A program made the translations under genes and the position numbers. Below are positions 1 to 64,000 of a stretch of 64,000 nt of DNA, in pieces; positions within the stretch are counted from its first letter, which is position 1, and each line of letters starts with the position of its first letter. Under the pieces are notes generated by a model. It searched no databases, was not told where the DNA came from, and saw nothing but the letters and a program-made list of their open reading frames with translations. This DNA comes from Coleofasciculus chthonoplastes F2-STO-03 (GTDB taxonomy: Bacteria; Cyanobacteriota; Cyanobacteriia; Cyanobacteriales; Coleofasciculaceae): NCBI GenBank assembly GCA_040222015.1, contig JAVJWO010000096.1, positions 1-64,000 of the forward strand. The letters run 5' to 3'.

Positions 1-359
1 TTCTCGACGTTGGGTTTGGCATAGTCGGTGATTTATTAACCTACAAAGCTGCTGAAGCGGGCGGGTTCTATGTCGAGTCACCAACTAGAACGCTCAAGCC
101 AACTCAACGGTGTGCTAAATGTTGGGAATTAACGCCTAAGACTTTAGCCGATAGAGTTCATGTTTGCTCTAATCCCGACTGTAACCATGTCGAGGACAGA
201 GATGTTAATGCCGCCCAAGTCAATGAAATCTGGGCAAGGGGTTTGGAACGAGCCTCTTTAGACGCAGAGTCGCCTAGCTCTACTAATTGCGGAAGCATGA
301 AGCAACTAGGGGCGAAGAAGCGTCAGAAACAGCGACTTCAACGAAGTAAGTCGCTGTAG
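1..359 (+). CDS. tnpB: IS200/IS605-family TnpB (RNA-guided endonuclease), 3' part; 5' end outside the window
   Basis: Manual translation of frame 3: ...KPTQRCAKCWELTPKTLADRVHVCSNPDCNHVEDRDVNAAQ..., i.e. a zinc ribbon plus the RuvC-III DRDxNAA motif. Stop TAG at 357-359. Not in the ORF track. Confidence 0.9.
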   Translation, partial: LDVGFGIVGDLLTYKAAEAGGFYVESPTRTLKPTQRCAKCWELTPKTLADRVHVCSNPDCNHVEDRDVNAAQVNEIWARGLERASLDAESPSSTNCGSMKQLGAKKRQKQRLQRSKSL

Positions 360-364
360 TTCAT
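330..364 (+). mobile_element. IS200/IS605 right end: subterminal hairpin plus TTCA(T) end
   Basis: CAGCGACTT (330-338) / AAGTCGCTG (348-356) inverted repeat followed by TAGTTCAT, directly after tnpB. Confidence 0.7.
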
Positions 365-453
365 CAGAGTGGCTGAATATTGCTATTATGGGCAATTAAC
401 AGGACTTGATCTAAACGGCTGGGAGCTGAAACTTTTGATCTGGAGACCAATTT

Positions 454-1683
454 ATGGCAGCATCATCTTGGCATCAAGGCTGGGACATCACTGACGAAGA
501 ACGAGAGGTTTACAGGAAACGTTCTCAGGCGTCGAGTCGAGCCAAAGCCCAAGCGATCCGGGGTGAGGGACGAACACCGATTCATCCGATTAATGTACCT
601 CAGCTCAATCCGGACGACCTGATGCCACAATTAGCCAGTAACGGCTGGCGATCGCTCTCCTTGTTCAGTGGTGGTGGCGGTTTAGACCTAGGCTTTGATC
701 GAGCTGGATTTACCCATGTCGCATCCTACGATATCTTACCTGAATCTGGTATTACCTTGAGGAACGTTCGACCAGAGTGGACTGTGTTTGGGGGGGAACA
801 AGGAGATGTTACCCAGGTAGACTGGCGAGACTATCGGGGCTTAGTTGACGTAATCCATGGCGGTCCACCCTGTCAACCGTTTTCTGTCGCTGGTCGTCAG
901 CAAGGAAAAGAAGACAGCCGGGATATGTTTCCAGAATTCATCCGGGCTGTATTAGAAATTGAGCCAATTGCTTTCGTGGCGGAAAATGTTACAGCATTGG
1001 TGGGCAAAAAATTCAGTTCATATCTTAAAGAGGTTGTTGAACATCCCCTGCGTCAGAACTATACGCTAATTCGAGTTATCCTGACCGCGCCATCCTTCGG
1101 AATTCCTCAAATGAGAAAGCGTGTATTTTTTGTGGGGTTTCGTCAGGAAAAAATGGCGTCAAATTACCAGTCCCCTCTCCCCACCCACAGTTGGCATCAT
1201 TTGCCTACTGATAAAGTTAAACCTCATGTTCAGCTAGATCTATTTTCGCTCCTCGACCCGTCTGAAACGTTACAACCTTGTATGGGCGTTCGTGAAGCTT
1301 TAGGACTACCTGATATAGGATTTGATGCGTTATCTCCTACCATTCGCAGTTCTCTTACCGGTCCCCGTCATACCACATCAGTGTTGAGTAGTGTTTCCGC
1401 GCAAAAGATTTGGGAAAAACTACAAATTTGGCCCAATGGAGTTGCTCTCAATCGAGAACAGGCGCATTTATTTGTAGCAGATAATGGTCACTTTCGCTTA
1501 TCTGTACCTGACTGTGCGATTTTGCAATGCTTTCCTCAATCCTGGTCATTTGATGGTGCTGTTTATAAAGCCCTAGGTCAAATTGGCAATGCTGTTCCCC
1601 CACCAATGGCGTATAGAGTGGCTGTATCTATTGCTCAAGCTTTATCGTCAAGAGCTTCCGCTACCAATTCCCGCAGACGCTGA
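454..1683 (+). CDS. DNA (cytosine-5) methyltransferase
   Basis: Motifs SLFSGGGG (I), GGPPCQPFS (IV), ENV (VI), QMRKRVF (VIII), GNAVPP (X). Confidence 0.95.
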   Translation: MAASSWHQGWDITDEEREVYRKRSQASSRAKAQAIRGEGRTPIHPINVPQLNPDDLMPQLASNGWRSLSLFSGGGGLDLGFDRAGFTHVASYDILPESGITLRNVRPEWTVFGGEQGDVTQVDWRDYRGLVDVIHGGPPCQPFSVAGRQQGKEDSRDMFPEFIRAVLEIEPIAFVAENVTALVGKKFSSYLKEVVEHPLRQNYTLIRVILTAPSFGIPQMRKRVFFVGFRQEKMASNYQSPLPTHSWHHLPTDKVKPHVQLDLFSLLDPSETLQPCMGVREALGLPDIGFDALSPTIRSSLTGPRHTTSVLSSVSAQKIWEKLQIWPNGVALNREQAHLFVADNGHFRLSVPDCAILQCFPQSWSFDGAVYKALGQIGNAVPPPMAYRVAVSIAQALSSRASATNSRRR

Positions 1684-2054
1684 GCATGATTTTCGGTAAT
1701 CTGTTCCCAACCTTGAAAATAAGACGCCGGAATGTGAGGATTATTTAAGGTCGAACCTCTCTCGATTAAATAGCGACATCTATCCTTTAAGATAGCAAGC
1801 ATTTGTTCAGGCGAATAGCCTTGAGTTAAGTCCATCTGGTTACGATATTGCTGGATGGTATACTGTTTTTTTTGCAGACGACGAGCATCTTCAAGTGTAT
1901 AAATCTGTTTTTGCCCCAGAATTTTGTAAAGCACATTAAAGGTTAGTAATTCAGGGGCAAGCTGAGCGAGTTTGTAGTCAGGTAAGATGTAAGCTTCTTT
2001 TTCATGAATCCATTTTTCCATGGCTTGGGGAGAACAGTAAAGGCAATAGTTCAT
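1635..2054 (-). pseudogene. Probable 5'-truncated restriction endonuclease, convergent partner of the methyltransferase
   Basis: Converges on and overlaps the MTase 3' end. Only 139 aa, with an in-frame stop two codons upstream of the ATG, abutting an unrelated fragment. Identity inferred from context only. Confidence 0.45.
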
Positions 2055-2062
2055 AAATTACC

Positions 2063-2510
2063 GTGGTTGAGAAAATGGCAAACGCCCGGATCATTCATCT
2101 AGCCACCCACGGCATACTCGATGAAATCTGGGGATTAGGGAGTGCGATCGCATTAGCTCCTTCTACTAAGGATAACGGTTTACTTACGGCTGATGAAATC
2201 CTCACCATGAACCTCAACGCCGAATTGGTTGTTCTCAGCGCCTGCAATACGGGTCAAGGTCGAATTACCGGGGATGGCGTCATTGGTTTATCACGCTCCC
2301 TCATTTCGGTAGGTGTACCCAGTGTAATTGTATCCCTGTGGACAGTGCCAGATGCCCCCACAGCCTCCCTAATGCAGGAATTTTATCAAAATATACATAA
2401 ATAATCCTGACAAAGCCCAAGCGCGGCGACAAGCCATGCTGACGACAATAGCCAAACATCCTCATCCCAAAGATTGGGCAGCCTTTACACTCATAGGAGA
2501 AGCTAAATAA
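2063..2510 (+). pseudogene. CHAT (caspase-like) domain C-terminal fragment with frameshift
   Basis: IIHLATHG, LVVLSACNTG, SLWTVPD motifs. After the stop at 2404 another frame continues NPDKAQARRQAML...HPKDWAAFTLIGEAK* to 2510. The N-terminal region is missing. Confidence 0.85.
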
Positions 2511-2534
2511 CGCATTATTCCTAATTCTTGCCCC

Positions 2535-3803
2535 ATGCTACCCGTTAACCAAGCCGAATCCATTATCTTAGATCTCATCCACCCCTTAGACTCCCAGTTA
2601 GACAGCGAAAGTATCGACCTATCCGCCGCCACAGGTCGCATTTTGGCGTCTCCTGTAACCAGTCAATTGGATTTTCCCCACTGGGATAATTCTGCAATGG
2701 ATGGTTATGCAGTACGCTATGCGGATGTGCAGTCGGCTAATGAACAGCAACCAATCAGTTTAGAACTCGTCGAAGAGATTCCCGCCGGCTATCAACCGCA
2801 AAAAACTATTAAACCTGGACAAGCGGCGCGTATCTTCACCGGTGCCTGTATGCCCCAGGGCGCCGATACGGTGGTGATGCAGGAACATACAAAGCGCCAG
2901 GATAATCGTGTTTTAATCTTACAAGCCCCGAAACCGCAAGGCTTTGTGCGTCATCAGGCATCGTTTTACCGTGCTGGAGAATCCCTCTTAGAATCAGGAA
3001 TTCAACTGGGTGCGCCAGAAATTGCTGTCCTCGCCGCCGCCCAATGTACGGAACTCACCGTCTATCGCCGTCCCAAAGTCGCGATTCTCTCCACGGGGAA
3101 TGAACTGGTTACGCCGTACCAACTCTTGCAACCGGGTCAAATTGTCGATTCTAACCAATACGCTTTAACCGCTTGGGTGACTCTCTGTGGCGGAATTCCT
3201 AAAGTACAGGGGATTGTCCGCGATAAACCGGACGCCCTCAAGCAAGCCATTGCCCAAGCTATTCTAGCCGCCGATATTGTTCTGTCTACAGGTGGCGTCT
3301 CTGTGGGGGATTATGACTATGTAGATGAAATTTTAGCCCAACTGGATGCTGAAATTCATATCCGTTCGGTTGCGGTTAAACCTGGTAAACCGTTAACCGT
3401 GGCGACGTTTCCGCCTCCGAGTCAGGGGAATAAAAAAGGCTCATCGCATCCAGTCTTATATTTTGGTCTACCGGGAAATCCAGTATCCGCTTTAGTCAGT
3501 TGTTGGCGATTTGTGCAACCTGTGATGAAAAAGCTGTCCGGTTTACCAATGCAACGATGGAAGCCCAGGTTTATCAACGCCATCTCCCGTAGCGAACTCA
3601 AATCTGATGGGCGTCGAGAATCCTATTTGTGGGGTCAGCTTCAATTAGTTGAGGGGAAATACGAATTCAAGTTGGCGGGTGGTAGTCACAGTTCGGGTAA
3701 TTTAATTAACTTAGCTCAAACCACAGGTCTGGCGGTTTTACCCGTTGGTCAAACTTTAATTCCAGCAGGAGAAATGGTGCAAGTTGTGTCGGTGTGCTTT
3801 TAA
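2535..3803 (+). CDS. moeA: Molybdopterin molybdotransferase MoeA
   Basis: SAMDGYA, IFTGA.MP.GADTVVMQE, STGNEL, TGGVSVGDYD, KPGKP, GLPGNPVSA. Confidence 0.95.
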   Translation: MLPVNQAESIILDLIHPLDSQLDSESIDLSAATGRILASPVTSQLDFPHWDNSAMDGYAVRYADVQSANEQQPISLELVEEIPAGYQPQKTIKPGQAARIFTGACMPQGADTVVMQEHTKRQDNRVLILQAPKPQGFVRHQASFYRAGESLLESGIQLGAPEIAVLAAAQCTELTVYRRPKVAILSTGNELVTPYQLLQPGQIVDSNQYALTAWVTLCGGIPKVQGIVRDKPDALKQAIAQAILAADIVLSTGGVSVGDYDYVDEILAQLDAEIHIRSVAVKPGKPLTVATFPPPSQGNKKGSSHPVLYFGLPGNPVSALVSCWRFVQPVMKKLSGLPMQRWKPRFINAISRSELKSDGRRESYLWGQLQLVEGKYEFKLAGGSHSSGNLINLAQTTGLAVLPVGQTLIPAGEMVQVVSVCF

Positions 3804-4036
3804 TAGGAAAAATCCTTGAAGATGGGGCGGTTGTAGACGCGGAGCGGCTTCCCGTAGGGTAACCGCAGCTACACAAACAAAACCCGCCTGCGCGGGTTAG
3901 AATACCCGTGCGATCGCACTCATGAGAATAAAAATACTACAATCCCGTAGGGTAGCACCGACGTGCGCCCTAACCGAAGCGCGATCGCACAATCTTTTTC
4001 TCAGTATATCAATGGCAATAATCCGCCCTAGGGCTA

Positions 4037-4188
4037 ATACCAAGTTGCAGTCTAAGGTAGAATCTGTCATGCTGAGCAAAACGCAGTGAAACCCTTCACG
4101 ACCTTCGAGAGCAGGCTCCGTGACGCTCGCGCATCTGTCCAGATTCTTCGCTTCGCTCAGAATGACATGATAGAACGCAACTTGGTAT
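4037..4188. mobile_element. MITE-like element with nested hairpin
   Basis: 12-bp terminal inverted repeat ATACCAAGTTGC (4037-4048) / GCAACTTGGTAT (4177-4188). Inner inverted repeat TGTCATGCTGAGC / GCTCAGAATGACA. Confidence 0.65.
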
Positions 4189-4339
4189 AACTTGGGACTA
4201 ACTTGGGACAAAGTGGTTAACCAATGGGTTGGGATTGGGATTAAACCTGGGATTCGGGGGTGTTTGATGGAAGAGTAAAGCATTCAACCCGATTGTGATG
4301 AATAGGAAGCATTCTGAACTTTTGCTAAAAACCTTGGAA

Positions 4340-4450
4340 GTGAGTACATTTGTCGTGACTCTGTACACCTATTCTGCTTTTGTAGGAATTGCGGCGGCGG
4401 GTTTAGCGATTTATTGTTTACTTCAGCAAGCGCGGGAGGAGGATGAGTAG
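4340..4450 (+). CDS. Possible 36-aa single-pass membrane peptide
   Basis: GTG..TAG frame reading (M)STFVVTLYTYSAFVGIAAAGLAIYCLLQQAREEDE. Below the ORF-track cutoff. Confidence 0.3.
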   Translation: MSTFVVTLYTYSAFVGIAAAGLAIYCLLQQAREEDE

Positions 4451-4535
4451 TATTAGGTTCGTTCGTAGTAGGGGAACCTTAGCATTAGATTTTGTTGGGT
4501 TGAGCGAAGTCGAAACCCAACCTCAGAGAATAAGG

Positions 4536-5750
4536 TCAATCTAAAATAGTTTGTTCTATCCACCGGATATGCTGCGCTAATAATTGAGCTAAATCATAAC
4601 GCTCCAGAATGGTTTTTCGCCCTTGAACTCGCAGCGCCGCCATCCCGTTAGGATGATTCAGCACCTCTTCCACACGTTCAGCAATGTCTTGGGGCGAAAA
4701 AAAGTCGGCTAATAAACCATTCACCCCATCCTGAATGACCTCCCTCACAGGTGCGGTGTTCGACGCCACTACTAAACATGCTGTTGATAAGGCTTCCAAC
4801 ATTGACCAGGATAAAACAAAGGGACGGGTTAAATAAATATGAACCGCTGAGGCTTGTAATACTTGCAGATAATCGGAATAGGGAAGTAAACCCGTAAAAT
4901 GGACGCGGTTGAGATCCAGAGGAAATTTTTCCAGCATGACATCTTTATAGGTTTTGCCATCTGGAAGGGATTTCCCATAAGCGACACGATTTTCCCCCAC
5001 GATAACCGCATGACAATTGGGGCGTTTTTCTTGCAGTAAGGCAATGGTTTCTATCAACTGGGGAAAGCCACGATATGGTTCCATTCCTCGGGCGACATAA
5101 GTGACAAGTTCCTCGACGTGAGATAGGTCTAAATTTAACCGAGGCAGGACTAATTTGTGTCCTGGTTTTGGTTGAAAAAAGTTCGTATCAATCCCATCAT
5201 GGTGTACCGTAATTTTATCCCGATACTCTGGGGGGAATTGTTGCTGCTGCCAATGGGTGGGAGAGAGTCCGCGATCGCAACTGTACAAATCAATCAGAAT
5301 CGGCGCGTTTTTGATCCGAATCCGGGCTTCGTCGTCGGCGTTGAGGGGTTCTGCTGGATCGAAGTCCGCGTCTGAACCATGAGCGTGATAAAACCACTCG
5401 AAATAGCATAATAGTTTCGCTTTTGGGAAACTGTCTTTGATAAAGAAGGTAGGACCCCAACCGGAATGACCGTAAACCACATCGGGGATAAACCCTTGGG
5501 TTTTGAGTTGCTCACATAAACGATAAACCCCTTGCCCTTGTAGTACCGCATTTTCCAAGGGGCGGACGTAGTGATGGGTTTCTGGACGGGCTTGGCGGGA
5601 GGGTGCGTAGATGGCTTTGGCAACACCGGGTAATTGACCTTCTTTGCGGGTTGTGCCAAAGACAACCTGGTGACGCGGGTTTTGCGCCAAGGTGACGGCG
5701 AGGTGACGGAATTGGGCGGGAAAATTGGAATGCAAAAATAAGATTCGCAT
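4536..5750 (-). CDS. Glycosyltransferase family 4
   Basis: LFLHSNFPAQF, GHSGWG, ARGMEPYRGFPQ, PFVLSWSMLEA. Confidence 0.9.
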   Translation of the reverse strand: MRILFLHSNFPAQFRHLAVTLAQNPRHQVVFGTTRKEGQLPGVAKAIYAPSRQARPETHHYVRPLENAVLQGQGVYRLCEQLKTQGFIPDVVYGHSGWGPTFFIKDSFPKAKLLCYFEWFYHAHGSDADFDPAEPLNADDEARIRIKNAPILIDLYSCDRGLSPTHWQQQQFPPEYRDKITVHHDGIDTNFFQPKPGHKLVLPRLNLDLSHVEELVTYVARGMEPYRGFPQLIETIALLQEKRPNCHAVIVGENRVAYGKSLPDGKTYKDVMLEKFPLDLNRVHFTGLLPYSDYLQVLQASAVHIYLTRPFVLSWSMLEALSTACLVVASNTAPVREVIQDGVNGLLADFFSPQDIAERVEEVLNHPNGMAALRVQGRKTILERYDLAQLLAQHIRWIEQTILD

Positions 5751-6064
5751 CAGGTAATTTTTCGTAGTCTTGGATACAGTTTTTTTGTTGACTTATTACT
5801 CGACAACTGGGTGATCTCCTGATCAATTATCACAGGTTGGGGATGCGTTCAGACTTTAGTCTGTCGATTTTTAAACCAATCCGGCTCACCAGTCGCTGAA
5901 ATGCCTGATTGATCGAGAGTTATGCGCTACATTAGCACATATAGGCGCAAAAAAACGTAGAGGTTAGATGCATGTATTTTTGTGCGGCACTCAGTTAATT
6001 CTGTAGAGTTGCCACTATAGGATTGTTCAGTTAAAACAGCAAAGCAAGACTTGTTTATAGCTTA

Positions 6065-6100
6065 CTACCTTGGAGCCTTGGAATCTTCTACCTTGGAGCC
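6065..6100 (+). repeat. 13-bp direct repeat pair upstream of the three-gene operon
   Basis: CTACCTTGGAGCC at 6065-6077 and 6088-6100. Confidence 0.7.
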
Positions 6101-6156
6101 CTTTGCTATACGCCGCGTGAGGTATAGTGAAAATAAACCTCTGAAGGAGAAGGTGA

Positions 6157-6720
6157 ATGCCAACCAAGAGTACTCTTCAAGATGCACTGAAAGCTAAATA
6201 CGGCATTAATAAGAACATTACCCAATCTCTATCTGCGGTAGAGTGTGAACAGTTATTGACCCTGCTACAAGACCAACCGACTGCAACCAAGTTAGTTAAG
6301 TCATTCATTACTAAAAATGAAGAACTCAGCCAAAATAATCGTAACTTTGGTCAGCAACGGAGTCAGGCACAGAAAAAGCTCAAATCTATTCAGATAGAAA
6401 ATGAAAAGTTAGAGAAGGATATCACAGCGCTAAAAGATCGAAGGGGTCGGCTTTCCCAGGAACAGCAAGAACTCGAAGAACAAATTAAGCATTTATCGGA
6501 TCAGAATCAGACATTATCGGGCAAAGTACAAATCCTAACGACTCACAACGATGAATTGATTGACGCTAACGAACAACTAAAAAAAGATAACAAAGATTTA
6601 AAGAATATTGTTGACCAAATTCGACTGCGGTTAGCGCGAGATACCAAAATGTTGTTGGAATATGAGGACAGTGAGATTCGCAAAGCGTTGATCAGACTGT
6701 TTCGGTGGACGTTAGGGTAG
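6157..6720 (+). CDS. Hypothetical coiled-coil protein
   Basis: 187 aa with a long heptad-rich Q/E/K/L segment. AAGGAGAAGG ribosome binding site upstream. Confidence 0.8.
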   Translation: MPTKSTLQDALKAKYGINKNITQSLSAVECEQLLTLLQDQPTATKLVKSFITKNEELSQNNRNFGQQRSQAQKKLKSIQIENEKLEKDITALKDRRGRLSQEQQELEEQIKHLSDQNQTLSGKVQILTTHNDELIDANEQLKKDNKDLKNIVDQIRLRLARDTKMLLEYEDSEIRKALIRLFRWTLG

Positions 6721-6732
6721 AGGGGAATTAGT

Positions 6733-7155
6733 ATGGCAAGCCGAAAACACCAAATTCGCACATTTAGCGGTATGGGCTATCGCGAAGTCCAGCGATCAAA
6801 TTCAATTCGTCGGAATAAGCTGCCGAAAAATCATCAAATCTGGCTCAAAGAAAACGGGTATAAAAACGTTGGCTGGGATAATGTAATTCAGCTCTATCAA
6901 AAAGTTAATGAGTTACTGAATCAGCCTGACGCGGATGATGAACCAACCTTAGAAGAATTGTTCTTAGAAGCCGATCGCATCGGTAAAAAATACCAAACAC
7001 ATGAAGAAATAGAAGCTTTTAATCAAGAAATGGCGGCGGAAGTGAATGCGGTATCAGACTTAGTTGACCAGCAATTTCCGGAAACGGAGGTTGAAGTAAT
7101 TGATTACAGTCAAATATCTCGTTCATCACGGCAATCTCGCTATAAAAATCGCTAA
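6733..7155 (+). CDS. Hypothetical protein (basic N-terminus, acidic C-terminal half)
   Basis: 140 aa, 12 bp after the previous stop, with an AGGGG ribosome binding site. Confidence 0.8.
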   Translation: MASRKHQIRTFSGMGYREVQRSNSIRRNKLPKNHQIWLKENGYKNVGWDNVIQLYQKVNELLNQPDADDEPTLEELFLEADRIGKKYQTHEEIEAFNQEMAAEVNAVSDLVDQQFPETEVEVIDYSQISRSSRQSRYKNR

Positions 7156-7178
7156 ATTAAGTCGCAATCCGATCGATC

Positions 7179-7634
7179 ATGAACCTTGAGGATAAAAATC
7201 TCAAAGATCTGTTTAAAGTAGCCGATAAGGTTGGTAAAAAACGTTATCATAAACTAACTCACCAAGATTTAGAAGACTATCGCAAGTTTGATCACTGGCG
7301 CTATGTCAATGGTAGTGCTGAATGCGGCACAACTCAAGAGAGTAAAGACTGGGTGAAAAACAACTCGGATTGGCATTGTCCAATTTGTGGTAGCCGATTT
7401 GCTAATGTGGGTGGGAGAACTATCGATCACAAACTTCCGCGATCGCAATATCCCTGGCTATCCTTAGATTTTAGAAATCTGTGGGTCATTTGCCGTAGTT
7501 GTAATCGGGAAAAAGGTGAAATGCACTGGTACGAGTACGAACATTATATGTTTATCCACTATCCTAATCGCTATCAAGATATCCAACTATTTCGACCCAG
7601 GCAATTGCTGAAATCGCTGAAGGCAAATCAATAA
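7179..7634 (+). CDS. HNH endonuclease (Zn-binding type)
   Basis: CPIC...TIDHKLPRS...NLWVICRSCNREKG. Confidence 0.9.
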   Translation: MNLEDKNLKDLFKVADKVGKKRYHKLTHQDLEDYRKFDHWRYVNGSAECGTTQESKDWVKNNSDWHCPICGSRFANVGGRTIDHKLPRSQYPWLSLDFRNLWVICRSCNREKGEMHWYEYEHYMFIHYPNRYQDIQLFRPRQLLKSLKANQ

Positions 7635-7820
7635 AGTCAGCACATTAAACCGTTAGGCTTCAATGATGACTCCTAAATTGCTGCGTTTTCGCACCACTCG
7701 ACAAGCCGTTGCGCCACTAGAACGCTAAAATCATGAATATAATAGATCCAAGTGTAATTAGTTTAAACTTGACTAAGTTGAGTTTGACAAACCATCGTAG
7801 AAGCTCTTTTTGGCTATCCG

Positions 7821-8267
7821 TCAAGTTATACATTGATACGCCCGTTTTTTATCATGCAAGTCTATCGCCACACTACTAGCTGCAATTTCTGCTACCAATT
7901 CCGGCGCACCCTCAATATAATCATCTTCACTGAGTCTCGCCTGTCCACCTGCATTTTCATCAATTAACAGTACAGCATCGGGTTGGGGTTCGTTGTCCAA
8001 ATCTAAACGAACGGTAGGTTCAATCCCCAACTCAATCCCAGATGTCGCCACTTGATAATTGCCCAGCCATAAGATTAAATTGGCGTGAGGTTGACCATGA
8101 CTTCTAAAACGCAGTGCAGCAGGCAAGTAAACCACTCCTTCAATGAGTTCAGCTTTCTGGAGAGAATGCATTGTGTTGTAACGACGCTCAAATTCATAAC
8201 GATTTAAGCGATCGCCACTTTCAAGCGCTGGAGGTAAAGACTCTTGTTGGAAAGGAGTTTGAACCAT
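7821..8267 (-). pseudogene. Uma2 (DUF820) endonuclease-fold protein, C-terminally truncated
   Basis: AELIEGVV, EPQPD, GAPELVAEIAASS, DLHDKKRAY, then an abrupt stop where the G(V/I)xEY motif should follow. Confidence 0.8.
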
Positions 8268-8610
8268 AGATTGCTATTGTTGCTAGTCTGTTGATGTCTC
8301 TATCCCTAGATCCTATCGGCTATTACTCCATAGAATTGTTAAGCGTGCAACGGGAACGTTGAGGAATTTCGCGAAAGTTTAAGAATGATTGCAATAAACA
8401 ACAGTGAAGTTGTTTTGCCTGGAGGCTGAATCCCAGTTACTAAAGGGGTTTTGGCGATTTCCCAGCCATGACAATCCGCGTTAATACCTACTCACGAAAT
8501 GCGAAAAGTCTGAGACAATCAGAAACGACTTGAAAATATAGACTCATCGATAACACTGCCCATTCGTCCTCAATCGGGCTTTGTGCAACTAATACAAGGG
8601 AGAAACTCGT

Positions 8611-10137
8611 ATGAAATTAGCTTACTGGATGTATGCAGGTCCGGCTCACATTGGCACTCTCCGCGTTGCCAGTTCCTTTAAGAATGTCCACGCGATCATG
8701 CATGCACCACTGGGCGATGATTATTTTAACGTGATGCGATCGATGCTGGAACGGGAACGAGACTACACCCCAGTCACCGCCAGCATCGTAGATCGACACG
8801 TTTTAGCACGGGGTTCTCAGGAAAAAGTGGTGGATAATATCATCCGTAAGGATAAGGAAGTCACCCCAGATCTGATTGTATTGACCCCCACCTGTACCTC
8901 CAGCATTCTCCAAGAAGATTTGGCTAACTTCGTGGAACGCGCTGAACTTGAAGCCAATAGCGATGTGATGCTGGCAGATGTGAACCACTACCGGGTTAAT
9001 GAACTGCAAGCTGCCGATCGCACTTTAGAACAAATTGTCCAGTTTTACCTGAAGAAAGCGAACAAGAAAGGGGAATTACCAGAAGGGAAGACGGAAAAAC
9101 CCTCAGTGAACATCATTGGCATTTCCACCCTCGGCTTCCACAACCAGCACGACTGCACCGAATTGAAACGGTTAATGGCTGACTTAGGGATTGAAGTGAA
9201 CGAGGTGATCCCAGAAGGCGCTTCGGTTCACAATCTCAAGAATTTGCCCCGCGCTTGGTTTAATTTAGTGCCTTATCGGGAAATCGGCATGATGGCGGCG
9301 CGTTACCTAGAAGCAGAGTTCGATATGCCTTATGTGGATATCACGCCGATGGGAGTAGTGGAAACAGCGCGGTGTATCCGTAAGATTCAGCAGGTACTCA
9401 ATCAGCAAGGTGCTGATGTCAATTACGAGGAGTTTATTAACAATCAGACGCTGTATGTGTCCCAAGCCGCTTGGTTCTCCCGTTCCATTGACTGTCAGAA
9501 TTTGACTGGGAAGAAAGCCGTTGTCTTTGGTGACAATACCCACGCGGCGGCGATGACCAAGATTTTGGCACGGGAGATGGGGATTCATGTGGTGCTAGCG
9601 GGAACCTACTGCAAGTACGACGCGGACTGGTTTAAGGAACAGGTGAGCGAGTACTGTGACGAGATCCTAATTAGTGAGGATAACGGCGAAATTGGGGATG
9701 CGATCGCGCGGATTGAACCCTCGGCTATTTTTGGCACTCAGATGGAACGCCATGTAGGTAAGCGGTTGGATATCCCCTGTGGTGTGATTGCTGCACCAAT
9801 TCACATCCAAGACTTCCCCATTGGTTATAAACCATTCATGGGTTACGAGGGGACAAATCAAATGGCTGATTTAGTGTACAATTCCTTTACCTTGGGAATG
9901 GAAGATCACCTGTTGGAAATCTTCGGTGGTCATGATACAAAGGAAGTAATTACTAAAGGGATTTCCGCTGGTTCTGATTTGAATTGGAATAAAGAAGCAC
10001 AAGCCGAATTAAATAAAGTGCCAGGGTTTGTGCGCGGTAAAGTGAAGCGGAATACCGAGAAGTTTGCCCGGGAGCGAGGGTTTACAGAAATTTCCCTTGA
10101 GGTGATGTACGCTGCTAAGGAATCTGTCGGCGCTTAG
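8611..10137 (+). CDS. chlB: Light-independent protochlorophyllide reductase subunit B
   Basis: [25 protein letters not shown]-terminal PCP_red domain ([14 protein letters not shown]). Confidence 0.98.
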
Positions 10138-10227
10138 AAGTACTTCGCGATCGCACGCTGTAGTAGAATGAGGGTGTTTCCTGGCTGGGGACACTCTCAT
10201 TTGTGTACAACTAGGGGTTAGCGGAAA

Positions 10228-10524
10228 ATGACACAGGGTAATTCTGAGCAAGGTAAACTGTATACAAGATTTATTTCCAATCTGAAAAAAATTCAGTATT
10301 TTGGTTATTTCCTTATCGTTGCTTTCTGTCTAATTTTTTTGTTTGGGACTGGATTTTTACAAGTTCGCACGGCTGGAGCAAACATCCTTGCTTTAGTCTT
10401 CCCCTTACTGGTTGTGCTGTTGCAAAGCATAATCGGCTGTTTAACTGTCTACATAATCACCCAAGCTCTAATCGCGATCGTTGACCTTCTCAGTCGCATC
10501 GAACTGAATACGAGGTCTAGATAA
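10228..10524 (+). CDS. Small two-TM hypothetical protein
   Basis: 98 aa with two hydrophobic stretches, ending DLLSRIELNT. Confidence 0.7.
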   Translation: MTQGNSEQGKLYTRFISNLKKIQYFGYFLIVAFCLIFLFGTGFLQVRTAGANILALVFPLLVVLLQSIIGCLTVYIITQALIAIVDLLSRIELNTRSR

Positions 10525-10584
10525 GAAAAAGAATATTTGCCGTTACTTTAACGTAATCGCGGAAGTCCTCCCAGTGGCGATGGT

Positions 10585-10896
10585 CATTCAAACAATTGTA
10601 GGGGCGACCCGCCGTACAAAATCAACATAACCCATCCATCAATTTTATCGGATCGCCCTGCATCGAGTATCAGTAATTATCAGACATGGCGTACATTCAA
10701 ACAATTGTAGGGGCGACCCGCCGTACAAAATTAACATAACCCATCCATCAATTTTATCGGGTCGCCCTGCATCGGGTATCAGTACATTGAGACCAGGGCG
10801 AGTCGAGACTAGTTAATGTTAACACCGCCATATTTGAACAGCGACTCGCCCCTACAATTGTCCCTAAACCCGCCCCTACAATTGTCCCTAAACCGC
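10585..10896. repeat. Cluster of GTAGGGGCG REP-like elements including a 109-bp-period tandem duplication
   Basis: Near-identical units at 10585-10675 and 10694-10784, then a GGGCGAGTCG/CGACTCGCCC hairpin and duplicated CGCCCCTACAATTGTCCCTAAACC. Confidence 0.85.
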
Positions 10897-10926
10897 AACG
10901 AATATGTGATTATTACCTAGCGTTCT

Positions 10927-12966
10927 CTACTGAATTAAAATTACAGCCTCTTGTGCCTTCGCATTGAGCGCTTTCTTCAAGTCTCGCCCCACCTTATTAA
11001 TTAATTCATCAAACGCCTCCTGATTTTCCATTAATTGTTCCCGAAACACCTTCTCTAACTCCGGTTTCATTTGTTCGCACGTTGAGTTAATCTTATTATC
11101 ATTCAACAGAAATTGACGACTCCAACCGGGAATATCTAATTTTGTCTTAATCGCTTCCTGGGTTTTGCTACGGGTAATTTCTACACCAGCCGCCAGTACC
11201 GAAATCCCATAAATGGCTAAAAGGGGCCAAGCCAAATGTCCGGTTAAAATCAAGGCAATAATCCCCCCAACCGTTCCCCCGCCAATCACGATATTGACAA
11301 TTAGTAGCACCGTATCCGCCAAGATAGCATCGCCCACGGATATTTCGGGGTTCACCACATCCGGATCAATCCCTTCCTCAAATCGTAAACTGCTTCGGGG
11401 TATCTGATATTTTTGACAAATCGGGTCAGTTTCTACCGACAATTCGGGTTGAATCTTGCTGTTAAACCAGGTAATTGATTGATTTTTGACAATCTGTCGT
11501 GCGGATTCAGTGCCATTCTTCCCCAGAGAATCATGTTTAATCCACGCCTGCGCCTGCTGCTTCATCCGAGTTTCCAAGTCACCTAATGTCCGGATTTTAT
11601 TCATGCGCCAGTCTTGTAAACTAGGTTTAACCGCGTTGTCAATTAACCCCTGAGATAGCGGTTTAATCAGCAGTTCAATTAACTCAGGAATATGTCGTTC
11701 AATAATCGATTTTAGTTTCTGAGAATCAAACCGTTGATCCACTTCTTTTTTAAACGCTTCCGCCCGTAAATCCCAGCGTCCGACTCGTGCTAATCCTAGG
11801 GCGATACACCGTTCTGGTTCGGGATCAGGACGCACCTGGGTGGCGGGTTCGGGGAAAATTTCTTCACAAATCTGACGGGTAAATTGCATCCGTGATGCTC
11901 CCCCTGTCATTAATATCACTTTTGGGATTATCTTTTGTTTGGCGAGGGTTTCTTTTGCCTCAATGACTGACTCTCGAAAGGATTCAATCCAACTTTTCCC
12001 CTCTAATTCCGTTAACGGTTGGTTTAATATCTCTGTCATGACGGCTTTGTTGACTTGGGGGATAAAATAAATCTGTTCGTTAATCGATTCAAAGCCACGG
12101 GCAAAGGATTGGGGATGGTTGTAGAGTTGTTCGTTAGAAAAATAATCTTCCTTGGCTTTACGGCTAGCCAACAGACAACGGGATTTATGATGGGGATATT
12201 CTTCAAACACCCAGTTTAATAAGGCGGTATCTTCATAGTTCGCCACGGTGCGATCAAAAATTGCTCGGTCAATTAGGAAAGCACCTAGGGTATTACTACC
12301 AAAATCCAGGGGAATTTCATGTAAACTCTTGACTAACGTAAAATCGGTTGTGGACGAGCCAATATCAATAATCAGTACCGCCGATTTGAGCTTATCATAG
12401 TCCAGCTTACCCGCTTCTTTTGCCTGCATAAACGCCGCCCGTGATTCGGGAACCACGCTGAGGCGGGGAATTCCAGCGGCTTTACAGATGGTTTGATAAT
12501 CCTGGCGATCGCGCTTTGACCAGCCGGATGGACAACCGACGAAAAAATGACTCTTTTCTTCCCCTTCCAGTTGTTTGCTTTTTTGCAAAAGACTGTAATA
12601 GGTTTCCAGAAAATAGCGGATGGTTTTGCGGTAATCTAGATCCGCATTGGGTTTTTGTTTAAAGGCAATATCTAGTTGAGTTACACCCACTTGGATTAAA
12701 GCCTGTTCCCCCACCAAATAACCCAGATCCGGATGCCAGCCTAAGGCGGTAATTTGCACTTTCTTATTATTCACCTCCAGCATTTCTGGTGGATCAATGC
12801 TCTCCACTAGCGCCTTAGCCACGGCTGTTTCACCGTGTCCTAAATCAAATCCAATGGTTTCTAAAACGTGCATATTATCGGGAATAATAGGAGATAATGG
12901 GGACGTGTTTAGGGGTGAAATACTCTCGCTGTGTTCAGAGTTGGTCAAGGAAACTACATCATTCAT
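10927..12966 (-). CDS. Atypical Hsp70/actin-like ATPase with a C-terminal hydrophobic hairpin
   Basis: GFDLGHGET, VGCPSGW, ESRAA, IIDIGSSTTD, LMTGGASRM. No DnaK substrate-binding domain is evident. Gly-rich hydrophobic segment near the C-terminus. Confidence 0.8.
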   Translation of the reverse strand: MNDVVSLTNSEHSESISPLNTSPLSPIIPDNMHVLETIGFDLGHGETAVAKALVESIDPPEMLEVNNKKVQITALGWHPDLGYLVGEQALIQVGVTQLDIAFKQKPNADLDYRKTIRYFLETYYSLLQKSKQLEGEEKSHFFVGCPSGWSKRDRQDYQTICKAAGIPRLSVVPESRAAFMQAKEAGKLDYDKLKSAVLIIDIGSSTTDFTLVKSLHEIPLDFGSNTLGAFLIDRAIFDRTVANYEDTALLNWVFEEYPHHKSRCLLASRKAKEDYFSNEQLYNHPQSFARGFESINEQIYFIPQVNKAVMTEILNQPLTELEGKSWIESFRESVIEAKETLAKQKIIPKVILMTGGASRMQFTRQICEEIFPEPATQVRPDPEPERCIALGLARVGRWDLRAEAFKKEVDQRFDSQKLKSIIERHIPELIELLIKPLSQGLIDNAVKPSLQDWRMNKIRTLGDLETRMKQQAQAWIKHDSLGKNGTESARQIVKNQSITWFNSKIQPELSVETDPICQKYQIPRSSLRFEEGIDPDVVNPEISVGDAILADTVLLIVNIVIGGGTVGGIIALILTGHLAWPLLAIYGISVLAAGVEITRSKTQEAIKTKLDIPGWSRQFLLNDNKINSTCEQMKPELEKVFREQLMENQEAFDELINKVGRDLKKALNAKAQEAVILIQ

Positions 12967-12979
12967 AATTGATTATTTA

Positions 12980-13879
12980 TTAACGTCTCGGTTCAATTAC
13001 CCGTCCCCGCCGCAATAAGCGATCGCCTTTCACTAAAGCGGGCGCGATTGTAATATACTCTTTAGCCTTGGGGTTGATACTTGGCTCAAAGTCAAAATAC
13101 TCCCGATGACTCTTGACATCATCCGGTTGATAGAGTTTGGCTTCAATACCCTGCTCAATCAAAATTTGGGGTATAAGTTTAGTCAGTTCTAGCGCCATCT
13201 GAGGCTTTTCTAGAAAAGATGCGCCTATCAACCGTTGTAGCAGATTTAATAGTTCGGGTTGTTCCTCAATTGCATTCGCATCGACGGTTTTCTTCCCATC
13301 TTGGGCTTGAGCAACGGCTAAATCAATGGTGTTGAGAGCTTCTGCTATGTTGTCTAACAAGACTTGACTATCGATTCGCAGGGTAAGCTGAGAGGCGATT
13401 GATTCCGGCGTTTCTGTAGGGTTTTCTGGAGGACTTTTATCGAGTTGGGAGACAACCTCAAGCCCAACCAACAAAGCCATCAGCAAAATATCTAACCACG
13501 CCCCAGGCGCATCGGAACTCAAGTTGAACAGTGAATCCAAGATACCGATACAGAGAAGTCCCTGGAGAACTTTAAGAATCAGGCGTTTGGGAGACAATTG
13601 TCGCCCTAGTTTAGCCTCAGACTCCGGTTCAGGGGTGGTAAACTGCATCGGGTGGGTAGGATTCGCTGCGGCTAGCGTCGCCACAGACTGGCGCAGTGCA
13701 TCCAGGAAAAAAGCCGCCAGACGCACTTGAGAGACACTCAGTCCCCCAATATAACTACTTTCCAGAGTATTGAGTTGGTTTTGCACCAGCATCACCACCT
13801 GTTCTGGATTCGTCGTTTTATCGATCGCGCCTTGCAGTTCCTGTCGTTGTTTGCTAAAAAGCGTTAGTAATGTGGTCAT
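12980..13879 (-). CDS. Membrane protein with a possible GrpE-like C-terminus
   Basis: Two hydrophobic helices. Ends TIAPALVKGDRLLRRGRV, resembling the GrpE beta-domain end. 13 bp from the Hsp70-like gene. Confidence 0.6.
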   Translation of the reverse strand: MTTLLTLFSKQRQELQGAIDKTTNPEQVVMLVQNQLNTLESSYIGGLSVSQVRLAAFFLDALRQSVATLAAANPTHPMQFTTPEPESEAKLGRQLSPKRLILKVLQGLLCIGILDSLFNLSSDAPGAWLDILLMALLVGLEVVSQLDKSPPENPTETPESIASQLTLRIDSQVLLDNIAEALNTIDLAVAQAQDGKKTVDANAIEEQPELLNLLQRLIGASFLEKPQMALELTKLIPQILIEQGIEAKLYQPDDVKSHREYFDFEPSINPKAKEYITIAPALVKGDRLLRRGRVIEPRR

Positions 13880-14016
13880 CGCCTATATTGAGACTGTCGC
13901 ACTGCTCCTAAGAGATACCCTATAGCAGTTCTTAGTTGTGTGGAATACACTCCTAAGCTTATCGTTGATGGTTCATCCTCGGTCAACCTCTGGCTTTGAA
14001 GTCATTCCAACAACAG

Positions 14017-14046
14017 TGTAGAGACGTTGCATGCAACGTCTCTACA
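14017..14046. repeat. GTAGAGACG-type REP palindrome (related copies at 15093-15118, 51315-51338, 56747-56770)
   Basis: Perfect palindrome TGTAGAGACGTTGCATGCAACGTCTCTACA. Confidence 0.85.
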
Positions 14047-14081
14047 TAGAACCAAAGGTAATCAAAAAGGAATGTAATTGA

Positions 14082-14858
14082 CTAACCTCGCCGTGACTGT
14101 TGTTTCTTAAACAACGCCCCAAATCCCAAAGCCAAACCTGAGCCCAGAATCGTCAGGGGTTCCGGTACCGCATCATAAGCGTGGTTGTCGCTTTCAAAGG
14201 CGAGGGTTTCATCCTCACCCAGTTGAGTCAGCACGACTTTATCAAACCATTGCTCTGATCCCTCAGCCGAGAAATTCATATAGGGATTGTTAGACTCTTC
14301 CGTTTGATTATCCCCCCCAACGCCAGGACCCACTCCCAAACTGACAAAATTATCGGGTGTAAACCGAGCTAAACGGGTATTACCTCGGAAAAATTCAATT
14401 TGATTACTCGAATCCATAGAACCCCAGTGCATTCCCCAATAGTTGGATGGTTTGGGTAACTGAATCGAGACTTGGTTAATGTCTCCATCATCCTGAGAAT
14501 TGGTCGGTAGTGACAAGTAAGCTGACGTGTTATTTTGAGTCACACTGGAAAAAGGAACTGCTCCTTTGGTTGGTACGAGTGCGCCACCGTTGTTAATCAC
14601 TAATGCGTCGTCTGGAGAGTAGGTTGCTCCTTTTTGATTAACTGCACCAACCTTGGTTAAGTCAAGGTCAGGCGCATCATTGAAATCAATCACCACAGCA
14701 CCGGATCTACTGGTAGTCAGTCCCTCACTTCCGGCTGAGCTACCTTTGAGTTCACCGCCCGTGGTAATCGTAAACCCACTGAGGGAAATAACCCCGATCA
14801 TAGCCGTTGCTGTAGCTGCTACGGTAGTGATGATTGATGCATCCTTATTCATTGTCAT
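14082..14858 (-). CDS. PEP-CTERM (exosortase-sorted) surface protein
   Basis: C-terminal VPEPLTILGSGLALGFGALFKKQQSRR. YWGMHWGSMD and FESDNHA motifs shared with the neighbouring gene. Confidence 0.9.
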   Translation of the reverse strand: MTMNKDASIITTVAATATAMIGVISLSGFTITTGGELKGSSAGSEGLTTSRSGAVVIDFNDAPDLDLTKVGAVNQKGATYSPDDALVINNGGALVPTKGAVPFSSVTQNNTSAYLSLPTNSQDDGDINQVSIQLPKPSNYWGMHWGSMDSSNQIEFFRGNTRLARFTPDNFVSLGVGPGVGGDNQTEESNNPYMNFSAEGSEQWFDKVVLTQLGEDETLAFESDNHAYDAVPEPLTILGSGLALGFGALFKKQQSRRG

Positions 14859-15155
14859 CGGTTTATCAAGCTCATCTAATCTTTAATAAAGAGAACTTTA
14901 TATGTTTCTCTAGGTAGATGTTAATTTAATATAGCTGGATTTTAGGTGAAGCTTCAGTGAAGATAGCAGAATTAATAGCAGTGTTTATATAAAGATTTAG
15001 TAAAAGGAGAATTACTATTGGTTTGGCGAAGTCGGGGGTCTGAAGAAAACTCTGATGTTTATCAATCCGTTTCAGGACTCCGCGCAAAATTATAGAGACG
15101 TGCCATGGCACGTCTCTACACAGAAGTAAAGGTTATGAGATCAGGAGTGAATTAA

Positions 15156-15977
15156 CTAACGTCGCCGTGACTGTTGTTTTTTGAAGATAGCGCCAAATCC
15201 TAAAGCCAAGCCGGAACCTAGAATCGTTAGGGGTTCGGGAACTGGACGATAAGCGTGGTTGTCGCTTTCAAAGGCAATATTATTATTGTTACCCAGTTGA
15301 GTCAGTCTTACTCCGTTAAACCATTCTCCTGAGTTATCAGAAAAGAAATTAACGTAGGGATTCGCTCTTGCAAGTCCTTGGTTATCAGGACCGCCTCCGG
15401 CTTCTACATCTAGACCCAAAGCTGTTAAATCATCTGGGGTAAAAGTTGCTAAGACTGTACCATCTCGCAAAAATTCAATTTGGTTAGCTGGGCTATTGGC
15501 ACTTGCATCGTCCATTGAACCCCAGTGCAAACCCCAGTAGTTGGCTAGCTTAGGTAACGTAATGGTAACTTGGCTTACACCATTGTTATTATTTGTAGGA
15601 AGTGAAAGATAGGCTGAAGTGTTGTTAGTACTACCGCTAGGAGAACCAGAATAGGGAATAGCACCTGTTTGGTTAACAAAAGCGCCTCCGTTATTGATGA
15701 CTAAGGCATTTCCCGGAGAGTAAGTAGCGCCCTTTTGATCTATTTGATCAACTGTCGTAAACGGAGAGTCAACAGCTTCGTTGAAAGTGATGACTCTTGC
15801 GTTAGATACATTAGTGGTTAGTCCTTCAATTCCAGCAGGACTACCTTTAGCTATACCGCCCGTTGTAATCGTAAAAGCACTAGCGGGATTAACACTTAAT
15901 GTAGTAGCAGCTATTGCTCCTACTGTAGCAGCTATCGATAATTGTTGAGTAGACTTTATAAATCTTTGACTCATCAT
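15156..15977 (-). CDS. PEP-CTERM surface protein, paralog of 14082-14858
   Basis: Signal peptide ending PASA-F, YWGLHWGSMD, FESDNHA, and a VPEPLTILG tail. Confidence 0.9.
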   Translation of the reverse strand: MMSQRFIKSTQQLSIAATVGAIAATTLSVNPASAFTITTGGIAKGSPAGIEGLTTNVSNARVITFNEAVDSPFTTVDQIDQKGATYSPGNALVINNGGAFVNQTGAIPYSGSPSGSTNNTSAYLSLPTNNNNGVSQVTITLPKLANYWGLHWGSMDDASANSPANQIEFLRDGTVLATFTPDDLTALGLDVEAGGGPDNQGLARANPYVNFFSDNSGEWFNGVRLTQLGNNNNIAFESDNHAYRPVPEPLTILGSGLALGFGAIFKKQQSRRR

Positions 15978-16323
15978 AAATTTATCTTGAAGTAGATGTA
16001 AATTTGTCTCTCTATATAGATATTAGTATGATAAAGCTTTAAGTCTATGAAGTTGTGGTAAAGATGTAGCCCCAAAACTCAGTATTTATATAAAGTTTTT
16101 ATGAAGAATCGACAAATGTTCTCAAAACTTCACCACGAACCCCCACCCCGAAAACGGCTCAAAACCAGGAAAATCAAGCGTTGCAGAGAATTAAACGTCA
16201 GATCAAGTCACCCTTTCCTCAGTGATGGGCGTAGGTAATTACTGAGGGGTTGGGCAACTGGGGCGATTAGCACAAGCAAAATCCCCGATTTTCCTGAGAA
16301 TTCGGGGATCTTGTTCGTTTAAC

Positions 16324-16713
16324 TTAAGAAACAACCACCGAATCACGACGCTTATCGGAATGGCGGATACGGCTCATCACCCAGAACCACCCCCCTCGCA
16401 GTAAACCCGCCATCGTTTGGGGGGAAAGACTTGCCCAACTATTAATCCCCACACAGATACAAGCTAAACCTAATAAGATAAACGTGGGTGCCATCACCAC
16501 CCCAATCATCAACCATGTCCAAACATGGAGAACCATCACCCCAGCCGGAATATAAGCAAGTACAGTAGCTAACCGCACCTGACGTTGAGGGCGCTGGAGT
16601 CCCGTCAAAATCATCGTCTGTAACGTAAGTAGTAAGTTAAGGGGAACTAATCCCCCACAAATCGCCACACAATGGGCGCGGGAGAACTCAAGTAGGGACG
16701 TAGGATCAAACAT
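16324..16713 (-). CDS. Hypothetical membrane protein
   Basis: 129 aa with about three hydrophobic segments. Confidence 0.75.
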   Translation of the reverse strand: MFDPTSLLEFSRAHCVAICGGLVPLNLLLTLQTMILTGLQRPQRQVRLATVLAYIPAGVMVLHVWTWLMIGVVMAPTFILLGLACICVGINSWASLSPQTMAGLLRGGWFWVMSRIRHSDKRRDSVVVS

Positions 16714-16889
16714 GGAAATATTGCAATAGGTACTTTTGCTAGTCTAGCCTGCTAGCCCTGAAGATACCTGTCCACAAAGGCGGACTTATGTCTCCCAATT
16801 ACAAAGCTTTTACAATCCAATAGCTAAAAAAATGGAATAAACCAAAGTACAGTTGTACAATATGACGGTTGTATTGGGCAATACAGGCA

Positions 16890-18185
16890 TTGATCGAGCG
16901 CTATACCTTGCCTGAAATGGGCGAACTCTGGACGGATACCTATAAATTCAAAACCTGGCTACAGGTGGAAATTGCGGTTTGTGAAGCAAAAGCGGAATTG
17001 GGTGAGATTCCGGCGGATGCGGTTGCGGAAATTAAGGCGAAGGCAAATTTTGATGTCGATCGCATCTTGGAAATTGAGGCTCAAGTCCGTCATGATATGA
17101 TCGCATTCCTGACGAATGTGAATGAGTATGTGGGGGATGTGGGGCGCTACATCCACTTGGGATTAACCAGTTCTGATGTTTTAGATACGGCGTTGGCATT
17201 ACAACTGGTTGCCAGTCTGAATCTGATTGTGGAATCCTTAGAGCAACTGATTCAAGCGATTCGCTATCAGGCGCAACAACATCGCTACACGGTGATGATT
17301 GGGCGATCGCACGGGATTCATGCGGAACCAATTACCTTTGGCTTTAAGCTGGCTGGGTGGTTGGCGGAAATCCTGCGACACCGCGATCGCTTGGTGAATT
17401 TGCGTCAACATATTGCTGTGGGGAAGATTTCCGGTGCAGTGGGAACCTACGCCAATACTGACCCCCGTGTGGAAGCGATCGCGACTCAGAAGCTGGGACT
17501 TGATCCCGATATGGCATCAACTCAGGTGATTTCCCGCGATCGTCATGGTGAATTTGTCCAGCAGTTGGCACTGTTAGGGGCGTCTCTGGAACGCTTTGCG
17601 GTGGAAATTCGCAACTTACAACGCACCGATGTCTTGGAAGTTGAGGAATTCTTCGCCAAAGGACAAAAAGGTTCTTCTGCCATGCCCCATAAGCGTAACC
17701 CGATTCGGTCTGAACGCCTAAGTGGAATGGCGCGGATTCTCCGGGGTCATGCTGTCGCCGCATTGGAGAACATCGCACTATGGCACGAACGCGATATTTC
17801 TCACTCCTCTGTGGAACGGGTTATCTTGCCAGACACTTGCATTTTGACCCATTTTATGCTTCATGAAATGACTCATTTAGTCAAACACCTATTGGTGTAC
17901 CCAGAAAACATGAAGCGGAATCTCAATCGCTATGGAGGGGTCATCTTTAGTCAACGAGTCATGTTAACTCTCGTAGAAAAGGGAACCAGTCGAGAAGACG
18001 CCTACAGTATTGTCCAGTCTTGCGCTCATCAGGCATGGAATCAACCTGGGGGAAATTTTCGGGAACTCATCGCCCAAGATGATCGGGTTCAGAGTCAGCT
18101 AACACCCGATGAAATTGAGGACTGTTTTAATCCCCAACATCATTTTCGCCATCTCGACGAGATTTATCAACGTTTAGGCATTTAA
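16890..18185 (+). CDS. purB: Adenylosuccinate lyase (probable TTG start at 16890)
   Basis: IERY start, GRSHGIHAEP, SSAMPHKRNP signature. Confidence 0.97.
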   Translation: MIERYTLPEMGELWTDTYKFKTWLQVEIAVCEAKAELGEIPADAVAEIKAKANFDVDRILEIEAQVRHDMIAFLTNVNEYVGDVGRYIHLGLTSSDVLDTALALQLVASLNLIVESLEQLIQAIRYQAQQHRYTVMIGRSHGIHAEPITFGFKLAGWLAEILRHRDRLVNLRQHIAVGKISGAVGTYANTDPRVEAIATQKLGLDPDMASTQVISRDRHGEFVQQLALLGASLERFAVEIRNLQRTDVLEVEEFFAKGQKGSSAMPHKRNPIRSERLSGMARILRGHAVAALENIALWHERDISHSSVERVILPDTCILTHFMLHEMTHLVKHLLVYPENMKRNLNRYGGVIFSQRVMLTLVEKGTSREDAYSIVQSCAHQAWNQPGGNFRELIAQDDRVQSQLTPDEIEDCFNPQHHFRHLDEIYQRLGI

Positions 18186-18392
18186 GAAAGGTGATGGAGT
18201 ATGGTAGTTCAGGAAACCTTAAAAAGTTGGCAAGAACTCTTAGAAATTGCCCAACCAAAAACATCGGTAAAATGGGAGTGTTAAGTATTGCGTAAGGGCG
18301 GGTTTAGGGTATTTGTTTCTTTGTGGATGATAACATTTGTTCAAAACCCGCCCTATTGTACTGTTCCCTATTCCCCGTTTCCTGTTCCCTGT

Positions 18393-20219
18393 TTATGAGT
18401 CATGAACACGATTCAAACGCAGCCGAAAATATTGACAATACAAATCGCACCGAGGCGTCACCTCATTCCCTTGCAGATTCACCAATCCCATACTATGTAA
18501 CTTAAATCCTTGCATCGGTTCCAATTGTATCGGATAATCAGCCGTAACCACTTTCTTTAAGGCTGTAGCCAACTCAGGATGTTGGGATAAATTCCACATA
18601 AGTCGCCGCAAATGATCGCCATACAATCCAGCATCGGTTGGCGCTGTCGCTAACAGTTGAGTTAACATAATTTCTTGACGGGCGATCGCGTACAGCGCTA
18701 GTCGGACTAAATAGGGATGACCCCCCACCATTGCCATTAGTTGTTCCACCTGATTCGATTCCCAGCCTAATCCGTGACGCTGGGCTAAATCTTGAACTTG
18801 TTCGGCTGCAAATTCCGGTAAATCAATCGGTAATCCCACATTAAAGGGAGACTGATTAATATCCATGGGAATATAAGCTTCCGTTGAATGCACCACGACT
18901 AATCGCAATTTACGCCATATTTCTCTATTTTTCGCCTCTTCATGCCACGATCGCAACAAGCCCAAAAAATCTGCCGCGAGTTCAGGATAATGAAATACCC
19001 GATCCACTTCATCTAACCCTAACACCAATGGTGTGGCAATTGTTGCCAATAAATACCGCTCAAAATAGGACTTACAACTCACCTTACTGCCAAACATTTT
19101 ACTCCAATACTTCTCCAAGCGATCGGGTAATTCTAGTTCGAGGGTAATCACTGCACAAAACCACTGCAAGAAGCGATCTAAATTCGTAAAAACGTTACTA
19201 TCCGCTAATTGAAAACTTAACGGAACGGTGGCATAATTAAGCTGAGTTCCCCGATGTAAAATCCGTGCCATTAACGAGGTTTTGCCCATTTGTCGCGGCG
19301 CTTTAATTCGGATCAAGGAACCGGGTTTAGCCACCGCTTCATAGCAACGCTGTTCAACACCAGGGCGTTCCACATAAAACGCCGAGGCTAATTCGACTTG
19401 TCCTCGGGGTAATTCCGGTTCAGCGACAGGTTGAGGCGGATGATTGGGGGTGAGGGAATAGGCACTGGGAAACGTTGCGGATTTTGGATTGCCTTCTGGG
19501 GTAACGGTTGGTTGATCAGTACAAAGCCAATCCCGAACTGAGTTTAACACAATCGGCGTATCTTCAGGCGATCGCCATTCCTGCTGAGACACGCCTTGGA
19601 GATAACCGCGTAAGTCATGGTTGAGTAATGTCCACGGGCAATTAATCCGAATCGCCAAAATATCGGGTTTCCCCTCTGGATGTTGATCTCGTCGCCGTTT
19701 TGCCCATTGTACCTCTTCGGTTACCATCTCACTGGACGCCGCCAGAGGGGATAATAATAACACCACGCGATCGCAACGGTTTAATTCGGCGTAGATTTGC
19801 TGCAATCCCTGAGTTGCCATGCGGAGACTACTATTGGCAATGAACACCTGACACCCTTGGGCAGTTAACGCCGTTTCTAATTGTATAGCAAGGCTTTTAT
19901 CGGGGTCATTTCCGCAATGATAACTCAGGATAACCTGAGGCTGATTGGTCGCCGCCAGAGTATCCCCTGGGATTAAATTGGGTAAATTATGGGCAATGGC
20001 AGTAATTAACTTAGAACGGTGAGATGATCCTTTATCTTCGTCATTGTTTAGGGCAAATATATGACAGATATTCTGGATATGTTTTCGCACCGTTCCTTGA
20101 GAAATACAGAGTGCCGCCGCAATTTCACTATCATTTTTCCCGGCGACAAATTTCTGTAAAACTTCCTTTTGTCGCTGGGTAAGTTTGGTAAATGCGTTGG
20201 TGAACTCTTGCTGATCCAT
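18393..20219 (-). CDS. LuxR-type HTH + TIR + AAA-like (AAA_35 type) NTPase
   Basis: LTQRQKEVL..GTVRKHIQNI HTH; VILSY..GCQVF..MVTEEV TIR; KAPRQMGKTS Walker A and LGLDEVD Walker B. Confidence 0.85.
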   Translation of the reverse strand: MDQQEFTNAFTKLTQRQKEVLQKFVAGKNDSEIAAALCISQGTVRKHIQNICHIFALNNDEDKGSSHRSKLITAIAHNLPNLIPGDTLAATNQPQVILSYHCGNDPDKSLAIQLETALTAQGCQVFIANSSLRMATQGLQQIYAELNRCDRVVLLLSPLAASSEMVTEEVQWAKRRRDQHPEGKPDILAIRINCPWTLLNHDLRGYLQGVSQQEWRSPEDTPIVLNSVRDWLCTDQPTVTPEGNPKSATFPSAYSLTPNHPPQPVAEPELPRGQVELASAFYVERPGVEQRCYEAVAKPGSLIRIKAPRQMGKTSLMARILHRGTQLNYATVPLSFQLADSNVFTNLDRFLQWFCAVITLELELPDRLEKYWSKMFGSKVSCKSYFERYLLATIATPLVLGLDEVDRVFHYPELAADFLGLLRSWHEEAKNREIWRKLRLVVVHSTEAYIPMDINQSPFNVGLPIDLPEFAAEQVQDLAQRHGLGWESNQVEQLMAMVGGHPYLVRLALYAIARQEIMLTQLLATAPTDAGLYGDHLRRLMWNLSQHPELATALKKVVTADYPIQLEPMQGFKLHSMGLVNLQGNEVTPRCDLYCQYFRLRLNRVHDS

Positions 20220-20476
20220 TATCCTGAGAAACAGTCATCTACTTTAATTGTTGCATAGGATAGCAACTCCCATACCATCATTAAGCATTGGTGATACTTG
20301 CATTGAGCGCTGCCTGTAGCCACACAATTGTTATAAACGATACAGAATAAGCAGGTAGTGTGGCGGCGTCTCCTTCCATAATTAGAAATAAATGGATTTC
20401 ACGCTGTCCAATTTTGTAATAAATTGATAAAAGCGGTGTCAATAATCCCACTATCTTGGAAAAACTTATTTGTCAG

Positions 20477-20740
20477 CTATTCGACAGTACGCCCACCAAA
20501 CCGATGAAACCCCAAAGCCAAAAGTACTAAACTCAAGGCACAAACTGCACTAATGATTTGACCTAAACGTTCTTCCATACCTGCCTTGAGAGTTACCGCA
20601 ATCTGGTGCTGTCCCTGAGGTATTCTTAACGACAGTAAACCTTCTGGTTGGGAAGGCTTTACGGGAAGCTTGTTTGATTCTCCCTTAAATCTCGCTATCC
20701 ATCCTGGATAGTAAAACTGACTCAGGCACAACAACATAAT
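20477..20740 (-). pseudogene. C-terminal remnant of a YfhO-like membrane protein
   Basis: FYYPGW...GLLSLRIPQGQHQI followed by a terminal TM helix. The long N-terminal part is missing. Confidence 0.55.
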
Positions 20741-21099
20741 CCAAGCATCAGTACAAGGCTCAGCTGGAATAGTTATAGTCGATCCGACTAAAATAATTAA
20801 GAAAATTGAAGTGATGTGAATCCGTATGGGAAGATTTGTTAATTTCATTCCTATTACTGGTGATTATTTATACAATCAATAAACTCTAACCCATGTCAGA
20901 TTTTTGTCAAGTACAATTTATACCAAATAAAATAACTTTACCCTGAACTTTATACCGACACAGTTACTCAGGGTTTGGCAAACAAGCTACACTGCCATGA
21001 ACCATAGAGACAAAGCCTTCACCCAAAATTCGAGAATCTTTCATCGAATCAAGATCAGGAGTTGGTTTTGCCACTGCACCTGGAGAAAACTTGACTAGC

Positions 21100-21142
21100 G
21101 CTGAAGCTTAACAAAGATTTAAGATTTTAGTTAAGCTTCAGC
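21100..21142. promoter_or_regulatory. Perfect 13-bp inverted repeat upstream of the glycosylation genes
   Basis: GCTGAAGCTTAAC-N17-GTTAAGCTTCAGC. Confidence 0.5.
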
Positions 21143-21322
21143 TCAAAAACTATTGTAGAATAATATCAGCCTAAATCAATCCACTATTAACTCACGTAAA
21201 AGTCGAATATCCTAAAATCATTGTTCTCTAAAGGATAAGCTCATAACCGAAGAGAAATAATTAAGTCATTCAGATGATTCGGGATGTACTAAATCAGTTG
21301 ATTAATTTAAGGAGAGTAACTT

Positions 21323-22348
21323 ATGGATACTGTTAATCAGGCTGCTGAAGACCTTAAAGGTGACACTGTTTCCCTATCTATAGTGGTTCCTCTTCATAAT
21401 GAGGAGCCTAACCTTGAATACTTATTTGCTCGATTAGAATCAGTCTTGACTTCTTTAAAATTGAGATACGAGATTGTTTGTGTAGATGATGGTAGCAAAG
21501 ATAACACATTAATGTACCTGATTCAACATCACCATCGCAATCCTGCCATTAAGGTAGTCAGTTTATCCCGTAACTTTGGGAAAGAGATAGCTTTAACCGC
21601 AGGGATTGATTACGCAAGTGGAGCGGCTGTCGTACCAATCGATGCCGATTTACAAGATCCACCGGAACTGATCAAAGAACTTGTGGGTAGATGGCATGAA
21701 GGTTTCGACGTGGTTTACGCAACGCGGCGATCGCGTCAAGGGGAAAGCTGGTTAAAACGCTTTACGGCTAACGCTTTTTACCGGGTCATTTCCAGCATAA
21801 GTTCTGTACCCATCCCCCGCAATACCGGAGATTTTCGGTTACTGGATCGACGGGTAGTTGAAATTCTCAAGCGAATGCCAGAACGAACCCGTTTCATGAA
21901 AGGTCTTTTTGCATGGGTTGGTTTTCATCAAATTTCTATCGTATATGATCGATCCCCACGCTATAAAGGAAAAACCAAGTGGAATTATTGGCGGCTTTGG
22001 AATTTTGCTGTTGATGGCATTACATCCTTTACCTTGGTTCCGTTAAAGATCTGGGGGTATGTCGGATTAGTCTTATCTTTGTTTGCTTTTCTTTATGCAG
22101 CTTTTCTGATGATTCGTACTTTAATTTTCGGAATCGTTGTACCCGGTTATGCTTCGTTAATGGTGGTTACGCTTTTTTTAGGAGGAATGCAACTCCTTAC
22201 ACTGGGCATAATTGGTGAATATTTGGGTCGTGTCTATGAGGAAGTCAAACGACGTCCTCTTTATTTAGTTCGAGACTGCTATGGTTTTGCGACTAATTAT
22301 CAACGTAATGATCAAAGTAAACTTGTTGATGGGAGAACAGCTAAGTAG
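21323..22348 (+). CDS. GT2 polyprenol-phosphate glycosyltransferase (GtrB/YkoT-like)
   Basis: VDDGSKD, SRNFGKE, DADLQDPP, TGDFRLLDR, two C-terminal TMs. Confidence 0.92.
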   Translation: MDTVNQAAEDLKGDTVSLSIVVPLHNEEPNLEYLFARLESVLTSLKLRYEIVCVDDGSKDNTLMYLIQHHHRNPAIKVVSLSRNFGKEIALTAGIDYASGAAVVPIDADLQDPPELIKELVGRWHEGFDVVYATRRSRQGESWLKRFTANAFYRVISSISSVPIPRNTGDFRLLDRRVVEILKRMPERTRFMKGLFAWVGFHQISIVYDRSPRYKGKTKWNYWRLWNFAVDGITSFTLVPLKIWGYVGLVLSLFAFLYAAFLMIRTLIFGIVVPGYASLMVVTLFLGGMQLLTLGIIGEYLGRVYEEVKRRPLYLVRDCYGFATNYQRNDQSKLVDGRTAK

Positions 22349-22388
22349 TCGAACAGAAACTTTTGTTCCTTCGTTAAATTGTGTAAAT

Positions 22389-22485
22389 AAGCTGTCAAGC
22401 ATTTAAATTCGGTATGAGTAGCGACTAAAATTATCGTGCAAAACCAATTAATTGTTTACCTGAAGGTTTAAATGCAAAACAGCTT
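22389..22485. mobile_element. MITE-like element
   Basis: Imperfect terminal inverted repeat AAGCTGTCAAGCATTTAAA / TTTAAATGCAAAACAGCTT. Confidence 0.55.
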
Positions 22486-22524
22486 TTCACTTAAATTCTA
22501 TCGGTTGCAAAGGATATTTATATT

Positions 22525-23757
22525 ATGTTTAACTTATCAATTAGGAGAAAAAAGCAATTTAATCGACTGTTGGGCATAACAGTTCTTATTGTTTCCATAG
22601 CTGCATTATATGCGTTTGGCATATATGGTCTAGGACAAGTTGTAGGGACACCGCCAGGAGTTCTTCGTGGAGGAGATTTTCGTTTTTTCTACACGGCTGG
22701 TCAAATTTTTCTCAATGGTCAAAATCCCTATAATCCGGAAATCTTTTCAAGTGCATTTCAGGAGTTGACAGGTGAAACAGTTGATTTAACTCTAGCTTAT
22801 CCACCACAATTTGCACCGTTGTGTATGTTATTTGCACTGCTCGATTATTCGAGCGCACGCATTGCTTTCACATTGCTTAATATCTTAGCAGTAAGCTGTC
22901 TGGCTTTCTTTACAATGCGGCTGGTGACCGATGCAGAGAACCCTAGACCAGCAAGTTTTTTGCCCGTAACGCGATGGCTTATCCCAGCCTTGATTGTGGG
23001 TAATCCTTTCACAGCAAATGTGTTCTGGTTTGGTCAAGCAACGTTAATTGCTGGTGCTGTAATGGTTGGAGGTTGGTATTGTGCCAGACGGAACAAGCCC
23101 TTTTTAGCAGGTTTGCTGTTAGGATTGTCTACGTTTAAGCCTCAATTTTTTATATTCCCAGCTCTGTGGCTATTACTAGATCGCCAATGGAAAATTTTAG
23201 CTTTTACAGGAATAACGTCATTGACTTTATCGTCATATTTTTTGATAACATTAGGTCCAATTTATGCAATTAAAGATTGGCTACATGCATTGTCTATTTA
23301 TCAATCAGCTTCAGTCAACACGTTGGGTTCTATACATGTAACAGGTGTACCCAGTGCTTTGACTTCTTTAGGATTAAATATGCCAGAAACTTTTGTATTG
23401 ATGATAGGAGGAGCAGCGCTCACATTTTTATTTTGGCTGGGTCAGTCTAGGCTTTGCTCTGATGACATTCTAGGAATATTGATGTCGATTCAAATTTGCC
23501 TTTACGCACATAATTACGACATTGTATTATTAGCTCCACTCATCAGCGCCCTCTGGTTGCATATCGCACATCGTCACAAGTTATTGGCTATAGCGGCTAT
23601 AACTCTGCTATTCATTTGTCTGCCTCGACAATTTCTACGTCCTCTAAATATACCCATATTGGAACATTTGCGAGCCATCCTGATTCTTTTTGCCTTTATT
23701 TCATTAGTTGTTTTAAGTTGGCAACAAAAGAAACAGCTTGAAGCAAAAATAATCTGA
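22525..23757 (+). CDS. GT87/DUF2029-like multi-TM glycosyltransferase (GT-C)
   Basis: DF..FY.AG, NPY, AYPPQF, GQ, FKPQF, HNYD motifs. Confidence 0.8.
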   Translation: MFNLSIRRKKQFNRLLGITVLIVSIAALYAFGIYGLGQVVGTPPGVLRGGDFRFFYTAGQIFLNGQNPYNPEIFSSAFQELTGETVDLTLAYPPQFAPLCMLFALLDYSSARIAFTLLNILAVSCLAFFTMRLVTDAENPRPASFLPVTRWLIPALIVGNPFTANVFWFGQATLIAGAVMVGGWYCARRNKPFLAGLLLGLSTFKPQFFIFPALWLLLDRQWKILAFTGITSLTLSSYFLITLGPIYAIKDWLHALSIYQSASVNTLGSIHVTGVPSALTSLGLNMPETFVLMIGGAALTFLFWLGQSRLCSDDILGILMSIQICLYAHNYDIVLLAPLISALWLHIAHRHKLLAIAAITLLFICLPRQFLRPLNIPILEHLRAILILFAFISLVVLSWQQKKQLEAKII

Positions 23758-23880
23758 CGGGGTAAAAATCAAGATTCAAACCCTGCCTCATACCTGATAA
23801 TGGTTTTCATAATTTTAACCTTTTTTAGTAGTGGAAATCATGAACAAGAGTAGCTTTGCAATATTTGAGTTTTAAGGGAG

Positions 23881-26148
23881 ATGTCAATTATGCTAAACAT
23901 TCAATATTTAGTAGATGTGGTGTACTTTATCGTAATTGCGATTAGTCCCATGCCTTTATGTTTGTCTATTGCCTTTATCAATTCATCTGAAAGGTATAAA
24001 AAGTATAACAAAAACCAGACTGAGTCGTTATCATTCAGTAAATTGCTTTTAATAATTACAACAGGTTGGTGTGTTATATCAACTGTAGTATGCCTTTTAT
24101 TAGGAATTTTAGGATGGTTTAATTTAAGATACATCATATATTTTGATGTTATTTTATTCATTAGTGGTATTGGTTTTTGGAGATATCTGAAAATTAATAA
24201 TATTTTGCCATTATACTTTCAACATTTAGTAAAAATAATTCAATCCATCACAAAAAATGAATGGATAATTCTAAGTTCAATCTGTTTTGTCGGACTTGTT
24301 CTCATGGAACGATCGGTGACTCGACCACTGATTGATTATGACTCGTTATGGTATCACTTACCCAATATGGTCAGTTGGTATCAATCATCTTCATTAAAAA
24401 TGGTAGATACAATTGGTGATATAGTCTTTGATCAAACGATTCGCTATCCTTACAATTGGGAGTTATTATCGACCTTATTAGTCATGCCTTTTAGGGATGA
24501 TTTCTTAGTAACCCTTACTAAGGTAATTTCCTGGTTCATTCTGGGAGTTTCTATATATAGAATTAGCCTTCGCTTTGGGGCGAATCGACTTTCTAGTCTA
24601 GCGGCATCTTCTCTAGTTTTAACAACGCCATTTATTTTGTTAACTACAAATACAATGGAGATAGATGTTCCTCTATCTGCATTCTTCTTGGCTAGTCTAT
24701 CTTTTGCTATGGATTATAGTGAACATCGTAAAATGTTGGACTTATCGATGTTTAGTTTATGTTTAGGAATGCTATTAGGAATAAAAACTAGCAGTATTTT
24801 TTATGGGGGGTTATTGGTTGCATTTATCGCTGTCACAGCAGTAATTCATATAGGATTACGCCATAAATCAAGTCATAATTACAAAACTTCAGTTTCTCCG
24901 AAAAAAAATAACATTCTTATTCTAGTAATTACCTTTTTATTGTGTTCTGTTTTATTGTGTTTGTTTTGGTACATCAGGAATTTTGTAGAACTCGGCAATC
25001 CTCTTGGTTATGTGCAAGTGAACCTAGGTGATTTTACAATATTCCCAGGAAAAATAAGCGCAAAAGATATTAAAGCAACCTCCCTCGCTAATTTATTTAA
25101 TCTGACTAACCTATCTCATTGGCAAATAATCGGGATGCAAGCCTTAGTCAGATTACAACTCCCTTTTATCGCGATAATTTTGCAAATTGTGGCAGGATTA
25201 TATATTTTAATAACGAGGAAACGTAAAATCAAACCTCAATTTATTATTGGTATAGCATTATTACTCATCGCTACAGGATGGTTATATTGGAATACACCAG
25301 GTAGTGGTGCACCTGGTTTAGGTGAAGGAAAAGAAATCACAGCGTTTGTCGGCTATGAATTTAGATATGGATTTTCCTTTCTAAGTATCTTAGGTATAGC
25401 AGCGGCAATGAGTGCCACTCTGGCTGCAACTCCTGAAAAAATTATCGTAATACTTGTTACTTTTAGTAGTTTAGCCAGTTTAATGACCTATATACTATCT
25501 GATTTAGTTAAAACAGCGACTTTTACGGGAACCTCAGAAATTCTATGGGCAAGCAAAATTGTTGAATCCATTATTAGTAATCCCAGTCAATTTTTTCAAA
25601 TTCTCAATAATGCCATTGGCAATAGTCTTTTCTCTATTGGAATTTATGGTATCCTTTATATAGGATTAATGCTTCTAATATTTTGGCAACCAAACTACTT
25701 AAAGTTCAATTTAGCTAGTTTGACTACAACTTGGACTCGAAGAACCATTACGGCTTTAATTTGCCTATTGCTACTCACTACCACAAGCATTGTGGCGCGA
25801 GAAAGACGGGATATTCTACGCAAAGAATTCTACGGTGGTATTTATGATTATATTGAACAAAATATATCTCCCACAGAAAGAATTGGGTATTTACTCACTC
25901 ATCGCATTTATCTTTTTTCAGGAAAAAACTGGGATAGGAACGTTGTATACGCAGCACCAGACAGTTCTGAAAGTTTAACTGAATGGATTAATGACCTTAA
26001 AGAAAGAGGGATTAGTGTACTAGCCGTAGGTCCAGTCAGAGATCCGTCAACTAGGGAACTGGCTTGGTTGGAAGCGCCTGATGGATCATTTACCCGTGTT
26101 TTCGGTGAAGATTTTAATCGAGAATCATTAATCTATCGGCTGGATTAA
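23881..26148 (+). CDS. Large multi-TM protein, probable GT-C glycosyltransferase
   Basis: DYDSLWYHLP, YP.N.E, GIKTS, WYIRN..GNP motifs. Visibly AT-rich. Confidence 0.7.
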   Translation: MSIMLNIQYLVDVVYFIVIAISPMPLCLSIAFINSSERYKKYNKNQTESLSFSKLLLIITTGWCVISTVVCLLLGILGWFNLRYIIYFDVILFISGIGFWRYLKINNILPLYFQHLVKIIQSITKNEWIILSSICFVGLVLMERSVTRPLIDYDSLWYHLPNMVSWYQSSSLKMVDTIGDIVFDQTIRYPYNWELLSTLLVMPFRDDFLVTLTKVISWFILGVSIYRISLRFGANRLSSLAASSLVLTTPFILLTTNTMEIDVPLSAFFLASLSFAMDYSEHRKMLDLSMFSLCLGMLLGIKTSSIFYGGLLVAFIAVTAVIHIGLRHKSSHNYKTSVSPKKNNILILVITFLLCSVLLCLFWYIRNFVELGNPLGYVQVNLGDFTIFPGKISAKDIKATSLANLFNLTNLSHWQIIGMQALVRLQLPFIAIILQIVAGLYILITRKRKIKPQFIIGIALLLIATGWLYWNTPGSGAPGLGEGKEITAFVGYEFRYGFSFLSILGIAAAMSATLAATPEKIIVILVTFSSLASLMTYILSDLVKTATFTGTSEILWASKIVESIISNPSQFFQILNNAIGNSLFSIGIYGILYIGLMLLIFWQPNYLKFNLASLTTTWTRRTITALICLLLLTTTSIVARERRDILRKEFYGGIYDYIEQNISPTERIGYLLTHRIYLFSGKNWDRNVVYAAPDSSESLTEWINDLKERGISVLAVGPVRDPSTRELAWLEAPDGSFTRVFGEDFNRESLIYRLD

Positions 26149-26152
26149 GTCT

Positions 26153-26181
26153 ACTCCCACCTCCATGAAGGAGATGGGAGT
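26153..26181. terminator. Hairpin between convergent genes
   Basis: ACTCCCACCTCC-ATGAA-GGAGATGGGAGT. Confidence 0.5.
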
Positions 26182-26242
26182 GAAGTGTTCACTATCTACA
26201 TCTAGGATGCATGGTAACTCAATGAACCATTAACTATGAACT

Positions 26243-27730
26243 TTATCGAGGCAAATCTGTACTCCCCATCAGGTAGCGATCGCACTCACGGGCAGCACCT
26301 CGTCCTTCATTGAATGCCCAAACCACCAAACTTTGACCCCGGCGACAGTCTCCGGCGGCAAAGACACCGGGAATGCTGGTGGCATAGTTCCCATAATCGG
26401 CTTTTATATTACTCCGGGCATTACGTTCTAAGCCCAAGGCATCCAGCAGGGGTTGTTCTGGTCCCAGGAAACCCATGGCTAAGAGGACAAGCTGGGCGGG
26501 AATCACTTTTTCTGTACCCGGAACCGGACTGGGAATAAATCGACCTTGGTCGTTTTTCTGCCACTCAATTTGCACCGTATGCACCGCTTTCACATTTCCC
26601 GCGTCATCCCCCTCAAACTTAGTCGCGGTGGTGAGATAGGAACGGGGATCAGCGCCAAACTTCGCCGCCGCTTCTTCCTGCCCATAATCCAGGCGATAAA
26701 TCTTGGGCCACTCGGGCCAGGGGTTGTCGGGGGCGCGTTCTAGGGGCGGTTGGGGCATGATTTCTAGTTGCACCAGACTCTTGCACCCGTGGCGCAGGGA
26801 CGTACCAACGCAGTCGGTTCCCGTATCACCGCCGCCGATAATCACCACATCTTTGCCTTCGGCGGAGATAAAGTTGCCGTTTTTGCTGTTATCTAAAATG
26901 GCTTTGGTATTGGCAGTCAGGAAATCCATGGCGAAGTGGATACCCTTTAACTCCCGTCCTTCGATGGGTAAGTCCCGTGGCTTGGTTGCGCCGGTGCAAA
27001 GGACTACGGCGTCAAATTCTTTGACTAGATTCTCGGTGGGGAAGTCTTTGCCCACCTCGGTGTTGCAGATAAACTTAACCCCTTCTTGTTCAAGCTGGTC
27101 AAGGCGACGCTGAACGACTTGCTTTTTGTCCAGTTTCATGTTAGGGATGCCATACATGAGTAAGCCGCCGGGACGATCTGCCCGTTCAAATACGGTGATC
27201 CAATGACCGGCTTTATTGAGTTGGGCAGCCGCACAGAGTCCAGCCGGTCCGGACCCCACAATCGCGACTTTTTTCCCGGTGCGCTTGGTTGGGGGTTCGG
27301 GTTCGACCCAGCCTTCCTCCCAGCCTTTGTCAATAATCGAACATTCGATATTTTTGATGGTCACGGGGGGGTTATGGATACCCAAAACACAGGAACCCTC
27401 ACAGGGCGCTGGACAGACGCGACCGGTGAATTCGGGGAAGTTGTTGGTTTTGTGCAAGCGATCGAGTGCCTCGCGCCATCGACCCCGATAAATTAGGTCG
27501 TTCCACTCCGGGATTAGGTTGTTGATTGGGCAACCGCTTGCCATACCCTTGATCATGGTTCCGGTATGGCAAAATGGCGTGCCGCAGTCCATACACCGCG
27601 CCGCCTGAGTTTGGAGTTTTTCCTCTGGCATGGGCAGATGGAACTCATCCCAGTTGCCAATGCGACTGTCGGGTTGCAGTTCTGAGGGCAATTCGCGGAG
27701 ATATTCGATAAAGCCGGTTGGTTTTCCCAT
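26243..27730 (-). CDS. gltD: NADH-glutamate synthase small subunit
   Basis: [47 protein letters not shown]. Confidence 0.97.
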
Positions 27731-27938
27731 AGTGATGCCTCAAGTTTAGAGTAGGGTATAGTTGTTGGCTAAGGTGTCATTCGGCGATGGTGATGCAGTC
27801 CCTAGACTATTTTGGCGGCAAATCCTCACCAATCGGTCATTTACGGTGATCGGTGACCAACTAAGGGGATGGAAGACTGTCTAGAGACGTTAAAAGCAGC
27901 ATCTGTACCAAGTCAAAAGTCAAAATCAGAGATATTTT

Positions 27939-27952
27939 GTAGTATTTGTTAC
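27939..27952. promoter_or_regulatory. NtcA-binding site upstream of gltD
   Basis: tGTA-gtatttgt-TACa matches GTA-N8-TAC, about 210 bp upstream of the gltD start. Confidence 0.65.
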
Positions 27953-28252
27953 ATTTTGTCAATCATTTTGGCGTTTAAATGCGAGGTTGAGTTTAATAAA
28001 AGGTTAGATTGGCTGCGGTTCAGTGGCTAGGATTCATTAAGGTTTAGGTTCTGATTGAAGACGGCTAGAGATAGGATACAAAATAATTGCTTCTAGGGTT
28101 TCATATTTTCACATTTTTTTATAAAGCAACCCCGTTTCGTTGGTGTCGGAAGGTGTCGGAAGTTAGTCAGCCCTGAATTAAAATACTCGAAGAGAAGCCG
28201 CTCCGCGTCTACGGGCTAAGAGCTCGCGTCCCGTTAAAACGGGTTAATAACT

Positions 28253-28297
28253 TTAATTGTGTCCACCTACTTATGACAAATGACAAATGACAAATGA
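28253..28297. repeat. MITE-end-like 21-mer followed by TGACAAA heptamer (STRR) repeats
   Basis: TTAATTGTGTCCACCTACTTA is the 20/21 reverse complement of 58364-58384. (TGACAAA)3 follows. Confidence 0.6.
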
Positions 28298-28336
28298 CTT
28301 ATGCCACAATCAAGGCAGTATTTGAGATAATCGGCA

Positions 28337-29158
28337 ATGGCTTGGTCGGCGGGACAGCAGTTGCAACGTGGCAAATATACGATTGAGAAGGAGTTAGGAT
28401 CAGGACGGTTTGGGATAACCTATTTAGCCCGCGATCGCACGTCCCAACGCTGTGTGGTGAAAACCCTGAGTGATACGTTACTCAATCAGCTTACTCCAGC
28501 AGAACTTAATCGACTTCAGGATAAGTTGTGGCAAGAGGCGGTGAAGTTGGCGCAGTGCAAACACCCTCATATTGTCCGGGTTAAAGATTCGTTTAAAGAA
28601 GGTGATCAAGTTTGTCTTGTCATGGAGTATATTCAGGGGCAAGATTTAACCCATGCCAACCGACTGACCGAAAAAGAAGCATTACACTATATTCGCCAGA
28701 TTGGTTCAGCACTGATGGTGGTGCATGAGAATAACTTAGTGCATCGGGATGTTCGACCTGCGAATATTATCATGCGTCAGGGGAAACGGGAGGCGGTGTT
28801 AATTGATTTTGGGTTAGCGGTGGGATTTGATCACCCGTTGACGACAATTAATCCGACAACCGCCGATGGGTTTACACCCCTGGAATTATATCATGTGGAT
28901 GCCGAACGCGGCGCTTATACGGATGTGTATTCCTTAGCCGCGACATTGTATCAATTATTAACCGGAGAAAAACCGCCCAGTGTCCGCGATCGCAGTTTGG
29001 CAAGGGCTAAATTAAAGCCACCTCAAGACGTGAATCCCCAAATGAGCGATCGCACAAATCAGGCGATTCTCCGAGGGATGGCGTTAGCCCCCGAAGAACG
29101 CCCGCTGAAATATTGCGTGCTTTCCCTGACATGGGAGAAGGAGAACCGAAATAATTAA
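28337..29158 (+). pseudogene. Ser/Thr protein kinase, C-terminally truncated
   Basis: GSGRFG, VVKTL, HRDVRPAN, DFG, TPLE, DVYSL. After EERP the frame runs into intergenic repeat sequence. Confidence 0.75.
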
Positions 29159-29352
29159 TGATAAAAAATGTAGCTGGCTATATCTTATCTTGCTCCCCTC
29201 TCCCCGGCGTGGGAAAGTCAACAGGCAATAGGCAACAGGCAACAATTTTAGAGTGGGCTGTTCAACCACAAATGAGGTAAAATCGGATGGGGAGTATCTG
29301 ACTGAATAATTTCCCAGAAAATAATTCCCCGTAATGGTAAAAGCAACTGGCT

Positions 29353-29700
29353 ATGCAAATTCGAGACTACTTCAACTTTCTGGCTCCTGATGATATCCGC
29401 ATTCAGGACAGTCGCATCGGAATTGAAAGCGTTCTTTACGAGTATATTTACCGAGCTAAAACCCCTGAAGAAATCGCCCAACAATTTGAAAGCATTACCC
29501 TAGAACAGGTTTATGCGACGATTCTTTACTATCTACACAACACCGAAGAAGTGAGTGCTTACTTGGCAGATTGGTTAGCATTTTGCCGTCAACAGCGAGA
29601 CGAGCAAAAACAGAATCCTTCTCCGGCACGACAGAGATTACGCCAATTGAAAGTAGAGGCAGAAGTTCAGCAAAAATATTCTGAATCGGTGAACAGTTGA
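29353..29700 (+). CDS. DUF433 family antitoxin
   Basis: IRIQDSRIGIE..TPEEIAQQF..TLEQVYATILYY. Confidence 0.85.
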   Translation: MQIRDYFNFLAPDDIRIQDSRIGIESVLYEYIYRAKTPEEIAQQFESITLEQVYATILYYLHNTEEVSAYLADWLAFCRQQRDEQKQNPSPARQRLRQLKVEAEVQQKYSESVNS

Positions 29701-30065
29701 TAATGATTCAATATTTGTTGGATGAGCATATTGCCTCGTTGTACCGAACTCAACTGATGCGTAAAGCTCCTTATCTTATTGTTAGAAAAATTGGAGATCC
29801 AGATGCTCCGGCAAAAGGAACTCTCGATCCTGAAATTTTAATCTGGTGTGAGACGAATAATTTTATATTAGTGACCAATAATCGGAAATCTATGCCCAAA
29901 CACTTAGCATATCATCTTGCCGAAGGACATCATATACCAGGAATCTTTGTTATCGATCTATCTCGGAATATTGGTGAAACCCTTACCGAGCTAATTTTCA
30001 TTGCTGAAGCTTCCTTTGTTGGGGAATATCAAGACCGAATTGAATACTTGCCGTTGAGTGAATAA
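29697..30065 (+). CDS. DUF5615 PIN-like toxin
   Basis: YLLDEHI, GTLDPEIL, ILVTNN, HIPGI. Overlaps the DUF433 gene. Confidence 0.85.
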   Translation: MIMIQYLLDEHIASLYRTQLMRKAPYLIVRKIGDPDAPAKGTLDPEILIWCETNNFILVTNNRKSMPKHLAYHLAEGHHIPGIFVIDLSRNIGETLTELIFIAEASFVGEYQDRIEYLPLSE

Positions 30066-30106
30066 GAAGAGCAGGAACGAACGATTTAAGATTTCATAGC
30101 CCTTAA

Positions 30107-30212
30107 TATAGCAGTTCCCAAGTGAGTGAGGTACACCCAAAGGTGGGAGCGAATGTAGGGGCACCATCCTTGCGCCCTCACCCCTGCACCTCATCTTATG
30201 AGAAACGCTATA
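30107..30212. mobile_element. MITE-like element with internal REP hairpin
   Basis: TATAGCAGTT...GAGGTACA / TGCACCTC...AAACGCTATA imperfect terminal inverted repeats. Internal GTAGGGGCAC..GCGCCCT. A similar end occurs at 13921. Confidence 0.55.
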
Positions 30213-30228
30213 GTCCTTAATTCCGGTT

Positions 30229-30290
30229 GTAGGGGCGGGTTTTACCGATAACGTTTCAGCATCAACCGATAACTGGACTAAACCCGCCCT
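30229..30290. repeat. GTAGGGGCGGGTTT...AAACCCGCCC REP-like element (others near 18295, 41231, 51181, 56781, 62893)
   Basis: Shared 9-14 bp inverted arms with variable 30-40 bp spacers. Confidence 0.85.
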
Positions 30291-30311
30291 CTTCTATCTT
30301 CAATCTCGTTT

Positions 30312-30851
30312 CATCCTGATTCCATCCACAGATTGTGACAAAATCAAGACAGATAAACATTAGGAAACTGTATCTCTATGGTGATAATTTTCACCCTCTT
30401 CCCCTAACCCCTTCTCCCATCGAGGGAGAAGGGGAACCGGAATAATTAATGATAAAAAATGTAGCTGGTTAGGTTTTCTCTTGCTCCCCTCTCCCCGGCG
30501 TGGGAGAGGGGCTGGGGGTGAGGGGGCGATAGCTAAACTATGACACCAATAATCAACAAACATCCTGATTTCATCTACCGATTGTGACAAAATCAATCCA
30601 GATAAACATTAGAAAACTGTATCTCCATGGTGATAAATTTCACCCTCTTCCCCTAACCCCTTCTCCCATCGAGGGCGAAGGGGAACCGGAATAATTAATG
30701 ATAAAAAATGTAGCTGGCTATATCTTCTCTTACTCCCCTCTCCCCGGCGTGGGAGAGGGGTTGGGGGTGAGGGGGCGATAACTTAACTACGACACCCCTA
30801 ATCAACAAACATCCTGATTCCATCCACAGATTGTGGCACAATCAAGACAGA
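30312..30851 (+). repeat. 249-bp tandem repeat (2 units plus a partial third)
   Basis: CATCCTGATT unit starts at 30312, 30561 and 30810. Each full unit holds CCCCTTCTCCC/GGGAGAAGGGG-type and CCCCTCTCCC/GGGAGAGGGG hairpins. A further partial copy lies at 29133-29214. Confidence 0.9.
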
Positions 30852-30870
30852 GTTATCGCAAAAATCATCA

Positions 30871-32184
30871 ATGGTCTGGGTCAAGGGACAAAAATTACAC
30901 GGTCGTCGCTACGTCATTGAACGAAAACTCGGTCAAGGTGGCTTTGGTATCACCTACCTGGCAAAAGACAGAAAAGGCAAACCCCTCGTTATCAAAACCC
31001 TGAAAGACGAGGTGATGACGAATCCCGACTTTATCGATTTTCGCGATAAATACCAGCGAGATTTTGAGAGGGAAGCCACCCGATTAGCCGTGTGTAAACA
31101 CCCCCATATTGTCCAGATTGAAAATGTTTTTCATGAACAATCCCTTCCCTGTATCGCCATGGAATATATCCAGGGGGAAGATTTATGGCGGCGGGTGAGA
31201 AATCGCAGTCCTTTATCGGAAGCTGAAGCATTAGGCTATATCCAGCAGATTGGGGAAGCGCTGACACTGGTTCATGATAAGGGCTTATTGCATCGGGATT
31301 TAAAACCGCAAAATATTATGGTGCGTTCTGATGTATCAGAAGCCGTACTCATTGATTTTGGCATTGCTAGAGAATTTATCCCTAATCTGACTCAAACTCA
31401 TAGTGTTCATGTCACACCGGGTTTTGCTCCCCTTGAGCAGTATGATGAGCAAGCACATCGAGGGGAATATACGGATGTGTATGGGTTAGCGGCGACATTG
31501 TATTGTTTATTGACGACAAAAGTACCACCACCAGCATTTATGCGAGTCGGGCGGGATAGGTTGCAATCACCACAGGCGCTGAATTCAAAAGTCAGTGATA
31601 GGGTGAATCAAGCCATTTTGACCGGGATGGAACTGCAACCGGAAAATCGTCCTCAATCGGTTTCGGAATGGTTGCGGTTATTGATTCCTGAGAATTTGGA
31701 TGAGGAGTTGAGTTCAGAATGTGGTATCGATTACCGCCGACTGCGAGATTTATTAGCTGCTGGAGAATGGAAAGAAGCGGATAGAGAAACGGCAGATAAA
31801 ATGCTGGCTGTGATTGGCAAAGAAAGCTGGTTGGATGTTGAAAGAGAAGATATAGACCAATTTCCTTGTACTGACCTACGAACGATTGACCGTCTCTGGG
31901 TAAAATATAGTAATGGAAGCTTTGGTTTTTCTGTGCAAAAGCGAATTTGGCAAAGTTTAGGGGGGCAACCAGGCGTGTATGATTATGACATTTATAAAAC
32001 GTTGGGTGATACCGTGGGTTGGCGTGAAAAAGATGATTGGTTAATGTATAAAGACCTTACCTTTAGTCTAAATGCCCCCCTTGGGCATCTGCCAAGTGTT
32101 GGAGGAGGGGGGAGGAGGAGAAGGGGGAGAGGGAGGGATGTGGTGATGTATCTCTTCTCTCGCGTCGAGACTTGTAAAATGTAA
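30871..32184 (+). CDS. Ser/Thr protein kinase with C-terminal GUN4-like domain
   Basis: Kinase GQGGFG, HRDLKPQN, DFG, APLE. GUN4-like DYRRLRDLLAAGEWKEADRET, FPCTDLRTIDRLW, FGFSVQKRIW, APLGHLP. Confidence 0.92.
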   Translation: MVWVKGQKLHGRRYVIERKLGQGGFGITYLAKDRKGKPLVIKTLKDEVMTNPDFIDFRDKYQRDFEREATRLAVCKHPHIVQIENVFHEQSLPCIAMEYIQGEDLWRRVRNRSPLSEAEALGYIQQIGEALTLVHDKGLLHRDLKPQNIMVRSDVSEAVLIDFGIAREFIPNLTQTHSVHVTPGFAPLEQYDEQAHRGEYTDVYGLAATLYCLLTTKVPPPAFMRVGRDRLQSPQALNSKVSDRVNQAILTGMELQPENRPQSVSEWLRLLIPENLDEELSSECGIDYRRLRDLLAAGEWKEADRETADKMLAVIGKESWLDVEREDIDQFPCTDLRTIDRLWVKYSNGSFGFSVQKRIWQSLGGQPGVYDYDIYKTLGDTVGWREKDDWLMYKDLTFSLNAPLGHLPSVGGGGRRRRGRGRDVVMYLFSRVETCKM

Positions 32185-32311
32185 CATATAAAGGTTTCAG
32201 CAGAATGTAACAATTTACAACAGAGGCAAAATCCACGAGGTCTTGCGGGTTCTACGTTTCCGATACCTGGCACCGCCCCAACCCAAAAGCAACAGTAATT
32301 CAATCAAATGT

Positions 32312-32728
32312 ATGGCTAGAGATGCCTTTCATAACGCAGTAAAAGTGGCACGACAAAAAGAAGGCTGGGTAATTACGGCTGATCCGCTACAGATTAAGTT
32401 TGGCAAGCTTGACTTGTATATTGATTTAGGTGCAGAACAGGTTATCGGCGCAGAGCAAAATGGACAGAAAATAGCCATTGAAATTAAGAGTTTTCTGGGA
32501 CAGTCTACGGTTACTGAATTTCACAGAGCGGTTGGACAATTTATTAGTTACCGAGATGTCCTCAGAGTGGTTGAGCCGGAGAGAGTTCTCTATCTCGCTG
32601 TACCACAACTTATCTATGATGATTTTTTTAAAGTGCAAGAGTTGGCTCAGTTAGTCGTACAAACGAATCAAATTAAAATCATTGTATATAACCCAGTTTT
32701 GGAGACAATTGTGCAATGGATAAACTAG
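32312..32728 (+). CDS. xisH: XisH family protein
   Basis: MARDAFHNAVK, GW.IT.DP, IDLGAE, IAIEIKSF, AVGQF..YR. Confidence 0.9.
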   Translation: MARDAFHNAVKVARQKEGWVITADPLQIKFGKLDLYIDLGAEQVIGAEQNGQKIAIEIKSFLGQSTVTEFHRAVGQFISYRDVLRVVEPERVLYLAVPQLIYDDFFKVQELAQLVVQTNQIKIIVYNPVLETIVQWIN

Positions 32729-33054
32729 AACGATATCGTCAAGCTGTCCAGCAAGTCTTAACCAAATATGGCAGCTATAAACCGATGAACGTACAGGTTG
32801 AAGTACAGATGATTTTTGACACTGAACGCGACTATTATCAAGTGGTGAGTGTGGGTTGGCACAACGAGAGACGAATCCACAGTTGCTCAATGCATATCGA
32901 TATTAAGCCGGATGGTAAGGTATGGATACAGCTTAATAATACTGAGGCTCATTTAGCCGATGAGTTGATGGAATTGGGCGTAAATCGGGAGGATATCGTA
33001 TTAGGATTTCATAGTCCTTATATGCGACAATTTACCGATTTTGCCGTTGGTTAA
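32716..33054 (+). CDS. xisI: XisI family protein
   Basis: MDKLERYR, FDTERDYYQ, HIDIK.GKVWIQ, DIVLGFHSP. Overlaps xisH. Confidence 0.9.
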   Translation: MDKLERYRQAVQQVLTKYGSYKPMNVQVEVQMIFDTERDYYQVVSVGWHNERRIHSCSMHIDIKPDGKVWIQLNNTEAHLADELMELGVNREDIVLGFHSPYMRQFTDFAVG

Positions 33055-33184
33055 TTGTGCAACCAAACTGCACGACAGCCAAAACCCACACCTGCGACTA
33101 CGCCAACATCACAACAGGTTCACCCAGAAACACATACCGCACCTGGCACCGCCCCAACTCCACAATAAAACACTCATAAAAATG

Positions 33185-33748
33185 CTATTTTTTCATTTTT
33201 AACCAACCAAAGACTTGCTCAACGGTTAATGTTAATGGAATTCCTTCTAACCCAATTAACGCATCACGATTATTCCGTAACTCCGGTTGTTGTTGAGGCT
33301 GAAAGACTAAAATTGAACGGTCATCTGGGTCAAGTAGCCATCCCAATTGACACCCATATTGGAGCGCGTGCAGAATATTACCTGTAACCTGATTAGAACT
33401 TTGGTTGGGTGAGAGAATTTCAATCATCCAATCTGGCGGGATGACCACATCATCAAGGGGTTCGCCTTGTTCATCAAACTGAATATGTTCCCACCGCAGA
33501 ACCGCTATATCGGCAACAATTGACCGTCCGCCAAAGGTACAACGCAGTTCAGGAAAAGCAGAAGCAAGTTGTTCGGCTTCGCTAACATTATTAATCGACT
33601 GAATCAACTTACTCTGAAGTCGAGAATGGCGAGTTTTTTGCATTGGCTTCTGCACAATTTTGCCGTCAATATATTCCCTGGCGGGTTTGGTTTCGGGTTG
33701 TTGGAGAAATTCGGCTAGAGTAAGGGTTAGGGATGGTGTTTGTACCAT
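33185..33748 (-). CDS. Uma2 (DUF820) family endonuclease-fold protein
   Basis: PETKPAREYIDG, FPELRCTFGGRSIV, PDWMIEILSP, LGWLLDP. Confidence 0.9.
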   Translation of the reverse strand: MVQTPSLTLTLAEFLQQPETKPAREYIDGKIVQKPMQKTRHSRLQSKLIQSINNVSEAEQLASAFPELRCTFGGRSIVADIAVLRWEHIQFDEQGEPLDDVVIPPDWMIEILSPNQSSNQVTGNILHALQYGCQLGWLLDPDDRSILVFQPQQQPELRNNRDALIGLEGIPLTLTVEQVFGWLKMKK

Positions 33749-33937
33749 TTAGAGTTATCTCCAATAGGTGACAAGAATAAAATGATGATGCTGTTTAATT
33801 AACCATGGGATCAGACCTCTTATTTGGAGGGGCTTTCAGACTCCCATTTCCGTGCAACAAAAGCGAAGCATCCTTATAACAATATATTAATCTTAATTGA
33901 GTATCAGGCAAAATGATTAACCTATCTAACAGTTTAG

Positions 33938-34708
33938 CTAGGAACAAGGATGCGATCGCGCAAATTCTGCCATCAAGGGTTGATAGTGACGACTGGAGAA
34001 GGGACGATAATCCTTGCTCGCATCAACGCTCATTTTACACAATAACCGAAACTGTAAGGGTGTCGGCGCTTTATTGACACGTTCTACCTGTACCTCCAGG
34101 TTTAAGTTTTGTTGAAGTAAATCAAACATTTCTGCCAGCAAATATCGCGGACAATAACCGACAATGTAGTGGTCTTCTGTGGTTAAAATTAAAGCTTGAG
34201 CATCGTAAGGATTTTGAAATTCGTGAGCTAACCATAATTTGTTACCCGATTCAAACTGATTAATCCGCTCAATGGCACAGCTCGGCAAATGTCGCAGCCC
34301 ATGGGAGAAAAAGTATAAATGATACTGTCCTTGTGTATTAACTTCCGGACAAGGAAAAACAGCAAGTGTATCCGTTTCTCTTTCCCCACCACTGCGGGCT
34401 AAAATTGTCATGGGGTCATGTTCATCGTTGGGAATATTTAACCATTCCATAAAACTAGAATAATCTGGACGCGATCGCGACATTAACCGATTCGCAAAGA
34501 CGGGGAATAATTGAGTTGATGTATAAACTTCATCTAAGTACGGAAACGAAGATAATGGCTGAAAAGCACATTTGGCTTCCGCCTCTGTTACCCCTTGAGT
34601 ATAAACAAATTGATAGAGTCTTCCATCAAAGGTTAACCGACCAATCGGGAACCAATAGCGACTCATCGGATCTTGCCAAGCTAAAAATAGTGTTTTTGGT
34701 GTCTTCAA
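33938..34708 (-). CDS. HIRAN-domain protein, partner of the HipA-like kinase
   Basis: LFLAWQDP, LFPVFANR, C-terminal NPYDAQAL..VGYCPRYL. TTG start overlaps the kinase stop. Confidence 0.75.
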   Translation of the reverse strand: MKTPKTLFLAWQDPMSRYWFPIGRLTFDGRLYQFVYTQGVTEAEAKCAFQPLSSFPYLDEVYTSTQLFPVFANRLMSRSRPDYSSFMEWLNIPNDEHDPMTILARSGGERETDTLAVFPCPEVNTQGQYHLYFFSHGLRHLPSCAIERINQFESGNKLWLAHEFQNPYDAQALILTTEDHYIVGYCPRYLLAEMFDLLQQNLNLEVQVERVNKAPTPLQFRLLCKMSVDASKDYRPFSSRHYQPLMAEFARSHPCS

Positions 34709-35625
34709 GGTCGTGTTTTCCTCAAGGTAAGTAGCCGATGTTTATTGATATCCAGAATCTCCTGAGCAAAGTGGCTGGCTTCGGGAGAAATGCGCGATCG
34801 GTTAATGCGATTAAAGATGGCTAAAGTATTAGCCTTTTGGATCGTTTCCAGCCGCGCCAACCACACAGAAGCCGCTTGGGGATAGCGATGAGCCACGAGT
34901 GAGAACACATCAAAGGTTTTAAGCGTTTTTCTATCATCAACACTGCCATAAAACGCCGAAAAACATTTATTGGCATAAGCCTGAACTGAGCGTTTCTGCC
35001 TTTGCTCGTCAGAGAGATCGCGTCCTAAACTGGAAGCATGGTCATAGGTTGGTGCTAGGTGTTCAGTTTCAGCGGACGCTGATGCTATTTTCATGCGAAC
35101 AATTCCCCAATTTTCATGGTGACGATCGCCATTACCAATCCATGCATCTAGCAGCAGATAACCAACAAACACATCTACTGCTGTTTGGATACCAGAGGGC
35201 GGTGTCCAATCAATCGGTAAATGGACAGATTCCCCGGCAATCACCCTTAATACTCTATCTATTGTATGTTGTGATATACCATACGTCCCAAACGCCGGAT
35301 AGTTCGGCACAATTGAGGAAAGCAGTTCGTTACCATGAACCAGCGTCCCCGATTTCGGTAAAAAGTTAGGTGAAACGACACCGCGATCGCCTTTCCAGGT
35401 AGAAGCCAATTCGTAAACCGCATGGGGAAGTCCCAATAGTTGGCATAATTCTGAGGCGACTTTTTCTGCCCAATCTTCCCCCAGGTTGGGTCTGCTTTGT
35501 TTATAAAGACAACGACCCAGTTTTTCGTGGTAGAACCAAAACTTATATTTACTCCCTAACGCTTCATTCGAGGAGGCTTCATACGCTTCTTGCGTGACCA
35601 GTAAGATTGGGAATTCATCGGTCAT
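34705..35625 (-). CDS. HipA-like kinase
   Basis: LGSKYKFW, LYK, EDWAEKVA, DAWIGNGDRHHENWG, LAPTYDH. Confidence 0.88.
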   Translation of the reverse strand: MTDEFPILLVTQEAYEASSNEALGSKYKFWFYHEKLGRCLYKQSRPNLGEDWAEKVASELCQLLGLPHAVYELASTWKGDRGVVSPNFLPKSGTLVHGNELLSSIVPNYPAFGTYGISQHTIDRVLRVIAGESVHLPIDWTPPSGIQTAVDVFVGYLLLDAWIGNGDRHHENWGIVRMKIASASAETEHLAPTYDHASSLGRDLSDEQRQKRSVQAYANKCFSAFYGSVDDRKTLKTFDVFSLVAHRYPQAASVWLARLETIQKANTLAIFNRINRSRISPEASHFAQEILDINKHRLLTLRKTRP

Positions 35626-35867
35626 AAATCAGACATACAGTCTCTAACCGTTGGTCGGTCTGCATGAGTTGGTGAACGGAGGGAACTTGCAGGTAGAGTC
35701 ATAACGGCTACGGTGTTGCCTAACCTATCAAAAAATTCAACACTATAACCCGTTTCTAGTTCGGCAACGTTATGTTTTTCGACAACTGTACCGATATCAC
35801 CTGCATAAAGTCCAGCTTCAGGAATATCGCCAAGCAAGATAACGTCTGAATAAAGTTCGTAATCCAT
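35622..35867 (-). CDS. DUF4926-like small protein
   Basis: DV.LL.DIP..GL..GDIGTVVE..GYSVEFF. ATGA overlap with the kinase. Confidence 0.75.
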   Translation of the reverse strand: MDYELYSDVILLGDIPEAGLYAGDIGTVVEKHNVAELETGYSVEFFDRLGNTVAVMTLPASSLRSPTHADRPTVRDCMSDL

Positions 35868-36000
35868 GGTATCCTCTATTCATGGCTCTAGTAGCCGTTC
35901 AGTCAGCAATCTTTATAAGCCTAATTCTTCCCGCAATGATTGCAGTGCGATCGCGATTGGGAATCATCACCGCTTTTTCTAGGCGTGTACCGATTACACT

Positions 36001-36114
36001 GTAGGGGCGACCCGCTTGCATTAATGAACAACGCTGTCCATTTAATTGACTCGGGTCGCCCTATGAATCCTTACGTAGGGTGCGTTAGCGAAGCGTAACG
36101 CACCCTACGTAAGG
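36001..36114. repeat. Two REP-like hairpins downstream of gltB
   Basis: GTAGGGGCGACCCG..CGGGTCGCCCTA, and a 19-bp inverted repeat CCTTACGTAGGGTGCGTTA / TAACGCACCCTACGTAAGG. Confidence 0.8.
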
Positions 36115-36119
36115 CTGGA

Positions 36120-39100
36120 CTAGCTACCGCTAATCCGGGCTAAATCGCGGGCGTTTTCTTCAAACGCAGCCGTTAGCGCATCATCCCCACTTAACCCGGC
36201 TTCTTCGGCTTTATTCAAACAAGCCAATACCCGCTTGTAATCCCTGGGTATCACCTTGACAAACTTCGGCACCATTTCTGTCCAATTCGCCAAGATGGTT
36301 AATCCCAGTTGACTCTTGGTGTACTCGACGTGTTTGGCAATCATTTGGTGGATGATTTCAATCTCCTCCTCATCTTCCAGTTTCTCTAAGTCGGACATCT
36401 GGGTATTGCAACGAGTGGCAAAATCCCCTTTCTCATCCAACACATAGGCGACACCGCCACTCATTCCAGCGGCAAAGTTGCGCCCGGTTGCACCAAGAAC
36501 CACCACTTTCCCCCCAGTCATATATTCGCACCCATGATCTCCCACGGCTTCAACTACCGCGTTAACCCCTGAGTTGCGAACACAGAACCGTTCACCTGCC
36601 ATTCCCCGAATATAAACTTCACCAGAGGTTGCGCCATAGAGGGCGACATTACCGACAATGATATTTTCACGGGGGACAAAGGTGGAACGGGCGGGAGGAT
36701 AGAGGATTAATTTACCCCCGGATAATCCTTTGCCAAAGTAGTCATTGGCATCTCCTTCTAGTTCTAAGCTGACGCCCTTGGGTACAAACGCGCCGAAGCT
36801 TTGACCCGCACTTCCTTGGAAATGCAGATGGATGGTATCCTCCGGTAACCCCTGCCAATGACGCTTGGTGATTTCATTGCCTAAAATCGTGCCCACCGCC
36901 CGATTGGTATTCTGAATCGGTAGGGTAGCCGTTACCTTTTCACCCTTTGCGATCGCACCTTTGCATAAGTCTAGCAGAACCCTCATATCCAGGGACTTAT
37001 CCAACCCATGATCCTGGGGAATCTGACAATAGCGCCCAATTTCGGGTCCCACATCCGGTTGATAGAGAATCTGGGATAAATCTAATCCCTTCGCCTTCCA
37101 ATGATCCACCGCCTGCTTCGCTTCCAAGACATCCACACGCCCAACCATTTCATTCAGGGTGCGGAATCCCAGTTGCGCCATGATTTCCCGCACTTCTTGG
37201 GCGACAAATCCCATGAAGTTTACCGTATGATCTGGATTGCCAATGAAACTCTGACGTAGCAGGGGGTTCTGAGTGGCAATTCCCGCCGGACAGGTGTTTT
37301 TTTGACAAACTCGCATCATAATGCAGCCCAGGGACACCAGAGGTGCCGTAGAGAAGCCAAATTCCTCTGCCCCCAATAGCGCCGCAATTGCCACATCGCG
37401 CCCGGTTTTCATTTGACCATCGGTTTCTACCACAATCCGCGATCGCAGATCATTTAATACCAGGGTTTGATGGGTTTCCGCAACCCCTAATTCCCAGGGT
37501 AATCCGGCGTGTTTAATCGAGGTTTGCGGCGATGCACCGGTTCCGCCATCAAAACCAGAAATGAGTACCACATCCGCATGGGCTTTTGCCACCCCCGCCG
37601 CGATAGTTCCCACACCCACCTCAGACACCAGTTTCACATTAATCCGGGCGTCGCGGTTGGCGTTTTTCAAGTCATGAATTAACTCGGCTAAGTCTTCAAT
37701 TGAGTAGATATCGTGGTGCGGTGGTGGTGAAATTAACCCGACTCCAGGGGTAGAGTTGCGTACCTTAGCAATCCAAGGATATACCTTGCGCCCCGGTAAC
37801 TGTCCCCCTTCTCCCGGTTTCGCCCCCTGCGCCATCTTAATTTGGAGTTCCTTGGCTTTAGACAGATACAAACTGTTGACGCCAAACCGCCCGGATGCGA
37901 CTTGTTTAATCCCGCTGTTCTTAGAATCCCCCCGTTCATTTGTCCAGGTATAGCGTTCGGGATCTTCTCCGCCTTCCCCGGTATTGGATTTCCCGCCAAT
38001 CCGGTTCATGGCTATGGCTAGGGATTCATGTGCCTCTTTGGAAATTGAACCATAACTCATCGCCCCGGTTTTGAACCGTCGGGTAATCGCTTCCACGGGT
38101 TCGACTTCCTCTAAGGGAATCGGGTCGCGTTTTTTGAATTGCAGGAGTCCGCGTAGGGTAAAATGTTGCTGGGTCTGCTCATTAATTAGGGCAGCATATT
38201 CTTTATACAGGTCATAGCTACCCTGACGCACGGCGTTTTGCAGGGCGTGGATGGTTTGGGGACTTAATAGGTGTGCTTCCCCGTCTTTGCGCCACTGATA
38301 TTCGCCGCCAGCATCTAGGGTATGTCCATTTACTTCTCGATCCGGGAAGGCGTGACTATGGCGCATAATTGCTTCTTGGGCAATTACGTCTAAATCCGCC
38401 CCTTCAATCCGGGTGGCTGTCCAGGTAAAGTATTTATCAACCAGGGCTTGTTTGAGTCCAATGGTTTCAAAGATTTGGGCGCCGCGATAGCTTTGGATGG
38501 TGGAAATGCCAATCTTGGAGGCGACTTTAATTACACCTTTGGTGGCGGCTTTGATATAGTTTTTGTACGCCGTCTTGGGATCAATATTCTCCAGCAAGCC
38601 CTGGCTGATCATATCGTCAATGGTTTCAAACATCAGATAGGGATTAATCCCGCCGCAGCCATAACCGATAAGCAGCGCATGATGATGAACTTCGCGAGGT
38701 TCTCCGGATTCTAAGACGATTCCCACTTTAGTCCGGGTTTTTTTGCGGATTAAGTGGTGATGTAATCCAGCCACCGCAAGTAAGGCGGGGATGGGTGCAT
38801 GGTCTTTGTCAACGCCGCGATCGCTGAGAATAATGATACTGGTTCCTTGTGCGATCGCGCTATCCGCTTTCCCACAAATCTCATCCATCGCCGTTTCCAA
38901 TCCCTTCACCCCAGCCTTGGGGTCAAATAGAATCGGAAGGGTGACAGATTTAAACTCCCCTTCGGATACATATTTCAGCTTTGCCAATTCCTCGTTCGTC
39001 AGAATCGGCGTTTTCAGTTCAATTAAATGACAACTCTGGGGTTCGGGTTCGAGTAAGTTGCGTTCTGAACCAATCGTAGTTTCCGCCGAGGTGATAATTT

Positions 39101-40709
39101 CTTCCCGAATCGAATCAATTGGGGGATTGGTGACTTGGGCGAAGAGTTGCTGGAAATAATTGTACAGTAACTTCGGGCGATCCGATAACACCGCCAATGG
39201 TGTATCCGAACCCATCGAACCCACAGCTTCTACCCCATTCTGTGCCATCGGCGCCATCAGCATCCGTAGTTCCTCGAAGGTATAGCCGAATGCGATTTGT
39301 CGTTGAATTAGGGTGTCGGGTTCCGGTTGGGGGACTTCTGGCGCATCTTTTAACTGTGCCAGTTCCATCATGTATTCGTCAATCCACTCTTGATAGGGAT
39401 GTTCGGTAATAATTGCCTGTTTCAATTCCTCATCAGCAATAATCCGCCCCTCTTCCATATTCACCAAGAACATCCGCCCTGGTTGCAAGCGCCCTTTAAA
39501 CGCTACGTCTTCGGGTTCCACGGGTAAGACTCCGGCTTCGGATGCCATAATTACCCGATCATCTTTGGTCACATAATACCGCGATGGACGCAACCCATTC
39601 CGATCCAAAACTGCCCCAATCGTCGTACCATCGGTAAAGGCAATAGACGCAGGACCATCCCAGGGTTCCATCAGACAGGAGTGATACTCATAGAATGCCT
39701 TTGTCTCATCACTCATCGACTCATGATTTGTCCAGGGTTCTGGAATCATCATCATTACCGCATGGGGTAAAGAACGACCAGACAAGACTAACATTTCTAG
39801 GGAGTTGTCGAATATCGCCGAATCACTCCCTTCTAAATCAATAACCGGCTGAATTTTCTCCAAGTCATCGCCAAACAGCTTCGATTTAAACAGCGACTGT
39901 CGAGCGTGCATCCAGTTAATATTACCCCGTAAGGTATTAATTTCCCCATTATGGGCGATATAGCGATAGGGATGGGCGCGTTCCCAACTGGGGAAGGTGT
40001 TGGTGCTAAACCGGGAATGCACCAAGGCTAAGGCGCTACGAAGATCTGGATCATGGAGTTCGGGATAATATTGTCCCACCTGTAGTGGCGTCAGCATCCC
40101 CTTGTATACAATTGTCCGACAGGAGAGGCTAGCGATATACCAGCAGGGGTCAACCTCTGACTGACGAATTTCTTTTTCCGCCCGTTTCAGGATCACATAG
40201 AGTTTCCGTTCAAAAGACAGATCATCAGCCAGGTTGGGGGAACGCTGGAGGAACACCTGTTGCATGAACGGTTCACCCAGTTTAGCGATACTCCCCAGGG
40301 GTGAGTCATCCACGGGAACATCTCGCCAACCCAGAACCGTTTGCCCTTCTTCGGTGGCGATTTTCTCAAAAATCTGGCGACTCTGCTGGCGAATCATCGG
40401 ATCAGGGGAGGTAAAAATCGCCCCTACTCCATATTCACCGGCTTCCGGTAGGGTAATGTTATCAGCGGCGGCGACTTTCCGCATAAACTGATCTGGGATT
40501 TGGATTAAAATCCCCGCGCCATCCCCAGTGTTCGGTTCACAACCACAGGCGCCGCGATGTTCCAGGTTTGCCAGAATCGTTAGCCCTTGTTCCACGATAT
40601 CGTGAGATTTGTTTCCCTTCATCTGCACGACGAATCCGACACCGCAAGCATCGTGTTCAAACTGTGGATCGTATAAACCTTGTTTTTTTGGCAGTTGGTT
40701 GCTTTTCAT
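36120..40709 (-). CDS. gltB: Glutamate synthase large subunit (probable start ATG 40709)
   Basis: [46 protein letters not shown] repeats. Confidence 0.97.
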
Positions 40710-41251
40710 CTTAAAATGACCCAAAAATGACGAGGGTTGTAGGGGCACCATCCTTGCGCCCGTTTTTCAGTGTAGAGGTTGGAAAGCTATCTGGTGCAAC
40801 GTAGCGGAAATCAGTATCCAGTGGAAAAAGGTGCAATAGCTTACTATACAAGCGTTTTTTTATTCTACCTTCTGCCTCGGAGTCTCGGAGCCTTTTAACT
40901 TAACGGAGGATATCCCCGCTGCGACACCACCAGCTTATTTGGATTACGATAAACCAACTCCACCAGAAGTACAAGCCCAGCTTTAACAAAACGATAACAT
41001 TCAGGGGATTTGGCTTTAATTTAGTTGAGGGTTGAGTTTTGGCGGGAAATGCTTCAAAAAAACAGTATAGCCTGATACTGATATATCCCTTTCTGCTTGA
41101 CTATCGGTGGGTTACGGCGGATAGTTTATTAAATAGTTACCGACTCAATTAAATTCCGCCTAACCCACCCTACAGATTACGATAGGCGATCGCCCAAAAT
41201 AATTATCCCAGATTTTCTGAATATCCGTCCGTAGGGGCGGGTTTAGGGATT

Positions 41252-41469
41252 CAATTGGGCGGCTTACCGATAACTGAACAACAAAACCCGCCCTTTATTC
41301 AATGACGCCGTTAAACCTAACAATTGGGCGGCTTACCGATAACTGAACAACAAAACCCGCCCTTTATTCAATGACGCCGTTAAACCTAACAATTGGGCGG
41401 CTTACCGATAACTGAGCAACAAAACTCGCCCTTTATTCAATGACGCCGTTAAACCTAACAATTGGGCGG
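41252..41469 (+). repeat. 69-bp tandem repeat (3 units plus a partial) derived from a REP element
   Basis: CAATTGGGCGG unit starts at 41252, 41321, 41390 and 41459. Units are near-identical. Confidence 0.9.
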
Positions 41470-41537
41470 GTTAAAATGGTTATTGGCTTCGTTGAAACGT
41501 TGAAAGGCTAAAGCCTTTACTACGAACTACAGACGGA

Positions 41538-43028
41538 TTAAGATGGGCCGCCGATGTGAATATTTCGCACCCGCACGGGGACACAAGCATGGGTCATTTG
41601 GGCGATTTGCATGGGTTCACCTTTACCACATAAATTCGTCCCGCATTGTTGCCATTCAGACTTAGAGCCGATCGCGTCTACACTATTCCAAAAGTCTGTG
41701 GTCATGGAATGATAGGTGACATCCTTTAACATTCCTACCACTTTGCCTTTTTTCACCTGCCAAAACCCATCGCCACCAAACTGAAAATTGCGCCGTTGCT
41801 GATCAATAGAAAAACTGCCAATGCCATCAATTAAAATACCCTCTTCGGTATCGGCAATCATTTCGGCTAACGTCGCCGTATGACTTCCCCCCTCAACTCC
41901 CGGTTCTAAGCCTAAATTGGGAATGCGTACCATCGGCACACTTGACCAACTATCGGCAAAGGCGCTACCATTACTACTGCCTCGCCCTAATCGATAGGCG
42001 GTTTCCCGATCAGTGAGATAATCCACTAAAATTCCATCCTTGACAACGTACCACTCTTGTGCAGGTACGCCCTCATCATCATACCCCATGGTACTGCGTC
42101 CACCGGGTTGAGTGCGATCGGCTTTGAAATTAACCCAAGGTGCGGCATACTGGAGTTTCCCTAATTTATCAGTTGTCGCGAAACTGGTGCCCGCAAAGTT
42201 GGCTTCATAACCGTATACTCGATCCAATTCCGTGGGATGTCCGACGGATTCATGAATTGTCAGCCACAGGTTTGTGGGTTTCAGAATTAGCGTGGAACGA
42301 ATACCAGAGGGACTTTTTGGCGCATGGACTTTTTCAATCGCTTCTTCTGCAACTCGTTCCACTTGAGAAAGTAAATCCGCTCGGATAACATGCTCATAGC
42401 CCTTATTCATCGGCGGGCGTTCATAGCTGCGATTTTGAGCATCTCCATTCGCGATCGCACTACAGCCAAATCCAGGATAAGTCCGATAGAGAGTTTGGTG
42501 AATCAGCGAACCTTCTGTCGAAGCAAAGGTCTTATCTTCCTTGGTAAATTGTAAATAAGAATAGGCTTTTTTAATCCCCCGTTCGCCATAACTCAGTAAT
42601 TGATCATTAATCTGCAACAGTAAATCAGCTTTCTCAGTAATCGGGATACTAAAGGGGTCAATTTCCATCGGAGTGATGTAGGTATCCTGATAGGCGGCGA
42701 CAGGAACAAGTTGCACCCGTGTCTGCTGAGACAGGCGACTCCCCTTAGCGATTTCCACGGCTAAGGTAACAATCCGTTCCACCTCTGCTGGCGTTTTATA
42801 GGGACTAGCCGCAAAACCCCACGCCCCATCCAGTAACACCCGCACCCCAAAGCCAGCACTAACATTATCACAGAGTTGACTCAGGGAGCGATCGCGGGCA
42901 TAAAGATTTTGATGGCGGTAGGTGCAAAATCGGACATCGCCGTACTCACAGCCAGCTTGACGAATTAAATCAGTCGCCAGTTGAGCCAAATCCGTTGCGG
43001 TGGGGGTTGGGGTGAGTGATTTTACCAT
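41538..43028 (-). CDS. tldD: TldD/PmbA family metalloprotease (TldD-like)
   Basis: GFGVRV...WGFA, HESVGHPTE (HExxxH), YDDEG, CGKGEP. Confidence 0.85.
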   Translation of the reverse strand: MVKSLTPTPTATDLAQLATDLIRQAGCEYGDVRFCTYRHQNLYARDRSLSQLCDNVSAGFGVRVLLDGAWGFAASPYKTPAEVERIVTLAVEIAKGSRLSQQTRVQLVPVAAYQDTYITPMEIDPFSIPITEKADLLLQINDQLLSYGERGIKKAYSYLQFTKEDKTFASTEGSLIHQTLYRTYPGFGCSAIANGDAQNRSYERPPMNKGYEHVIRADLLSQVERVAEEAIEKVHAPKSPSGIRSTLILKPTNLWLTIHESVGHPTELDRVYGYEANFAGTSFATTDKLGKLQYAAPWVNFKADRTQPGGRSTMGYDDEGVPAQEWYVVKDGILVDYLTDRETAYRLGRGSSNGSAFADSWSSVPMVRIPNLGLEPGVEGGSHTATLAEMIADTEEGILIDGIGSFSIDQQRRNFQFGGDGFWQVKKGKVVGMLKDVTYHSMTTDFWNSVDAIGSKSEWQQCGTNLCGKGEPMQIAQMTHACVPVRVRNIHIGGPS

Positions 43029-43052
43029 AGTCTATTGTTAAAATCCATTGAC

Positions 43053-43964
43053 TTATGTTAAATGTATGGTATCGGACTGAAAACCGCTATATTCATCTCT
43101 GGCAATAGACAAATTAATTTTCATATCCGACTCAATTTTCTTAGCCCCTTCACCCACCGATTTCGTTGTCGCGATCGCACCGGAAATCGGAGCAGCATAC
43201 CGGGGTAAAGCGCAAGCCACGAGGGGAATATGGCGATCCGTAACCACAACACCTTGATTAGGATCATAGCCTTGCCATCCCGCACCGGGTAAGTAAATCT
43301 CTACCCAAGCATGAAGATATCGTTGCGATCGTTCTAGATTCCCTTCCTGATACCCACTGACAAATCGTGCGCCTAATCTCATCACCCGACAAACGTCCAT
43401 GAATAGCACCGCTAAATCGCGACAAGAGCCTTTCTTTAAGTCCCAGGTTTTACGGGGAGACCGAGGTGCACCTTTTTCCCGATATTGGGGTTTACAATGG
43501 CTGTAGAGATGTTGGTTGAGTGTTTTGACAAAGTTAACGGTATCGCCCTTAACTTGATGGTAAATATCCTGGGCTAATTGCTTGATTGAATCGCCTGAGG
43601 AAGGGTCATAAAATTGCTGATAAGGCTGTAACTGAGAGAACCAGTAGTCGGGGTACTTAATCGGTAACTGAGTTGCCCACGGTTCGAGTTGAATGGTATC
43701 GGGATTGGTTCGACAGGTTTCGACAACGGATGTAGCGCTGATCGTTAATTGTTCGGTGCTGGTATTAAACAAAAGTTTCGCGATCGCGTTCCCATCCAAT
43801 TCGATCATCTCAACGATCTTCTCAGGTTTGGGTTCAATCTCCAAGGTAAACGAATACAGTTTTTGAGTCCCATCACACCGGGGACGTAGCCTGATGATAT
43901 GGGGTTTTAAAATAACGAGCTGATTATAGGTATAGGTTGTCGTGTGGCAAATTTTATAACGCAC
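43053..43964 (-). CDS. Transglutaminase-like protein
   Basis: Y.I.H.T.Y.Y, GSCRDLA, ARFVSGY, HAWVEIYLPGAGW.GYDP (C-H-D triad). Confidence 0.9.
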   Translation of the reverse strand: MRYKICHTTTYTYNQLVILKPHIIRLRPRCDGTQKLYSFTLEIEPKPEKIVEMIELDGNAIAKLLFNTSTEQLTISATSVVETCRTNPDTIQLEPWATQLPIKYPDYWFSQLQPYQQFYDPSSGDSIKQLAQDIYHQVKGDTVNFVKTLNQHLYSHCKPQYREKGAPRSPRKTWDLKKGSCRDLAVLFMDVCRVMRLGARFVSGYQEGNLERSQRYLHAWVEIYLPGAGWQGYDPNQGVVVTDRHIPLVACALPRYAAPISGAIATTKSVGEGAKKIESDMKINLSIARDEYSGFQSDTIHLT

Positions 43965-44028
43965 TATAATTCGTTAGTGGTCTTATGTTAATAGTCCAAG
44001 CTTAAAACCGTGTTAGTTAGCACCAACA

Positions 44029-44928
44029 TTAGTTAGTTGCACCAACTAATGCGGCTACTTCTTTTGAAATTTCCCCCTGTTGTGCGGCTAATAAATCGTG
44101 TCCGATATATTGGGATTTTTCAGGGTCAAAATATCTTGGTTTTACAGACATTAAACTTTTCGGTATACTAAAAAAGTCATACCCTAGTTTCCTAAGTATT
44201 TTAACTGTAGGATGTTTATCCACTAAATGACTAGAACTATGAAGCTCTACAAGTATTATATCAGGAGGATTATTATAAAATGCATCGTATGCACCTTGTA
44301 ATACTTGGGGTTCAAAGCCTTCTACATCAATTTTTACAAAACGTATCTTTTTACTTTCTATGTCGCTCAAAACCGATGATAGAGGTTTGACCGGAACCAA
44401 GATATTCGTTACATTTTGTTTAAATTTTTTAATCAATGAGGCTGATCCACTATGGTCTATAGGGATTCTCATTTCAAGGGTGGCATCTTCCGCACCCAGG
44501 GCAAAAGGGTGAAGCATTACATTAGTTACACGATTGTACTCTAGTGCTTCTGTAATCAAGTGTTGCATTTGTGGGTTTGGCTCAAACGCATGTACATAGC
44601 CAGCTTCACCAACAATAGATGCCAGCGTAAATGTAACTAAACCAATATTTGCTCCTATATCTAAAGCCACATCTCCGGGACGTACAAGTTTTTGGCATAG
44701 CCAAGTTATCTTCCGATCACAATCACCCGTGTAAAATACAGCACGTCCGTCAAAATCACTGAGTGATGCACGTATATATTTTCCGTTTGGTAACCGAGTC
44801 CAAACTATTTCATCACTCTCACCTGCAATTTTTCTAATCCACAGAGAATTACCTATAGTACCACAACCACTATAGAAAGGATAAAAATGTAATATTCTAG
44901 CTATAATTTTTTGTCTCAAATTTGGCAT
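44029..44928 (-). CDS. FkbM family methyltransferase
   Basis: LDIGANIG, AFEPNP, KIDVEGFE. AT-rich. Confidence 0.9.
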   Translation of the reverse strand: MPNLRQKIIARILHFYPFYSGCGTIGNSLWIRKIAGESDEIVWTRLPNGKYIRASLSDFDGRAVFYTGDCDRKITWLCQKLVRPGDVALDIGANIGLVTFTLASIVGEAGYVHAFEPNPQMQHLITEALEYNRVTNVMLHPFALGAEDATLEMRIPIDHSGSASLIKKFKQNVTNILVPVKPLSSVLSDIESKKIRFVKIDVEGFEPQVLQGAYDAFYNNPPDIILVELHSSSHLVDKHPTVKILRKLGYDFFSIPKSLMSVKPRYFDPEKSQYIGHDLLAAQQGEISKEVAALVGATN

Positions 44929-45111
44929 TTTTTATTCCTTTTTATAACGTTTGAATACTACTAAAAAAACAAAACTTCTCAATCTATTATGCATCTAGAT
45001 AAATTGGGAATGAACAATGAACAATGACCAATATGGGTACACCACAATGATTTTGTCGTTCTTGAGATTATGGTTTAAGTACCGAACAGCTTACAACTTT
45101 TTCGGATGATT

Positions 45112-46062
45112 TTAAACAACTGGTTCTACCGCACAAAATGTTTTCGAGATTTGATTGCCGACTTGATTAATTTCGATTTGCATTTGGTTTAAAAACTCAT
45201 GCAAGCCATCCTCAAAAACATCTTCTATGGTCAGATATCCGAGTTGAGAACACAAGCGCCCTAATCCCCGTTCGGCTGGGTTGCACCAGGTTCCACGGGG
45301 GGTGGTAGTAATTTGATGCAATGATTGTTCCGCTTGCGCTAGACAGAAGTGAATGGAGCGGGGGAACTGGCGGTTTAAAATCAGAAACTCAGCGACACTG
45401 GTGGGCGTAATCCGATGCTGAGACTTGCGATACATTTCATAGGCACTGGCAGATTTGAGCAGTGCCATCCATTGAATTTGATCCAATGGCGTTCCCACCC
45501 ACTGTACAGACGGGAGTAACACAAAATACTTTACATCTAGAATTCGGGTTGTTTTATCTGCCCGTTCTAGCAATCTACCCAGTTGCCCAAAATGCCATCC
45601 CTCATTATGCGTCATTGTGGCATCCATAACTCCAGCAAAGCGATGGCTAGCCAGTTTGACTTGGGTGAAAAAATCAGGTAAGGCTTGCAACGCTCCTCCT
45701 TGGGAAGCCTCTTTAACCATCAGGAAAAATTCATTGACCTCTTCCCACATTTCTGAGGAGATCACTTCCCGAATCGAACGGGCATTCTCGCGAGCGAGCT
45801 GGAGTACCGATAAAATTGAGTTGGGATAATCTGAGTCAAAGGTGAGGAAGCGGATAACGTTGTCCGAGGTAGCCTCCCCGTAGCGATCGCGGAATAAATC
45901 TCGATCCCCCGTTGTAATCACCAAGGGTTCCCACTGCTGGGTTACTCCGGGTGGCATATCCAGCATGGAATTTAAGTTAACATCCACAAACCGGGCAATA
46001 TTTTCTGCCCGTTCGATATAGCGATTGAGCCAGTAGATAGAATCAGCAACCCGACTTAGCAT
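45112..46062 (-). CDS. Alpha-E domain protein (DUF403)
   Basis: MLSRVADSIYW..RYIERAEN.AR, ARENAR, LERADKT.R, FPRS. Confidence 0.92.
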   Translation of the reverse strand: MLSRVADSIYWLNRYIERAENIARFVDVNLNSMLDMPPGVTQQWEPLVITTGDRDLFRDRYGEATSDNVIRFLTFDSDYPNSILSVLQLARENARSIREVISSEMWEEVNEFFLMVKEASQGGALQALPDFFTQVKLASHRFAGVMDATMTHNEGWHFGQLGRLLERADKTTRILDVKYFVLLPSVQWVGTPLDQIQWMALLKSASAYEMYRKSQHRITPTSVAEFLILNRQFPRSIHFCLAQAEQSLHQITTTPRGTWCNPAERGLGRLCSQLGYLTIEDVFEDGLHEFLNQMQIEINQVGNQISKTFCAVEPVV

Positions 46063-46133
46063 AAGTATTTATTCGTCCTTTGTCTTATGTCATTAGTCCT
46101 TTGTCGAGTAAATTTTTAACAAAGGACTATCAT

Positions 46134-47579
46134 TCATGAGTGATTCAGCACCCACGTATCCTTACTTCCGCCCCCTTGGGATGAATTCACCACCAGAGAA
46201 CCCTTTCTCAACGCCACACGGGTCAATCCACCGGGATGAACATAAATGTCGTCTCCCCGATGCAAAATATAAGGGCGCAAATCGACATGTCGTCCTTCTA
46301 CCTGATGATCAATCAAGGTTGGCACTCGCGACAAGCAAAGGATGGGTTGGGCAATATAATTGCGAGGATTGGCTTTAATCCGTTCAGCAAACTCCGCCCG
46401 TTCCACCTCAGTGGAACTCGAACCTACTAACATACCATACCCCCCCGACTCATTCGCCGCCTTCACCACTAATTTTTCTAAATTATTCAGGACATGGTTA
46501 CGGTCTTTTTCCTGCCAACATAAATAGGTGGGGACATTGGATAAAATTGGCTCTTCTCCCAGGTAATAGCGGATCATTTCTGGGACATAGGCATAGACAA
46601 CTTTATCGTCCGCTACGCCTGTTCCGGGTGCATTGGCTAAGGCGACTCGCCCTTGGCGATACACCTCCATCAATCCCGGTACGCCTAAGAGGGAATCTGG
46701 ACGGAAGACGTGAGGATCTAAAAAGTCATCATCCACACGACGATACACCACATCCACTCGCCGCAATCCTTGCGTCGTTCGCATTTGCAAATAGCCATCC
46801 ACGACGACTAAATCTCGACCTTCGACCAATTCCACACCCATTTGCTGAGCTAAAAAGGAATGTTCAAAGTAGGCGGAGTTGTAAATACCGGGAGTAAGGA
46901 CAACAACAGTAGGATCAGGAAGTTGATGTGGCGCTAAATTGAGCAGGGTTTCTAGCAAATGGCTGGGATAGTCATCCACTGGCTTAATTGCCAGGGTTTG
47001 GAATATTGCCGGGAATGTATTTTTCATCACCCGCCGATTTTCCAGAACATAAGAGATGCCCGAAGGTACACGCAGGTTATCTTCCAGAACATACCATTGA
47101 CCCTCGCGATCGCGCACTAAATCCGTACCGGTAATGTGACACCAGACATCGCTTGGCGGCTTTAAGCCGACGCAAGGCTTGAGAAATCCCGTTGCCGAAA
47201 ACACAACTTCGTGGGGGATTTTGCCATCGTTAAGAATAAGCTGTTCCCCATACATATCCTTGAGGAAGAGGTTCAGCGCTCTAATCCGTTGTTTGAGTCC
47301 ACCCTCTAAGGTTTGCCATTCCTGAGCCGAGATAATCCGGGGAATAATATCAAAAGGGAACACCCGTTCGATGCCCTGATTATCACTGTAGACGCTAAAG
47401 GTTACGCCTAACTTGAGCAGAGCAATTTGAGCCGTTTCCCGGTGTCGCTGGAGTTCATCAGGGCGTAATCCCTGCATCCACTTAATTAAGGCAGCGGCTG
47501 ATGGTCGTGGCTGCCCTTTGGCTGAGAACAGCTCATCATAGAAGTCTTCTGGATTGTAGAGATCCCATTGTACTGCCAC
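46134..47579 (-). CDS. Circularly permuted ATP-grasp type 2 protein (probable GTG start 47579)
   Basis: [60 protein letters not shown] ribosome binding site upstream. Confidence 0.92.
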
Positions 47580-47650
47580 GTTTACTACACCCCTCCTCCT
47601 TGATGTATACCCTACGTATTCCAAGATTGGTCGAAATTGGATCTAGAACT

Positions 47651-47664
47651 GTAGTGAATATTAC
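47651..47664. promoter_or_regulatory. Candidate NtcA site upstream of the ATP-grasp operon
   Basis: tGTA-gtgaatat-TAC. Confidence 0.5.
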
Positions 47665-47741
47665 CGTTTGCGGGTAGTGCAAGTAAAGATATAGCCTTAC
47701 CAAGGCAGATTAAGACATTCTGTACAGTTCCCTGTTGCCTG

Positions 47742-50240
47742 TTATCTATTAATTGTGGGCAATGGGGGTGGCGACTCTAACCGCAGTGGCGCAAAATAAC
47801 GACTCTTAACTACACTCGTTGGCTTCCAGGGTGGATGCCAATAGACCTCTTGAATCACGGCTTTGGCATCATCCGGTAACCATTGGAAACTGACAACGCT
47901 GATGTTATTACATCCCACAATTTCGTCACCCTCTTGTAACCAGCGATTGCGCCATAACCAGGATAGAGAACCGAATAAAACTCTTCGCCATAAGGGTGGC
48001 TTTTTGCTGGATTCTGGCTGAGGATGTCGTTTCAGCCAAGGAACAGGTTCAGCTTTTTGGCGTTTACTCCATTCTGTCCGATACCGCCAGTCGGGTTGCG
48101 ATCGCGCATCTTTGAGGGCGACTTGCCAAGCGATGTCCCCATTGCCTTGAGGGGAATGAATTTGCTGCCAAAAGGGTCCTTGACTAGGAACTGGCAGATC
48201 CTGGATAATCACTTTACCGGGAGTGGCGATCATTTCCACCAGTTGCGGTGGTTGTTGCCATCCGACCCAATATTCGGGTTGTTCTAATGCCAGTGATTTA
48301 ACTTTAGTATGAACTAAATAGGTCTTCAACTCAGCATTTTTGATCGAACTGGAGGTTAACTGGACTAGCACCGATGCTGAGTCAGGATTGTCCCTCTCTT
48401 CAGCTTCCCAGATGTCGCCGACGGCTTGTCTCTGGAGTTTCCCACGCAGATTTGACCAATAGTGGAGGCGAACCACGGAGCCATAGTGAATATCTCCCGA
48501 CAGCAACACAATGCGATCGCGTCGCTGAAATAGGGCGGTTAACAGCTTACTAAAGGCGACATCGTGAAAGTTCCACGAATCCCCCACATCTGTGCCAAAT
48601 ACTTTACCCTGATGCCAATGCCACCGTTGGGCGATATCCACTAACGACGCATGGATCAGGTTGGTTGGTAAAACAATTAACGTGGCTTCAATCTGCGACT
48701 TACCCGCCGCTTTTAGTTGATCTGTTTTGTCCAGAGGAGCTTCAATCTGCTGATCAAATGCTGTCGGTGATAATAGCATCGGCGGCGCGATCGCTTGCTC
48801 CTCTCCCATGGGAAAACCGCGCCACGTCCGCGTATCGAGTACGATAACTTCATGTTTAAAACTCCTCACGCTGTAGTGCCACCTTAAACAAGGAGTGTCA
48901 TCACCATAGTCTCGATTCAGAACTAATACCGTCCCATCCTGTTTTAACTTGGGTAGCCCTGTTTCTGTGTCAATCTCAGGGACTCCCAAATATTTTCCCA
49001 TCGTTTCCCAGGCGGATTCATCTGTCCCAGCAGATTCTGACCATTGTTGCAACACTTGCAAGAATTTTTCTCCGGGTTGCCCTGAGGTAAACTGTTCCGG
49101 TGTATTTCCCCATCCCTGACACAGGACATAAGCTAACAGTCCATTTTGGATGATCTGTCTGCCCAGAGGTTTACCTAAGACTCGGTTGCACCACTCCCGA
49201 TTCAAATACCAGTCATCGCTAACATCGTGGTCATCAAAAACCATATAAGTTGGCACATTCGCCAGCGATCGCCTGACTTGCCACAAATACCTGGAAAAGT
49301 CCTGAATCGCATCAACTTCCTCATCCCATGATTTCGACTTTTTCCCCCTTGTCTTGCCTTTGGTAAAGGGATTCACCCACAGGATTGGCGACCAAGATAA
49401 CAGATACATCCCTAAATATTCACCCAAACTAAATAGATGGCTTTTAGAGCGTTGAGGTTGATTCTCCAGCATCGCGGTTAAGCCAGCATAATTTTGGGCA
49501 ATTTCTGTGCGCTGTCCGGGTTTCCATTCACTTACTTTTTTCCAGGAATACCCCTTGACAAAATCTCCTTTATAGGGCAATTCTTCCTGCCAGCCCAATA
49601 AAATATTTCCAACCTCACTGAGGGCAGCTAATAAGGGATCAGCGACATCATCGGCGTAAATTTGGTCTCCGGTTAAAAAGAGTTGATGAGGTCTATTATT
49701 GGGTTGATCGGCTGACTGTTCGATTAAACCATCCAGCAGGGGTAGGGCATCTTGTCCATTTCCATGGGCTTTGCGACAGGAACCGTGAACGATCCGCAGA
49801 TGATTTAAGTCATCCGGCGGCATAGCAAATGTGGGCAGATTGTGGTCTAAATAGCTAATGGTGATCAGGGGAAAAACGTCTCTGGCGTTGAGGGCATCAT
49901 TGAGGGTTTGATTGCGATCGCCAAAGTCCAAATCGTAGGCATAAATTTGTCCCGGTTCAAGTAAGTATCCATCAACGGGTTTAGCCGTTACCGCAACAAT
50001 ATGCAGGTATTTGCCCACAGCTACAGTGGCGCGTGATCCAGCCAGCCGTCCCCGATCAACAGTTTTACCTTGACCTGCGATCGTGGTATACACTCTAAGT
50101 GTGACCGAACTAGACGCTTTCAGTGCCAGCCAAACCGTGACGCCATCGGGATCGGTACGCCGCAAGATGGGACCTGCCAAAATGAGCGGCAGGTGTGTCA
50201 GTTGTTGCTCAAAGTCGCTGTAGGCGTCGATCAAGGGCAA
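47742..50240 (-). CDS. PhoD-like metallophosphatase
   Basis: HGSCRK, TGDQIYADD, FDDHDV.DDW, LDTRT, LSGDIH. Confidence 0.85.
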   Translation of the reverse strand: MPLIDAYSDFEQQLTHLPLILAGPILRRTDPDGVTVWLALKASSSVTLRVYTTIAGQGKTVDRGRLAGSRATVAVGKYLHIVAVTAKPVDGYLLEPGQIYAYDLDFGDRNQTLNDALNARDVFPLITISYLDHNLPTFAMPPDDLNHLRIVHGSCRKAHGNGQDALPLLDGLIEQSADQPNNRPHQLFLTGDQIYADDVADPLLAALSEVGNILLGWQEELPYKGDFVKGYSWKKVSEWKPGQRTEIAQNYAGLTAMLENQPQRSKSHLFSLGEYLGMYLLSWSPILWVNPFTKGKTRGKKSKSWDEEVDAIQDFSRYLWQVRRSLANVPTYMVFDDHDVSDDWYLNREWCNRVLGKPLGRQIIQNGLLAYVLCQGWGNTPEQFTSGQPGEKFLQVLQQWSESAGTDESAWETMGKYLGVPEIDTETGLPKLKQDGTVLVLNRDYGDDTPCLRWHYSVRSFKHEVIVLDTRTWRGFPMGEEQAIAPPMLLSPTAFDQQIEAPLDKTDQLKAAGKSQIEATLIVLPTNLIHASLVDIAQRWHWHQGKVFGTDVGDSWNFHDVAFSKLLTALFQRRDRIVLLSGDIHYGSVVRLHYWSNLRGKLQRQAVGDIWEAEERDNPDSASVLVQLTSSSIKNAELKTYLVHTKVKSLALEQPEYWVGWQQPPQLVEMIATPGKVIIQDLPVPSQGPFWQQIHSPQGNGDIAWQVALKDARSQPDWRYRTEWSKRQKAEPVPWLKRHPQPESSKKPPLWRRVLFGSLSWLWRNRWLQEGDEIVGCNNISVVSFQWLPDDAKAVIQEVYWHPPWKPTSVVKSRYFAPLRLESPPPLPTINR

Positions 50241-50336
50241 AGTGAAAGGGGTGAAGAATGAGTTGTCATGCAGACTTCATACTACCAAAAAATGCTCAGA
50301 TGTTTTTGACAACCTCCCTGGAAATACTCTACTGAA

Positions 50337-51065
50337 ATGCCCTCATTAAATAGCAATTCGATCAGGATTAATCAACTGCTGACGGCTCTACCCGATCAGG
50401 AATACCAGCGCCTTGTTCCTCATCTCGAAGAAGTCTCTCTGATATTAGGACAAATTCTTTATCAACATGGAGAACCGATTCTCCATGTCTATTTTCCCAA
50501 TCGGGCAATGGTTTCGTTAGTCACCCTCTTGACAAATGGTTCAACAACAGAAGTAGGTATGGTAGGAAAGGAGGGGATGGTTGGTATTCCTGTATTTCTG
50601 GCGGATGGGATAGCAATCAACCAAGCCGTTGTGCAACTCGAAGGCACCGGGATGAAAATGGATGCCTCGATTCTGAAACGCGAGTTTGAGCGAGGGGGGA
50701 GATTGCAGCGATTGCTCCTCTGCTACACCCAAACTATCTTAAATCAGGTGAGTCAAACGGCGGCTTGCAATCGCCAGCATCGGTTAGAACAACGGCTGGC
50801 TCGGTGGTTACTCTCTGCTCAGGATAGTATTTCTGGCTCTGAGTTGCGACTCACTCAAGAATTTCTGGGCAATATGCTGGGAACTCGTCGTGCTACGGTG
50901 ACAGTGGCGGCGGGCAAGCTGCAGGAAACAGGTGCAATTCACTCTCACCGAGGAAAAATTACCATTCTCAATCGGGAACTGTTGGAAACTATAGCGTGTG
51001 AATGTTACAGCGTCGTCAAACACGAGTGCGATCGCTTACTTTATCCCCCAAATGGCGATCGGTGA
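50337..51065 (+). CDS. Crp/Fnr family transcriptional regulator
   Basis: VYFP, VGKEG, EQRLARWLL, LTQEFLGNMLGTRRATVT HTH. Confidence 0.92.
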   Translation: MPSLNSNSIRINQLLTALPDQEYQRLVPHLEEVSLILGQILYQHGEPILHVYFPNRAMVSLVTLLTNGSTTEVGMVGKEGMVGIPVFLADGIAINQAVVQLEGTGMKMDASILKREFERGGRLQRLLLCYTQTILNQVSQTAACNRQHRLEQRLARWLLSAQDSISGSELRLTQEFLGNMLGTRRATVTVAAGKLQETGAIHSHRGKITILNRELLETIACECYSVVKHECDRLLYPPNGDR

Positions 51066-51166
51066 TGTCATTCGTCATTCGTCATTTGTCATTTGTCATT
51101 CGTCATTTGTCATTCGTCATTCGTCATTCGTCATTCGTCATTTGTTATTTGTCATTTGTTATTTGT
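51066..51166 (+). repeat. STRR-type heptamer tandem repeat (GTCATTC/GTCATTT)
   Basis: About 14 heptamer units directly after the crp stop. A shorter array lies near 58426-58455. Confidence 0.9.
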
Positions 51167-51489
51167 GATAATTGAACGGTTAGGGCGGGGCGGGTTTAGT
51201 TATATCAGGGTGAAAACGAAACGTTAGTGGTAAAACCCGCCCCTACAAAAGATGTTTCATCGGAACGTCTCAGCTTCCCCTGCTTCCCCAGCTCCCCCAG
51301 CTCCCCCAGCTCCCAGACGTAGCATGCTACGTCTCTACACTGCTTCCCCGGCTTCCTCAGCCCTGCCCCTGTACGCTACCGTACCGACGAATACTCTTCA
51401 TTGTGTAATGCTTGAACAGCAAAAGGTCTAATTCAATCTTTGCCAGCGTAGGCGATCGCGGTTGAATCAACAAAAGCTAGACAACACCA

Positions 51490-51903
51490 ATGAACCACAA
51501 TTTCAAAAATAGGCGGATTTTAGTTGTAGATCACAATGCCGATTCTAGAGAATTACTCAGCATCATTTTTGAGCAAGAAGAAGCCCAAGTTCTGACTGTT
51601 ACTAGCGCTAAGGAAGCTTTAGAGGTATTTGAGGATTTTCAACCGGATATTCTACTATGTGAGCTACTTCTGCCAGGAGAAGATGGCTATTGGCTGATCC
51701 GTCAAATCAGAGGCTTAGAGACAAAAGTAGGGTATCATGTCACCGCGATCGCGGTGACGGTAGCAGCGACTGAGCCAGATCGCCAACTCGCCTTAACCGC
51801 AGGGTTTGACAGCCATATTGCGAAACCGAGCAAGGTTGATGATTTATTAGCGATCGCGGCTATCCTTGAGCCGGGTAAATTTTGTCCCCAATTGGCACAA
51901 TAA
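51490..51903 (+). CDS. Stand-alone receiver domain, atypical (phospho-Asp replaced by Glu)
   Basis: ILVVDH, PDILLCELLLPGEDG, IAVT, GFDSHIAKP. Confidence 0.85.
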   Translation: MNHNFKNRRILVVDHNADSRELLSIIFEQEEAQVLTVTSAKEALEVFEDFQPDILLCELLLPGEDGYWLIRQIRGLETKVGYHVTAIAVTVAATEPDRQLALTAGFDSHIAKPSKVDDLLAIAAILEPGKFCPQLAQ

Positions 51904-51989
51904 CCGAAGACGCCTCGAAATTGTCTAGGATGCAATCAGGTAGAATGTAACTCGTCTTAACCAGGAGATCAGAGAGAAACACTTTGGTG

Positions 51990-52520
51990 ATGAACGATTT
52001 ATTAAAAGGCATCAATGTCTACCTGATTGGCATGATGGGTGTCGGTAAAACTACCGTAGGGCAACGATTGGCAAAAGAACTCGGCTATCGTTTTGTAGAC
52101 ACAGATGTCCTGATTGAACAAGTAGCAGGACAAACCATTAACCAGATTTTTGCTGACAGGGGAGAGGAAGAATTTCGCCAGGTAGAAGCTCAAGTCTTGT
52201 CAGAAGTATCCGCTTACACTAACTTGACTGTTGCTACAGGTGGTGGCATTGTACTCAAACAGATGAATTGGAGTTATCTACACCAAGGTTTAATTGTCTG
52301 GTTAGATGCACCTGTAGACCTATTAATACAGCGTCTGCAAGATGATACTACCCGCCCCTTATTACAAACAACTGACCCAACAGCAGCCCTGCAAAATTTA
52401 CTTGACAAACGGCGTCATTTGTATGCAGAAGCCGATCTTCATATTCCAATTAGTGTCAGTGATACACCGGAACTCATTACATCACAGATAATGGCAGCAA
52501 TTCCTTCAGTTCTTAAATAA
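51990..52520 (+). CDS. aroK: Shikimate kinase
   Basis: LIGMMGVGKTT, DTD, GEEEFR, ATGGG, RPLL. Confidence 0.95.
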   Translation: MNDLLKGINVYLIGMMGVGKTTVGQRLAKELGYRFVDTDVLIEQVAGQTINQIFADRGEEEFRQVEAQVLSEVSAYTNLTVATGGGIVLKQMNWSYLHQGLIVWLDAPVDLLIQRLQDDTTRPLLQTTDPTAALQNLLDKRRHLYAEADLHIPISVSDTPELITSQIMAAIPSVLK

Positions 52521-52530
52521 AATCAAAGGA

Positions 52531-52613
52531 GTAGGTTGGGTCGAGGGACGAGACCCAACAAACAAAAACTCGAGGTAAATCTGTTGGGTTTCACTTCGTT
52601 CAATCCAACCTAC
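52531..52613. repeat. GTAGGTTGGG REP doublet between convergent genes
   Basis: GTAGGTTGGGTC..GACCCAAC and GTTGGGTT..TCCAACCTAC in inverted arrangement. A related hairpin lies near 4495-4522. Confidence 0.75.
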
Positions 52614-52633
52614 AAAAAATTATAACGAATCAA

Positions 52634-53671
52634 CTATTCCCATTTGTTTAGGATATCTTTGACTAAAACTTCTTTTAAGCAAACCTGAGCTACGACAACA
52701 ATGGGAAGCGCCAGAAATAAGCCAAAGATGCCGAAAAATATAGCAAAAGCCATCTGAGACAATAACGTAACCGCTGGCAGCAAAGAAACCTGTTTTTGCA
52801 TAACCAGTGGGGTTAAAATATTACTTTCAATTTGCTGAATTACTATATACAAAACCACCACAGCTACAGCTTTCCAAGGCGTATCAAGTAAAGCCAATGC
52901 CACGGGCGGAATTACACTTAAAGTCGGACCTAAATTGGGAATAAATGTAAATATACCCGCTAACAAAGCATTCGCCAGTGGCAATTGTACCTGCAAAATC
53001 CATAACCCCAGCCCACTCAATATAGCAATTACCGTCATGTTAAAGAGGATACCAACTGCCCAACCTCCCAGAGTATCTTCACATTCATCGAGAATCTCCT
53101 GAATTCGGCGGCGATAAAAGGCAGGAAATAGGAGGATAAACCCTTGGCGGTAGGGTTCAGGATTGGCGAGTAACATAATAGTTACAACCACAACTAACAA
53201 CATATTCAATACTAGACCAATTGAACTGTAGAATATATCAAAAAAGTTACCAAATAGTTTTGTTGCCCATGAGCGCAGATTTTGAGTAAAGACTTTCAAG
53301 CCGCCAATATCCTCTAAAAGTCCATCGGGAACCAAATTCCTTACCCAGTTTGCCCATTCAGGAATTTGTTGTAATCCAATTGGAACTAAATCGATCAATT
53401 GCTGAACTTGATCAACAAAGGGGGGAACAACCAGGACAAAAAAACCAACCAGTAATCCGAGACAAAAGCCCACAGATATAACGATAGCGAAAGCGCGTTT
53501 GAGCCGAAAGCGGAGCAGAAATCGCACCAGACGGTTAAGTGTAGTGGCAAAAACTACGGCAGCAAAGCCGAGCAAAATAACCGTTTTGATTTTCCACAAA
53601 ATGTAAACTGAGAGGATAAATAAGAATAATCCCAGCAATGAACCTATACGCACAAACTTGCCTCCACTCAA
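52634..53671 (-). CDS. AI-2E family transporter
   Basis: Multi-TM; FIPNLGP, QQIESNILTP, GLFLALP. Confidence 0.9.
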   Translation of the reverse strand: MSGGKFVRIGSLLGLFLFILSVYILWKIKTVILLGFAAVVFATTLNRLVRFLLRFRLKRAFAIVISVGFCLGLLVGFFVLVVPPFVDQVQQLIDLVPIGLQQIPEWANWVRNLVPDGLLEDIGGLKVFTQNLRSWATKLFGNFFDIFYSSIGLVLNMLLVVVVTIMLLANPEPYRQGFILLFPAFYRRRIQEILDECEDTLGGWAVGILFNMTVIAILSGLGLWILQVQLPLANALLAGIFTFIPNLGPTLSVIPPVALALLDTPWKAVAVVVLYIVIQQIESNILTPLVMQKQVSLLPAVTLLSQMAFAIFFGIFGLFLALPIVVVAQVCLKEVLVKDILNKWE

Positions 53672-53737
53672 GGGTTAGGTTAACCTTACATCTTGCACGT
53701 TTATCAGTAAGCCCCGACACCTTTGATATACCGTAGT

Positions 53738-53864
53738 GGCGTGGCACACCTTATTTGATGAATTAGAATTGGTTCGTAGTGAGGGCTTCAGCCCTCTCCA
53801 GCTAAGCGTTATAGCACTCTTCGTGCTTACTACAAACAAAACCCTATTTTAGCTGTGCCACGCC
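53738..53864. mobile_element. MITE-like element
   Basis: Terminal inverted repeat GGCGTGGCACA / TGTGCCACGCC enclosing a GAGGGCT-TC-AGCCCTC hairpin. Confidence 0.55.
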
Positions 53865-53985
53865 GCCATCACCAACCTTAAGTCAGTACCATTCCACTTA
53901 GCACTGCTTATTGATAACTGTTCAGTGATCACTGTTTACTGATCACTGTTTACTGACTTTACATAGGAGGGTAACTCGAATCATG

Positions 53986-55569
53986 TTATACAGTCACCTG
54001 AGTTTTCCGATTCTCTGTAGAGGCTTTTAACTTCTCCTCCCGTGCCAAAAACTCCGCCAACTGCCCCTCAATTTGATCCCGGACAATATGACGATATTCC
54101 ATAAAATGCTCGTTGTGAGCGCAAACAATTAAATAATGCTCCCAAACCGCTGGATTGCGCCGAATCATACTAAATAAATGATGCCAAAACTTCCAGCGTG
54201 TTTTCCGTTTCAGCCCCTGTCGCCAACACACAATTGCCACTGCCTTTAAATCCACCCAACTCGGCAATTTAAACGGGGGTTTACACTTGGGTTCTCCGAG
54301 TTTCAGGAAATACCGATACACCCGATCTAAATATTGCTCCGGCTCATATAACTGCCAAAACGCCTCGACATATTCCCGGGCAATTTCTTCTAAAGGGCGA
54401 GTGGGGATAAAATTCATTAACGTGGTCTGGTTAATATTACCATCCTTGCCCCGGAGTCGTTCCTCCTTATCTAACCGATGCCACAAAGCTGTATTCGGTA
54501 AAGCTTGCAACATGGCAAAGGTTGTAGTCGGAATACCTGTCTGTTCAGCAAACCGAACAATCCGCGAACCCGCACCCGATTTTTCCCCATCAAAACCGAC
54601 AATAAAACCAGCAATCACCCGCAATCCTGCCTCAGTAATAATATCCACTGATTCAGCCAACGAACTGCGGGTATTTTGGAATTTCTTGGTCAACTGTAAA
54701 CTATCCTCATCCGGTGTTTCAATTCCCAGAAACACGGCATCAAAATAGCACTCGACCATTAATTGCATCATTTGGGTGTCTTGCGCCAAGTCAACAGAGG
54801 CTTCAGTATTAAATCGGAAAGGATACTGGTGTGCTTCTTGCCAAACTTTTAACTCTTTCAGCAATAACTTAACATTCCGCTTATTGCCAATAAAATTATC
54901 ATCAACCATAAACACACCCCGCCGCCATCCCAGTTCATATAGATAGTCTAATTCTGCCAATAACTGGGCGGGTGTTTTCGTCCGGGGTTTGCGTCCATAG
55001 AGGACAATAATATCGCAAAATTCACATTGAAACGGACAACCGCGCGAGAATTGCACCGACATTGAATCATAAGCATCCAATTCCAATAAATCAAACCGAG
55101 GAATTGGCGTGCTTGTCACATCCGGTTTTTTCCCATTGGAACGGAATATGCCTGTCTCATCTCCCCGTTGAATCGCCTCGACAAACAGGGGTAACGTAAT
55201 TTCGCCTTCGTCTAAAATCAGATAATCAGTCCCCGCCTCCTGCACCCCATCGGGAACAGAGGTGGGGAAAGGACCCCCACAAGCCACCCGTTTCCCTCGC
55301 CGTTTGGCTTCCCGGATTTGTGCCAGTAAATCCCCTTTTTGGACAATCATCGCTGAAAGAATCACAATATCCGCCCATTCCCATTCCGCTTCAGTGACGG
55401 CTCGGATATTGCGATCCACCAGTTTAAATTCCCACGTCTGTGGTAAAATAGCCGCAACAGTGACCAACCCTAAAGGAGGCAGTAAAACTTTGCGATCGAC
55501 TAACTCTAATATTTTTTCATAAGACCAGAATGTCTTGGGAAAGAGGGGATAGACGAGTAATGCTTTCAT
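53986..55569 (-). CDS. B12-binding radical SAM protein (DUF4070 type)
   Basis: PPLGL, GGP, SRGCPFQCEFC (CxxxCxxC), VDDNF, GFIVGFD. Confidence 0.9.
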   Translation of the reverse strand: MKALLVYPLFPKTFWSYEKILELVDRKVLLPPLGLVTVAAILPQTWEFKLVDRNIRAVTEAEWEWADIVILSAMIVQKGDLLAQIREAKRRGKRVACGGPFPTSVPDGVQEAGTDYLILDEGEITLPLFVEAIQRGDETGIFRSNGKKPDVTSTPIPRFDLLELDAYDSMSVQFSRGCPFQCEFCDIIVLYGRKPRTKTPAQLLAELDYLYELGWRRGVFMVDDNFIGNKRNVKLLLKELKVWQEAHQYPFRFNTEASVDLAQDTQMMQLMVECYFDAVFLGIETPDEDSLQLTKKFQNTRSSLAESVDIITEAGLRVIAGFIVGFDGEKSGAGSRIVRFAEQTGIPTTTFAMLQALPNTALWHRLDKEERLRGKDGNINQTTLMNFIPTRPLEEIAREYVEAFWQLYEPEQYLDRVYRYFLKLGEPKCKPPFKLPSWVDLKAVAIVCWRQGLKRKTRWKFWHHLFSMIRRNPAVWEHYLIVCAHNEHFMEYRHIVRDQIEGQLAEFLAREEKLKASTENRKTQVTV

Positions 55570-55825
55570 ATTAGAACTAAATCACCTAAACTTTGTTATC
55601 GGATAATAGTACAAGTTTTAACACAAAAATCCGGTTAAATTAACAAATCCAACATCATGAATTTCGAGTGAGTGCTTTTACCCCCTAAAGCAAACTTGTC
55701 AGGTGATAACTTATCGTTTCTCAAATTCTACAAAACCTTCCCTCAAAACCTCTCAAATCCTCTGCGCCCCTCTGCGTACCCCTCTGCGTACCTCTGCGTT
55801 GAAAAAATATAATCTTCACTCCATC

Positions 55826-56758
55826 ATGCCAACCTCTGACCTAAAAATAATCTCCCTACTCCCCAGCGCCACCGAAATAGTCGCCGCTTTAGGCTTAACC
55901 GATGCAATTGTCGGGCGATCGCACGAATGCGACTATCCTCCCGAAATCCAAAACCGCCCCATTTGTACCGAAGCGCGACTAAATGCCGAAAAACCCAGCG
56001 CCCAAATAGACCGGGATGTGCGTCGCTTAGTCAAGGACGCCCTGAGCATCTACCAAATTAAAACCGATATCCTAGAACAATTACAACCCACCCACATTGT
56101 TACTCAAGATCAATGTGATATCTGTGCGGTCAATCTTCCAGAGGTAGAGAAAGCCGTTGCTGAACTCACCCACAGTCAGCCAAAAGTGATTTCCTTGCAG
56201 CCGAATCAATTAAGCGACGTGTGGGCAGATATTGAACGAGTAGCGGCTACATTAGGCGTAGACGCGCAACCCTTGCTGAATCAACTCCAATCTCGTGTGG
56301 ACACCATTCAGCACATGACACAGAACCTCTCCCTCGCCAATCAACCCACAGTCGCCGCAATTGAATGGACTGATCCATTAATGGCGAGTGGTAACTGGAT
56401 TCCCGAATTAGTCGATATGGCTGGAGGTCATCATTTATTTGCCGCTTTGGGTAAGCATTCGCCGTACTTAGAATGGGATTCACTGCTGAAAACCGATCCC
56501 CAGGTGATGATTATTATGCCCTGTGGTTTTGATTTAGAGCGAACCCGTCAGGAAACCCAGCAGTTAAGTCAGCGTCCAGAATGGTCAGAGTTACAGGCGG
56601 TACGGAATAAGAGAGTGTATATTACCGATGGCAATGCTTATTTTAATCGTCCCGGACCCCGATTAGTGGATTCGTTAGAAATTTTGGCAGAAATTCTGCA
56701 TCCAGAATTATTTAATTTTGGGTATCGCGGAAAGGCTTGGGACGTTGTAGAGACGTAG
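55826..56758 (+). CDS. Cobalamin/Fe-siderophore-type binding protein (BtuF-like)
   Basis: IISLLPSATEI, VGRSHECDYP, EW.DP...G.W, FNRPGPRL. Probable start ATG 55826. Confidence 0.85.
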   Translation: MPTSDLKIISLLPSATEIVAALGLTDAIVGRSHECDYPPEIQNRPICTEARLNAEKPSAQIDRDVRRLVKDALSIYQIKTDILEQLQPTHIVTQDQCDICAVNLPEVEKAVAELTHSQPKVISLQPNQLSDVWADIERVAATLGVDAQPLLNQLQSRVDTIQHMTQNLSLANQPTVAAIEWTDPLMASGNWIPELVDMAGGHHLFAALGKHSPYLEWDSLLKTDPQVMIIMPCGFDLERTRQETQQLSQRPEWSELQAVRNKRVYITDGNAYFNRPGPRLVDSLEILAEILHPELFNFGYRGKAWDVVET

Positions 56759-56981
56759 CATGCTACGTCTTGAATGTTGTGTAGGGGCGGGTTTCACTAC
56801 TAACAGGTCTTACCTCACCCTGATGTAACTAAACCCGCCCCGACTAGGTTATCTTATCTATCGAAAACGTTATTATTTCGGGTTTGCTGCACATAAATTA
56901 ATTGGGCGCACGCCATGCGATTGGGCGCACGCCATGCGCCCCTACGGTACGTCTTCCCTTGGAACCATCTGCCTTCAAGAC

Positions 56982-58358
56982 ATGATATCACCAGGTTGTC
57001 CCCGGCTACCCCCATCACTGCACCTGCGTTCCTACCAGCAACAAGCGATAACCAACTGGTTTAGCAATCAGGGACGCGGTACGCTGAAGATGGCGACAGG
57101 GAGTGGCAAGACAATTACCGCCCTCGCGATCGCAACCCAACTCTATCACCAAATCGGCTTACAAGTCTTACTGGTTGTTTGTCCCTATCGTCATCTAGTT
57201 ACCCAATGGGCGCGAGAATGTCAGACGTTTAATTTAGAACCGATTCTGGCATTTGAAAATGTACACCATTGGCAAAATAAACTATCTACTTCCCTTTATA
57301 ACTTACAATCGGGTAATCAATCTTTTCTGACAATTATCACCACCAACGCCACATTGATCACAGAGGGGTTACAATCTCAACTCAAATACCTTCCCCCCAA
57401 AACCTTAATTGTTGGTGATGAAGCCCATAACCTAGGGTCTCGACGCTTAGAAGAGAGTTTACCGCGCAACATTGGCTTACGTCTTGCCCTATCTGCGACA
57501 CCAGAACGCTATTTTGATCAGGAAGGAACCCACGGCTTATTCAACTATTTTGGCTCAGTTTTGCAACCTGAACTGACTTTAGCGGATGCGATTCAGCAAG
57601 GGGCATTAGTTCATTATCTCTACTATCCAATATTAGTGGAATTAACCGAAACTGAATCAATCGCTTATGCCAAATTTACTAAACGCATTGGCTGGGCGCT
57701 AATGAATAATGAAGGTGTCGATATCCAAAATAATGATACTGTAACTGCCTTGTTAATGCAACGCGCTCGTTTAATTGGGTCAGCGGCTAACAAGTTAACC
57801 GCATTGCAACAGTTAATGGCAGAACGATTAGAGACCTATCACACCTTATTTTATTGTGGAGATGGTTCAGTGGAAGGCAGTGTAAGTCAGGAAACCACTC
57901 GTCAACTAGCAGCCGTCACCCGGTTATTGGGAAGTGAACTTGGATATCGGATTAACACCTATACAGCAGACACGCCTTTAGCCGAACGAGAGGAATTACG
58001 TCATCAATTTGAAACCGGTAAATTACAAGGATTGGTGGCAATTCGCTGTCTTGATGAAGGGGTAGATATTCCAGCGATTAAAACCGCTGTTATTCTTGCT
58101 AGTAGTGGAAATCCCCGCCAGTTTATTCAACGACGGGGGCGGATTTTGCGCCCGCATCCTGATAAGGAACGGGCAACTTTATTTGATATGATTGTTCTCC
58201 CTCCAGATTTAGGACGTAAAACGTTAGAGGTGGAACGGAATTTGCTCAAAAAAGAGTTGAAACGGTTTTTAGAGTTTGCTGATTTAGCCGATAATGCAGG
58301 GGAAGCCCGACTAAAATTGCTGCAACTTCAAAAACGGTATGGATTGTTGGACATTTGA
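56982..58358 (+). CDS. SF2 (XPB/ResIII-like) helicase resembling the DNA phosphorothioation-associated restriction family
   Basis: LRSYQ, MATGSGKT, DEAH, LSATP, CLDEGVDIP, QRRGRILR. Confidence 0.8.
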   Translation: MISPGCPRLPPSLHLRSYQQQAITNWFSNQGRGTLKMATGSGKTITALAIATQLYHQIGLQVLLVVCPYRHLVTQWARECQTFNLEPILAFENVHHWQNKLSTSLYNLQSGNQSFLTIITTNATLITEGLQSQLKYLPPKTLIVGDEAHNLGSRRLEESLPRNIGLRLALSATPERYFDQEGTHGLFNYFGSVLQPELTLADAIQQGALVHYLYYPILVELTETESIAYAKFTKRIGWALMNNEGVDIQNNDTVTALLMQRARLIGSAANKLTALQQLMAERLETYHTLFYCGDGSVEGSVSQETTRQLAAVTRLLGSELGYRINTYTADTPLAEREELRHQFETGKLQGLVAIRCLDEGVDIPAIKTAVILASSGNPRQFIQRRGRILRPHPDKERATLFDMIVLPPDLGRKTLEVERNLLKKELKRFLEFADLADNAGEARLKLLQLQKRYGLLDI

Positions 58359-58573
58359 CCCTATAAGTAGGTGGACATAATTAACGTGAACGGTGAAGAA
58401 CTCGCTTTCGCGAGAAGCAAGCTACGTCATTCGTCATTTGTCATTTGTCATTTGTAATGGTTTGAGGTTTATTTACAGAACTTAGCCATCTATGATTCAG
58501 TTTTTGATGATACTATAGTAGTCAGTATACAAATAATTAGGTTACAGCTCCTCGCCCTGCAACAATTAGCGAT

Positions 58574-59371
58574 ATGATGTCTCCGTTTCCTGGCATGAAT
58601 CCCTATCTGGAGAATCCAGAATTATGGTCTGAGGTGCATAGCCGTTTAATTGTCGCGATCGCGGATGAGATTGCACCCGCGTTACTTCCTAACTATTACG
58701 TGGCAATTGAAAAGCGTGTCTATAGTAGCACTCCTGAGGATACTATCCTGATTGGTATTCCCGATGTTTCCGTTGTCTGTTCAGAGGTAGAGGCGTCTCC
58801 AGAATTCGCCACGCGCAACAGGGCTACTGCTACCTTATCTAAACCTGATCAACCGCAAACCGTAACGATTCCCTTGGCGGAGGAGGTAGAAGAACGCTAT
58901 TTAGAGGTTCGAGACACTAAAACGGGAAAAGTTGTCACCACAATTGAGCTACTCTCACCCAAGAATAAACGATCAGGTGAGGGGAGGGAAGCATATCTAC
59001 GCAAACGCCAGCAAATTTTGACGAGTTCCACCCACTTAGTAGAAATTGATTTACTTCGCAGTGGAAAAGCGATGCCAATGCAAGGCGTAGCTCAGTTAAA
59101 AGACTATCGGATTCTGATTAGTCGCAGCGATTTAAGACCTCATGCCCAGCTTTATACCTTTAATTTAACCGATGCGATTCCTAAAGTCGAGTTACCGTTA
59201 CAGGGAGAAGAAAATAGTCCGATTCTGGATTTAAAACTCATTCTCGATGGCGTTTATCAACGTGCAGGGTATCGCTTCCGCATTGATTATCGTCAGTCAA
59301 TCACTCCTGCTGTTTCTTCTGAGGTAGCGGTTTGGCTGAATACGCTGCTAGTTGAACAGGGATTACGGTAA
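58574..59371 (+). CDS. DUF4058 family protein
   Basis: SPFPGMNPYLE, IPDV, IELLSPKNK, HLVEIDLLR. Confidence 0.85.
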   Translation: MMSPFPGMNPYLENPELWSEVHSRLIVAIADEIAPALLPNYYVAIEKRVYSSTPEDTILIGIPDVSVVCSEVEASPEFATRNRATATLSKPDQPQTVTIPLAEEVEERYLEVRDTKTGKVVTTIELLSPKNKRSGEGREAYLRKRQQILTSSTHLVEIDLLRSGKAMPMQGVAQLKDYRILISRSDLRPHAQLYTFNLTDAIPKVELPLQGEENSPILDLKLILDGVYQRAGYRFRIDYRQSITPAVSSEVAVWLNTLLVEQGLR

Positions 59372-59489
59372 CACTGATTTCTCGGATTTATTTGAGTGTT
59401 GGGGGTGGGGATGTGAGATGTTAGTCACACTGATTGCACGGAGGTTTTAGTTCTCACTGGACAAGATAATTTTACTGTTCCCTGTTCCC

Positions 59490-60686
59490 TTACTGGAGTT
59501 GTTTAATTGCCGCATTAGCGTGTAATTTTACACTCATTTGAGGATCATTCTGGAGTTGGAATAAAGCACTCATGGCGTCGCAGATTCCTAATTGTCCCCA
59601 ACTGTAGGCTAACGCCTGTTTAATTGCGGTTGTTTCAACACTGGGATGTCCCGACTCAAAGAAATCTAGCAAAATTTTAGCGGCTTGGTATTTCAGATTT
59701 GGGGTTTCAATCCGCCCAAAAACGCGCACGATTTCTAAGATGGAGTCTTCGGCTATGGTGGATAAGGCTTGGTGTAAATAGTCCAATGTTGTCGCCGTTT
59801 CGATCCGCGCCAATACCTGAATGATGGTAATTTGTAGGGGAACAGGAGTCAGAGGCGATCGCACAACGTGGGATAACGCCTCGGCTGCTTGATCAGTACC
59901 GATTCTACCGATCGCGATCGCGGCTTGCTGACAGACGTCTAAGTTCAGATCATACAGCAGGGGTTGCAGATAGATTAATGTATCGAGATCTGTCTCTGAG
60001 GAAGCGCTTAAGCCTAACCCGATCACCGCTTCTTTACGCACAGATGCTACATAATCTTTTAATGCCACCAATAAAACGGGTACAATGCGATCGTCATGGA
60101 AACGACTCAGGGCAGCAATGGCAGTGACGCGCACCTGTACATCTGGATCATGAACGACGCTCAATAAGGGATTAATCACATCTGCACAATGCATTTGAGC
60201 TAAAGCGCGAGTGGCGAAAAGACGAGATTCCGGTTTCACCAGCAAATCAGTCAACGCCTCAACCGCAGGATGTCCGATAGCGGCTAACGCACTAGCTGCG
60301 ATCGCACTTAACTCTTCATCTTCACTGTGATCCAGTAATTTCACCAATGTCCGAATCACGTCAGGCGCATTAAATCCCCCCAAAATCCGCCCCGCAAACC
60401 ACCGTTGCTCTAAATCCGCCTCCTCATCTTCCAGAATCTCGATCAACGGTGCCACAATCCTCTCGCCCCATTGTGGCAAAACCTTGGCAATATCCCAACG
60501 CGCCGGAAAATCTCCCTGTTCCAGAACCGTTAACGCCATCGCCAATCCTAGAGGCAATTCCTTTGTTTCTGGATTGGAACGATTTCGGCTGCACTCATCC
60601 AACGGTAATTGCTGCAAACATTGAGTGACTGACAACCAATCCCTCTGCTCTGTGGCAACTGTGGCTTGTTTAAGAAGTTTGTCCAT
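59490..60686 (-). CDS. nirB: HEAT-repeat protein, probable NirB
   Basis: PBS-lyase HEAT repeats. Divergent from nirA, as for nirB in other cyanobacteria; the name rests on synteny. Confidence 0.65.
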   Translation of the reverse strand: MDKLLKQATVATEQRDWLSVTQCLQQLPLDECSRNRSNPETKELPLGLAMALTVLEQGDFPARWDIAKVLPQWGERIVAPLIEILEDEEADLEQRWFAGRILGGFNAPDVIRTLVKLLDHSEDEELSAIAASALAAIGHPAVEALTDLLVKPESRLFATRALAQMHCADVINPLLSVVHDPDVQVRVTAIAALSRFHDDRIVPVLLVALKDYVASVRKEAVIGLGLSASSETDLDTLIYLQPLLYDLNLDVCQQAAIAIGRIGTDQAAEALSHVVRSPLTPVPLQITIIQVLARIETATTLDYLHQALSTIAEDSILEIVRVFGRIETPNLKYQAAKILLDFFESGHPSVETTAIKQALAYSWGQLGICDAMSALFQLQNDPQMSVKLHANAAIKQLQ

Positions 60687-60793
60687 TGTTTGATCAATTG
60701 CATCGTCACCCAGACTGAATGGTGTGCCACTTCAGCCTCACTCTTCCTATGGTTTCACAGAATCGATGATTTATACACATTTAATTCACAAAT

Positions 60794-60810
60794 TGCATTT
60801 ATATGATGCA
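60794..60810. promoter_or_regulatory. Candidate NtcB (LysR) site
   Basis: TGCAT-N7-ATGCA palindrome just upstream of the NtcA box of nirA. Confidence 0.45.
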
Positions 60811-60835
60811 GTTTATTCAAGTTCAACTTAAAAGC

Positions 60836-60877
60836 GTATCCAAATATACAATTTACCCCTTTAACCTTGCTTACCTT
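60836..60877 (+). promoter_or_regulatory. NtcA-activated promoter of nirA
   Basis: GTA-tccaaata-TAC (60836-60849), then 22 nt, then TACCTT (TAN3T -10 box). Confidence 0.85.
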
Positions 60878-60941
60878 ACTGAAATTAAGAGGGTAAATTT
60901 TAGTAGAACTGAAAACCGGAAAAATCCATCAAAATAGCTCT

Positions 60942-62843
60942 ATGACTACAACAAAAGACGTATCCCAAAAAATAAATAAAGTGGAAAAAGCCAAAGCCGA
61001 GAAAGATGGGCTAGACGTTAAACATGAACTGGAAAGCTTAATCGAACTTGGCTGGGAAAACGTTGATAAAACCGACTTAGAACTTCGCCTCAAGTGGTTG
61101 GGTGTCTTTTTTCGTCCAGTGACTCCCGGCAAATTCATGTTGCGCTTACGTGTACCCAATGGTTCTCTGGACAGTGATAAAATGCGGGTTCTCGCCAGTA
61201 TTGTGCAGCGTTATGGGGATGATGGTAGCGCTGATATTACTACTCGCCAAAACATTCAACTACGAGGAGTTCGTTTAGAAGATATTCCCGAAATTTTCCG
61301 TCAACTACAATCTGTTAATCTCACCAGTATGCAGTCAGGAATGGATAATGTCCGGAATTTAACCGGATCACCCGTGGCTGGAATTGATGCCGATGAAATC
61401 ATTGACACCCGTGACATGGTGCAAAAATTGCAGGACATGATTACCAATAACGGGGAAGGCAATTATGCATTTACTAATTTGCCGCGTAAATTCAATATTG
61501 CCATTGAAGGAGGAAGAGATAACTCCATTCACGCGGAAATTAATGATATTGCCTTTATCCCTGCCTATCGTGATGGAGAATTAGGCTTTAATGTTTTAGT
61601 CGGCGGTTATTTATCCGCACAGCGTTGTGTGGAAGCGATTCCCTTAAATGCATGGGTTCCGGCAAATGAAGAAGATGTGATTAACTTGAGTGGTGCGATT
61701 CTCACCGTTTATACCAAGAATGGATTAAAAGAAGGATTACGAAAAAACCGCCAAAAAGCCCGGATGATGTGGTTAATTGATAAATGGGGAGTTGAGAAAT
61801 TCCGGGCAGAAGTCGAAAAAACATTCGGGCAAGAACTCCTCCCGGCTGCGCCTGAGGATGAGATTACCCAAGAGAAAAAAGATTACATTGGGGTTTATTC
61901 CCAAAAGCAACCAGGATACAGTTATGTTGGCTTACTGGTTCCCGTGGGGCGCTTGTCAGCCGACACCATGTTTGATTTAGCCCGATTAGCTGATGTTTAT
62001 GGCAATGGTGAAATTCGCTTAACCGTTGAACAAAATTTAATTATTCCCTACATTGCCAATGAAAAACTGGAAGCATTTATGAGTGAACCGTTACTACAAC
62101 AGTTGCCGATGAATCCTTCGACTCTCACCCGTTCATTGGTGTCTTGTACCGGGAATCGCTATTGTAATTTTGCCATCATTGAAACCAAGCAACGGGCATT
62201 AAAACTGGCGCAAGAACTGGATCAAGAATTAGATATTCCCCAAAGAGTTCGTATACACTGGACAGGATGTCCAAACTCCTGCGGACAACCTCAGGTTGCC
62301 GATATTGGGTTAATGGGTACGAAAGTTCGTAAAGATGGCAATCCTGTCGAAGGGGTGAATCTTTATACGGGGGGAAAAGTGGGCAAAGATGCTAAACTCG
62401 GAGACGTATTGGAAAAAGGAATTGCTTGCGATGACCTAAAACCGATTCTGCGGAATCTATTAATTGAAAACTTTGATGCTAAAGTTAAGGATGGAGTTGT
62501 TATAGAACCGGAACCAGAAACTCAGGAGACTGTTCCGGAGGATACTCAACCTTCATCTGAGACAGAAACCAACGGCGATAAAGCTCAAACCAAGCTATTT
62601 TTTGCGGCATCTTGGAAACAGGTTGACGCTAATTCGCAGGAATTTATCCTGGATACGGCTGAAAGCCAAGGCATTGAAATTGACAATAGTTGTCGTGCTG
62701 GTACTTGCGGAACTTGTGCTAAGACGTTATTAAAAGGTCAAGTGAAGTATGACGAAGAGTATAGTGCATTGGAAGATTTAGAGGAGGGCATGGTTTTGAC
62801 CTGTTGTGCTGTGCCTGAAGGACAAGTGGTGATTGATGCTTAA
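60942..62843 (+). CDS. nirA: Ferredoxin-nitrite reductase with fused C-terminal [2Fe-2S] ferredoxin domain
   Basis: NKVEKAK, TTRQNIQ, NLPRKFN, SCTG..CNFA, TGCPNSCGQ. An acidic linker precedes CRAGTCGTC...LTCC. Confidence 0.95.
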   Translation: MTTTKDVSQKINKVEKAKAEKDGLDVKHELESLIELGWENVDKTDLELRLKWLGVFFRPVTPGKFMLRLRVPNGSLDSDKMRVLASIVQRYGDDGSADITTRQNIQLRGVRLEDIPEIFRQLQSVNLTSMQSGMDNVRNLTGSPVAGIDADEIIDTRDMVQKLQDMITNNGEGNYAFTNLPRKFNIAIEGGRDNSIHAEINDIAFIPAYRDGELGFNVLVGGYLSAQRCVEAIPLNAWVPANEEDVINLSGAILTVYTKNGLKEGLRKNRQKARMMWLIDKWGVEKFRAEVEKTFGQELLPAAPEDEITQEKKDYIGVYSQKQPGYSYVGLLVPVGRLSADTMFDLARLADVYGNGEIRLTVEQNLIIPYIANEKLEAFMSEPLLQQLPMNPSTLTRSLVSCTGNRYCNFAIIETKQRALKLAQELDQELDIPQRVRIHWTGCPNSCGQPQVADIGLMGTKVRKDGNPVEGVNLYTGGKVGKDAKLGDVLEKGIACDDLKPILRNLLIENFDAKVKDGVVIEPEPETQETVPEDTQPSSETETNGDKAQTKLFFAASWKQVDANSQEFILDTAESQGIEIDNSCRAGTCGTCAKTLLKGQVKYDEEYSALEDLEEGMVLTCCAVPEGQVVIDA

Positions 62844-63025
62844 GGCGTTTGTCTTATGTCATTGGTTTGTCGAATAATTCGGACATTGGATTGGGGCGGG
62901 TTTAGTGAAATTCGGGTGAAGTCAAAAAAGATAGTAGTAAAACCCGCCCCTACATTCGGATAACCCTGTTTCACCCTTCATCCTTGTTTCGCTCTGTCTC
63001 CGATTGACTAAATAAGTCAACCAAA

Positions 63026-63469
63026 TTATTTTATTTTTTCGCCCAAAAATTGATAAGGATTGGTATAATGATTTGAGTCTCCTGAGTACAACTTAAAATA
63101 CATAACACCTGAGCCTAACCAGAAGACTAAAAAGATTAACGTCATCAGGGAACTCCAGGAAAAAAGCTTAGGTTTTCGGCTGGTGGTTAATAATTTATGG
63201 GGTAATGGTGAAAGTTCTAACGGTGTACGACTTGGGGGGGGATTTAGGGCAACTTCAGTGCCTTGGACAGTAATTAATTTCAGCTTATGTAACTCTGTAA
63301 GCGCGGCGTAAACTTCGCTCAAGCTAACTGAATGTTCAAGGAATTCGGCTGTCCAAGCTTGAAAGTCATGCCAATTAAAATTTACTTTCTGATTTGTTCT
63401 AGTATGAAACCGAATCCAGTGATAGAGCAAACTCTCGCAGGGGGAAAGCTTAGTCTTGATCATTACCAA
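63026..63469 (-). CDS. Hypothetical protein (possible winged helix plus C-terminal TM)
   Basis: 147-aa ORF with a hydrophobic segment near the C-terminus. Confidence 0.6.
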   Translation of the reverse strand: MVMIKTKLSPCESLLYHWIRFHTRTNQKVNFNWHDFQAWTAEFLEHSVSLSEVYAALTELHKLKLITVQGTEVALNPPPSRTPLELSPLPHKLLTTSRKPKLFSWSSLMTLIFLVFWLGSGVMYFKLYSGDSNHYTNPYQFLGEKIK

Positions 63470-63561
63470 AACTCCAAATTTTCTATACGTTTGAGCATTG
63501 TAGGGAGGTGATATTGGCTGAACAACTTAGCTAGAGGAGGCTATCCTTTCGCTGGAAGTGG

Positions 63562-63765
63562 CTACAGCACTAGCAGATATTCTCCATGTTCCGGAATCCA
63601 AGTCAGCCATTCATGATCCGAGACTTGGGAGAGTATCAACGCCTCATAGTGGGCAAATGGATTGGGGAGTTCCTCTAATCTCAGCCACATTCCCGGTTGC
63701 AGATAGCGAAAAATTGCACTAGCCGAGAGGTTGGCTGGAGGGGGTTGCGGTTGTGGATTTTGCAT
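63562..63765 (-). CDS. Small hypothetical protein
   Basis: 67-aa ATG ORF, ending WIPEHGE. Confidence 0.55.
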   Translation of the reverse strand: MQNPQPQPPPANLSASAIFRYLQPGMWLRLEELPNPFAHYEALILSQVSDHEWLTWIPEHGEYLLVL

Positions 63766-64000
63766 ATCTGTGATTGTGCCGTCTGATTCTCGATTCTCTT
63801 CTTGTATCAGAATATACTAAAATTAAAATCTGTATCAAATAATACACAAAATTTAATTTTAGAGCGTTCACTCAATGGCGAAGTCGTTGCATCTTTGTTC
63901 AGTATTCACGAACGGTTCTCTGTCAATCTGTTATTGTCCTCAATTATTGTCGTCATAGTCCCATCGTCCTATTTTTCATCCCCCATTATGAGTATTATTT

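What the first reader, a model, noticed from the sequence alone, without database searches (positions are those of the whole stretch)
32085..32184. Candidate hypervariable cassette at the C-terminus of the kinase-GUN4 gene
Seen: between the anchors APLGHLP and LFSRVETCK* lie 19 in-frame codons (SVGGGGRRRRGRGRDVVMY). Bases 32094-32151 (58 nt) contain no C, and 32101-32138 is a pure G/A run. The rest of the gene has ordinary composition. Four G-tracts could form a G-quadruplex. Established: cyanobacterial diversity-generating retroelements (DGRs) rewrite short C-terminal variable regions of multidomain signalling proteins, including remote targets, by mutating template adenines. The described target folds are mostly C-type-lectin or Ig-like, not GUN4. 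Inference: this segment looks written by a mutagenic or poorly templated process, which would make GUN4-like domains a diversified ligand-binding module on a kinase. The mechanism could be an unusual DGR or something undescribed. No RT or template is visible in this window.
Basis: partly seen in the sequence, partly recalled or inferred. Interest (0 to 1): 0.85.

Follow-up and report, generated by a model that had tools for sequence, protein, structure and literature searches.

The report
Nuclease-linked rewritten loop in GUN4 sensors
The odd G-rich stretch is one version of a short ligand-pocket loop that cyanobacteria replace wholesale with seemingly template-free DNA, next to a gene ending readable in any frame and, in most relatives but not here, a tamed DNA-nicking transposase, which points to a way of diversifying proteins without a reverse transcriptase.

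Summary
It is not a DGR target: no template exists, lengths run 30-175 nt in all three frames. It is one insert of a class-wide cassette: GUN4-like domain, GHLP anchor, G/T-biased insert, then a fixed-length 122-bp block whose first 40 bp give a similar C-terminal helix and a stop in each frame and whose end (TACCTGGCAC) abuts a convergent HUH tyrosine transposase (RAYT, subclass 2.1 type). That RAYT faces a GUN4 gene at 49 of 66 and 36 of 40 loci picked by the RAYT alone. Beside whole RAYTs, orthologous inserts never matched (0 of 17 pairs); in-frame stops are purged (13 seen, 110 expected). The insert replaces the porphyrin-binding loop of Gun4. The same end motif, again at fixed spacing, stands in the picocyanobacterial TnpA-REP/prochlorosin pairs of an unproven preprint, so one RAYT clade faces three unrelated hypervariable targets. 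This window's copy has lost its RAYT and looks frozen. RAYT causality and the polymerase are inferred, not shown.

The parts
30871..32184 (+). Ser/Thr kinase fused to a C-terminal GUN4-like domain (437 aa); the target gene
   Evidence: ORF; Pfam PF00069 E 2e-39 and PF05419 E 5e-42; model of the domain matches Gun4 4XKC at Z 22.7, rmsd 1.6 over 146 residues
32083..32093 (+). 5' anchor (codons G-H-L and the first two bases of P); variation begins right after the CC
   Evidence: last two anchor bases 100% C,C (fixed by the anchor search itself), next base already A.21 C.17 G.29 T.32; copies of upstream sequence inside inserts end within 2 nt of this point in 12 of 18 cases
32094..32151 (+). Variable insert (58 nt, 19 codons after Pro), C-free; replaces Gun4 residues about 209-221
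   Evidence: no second copy in the genome; pLDDT under 50 at domain residues 138-146 against 89 overall
32152..32191 (+). Three-frame cap: reads LFSRVETCKM*, SSLASRLVKCNI* or LLSRRDL* depending on insert length
   Evidence: among 55 non-redundant blocks the stop falls at codon 11 in 53, codon 13 in 48, codon 8 in 54 for the three frames; all three are used in real genes (66/55/56 of 177)
32192..32263 (.). Non-coding spacer of fixed length with short conserved motifs; no conserved fold
   Evidence: motif-to-motif distance 105 nt in 105 of 143 and 106 in 21; RNAalifold gives no structure on either strand; no Rfam match at gathering score
32264..32273 (.). End motif TACCTGGCAC, candidate recognition or nick site of the RAYT; in relatives the RAYT gene ends here on the opposite strand
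   Evidence: the motif was the search key, so its conservation there is by construction; found independently at RAYT ends
32312..33054 (+). xisH-xisI pair standing where relatives have the RAYT, between two copies of an 18-nt repeat (32265-32282, 33141-33158) that begins inside the end motif
   Evidence: Pfam; repeat; the pair is absent at the matching place of L002

Best explanation
The segment is a fixed product of a reverse-transcriptase-free diversification module: target gene with anchor, variable insert, three-frame cap, fixed spacer, end motif, convergent RAYT. Shown: the anatomy, the wholesale replacement of the insert between sharp borders, the lack of a template, selection for an open frame, the place of the insert on the Gun4 ligand pocket, and the tight linkage to one RAYT clade. 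Inferred: the RAYT, placed by the end motif at a fixed distance and perhaps brought to the fork by a clamp-binding-like peptide, nicks single-stranded DNA at the CT-rich start of the cap and stays bound to the cap's 5' end; the freed 3' end is trimmed back to the C-rich anchor and extended by a housekeeping polymerase in a slipping, largely untemplated, G/T-biased way; the RAYT then rejoins the new 3' end to the cap. Any length is tolerated because the cap finishes the protein in all frames; selection removes stops; useful alleles spread by recombination between the constant flanks and freeze when the RAYT or the block decays. The window's copy is such an orphan: its genome has no member of this RAYT clade.
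For: Block found in 160 of 401 genomes of the order. 177 distinct inserts: G.41 T.30 A.18 C.11, the same at all three codon positions, lengths mod 3 66/55/56, 30-175 nt. 25 of 26 pairs with 95% or more identity upstream have unalike inserts while the next 60 nt are about 98% alike (pairs not independent). In complete genome G225 a duplicated unit is 124/124 and 496/500 identical downstream, 302/319 upstream, with unrelated inserts, and one insert has no second copy in that genome. RAYT-first tests: convergent GUN4 gene at 49 of 66 metagenome loci with enough flank and 36 of 40 loci from other orders. Pairs orthologous on both flanks: 0 of 17 alike beside whole RAYTs, 37 of 43 alike where the end motif is gone. 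In-frame stops 13 against 110 expected, 89 and 103 in the other frames; 7 of 39 beside an intact RAYT against 4 of 88 elsewhere, p 0.034. Direct, not inverted, repeats are enriched inside inserts (10-mers 89 against 9.6) and same-strand copies of the anchor (7-mers 123 against 27). RAYT has invariant HxH and catalytic Y, best fold match TnpA-REP 4ER8. E. coli TnpA-REP cuts at CT, also far from its binding site, and its authors suggest that any 3'-OH can resolve the phosphotyrosine (PMC3479197 passages). The same end motif lies 76-80 nt from a terminator-like hairpin in 17 of 17 picocyanobacterial copies, whose RAYTs face Nif11 precursor genes or a second variable-tailed family.
Against: No experiment; all is comparative. 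This genome lacks the RAYT. Loci without an adjacent RAYT are not always frozen: 3 of 6 such ortholog clusters had all-different inserts, and 36 of the 37 alike pairs come from one cluster. 16 of 66 RAYT loci had neither block nor GUN4 gene close by (some hold a decayed block). No dedicated polymerase was found: Y-family 1 of 30, AEP 0 of 30, PolX 0 of 30, Abi-like RT 2 of 30 RAYT-positive genomes, while some RT stands in 5 of 5 complete genomes tested. The junction hairpin has no compensatory change, so no REP-like structure is shown. Picocyanobacterial variable regions lack the G/T bias (11 regions). No raw reads were available to show variation inside a clone. The preprint's authors note no strong evidence for or against causality in their system.
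Confidence: 0.55

Rival explanations
1. Slippage locus without a dedicated enzyme: a G/T-rich loop mutates fast by replication slippage and is swapped by recombination between constant flanks; the cap evolved to tolerate frameshifts; the RAYT is a linked passenger.
For: Direct repeats and long runs are enriched in inserts and composition differs between inserts (chi2/df 3.4). 3 of 6 RAYT-less ortholog clusters differ. The same allele recurs in several strains and as an inner domain.
Against: Slippage gives alignable alleles; here alleles are replaced whole between sharp borders at 99% flank identity. A G-run-containing insert behind a decayed cap is stable in 45 of 45 pairs. It does not explain the fixed 105-nt spacing, nor the same end motif and facing RAYT at unrelated targets.
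Confidence: 0.2
2. RAYT-driven capture: the RAYT cuts at the cap and ligates short foreign single-stranded pieces (fork debris, degraded phage DNA), so the insert is a mosaic of captured DNA, not new synthesis.
For: Strand transfer to any 3'-OH is the known chemistry (PMC3479197 passages); no special polymerase is needed; some inserts have ordinary composition.
Against: No source found: longest match of this insert elsewhere in its genome 15 nt, shuffles 13-18; none for three other inserts in their genomes; skew G.41/C.11 is far from the upstream gene's G.27/C.18. Pieces under about 15 nt or from unsampled phages cannot be excluded.
Confidence: 0.12
3. Selfish element: RAYT plus block is a mobile unit that inserts at the GHLP codons, restores a gene end in any frame, and leaves one random footprint per insertion.
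For: Found on 4 plasmids at 80% coverage or more; several copies and many fragments per genome; group 1 RAYTs are the more IS-like of the true RAYTs (PMC5581495 passages).
Against: No conserved second end upstream of the RAYT start in 45 loci read by eye; RAYTs group by host family in several well-supported branches; six loci 97-99.5% identical over 1 kb including the RAYT carry six different inserts.
Confidence: 0.08
4. Unusual DGR or other RT acting from a remote A-rich template.
For: G above T above A above C could come from adenine mutagenesis of an A-rich template (own inference); RTs occur in 5 of 5 complete genomes tested; cyanobacterial DGRs act on similar multidomain proteins (PMC7517822 passages).
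Against: Only one copy of the cap in this genome; its four RT loci look like two group II intron RTs, an RT-Cas1 and an Abi/UG-like RT (labels by inspection and recall); of 163 cap matches none was seen as a template beside an RT, and no RT cluster appeared among neighbours; lengths vary in all frames.
Confidence: 0.05

Closest known systems
tnpA-REP / procA (prochlorosin) association of marine picocyanobacteria (bioRxiv 10.1101/2020.03.09.984088; whole main text read, supplements not seen)
   Same: Subclass 2.1 RAYT facing the target gene, conserved intergenic block and distance, variation focused on the C-terminal part with indels, many C-terminal RAYT fragments. Here shown: those RAYTs are about 46-51% identical to the GUN4-facing one and carry the same end motif.
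   Different: Target is a GUN4-like sensor domain on kinases, caspases and other effectors; the insert is inside the fold and is followed by a three-frame cap (procA ends at a chance stop before a terminator-like hairpin); strong G/T bias; block 122 bp. The preprint calls the association unique to picocyanobacteria and leaves causality open.
REPtrons: E. coli TnpA-REP with GTAG-tagged REPs (PDB 4ER8; PMC3479197 passages)
   Same: HUH-Y1 fold, best Foldseek match; CT-rich candidate cut sites.
   Different: No multicopy REP family and no supported hairpin; longer C-terminal part; the candidate substrate lies in a coding gene end.
Diversity-generating retroelements of cyanobacteria (PMC7517822, PMC7159879 passages)
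   Same: Short C-terminal variable region on multidomain kinase/caspase/TIR-type proteins, constant flanks.
   Different: No RT partner, no template, no adenine-only rule, length changes in all frames, GUN4 fold instead of C-type lectin.
Canonical Gun4 (PDB 1Y6I, 4XKB, 4XKC; PMC1084334 passages)
   Same: Fold (Z 22.7) and GHLP with the structural Pro208.
   Different: The stretch with Leu210, Arg214, Arg217, Val218 that binds porphyrin is replaced by the insert; the true Gun4 of this genome lies on contig C22.
V(D)J junctional (N-region) diversity of antigen-receptor CDR3 loops (recalled, no call)
   Same: Works like: domesticated transposase, untemplated G-rich filling of variable length in a binding loop, selection for frame.
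   Different: No gene segments, no TdT-like polymerase found, HUH rather than DDE chemistry; analogy only.

Membership tests
Diversity-generating retroelement target | Template repeat sharing the flanks of the variable region | tested here: not met
   One cap copy in the draft genome; no second copy of inserts in G000, G225 (complete), G029, G008
Diversity-generating retroelement target | Substitution at template adenines with near-constant length | tested here: not met
   Lengths 30-175 nt, mod 3 66/55/56, unalignable
Diversity-generating retroelement target | DGR-class RT with accessory gene | tested here: inconclusive
   Four RT loci, none with DGR anatomy by inspection; genome is a 219-contig draft; no DGR-specific profile was run
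Diversity-generating retroelement target | C-type-lectin or Ig-like target fold | tested here: not met
   GUN4 by Pfam and structure
TnpA-Y1 class 2, subclass 2.1 (RAYT group 1), for the partner gene in relatives | HuH motif NHVH and Y---NP catalytic motif | tested here: met
   Invariant N59 H60 H62 and Y122 I H. N P in 27 sequences; PF01797 E 6e-19; motifs from PMC6006769 table
TnpA-Y1 class 2, subclass 2.1 (RAYT group 1), for the partner gene in relatives | Long protein with an added C-terminal domain, described as HTH-like | tested here: inconclusive
   257 aa with conserved C-terminal part, but no HTH Pfam hit and low pLDDT there; NF047646 72.3 bits, under its cut-off of 80
TnpA-Y1 class 2, subclass 2.1 (RAYT group 1), for the partner gene in relatives | Flanking terminal inverted repeats with GGGGWSAS (TIRYT) | not tested
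   No conserved upstream motif seen by eye in 45 loci; no formal search
REPtron (RAYT with cognate REPs) | GTAG-tagged hairpins flanking the gene and spread in many copies | tested here: not met
   Block is single-copy in G000; junction hairpin broken without compensation in about a quarter of 55 blocks, no consensus fold
tnpA-REP/procA-type facing pair | RAYT faces the target at a conserved distance with a conserved intergenic block | tested here: met
   49 of 66 and 36 of 40 loci; spacing 105-106 nt in 126 of 143; at the window's own locus the RAYT is missing
tnpA-REP/procA-type facing pair | Same RAYT lineage and shared cis motif | tested here: met
   Profile E about 1e-85 in small f39 genomes; end motif in 17 of 17 copies with the hairpin; these rows were missed by my filter for the tree, so no tree test
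tnpA-REP/procA-type facing pair | Target is a Nif11-leader lanthipeptide precursor | tested here: not met
   Target is GUN4 here; Nif11 confirmed only for the picocyanobacterial loci
IS200/IS605 insertion sequence | Two subterminal hairpin ends and near-identical copies at unrelated sites | tested here: not met
   No conserved 5' end; NF033573 24 bits against cut-off 55; fixed neighbour
Canonical Gun4 (Mg-chelatase cofactor) | Arg214-bearing stretch after GHLP needed for porphyrin binding | tested here: not met
   Replaced by the insert (PMC1084334 passages)
RAYT-driven diversifier (proposed) | New inserts arise and depend on RAYT catalysis | not testable with these tools
   Only assembled contigs were available

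The most novel reading that the evidence does not exclude
A domesticated HUH transposase clade of cyanobacteria is the engine of a general, RT-free and template-free protein diversifier: it nicks at a programmed distance from a 10-bp motif, lets new random DNA be written into a binding loop, and reseals it, with a triple-coded gene end that makes every length productive. GUN4 sensors of conflict kinases and caspases are its main clients, prochlorosin cores and a picocyanobacterial outer-membrane-type family are later ones: a bacterial counterpart of antibody junctional diversity.
Probability: 0.45. Interest if true: 0.95.

Novelty: new variant of a known kind. Interest (0 to 1): 0.82.

Why it matters
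It would give group 1 RAYTs a function, supply the missing test for how prochlorosin cores diversify (two unrelated further targets share the RAYT clade and its motif, which chance linkage does not predict), and add a diversification route unlike DGRs, integrons, shufflons and CRISPR adaptation: de novo sequence of free length. The module is small (one 257-aa gene, 122 bp in cis) and present in culturable filamentous and bloom-forming cyanobacteria, so it can be tested directly and might serve in vivo library building. It also recasts the many GUN4-like domains of cyanobacterial conflict proteins as variable ligand sensors, not tetrapyrrole sensors.

Tried and rejected
DGR template or second cap in the genome: none. 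Genomic source of inserts: none above shuffles; fold-back copying of the anchor only weakly above controls (7-mers 68 against 47 and 42). G-quadruplex: not enriched. Hairpin or RNA structure of the block: no covariation, no consensus fold (one search had an offset bug in that part and was redone); Rfam gave one chance-level hit, 24 bits against 50. A CRISPR-leader reading: no repeats, one insert per block. Partner polymerases: Abi-like RT of contig C151, Y-family, AEP, PolX not found in most of 30 RAYT-positive genomes (one query or profile each). No conserved gene upstream of the RAYT (largest cluster 4 of 50 loci). Viral contigs: no cap match, no RAYT relative. Two other C-free G-rich gene ends in this genome lie in ordinary genes with no block. 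Sequencing runs: only contigs of relatives with small word shares; lack of cover over the insert in all four runs is not evidence by itself. Prefix/suffix sharing between inserts gave no clear polarity. The tally at the end crashed and is not used. The RAYT tree missed the picocyanobacterial rows. Literature: nine searches showed no paper linking GUN4 domains to a RAYT or to a variable tail; subscription journals are mostly not covered, and the preprint's supplements were not seen.

Full report
Observation. The stretch is as described: 32094-32151 holds A15 C0 G34 T9, 32101-32138 only G and A, in frame near the end of a 437-aa kinase-GUN4 gene. It is the G-richest of 20 C-free runs of 50 nt or more in 3,774 long ORFs of the genome. 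A protein from another assembly, P0005, differs at 8 of 437 residues but has the same 19 residues, so it is neither an assembly error nor a poly-G artefact. A G-quadruplex is not a family feature (22 of 177 inserts against 19.7 expected).

The cassette. Homologues show that DNA, not only protein, is conserved behind the segment. A 126-nt query from the junction on matched 160 of 401 genomes of the order. Of 163 distinct matches held then, 148 had a GHLP-like anchor that my script could place, 15 not (several of those shown are GUN4 ends with an altered anchor or a contig end). Inserts run 30-175 nt, median 61. In the later set of 177 distinct inserts (184 before merging near-copies) the composition is G.41 T.30 A.18 C.11, equal at the three codon positions, so the bias is on the DNA; lengths mod 3 are 66/55/56. 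In-frame stops number 13 against 110 expected from shuffles, with 89 and 103 in the other two frames: the products are selected for an open frame. W, Y, F, H, E and D are 1.25-1.5 times above what composition gives, C 0.6 times (shuffles ignore dinucleotide bias).

The block behind the insert. It is 122 bp (32152-32273). Its first 40 bp are triple-coding: LFSRVETCKx*, SSLASRLVxCNI*, LLSRRDL*; among 55 non-redundant blocks the stop sits at the same codon in 53, 48 and 54 cases. Two frames give the same pattern S-R-hydrophobic-x-x-C-K/N-hydrophobic-stop, the third resembles the LLSHPAW end of the genome's true Gun4. The rest is non-coding with fixed spacing (105 nt in 105 of 143, 106 in 21) and ends in TACCTGGCAC. 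The perfect hairpin at the junction is broken without compensation in about a quarter of the blocks and no consensus structure is predicted, so it may be a by-product of triple coding. The end motif is a frequent breakpoint: duplicated in L039, fused to upstream sequence in L212 and L219, and in this window the xisH-xisI pair lies between two 18-nt repeats that begin inside it.

The partner. Clustering of neighbours in 110 flanked loci gave one recurrent unrelated gene: a 257-aa HUH tyrosine transposase, convergent, ending at or in the block, in 22 loci, with fragments in more. It stops at different places, so the block is not its coding sequence. It hits PF01797, NF047646 just under the cut-off, has invariant HxH and Y, and its model best matches E. 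coli TnpA-REP 4ER8. Motifs and length fit subclass 2.1 (PMC6006769, passages and one part of ten read). A conserved PGQ-x-L-W peptide resembles the clamp-binding consensus QLxLF (recalled). Tests starting from the RAYT alone: of the best 80 of 375 metagenome relatives, 14 had too little flank; of 66, 35 had block and GUN4 gene, 14 a GUN4 gene with a decayed block, 1 the block only, 16 neither by my criteria. Of 40 loci from other orders, taken from the upper part of the list before looking at neighbours, 36 face a GUN4 gene. The RAYT matched in 140 of 401 genomes of the order, whole or in part, and not in this genome, whose three other RAYT-type genes belong to other, repeat-flanked kinds. RAYTs group by host family in several starred branches, and no conserved second end was seen upstream.

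Hypervariability and freezing. 25 of 26 pairs with at least 95% identity upstream have unalike inserts (mostly one genus, not independent). Complete genome G225 has a duplicated gene end-block-RAYT unit, 496 of 500 nt identical downstream, with unrelated inserts. Six loci 97-99.5% alike over 1 kb including the RAYT carry six inserts. In genus g94, 11 copies with an intact cap share an insert in 1 of 55 pairs, 10 copies with a decayed cap in 45 of 45. Requiring orthology on both flanks, 0 of 17 pairs match beside whole RAYTs and 37 of 43 match without the end motif; but 36 of these come from one cluster, and by cluster it is 4 of 4 all different with whole RAYTs against 3 of 6 different with none. 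Stops, a mark of unselected products, occur in 7 of 39 inserts beside an intact RAYT and 4 of 88 elsewhere (p 0.034, exploratory). Near-identical kinases of this genus carry at least five alleles, several shared between strains, and a contig of run X3 crosses this locus, xisHI included, with 136 other letters in place of 126. This fits generation at RAYT-bearing loci, spread by recombination, and freezing, but does not prove it.

Origin of the inserts. No template: one cap in this genome, longest outside match 15 nt against 13-18 for shuffles, none for three other inserts. Inserts are enriched in same-strand copies of the 30 nt upstream (7-mers 123 against 27), which end within 2 nt of the anchor end in 12 of 18 cases, and in internal direct but not inverted repeats: the trace of a 3' end that slips and re-anneals near a break. 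The four RT loci of this genome look like two group II intron RTs, an RT-Cas1 and an Abi/UG-like RT (by inspection). In 30 genomes with a whole RAYT the Abi-like RT was found in 2, Y-family polymerases in 1, AEP and PolX in 0, which leaves housekeeping polymerases, an RT in trans or ligation of small pieces.

Place in the protein. The domain model (mean pLDDT 89) matches Gun4-porphyrin 4XKC at Z 22.7, rmsd 1.6, 146 residues; only residues 138-146, in the insert, fall under 50 and the cap forms the last helix. GHLP aligns with Pro208 of Synechocystis Gun4; Pro208 is structural, Leu210, Arg214, Arg217 and Val218 contact the porphyrin (PMC1084334 passages). The insert thus replaces the ligand-contacting lid. 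GUN4 is listed as an effector-side domain of cyanobacterial conflict systems and guessed to sense tetrapyrroles (PMC7159879, PMC8195603 passages); a variable-ligand sensor is my inference.

Comparison with what is known. The closest case is the preprint on tnpA-REP facing procA in picocyanobacteria (whole main text read; supplements not seen, and its tree of relatives could bear on priority). It describes facing orientation, conserved distance and indel-rich cores, calls the link unique, and adds that causality is open. I fetched 19 regions around RAYT hits in small f39 genomes: full-length ones are about 46-51% identical to the GUN4-facing RAYT, face Nif11 precursors or a 330-aa family with a variable tail after NRDVRVHD (a neighbouring Atlas cluster has IAT_beta on 43% of members, a lead), and 17 of 17 copies with the hairpin have the end motif 76-80 nt away (part of the output was cut). 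Their variable regions lack the G/T bias (11 regions). One RAYT clade with one motif facing three unrelated variable-tailed families is the strongest indirect sign of causality found here. TnpA-REP chemistry (cut at CT, also far from the binding site; any 3'-OH might resolve the adduct) comes from PMC3479197 passages; TIRYT and group 1 background from PMC3733652 and PMC5581495 passages; DGR background from PMC7517822 passages. Nine literature searches showed no GUN4-RAYT link. Eight unchecked notes of this scan, seen after my reading was formed, describe the same cassette in other genomes; they are not independent support, one prefers slippage, and part of one fell on later checking (which part is not shown). 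None of the lines shown mentions the prochlorosin link.

Verdict. Real feature; not a DGR; an orphaned, probably frozen product of a widespread RAYT-linked cassette. It works like junctional diversity, and belongs with the proposed tnpA-REP facing-pair systems. RAYT nicking with untemplated fill 0.55, slippage plus recombination 0.20, capture of fragments 0.12, selfish element 0.08, RT with remote template 0.05. Interest 0.82.

Noticed in passing
window 32265-33158: xisH-xisI pair flanked by an 18-nt direct repeat starting inside the end motif; absent at the matching site of L002. Small toxin-antitoxin-like, Uma2 and xisHI genes often stand where the RAYT was lost, as if the end motif were an insertion hot spot.
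   Followed up: partly
window 28337-30871: A second, apparently truncated kinase gene (273 aa) upstream, a DUF433 pair, and two near-copies of an intergenic palindromic repeat block of about 250 nt (about 30310-30580 and 30570-30840).
   Followed up: no
window 33938-35625 (-): HIRAN-domain gene and HipA-like kinase gene in tandem.
   Followed up: no
L350:1348-2352, L352, L354-L357: Picocyanobacterial 330-aa family (annotated 'carbamoyl-phosphate synthase' in Atlas clusters, IAT_beta-like neighbours) with a variable, often Cys-containing tail after NRDVRVHD, facing the same RAYT: a third target not mentioned in the main text of the prochlorosin preprint.
   Followed up: partly
L009, L012-L014, L016, L018, L019; L017, L020; L021, L024: GUN4 families whose former insert is conserved across genera behind a decayed cap: old inserts fixed by selection.
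   Followed up: partly
P0020, P0021, P0059, P0068 and L322: Proteins with two GUN4 domains often keep an older insert in the inner domain that occurs as the terminal insert elsewhere, with a new insert in the last domain.
   Followed up: no
L398 (G495:C188), L053, L199, L208, L222: Assembly gaps or contig ends fall inside the insert, as expected from mixed populations or from G-rich dropout.
   Followed up: partly
G000:C151:7509-8678 (L037): Abi/UG-like reverse transcriptase beside a helicase-exonuclease and an HTH-peptidase gene; unrelated to the cassette (2 of 30 RAYT-positive genomes).
   Followed up: partly
G000:C134:44158, C157:25365, C207:2283: Three other RAYT-type genes, each flanked by its own REP-like repeats.
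   Followed up: no
40 genomes: Y-family polymerases were found in only 1 of 40 of these cyanobacterial genomes, AEP and PolX in none.
   Followed up: no
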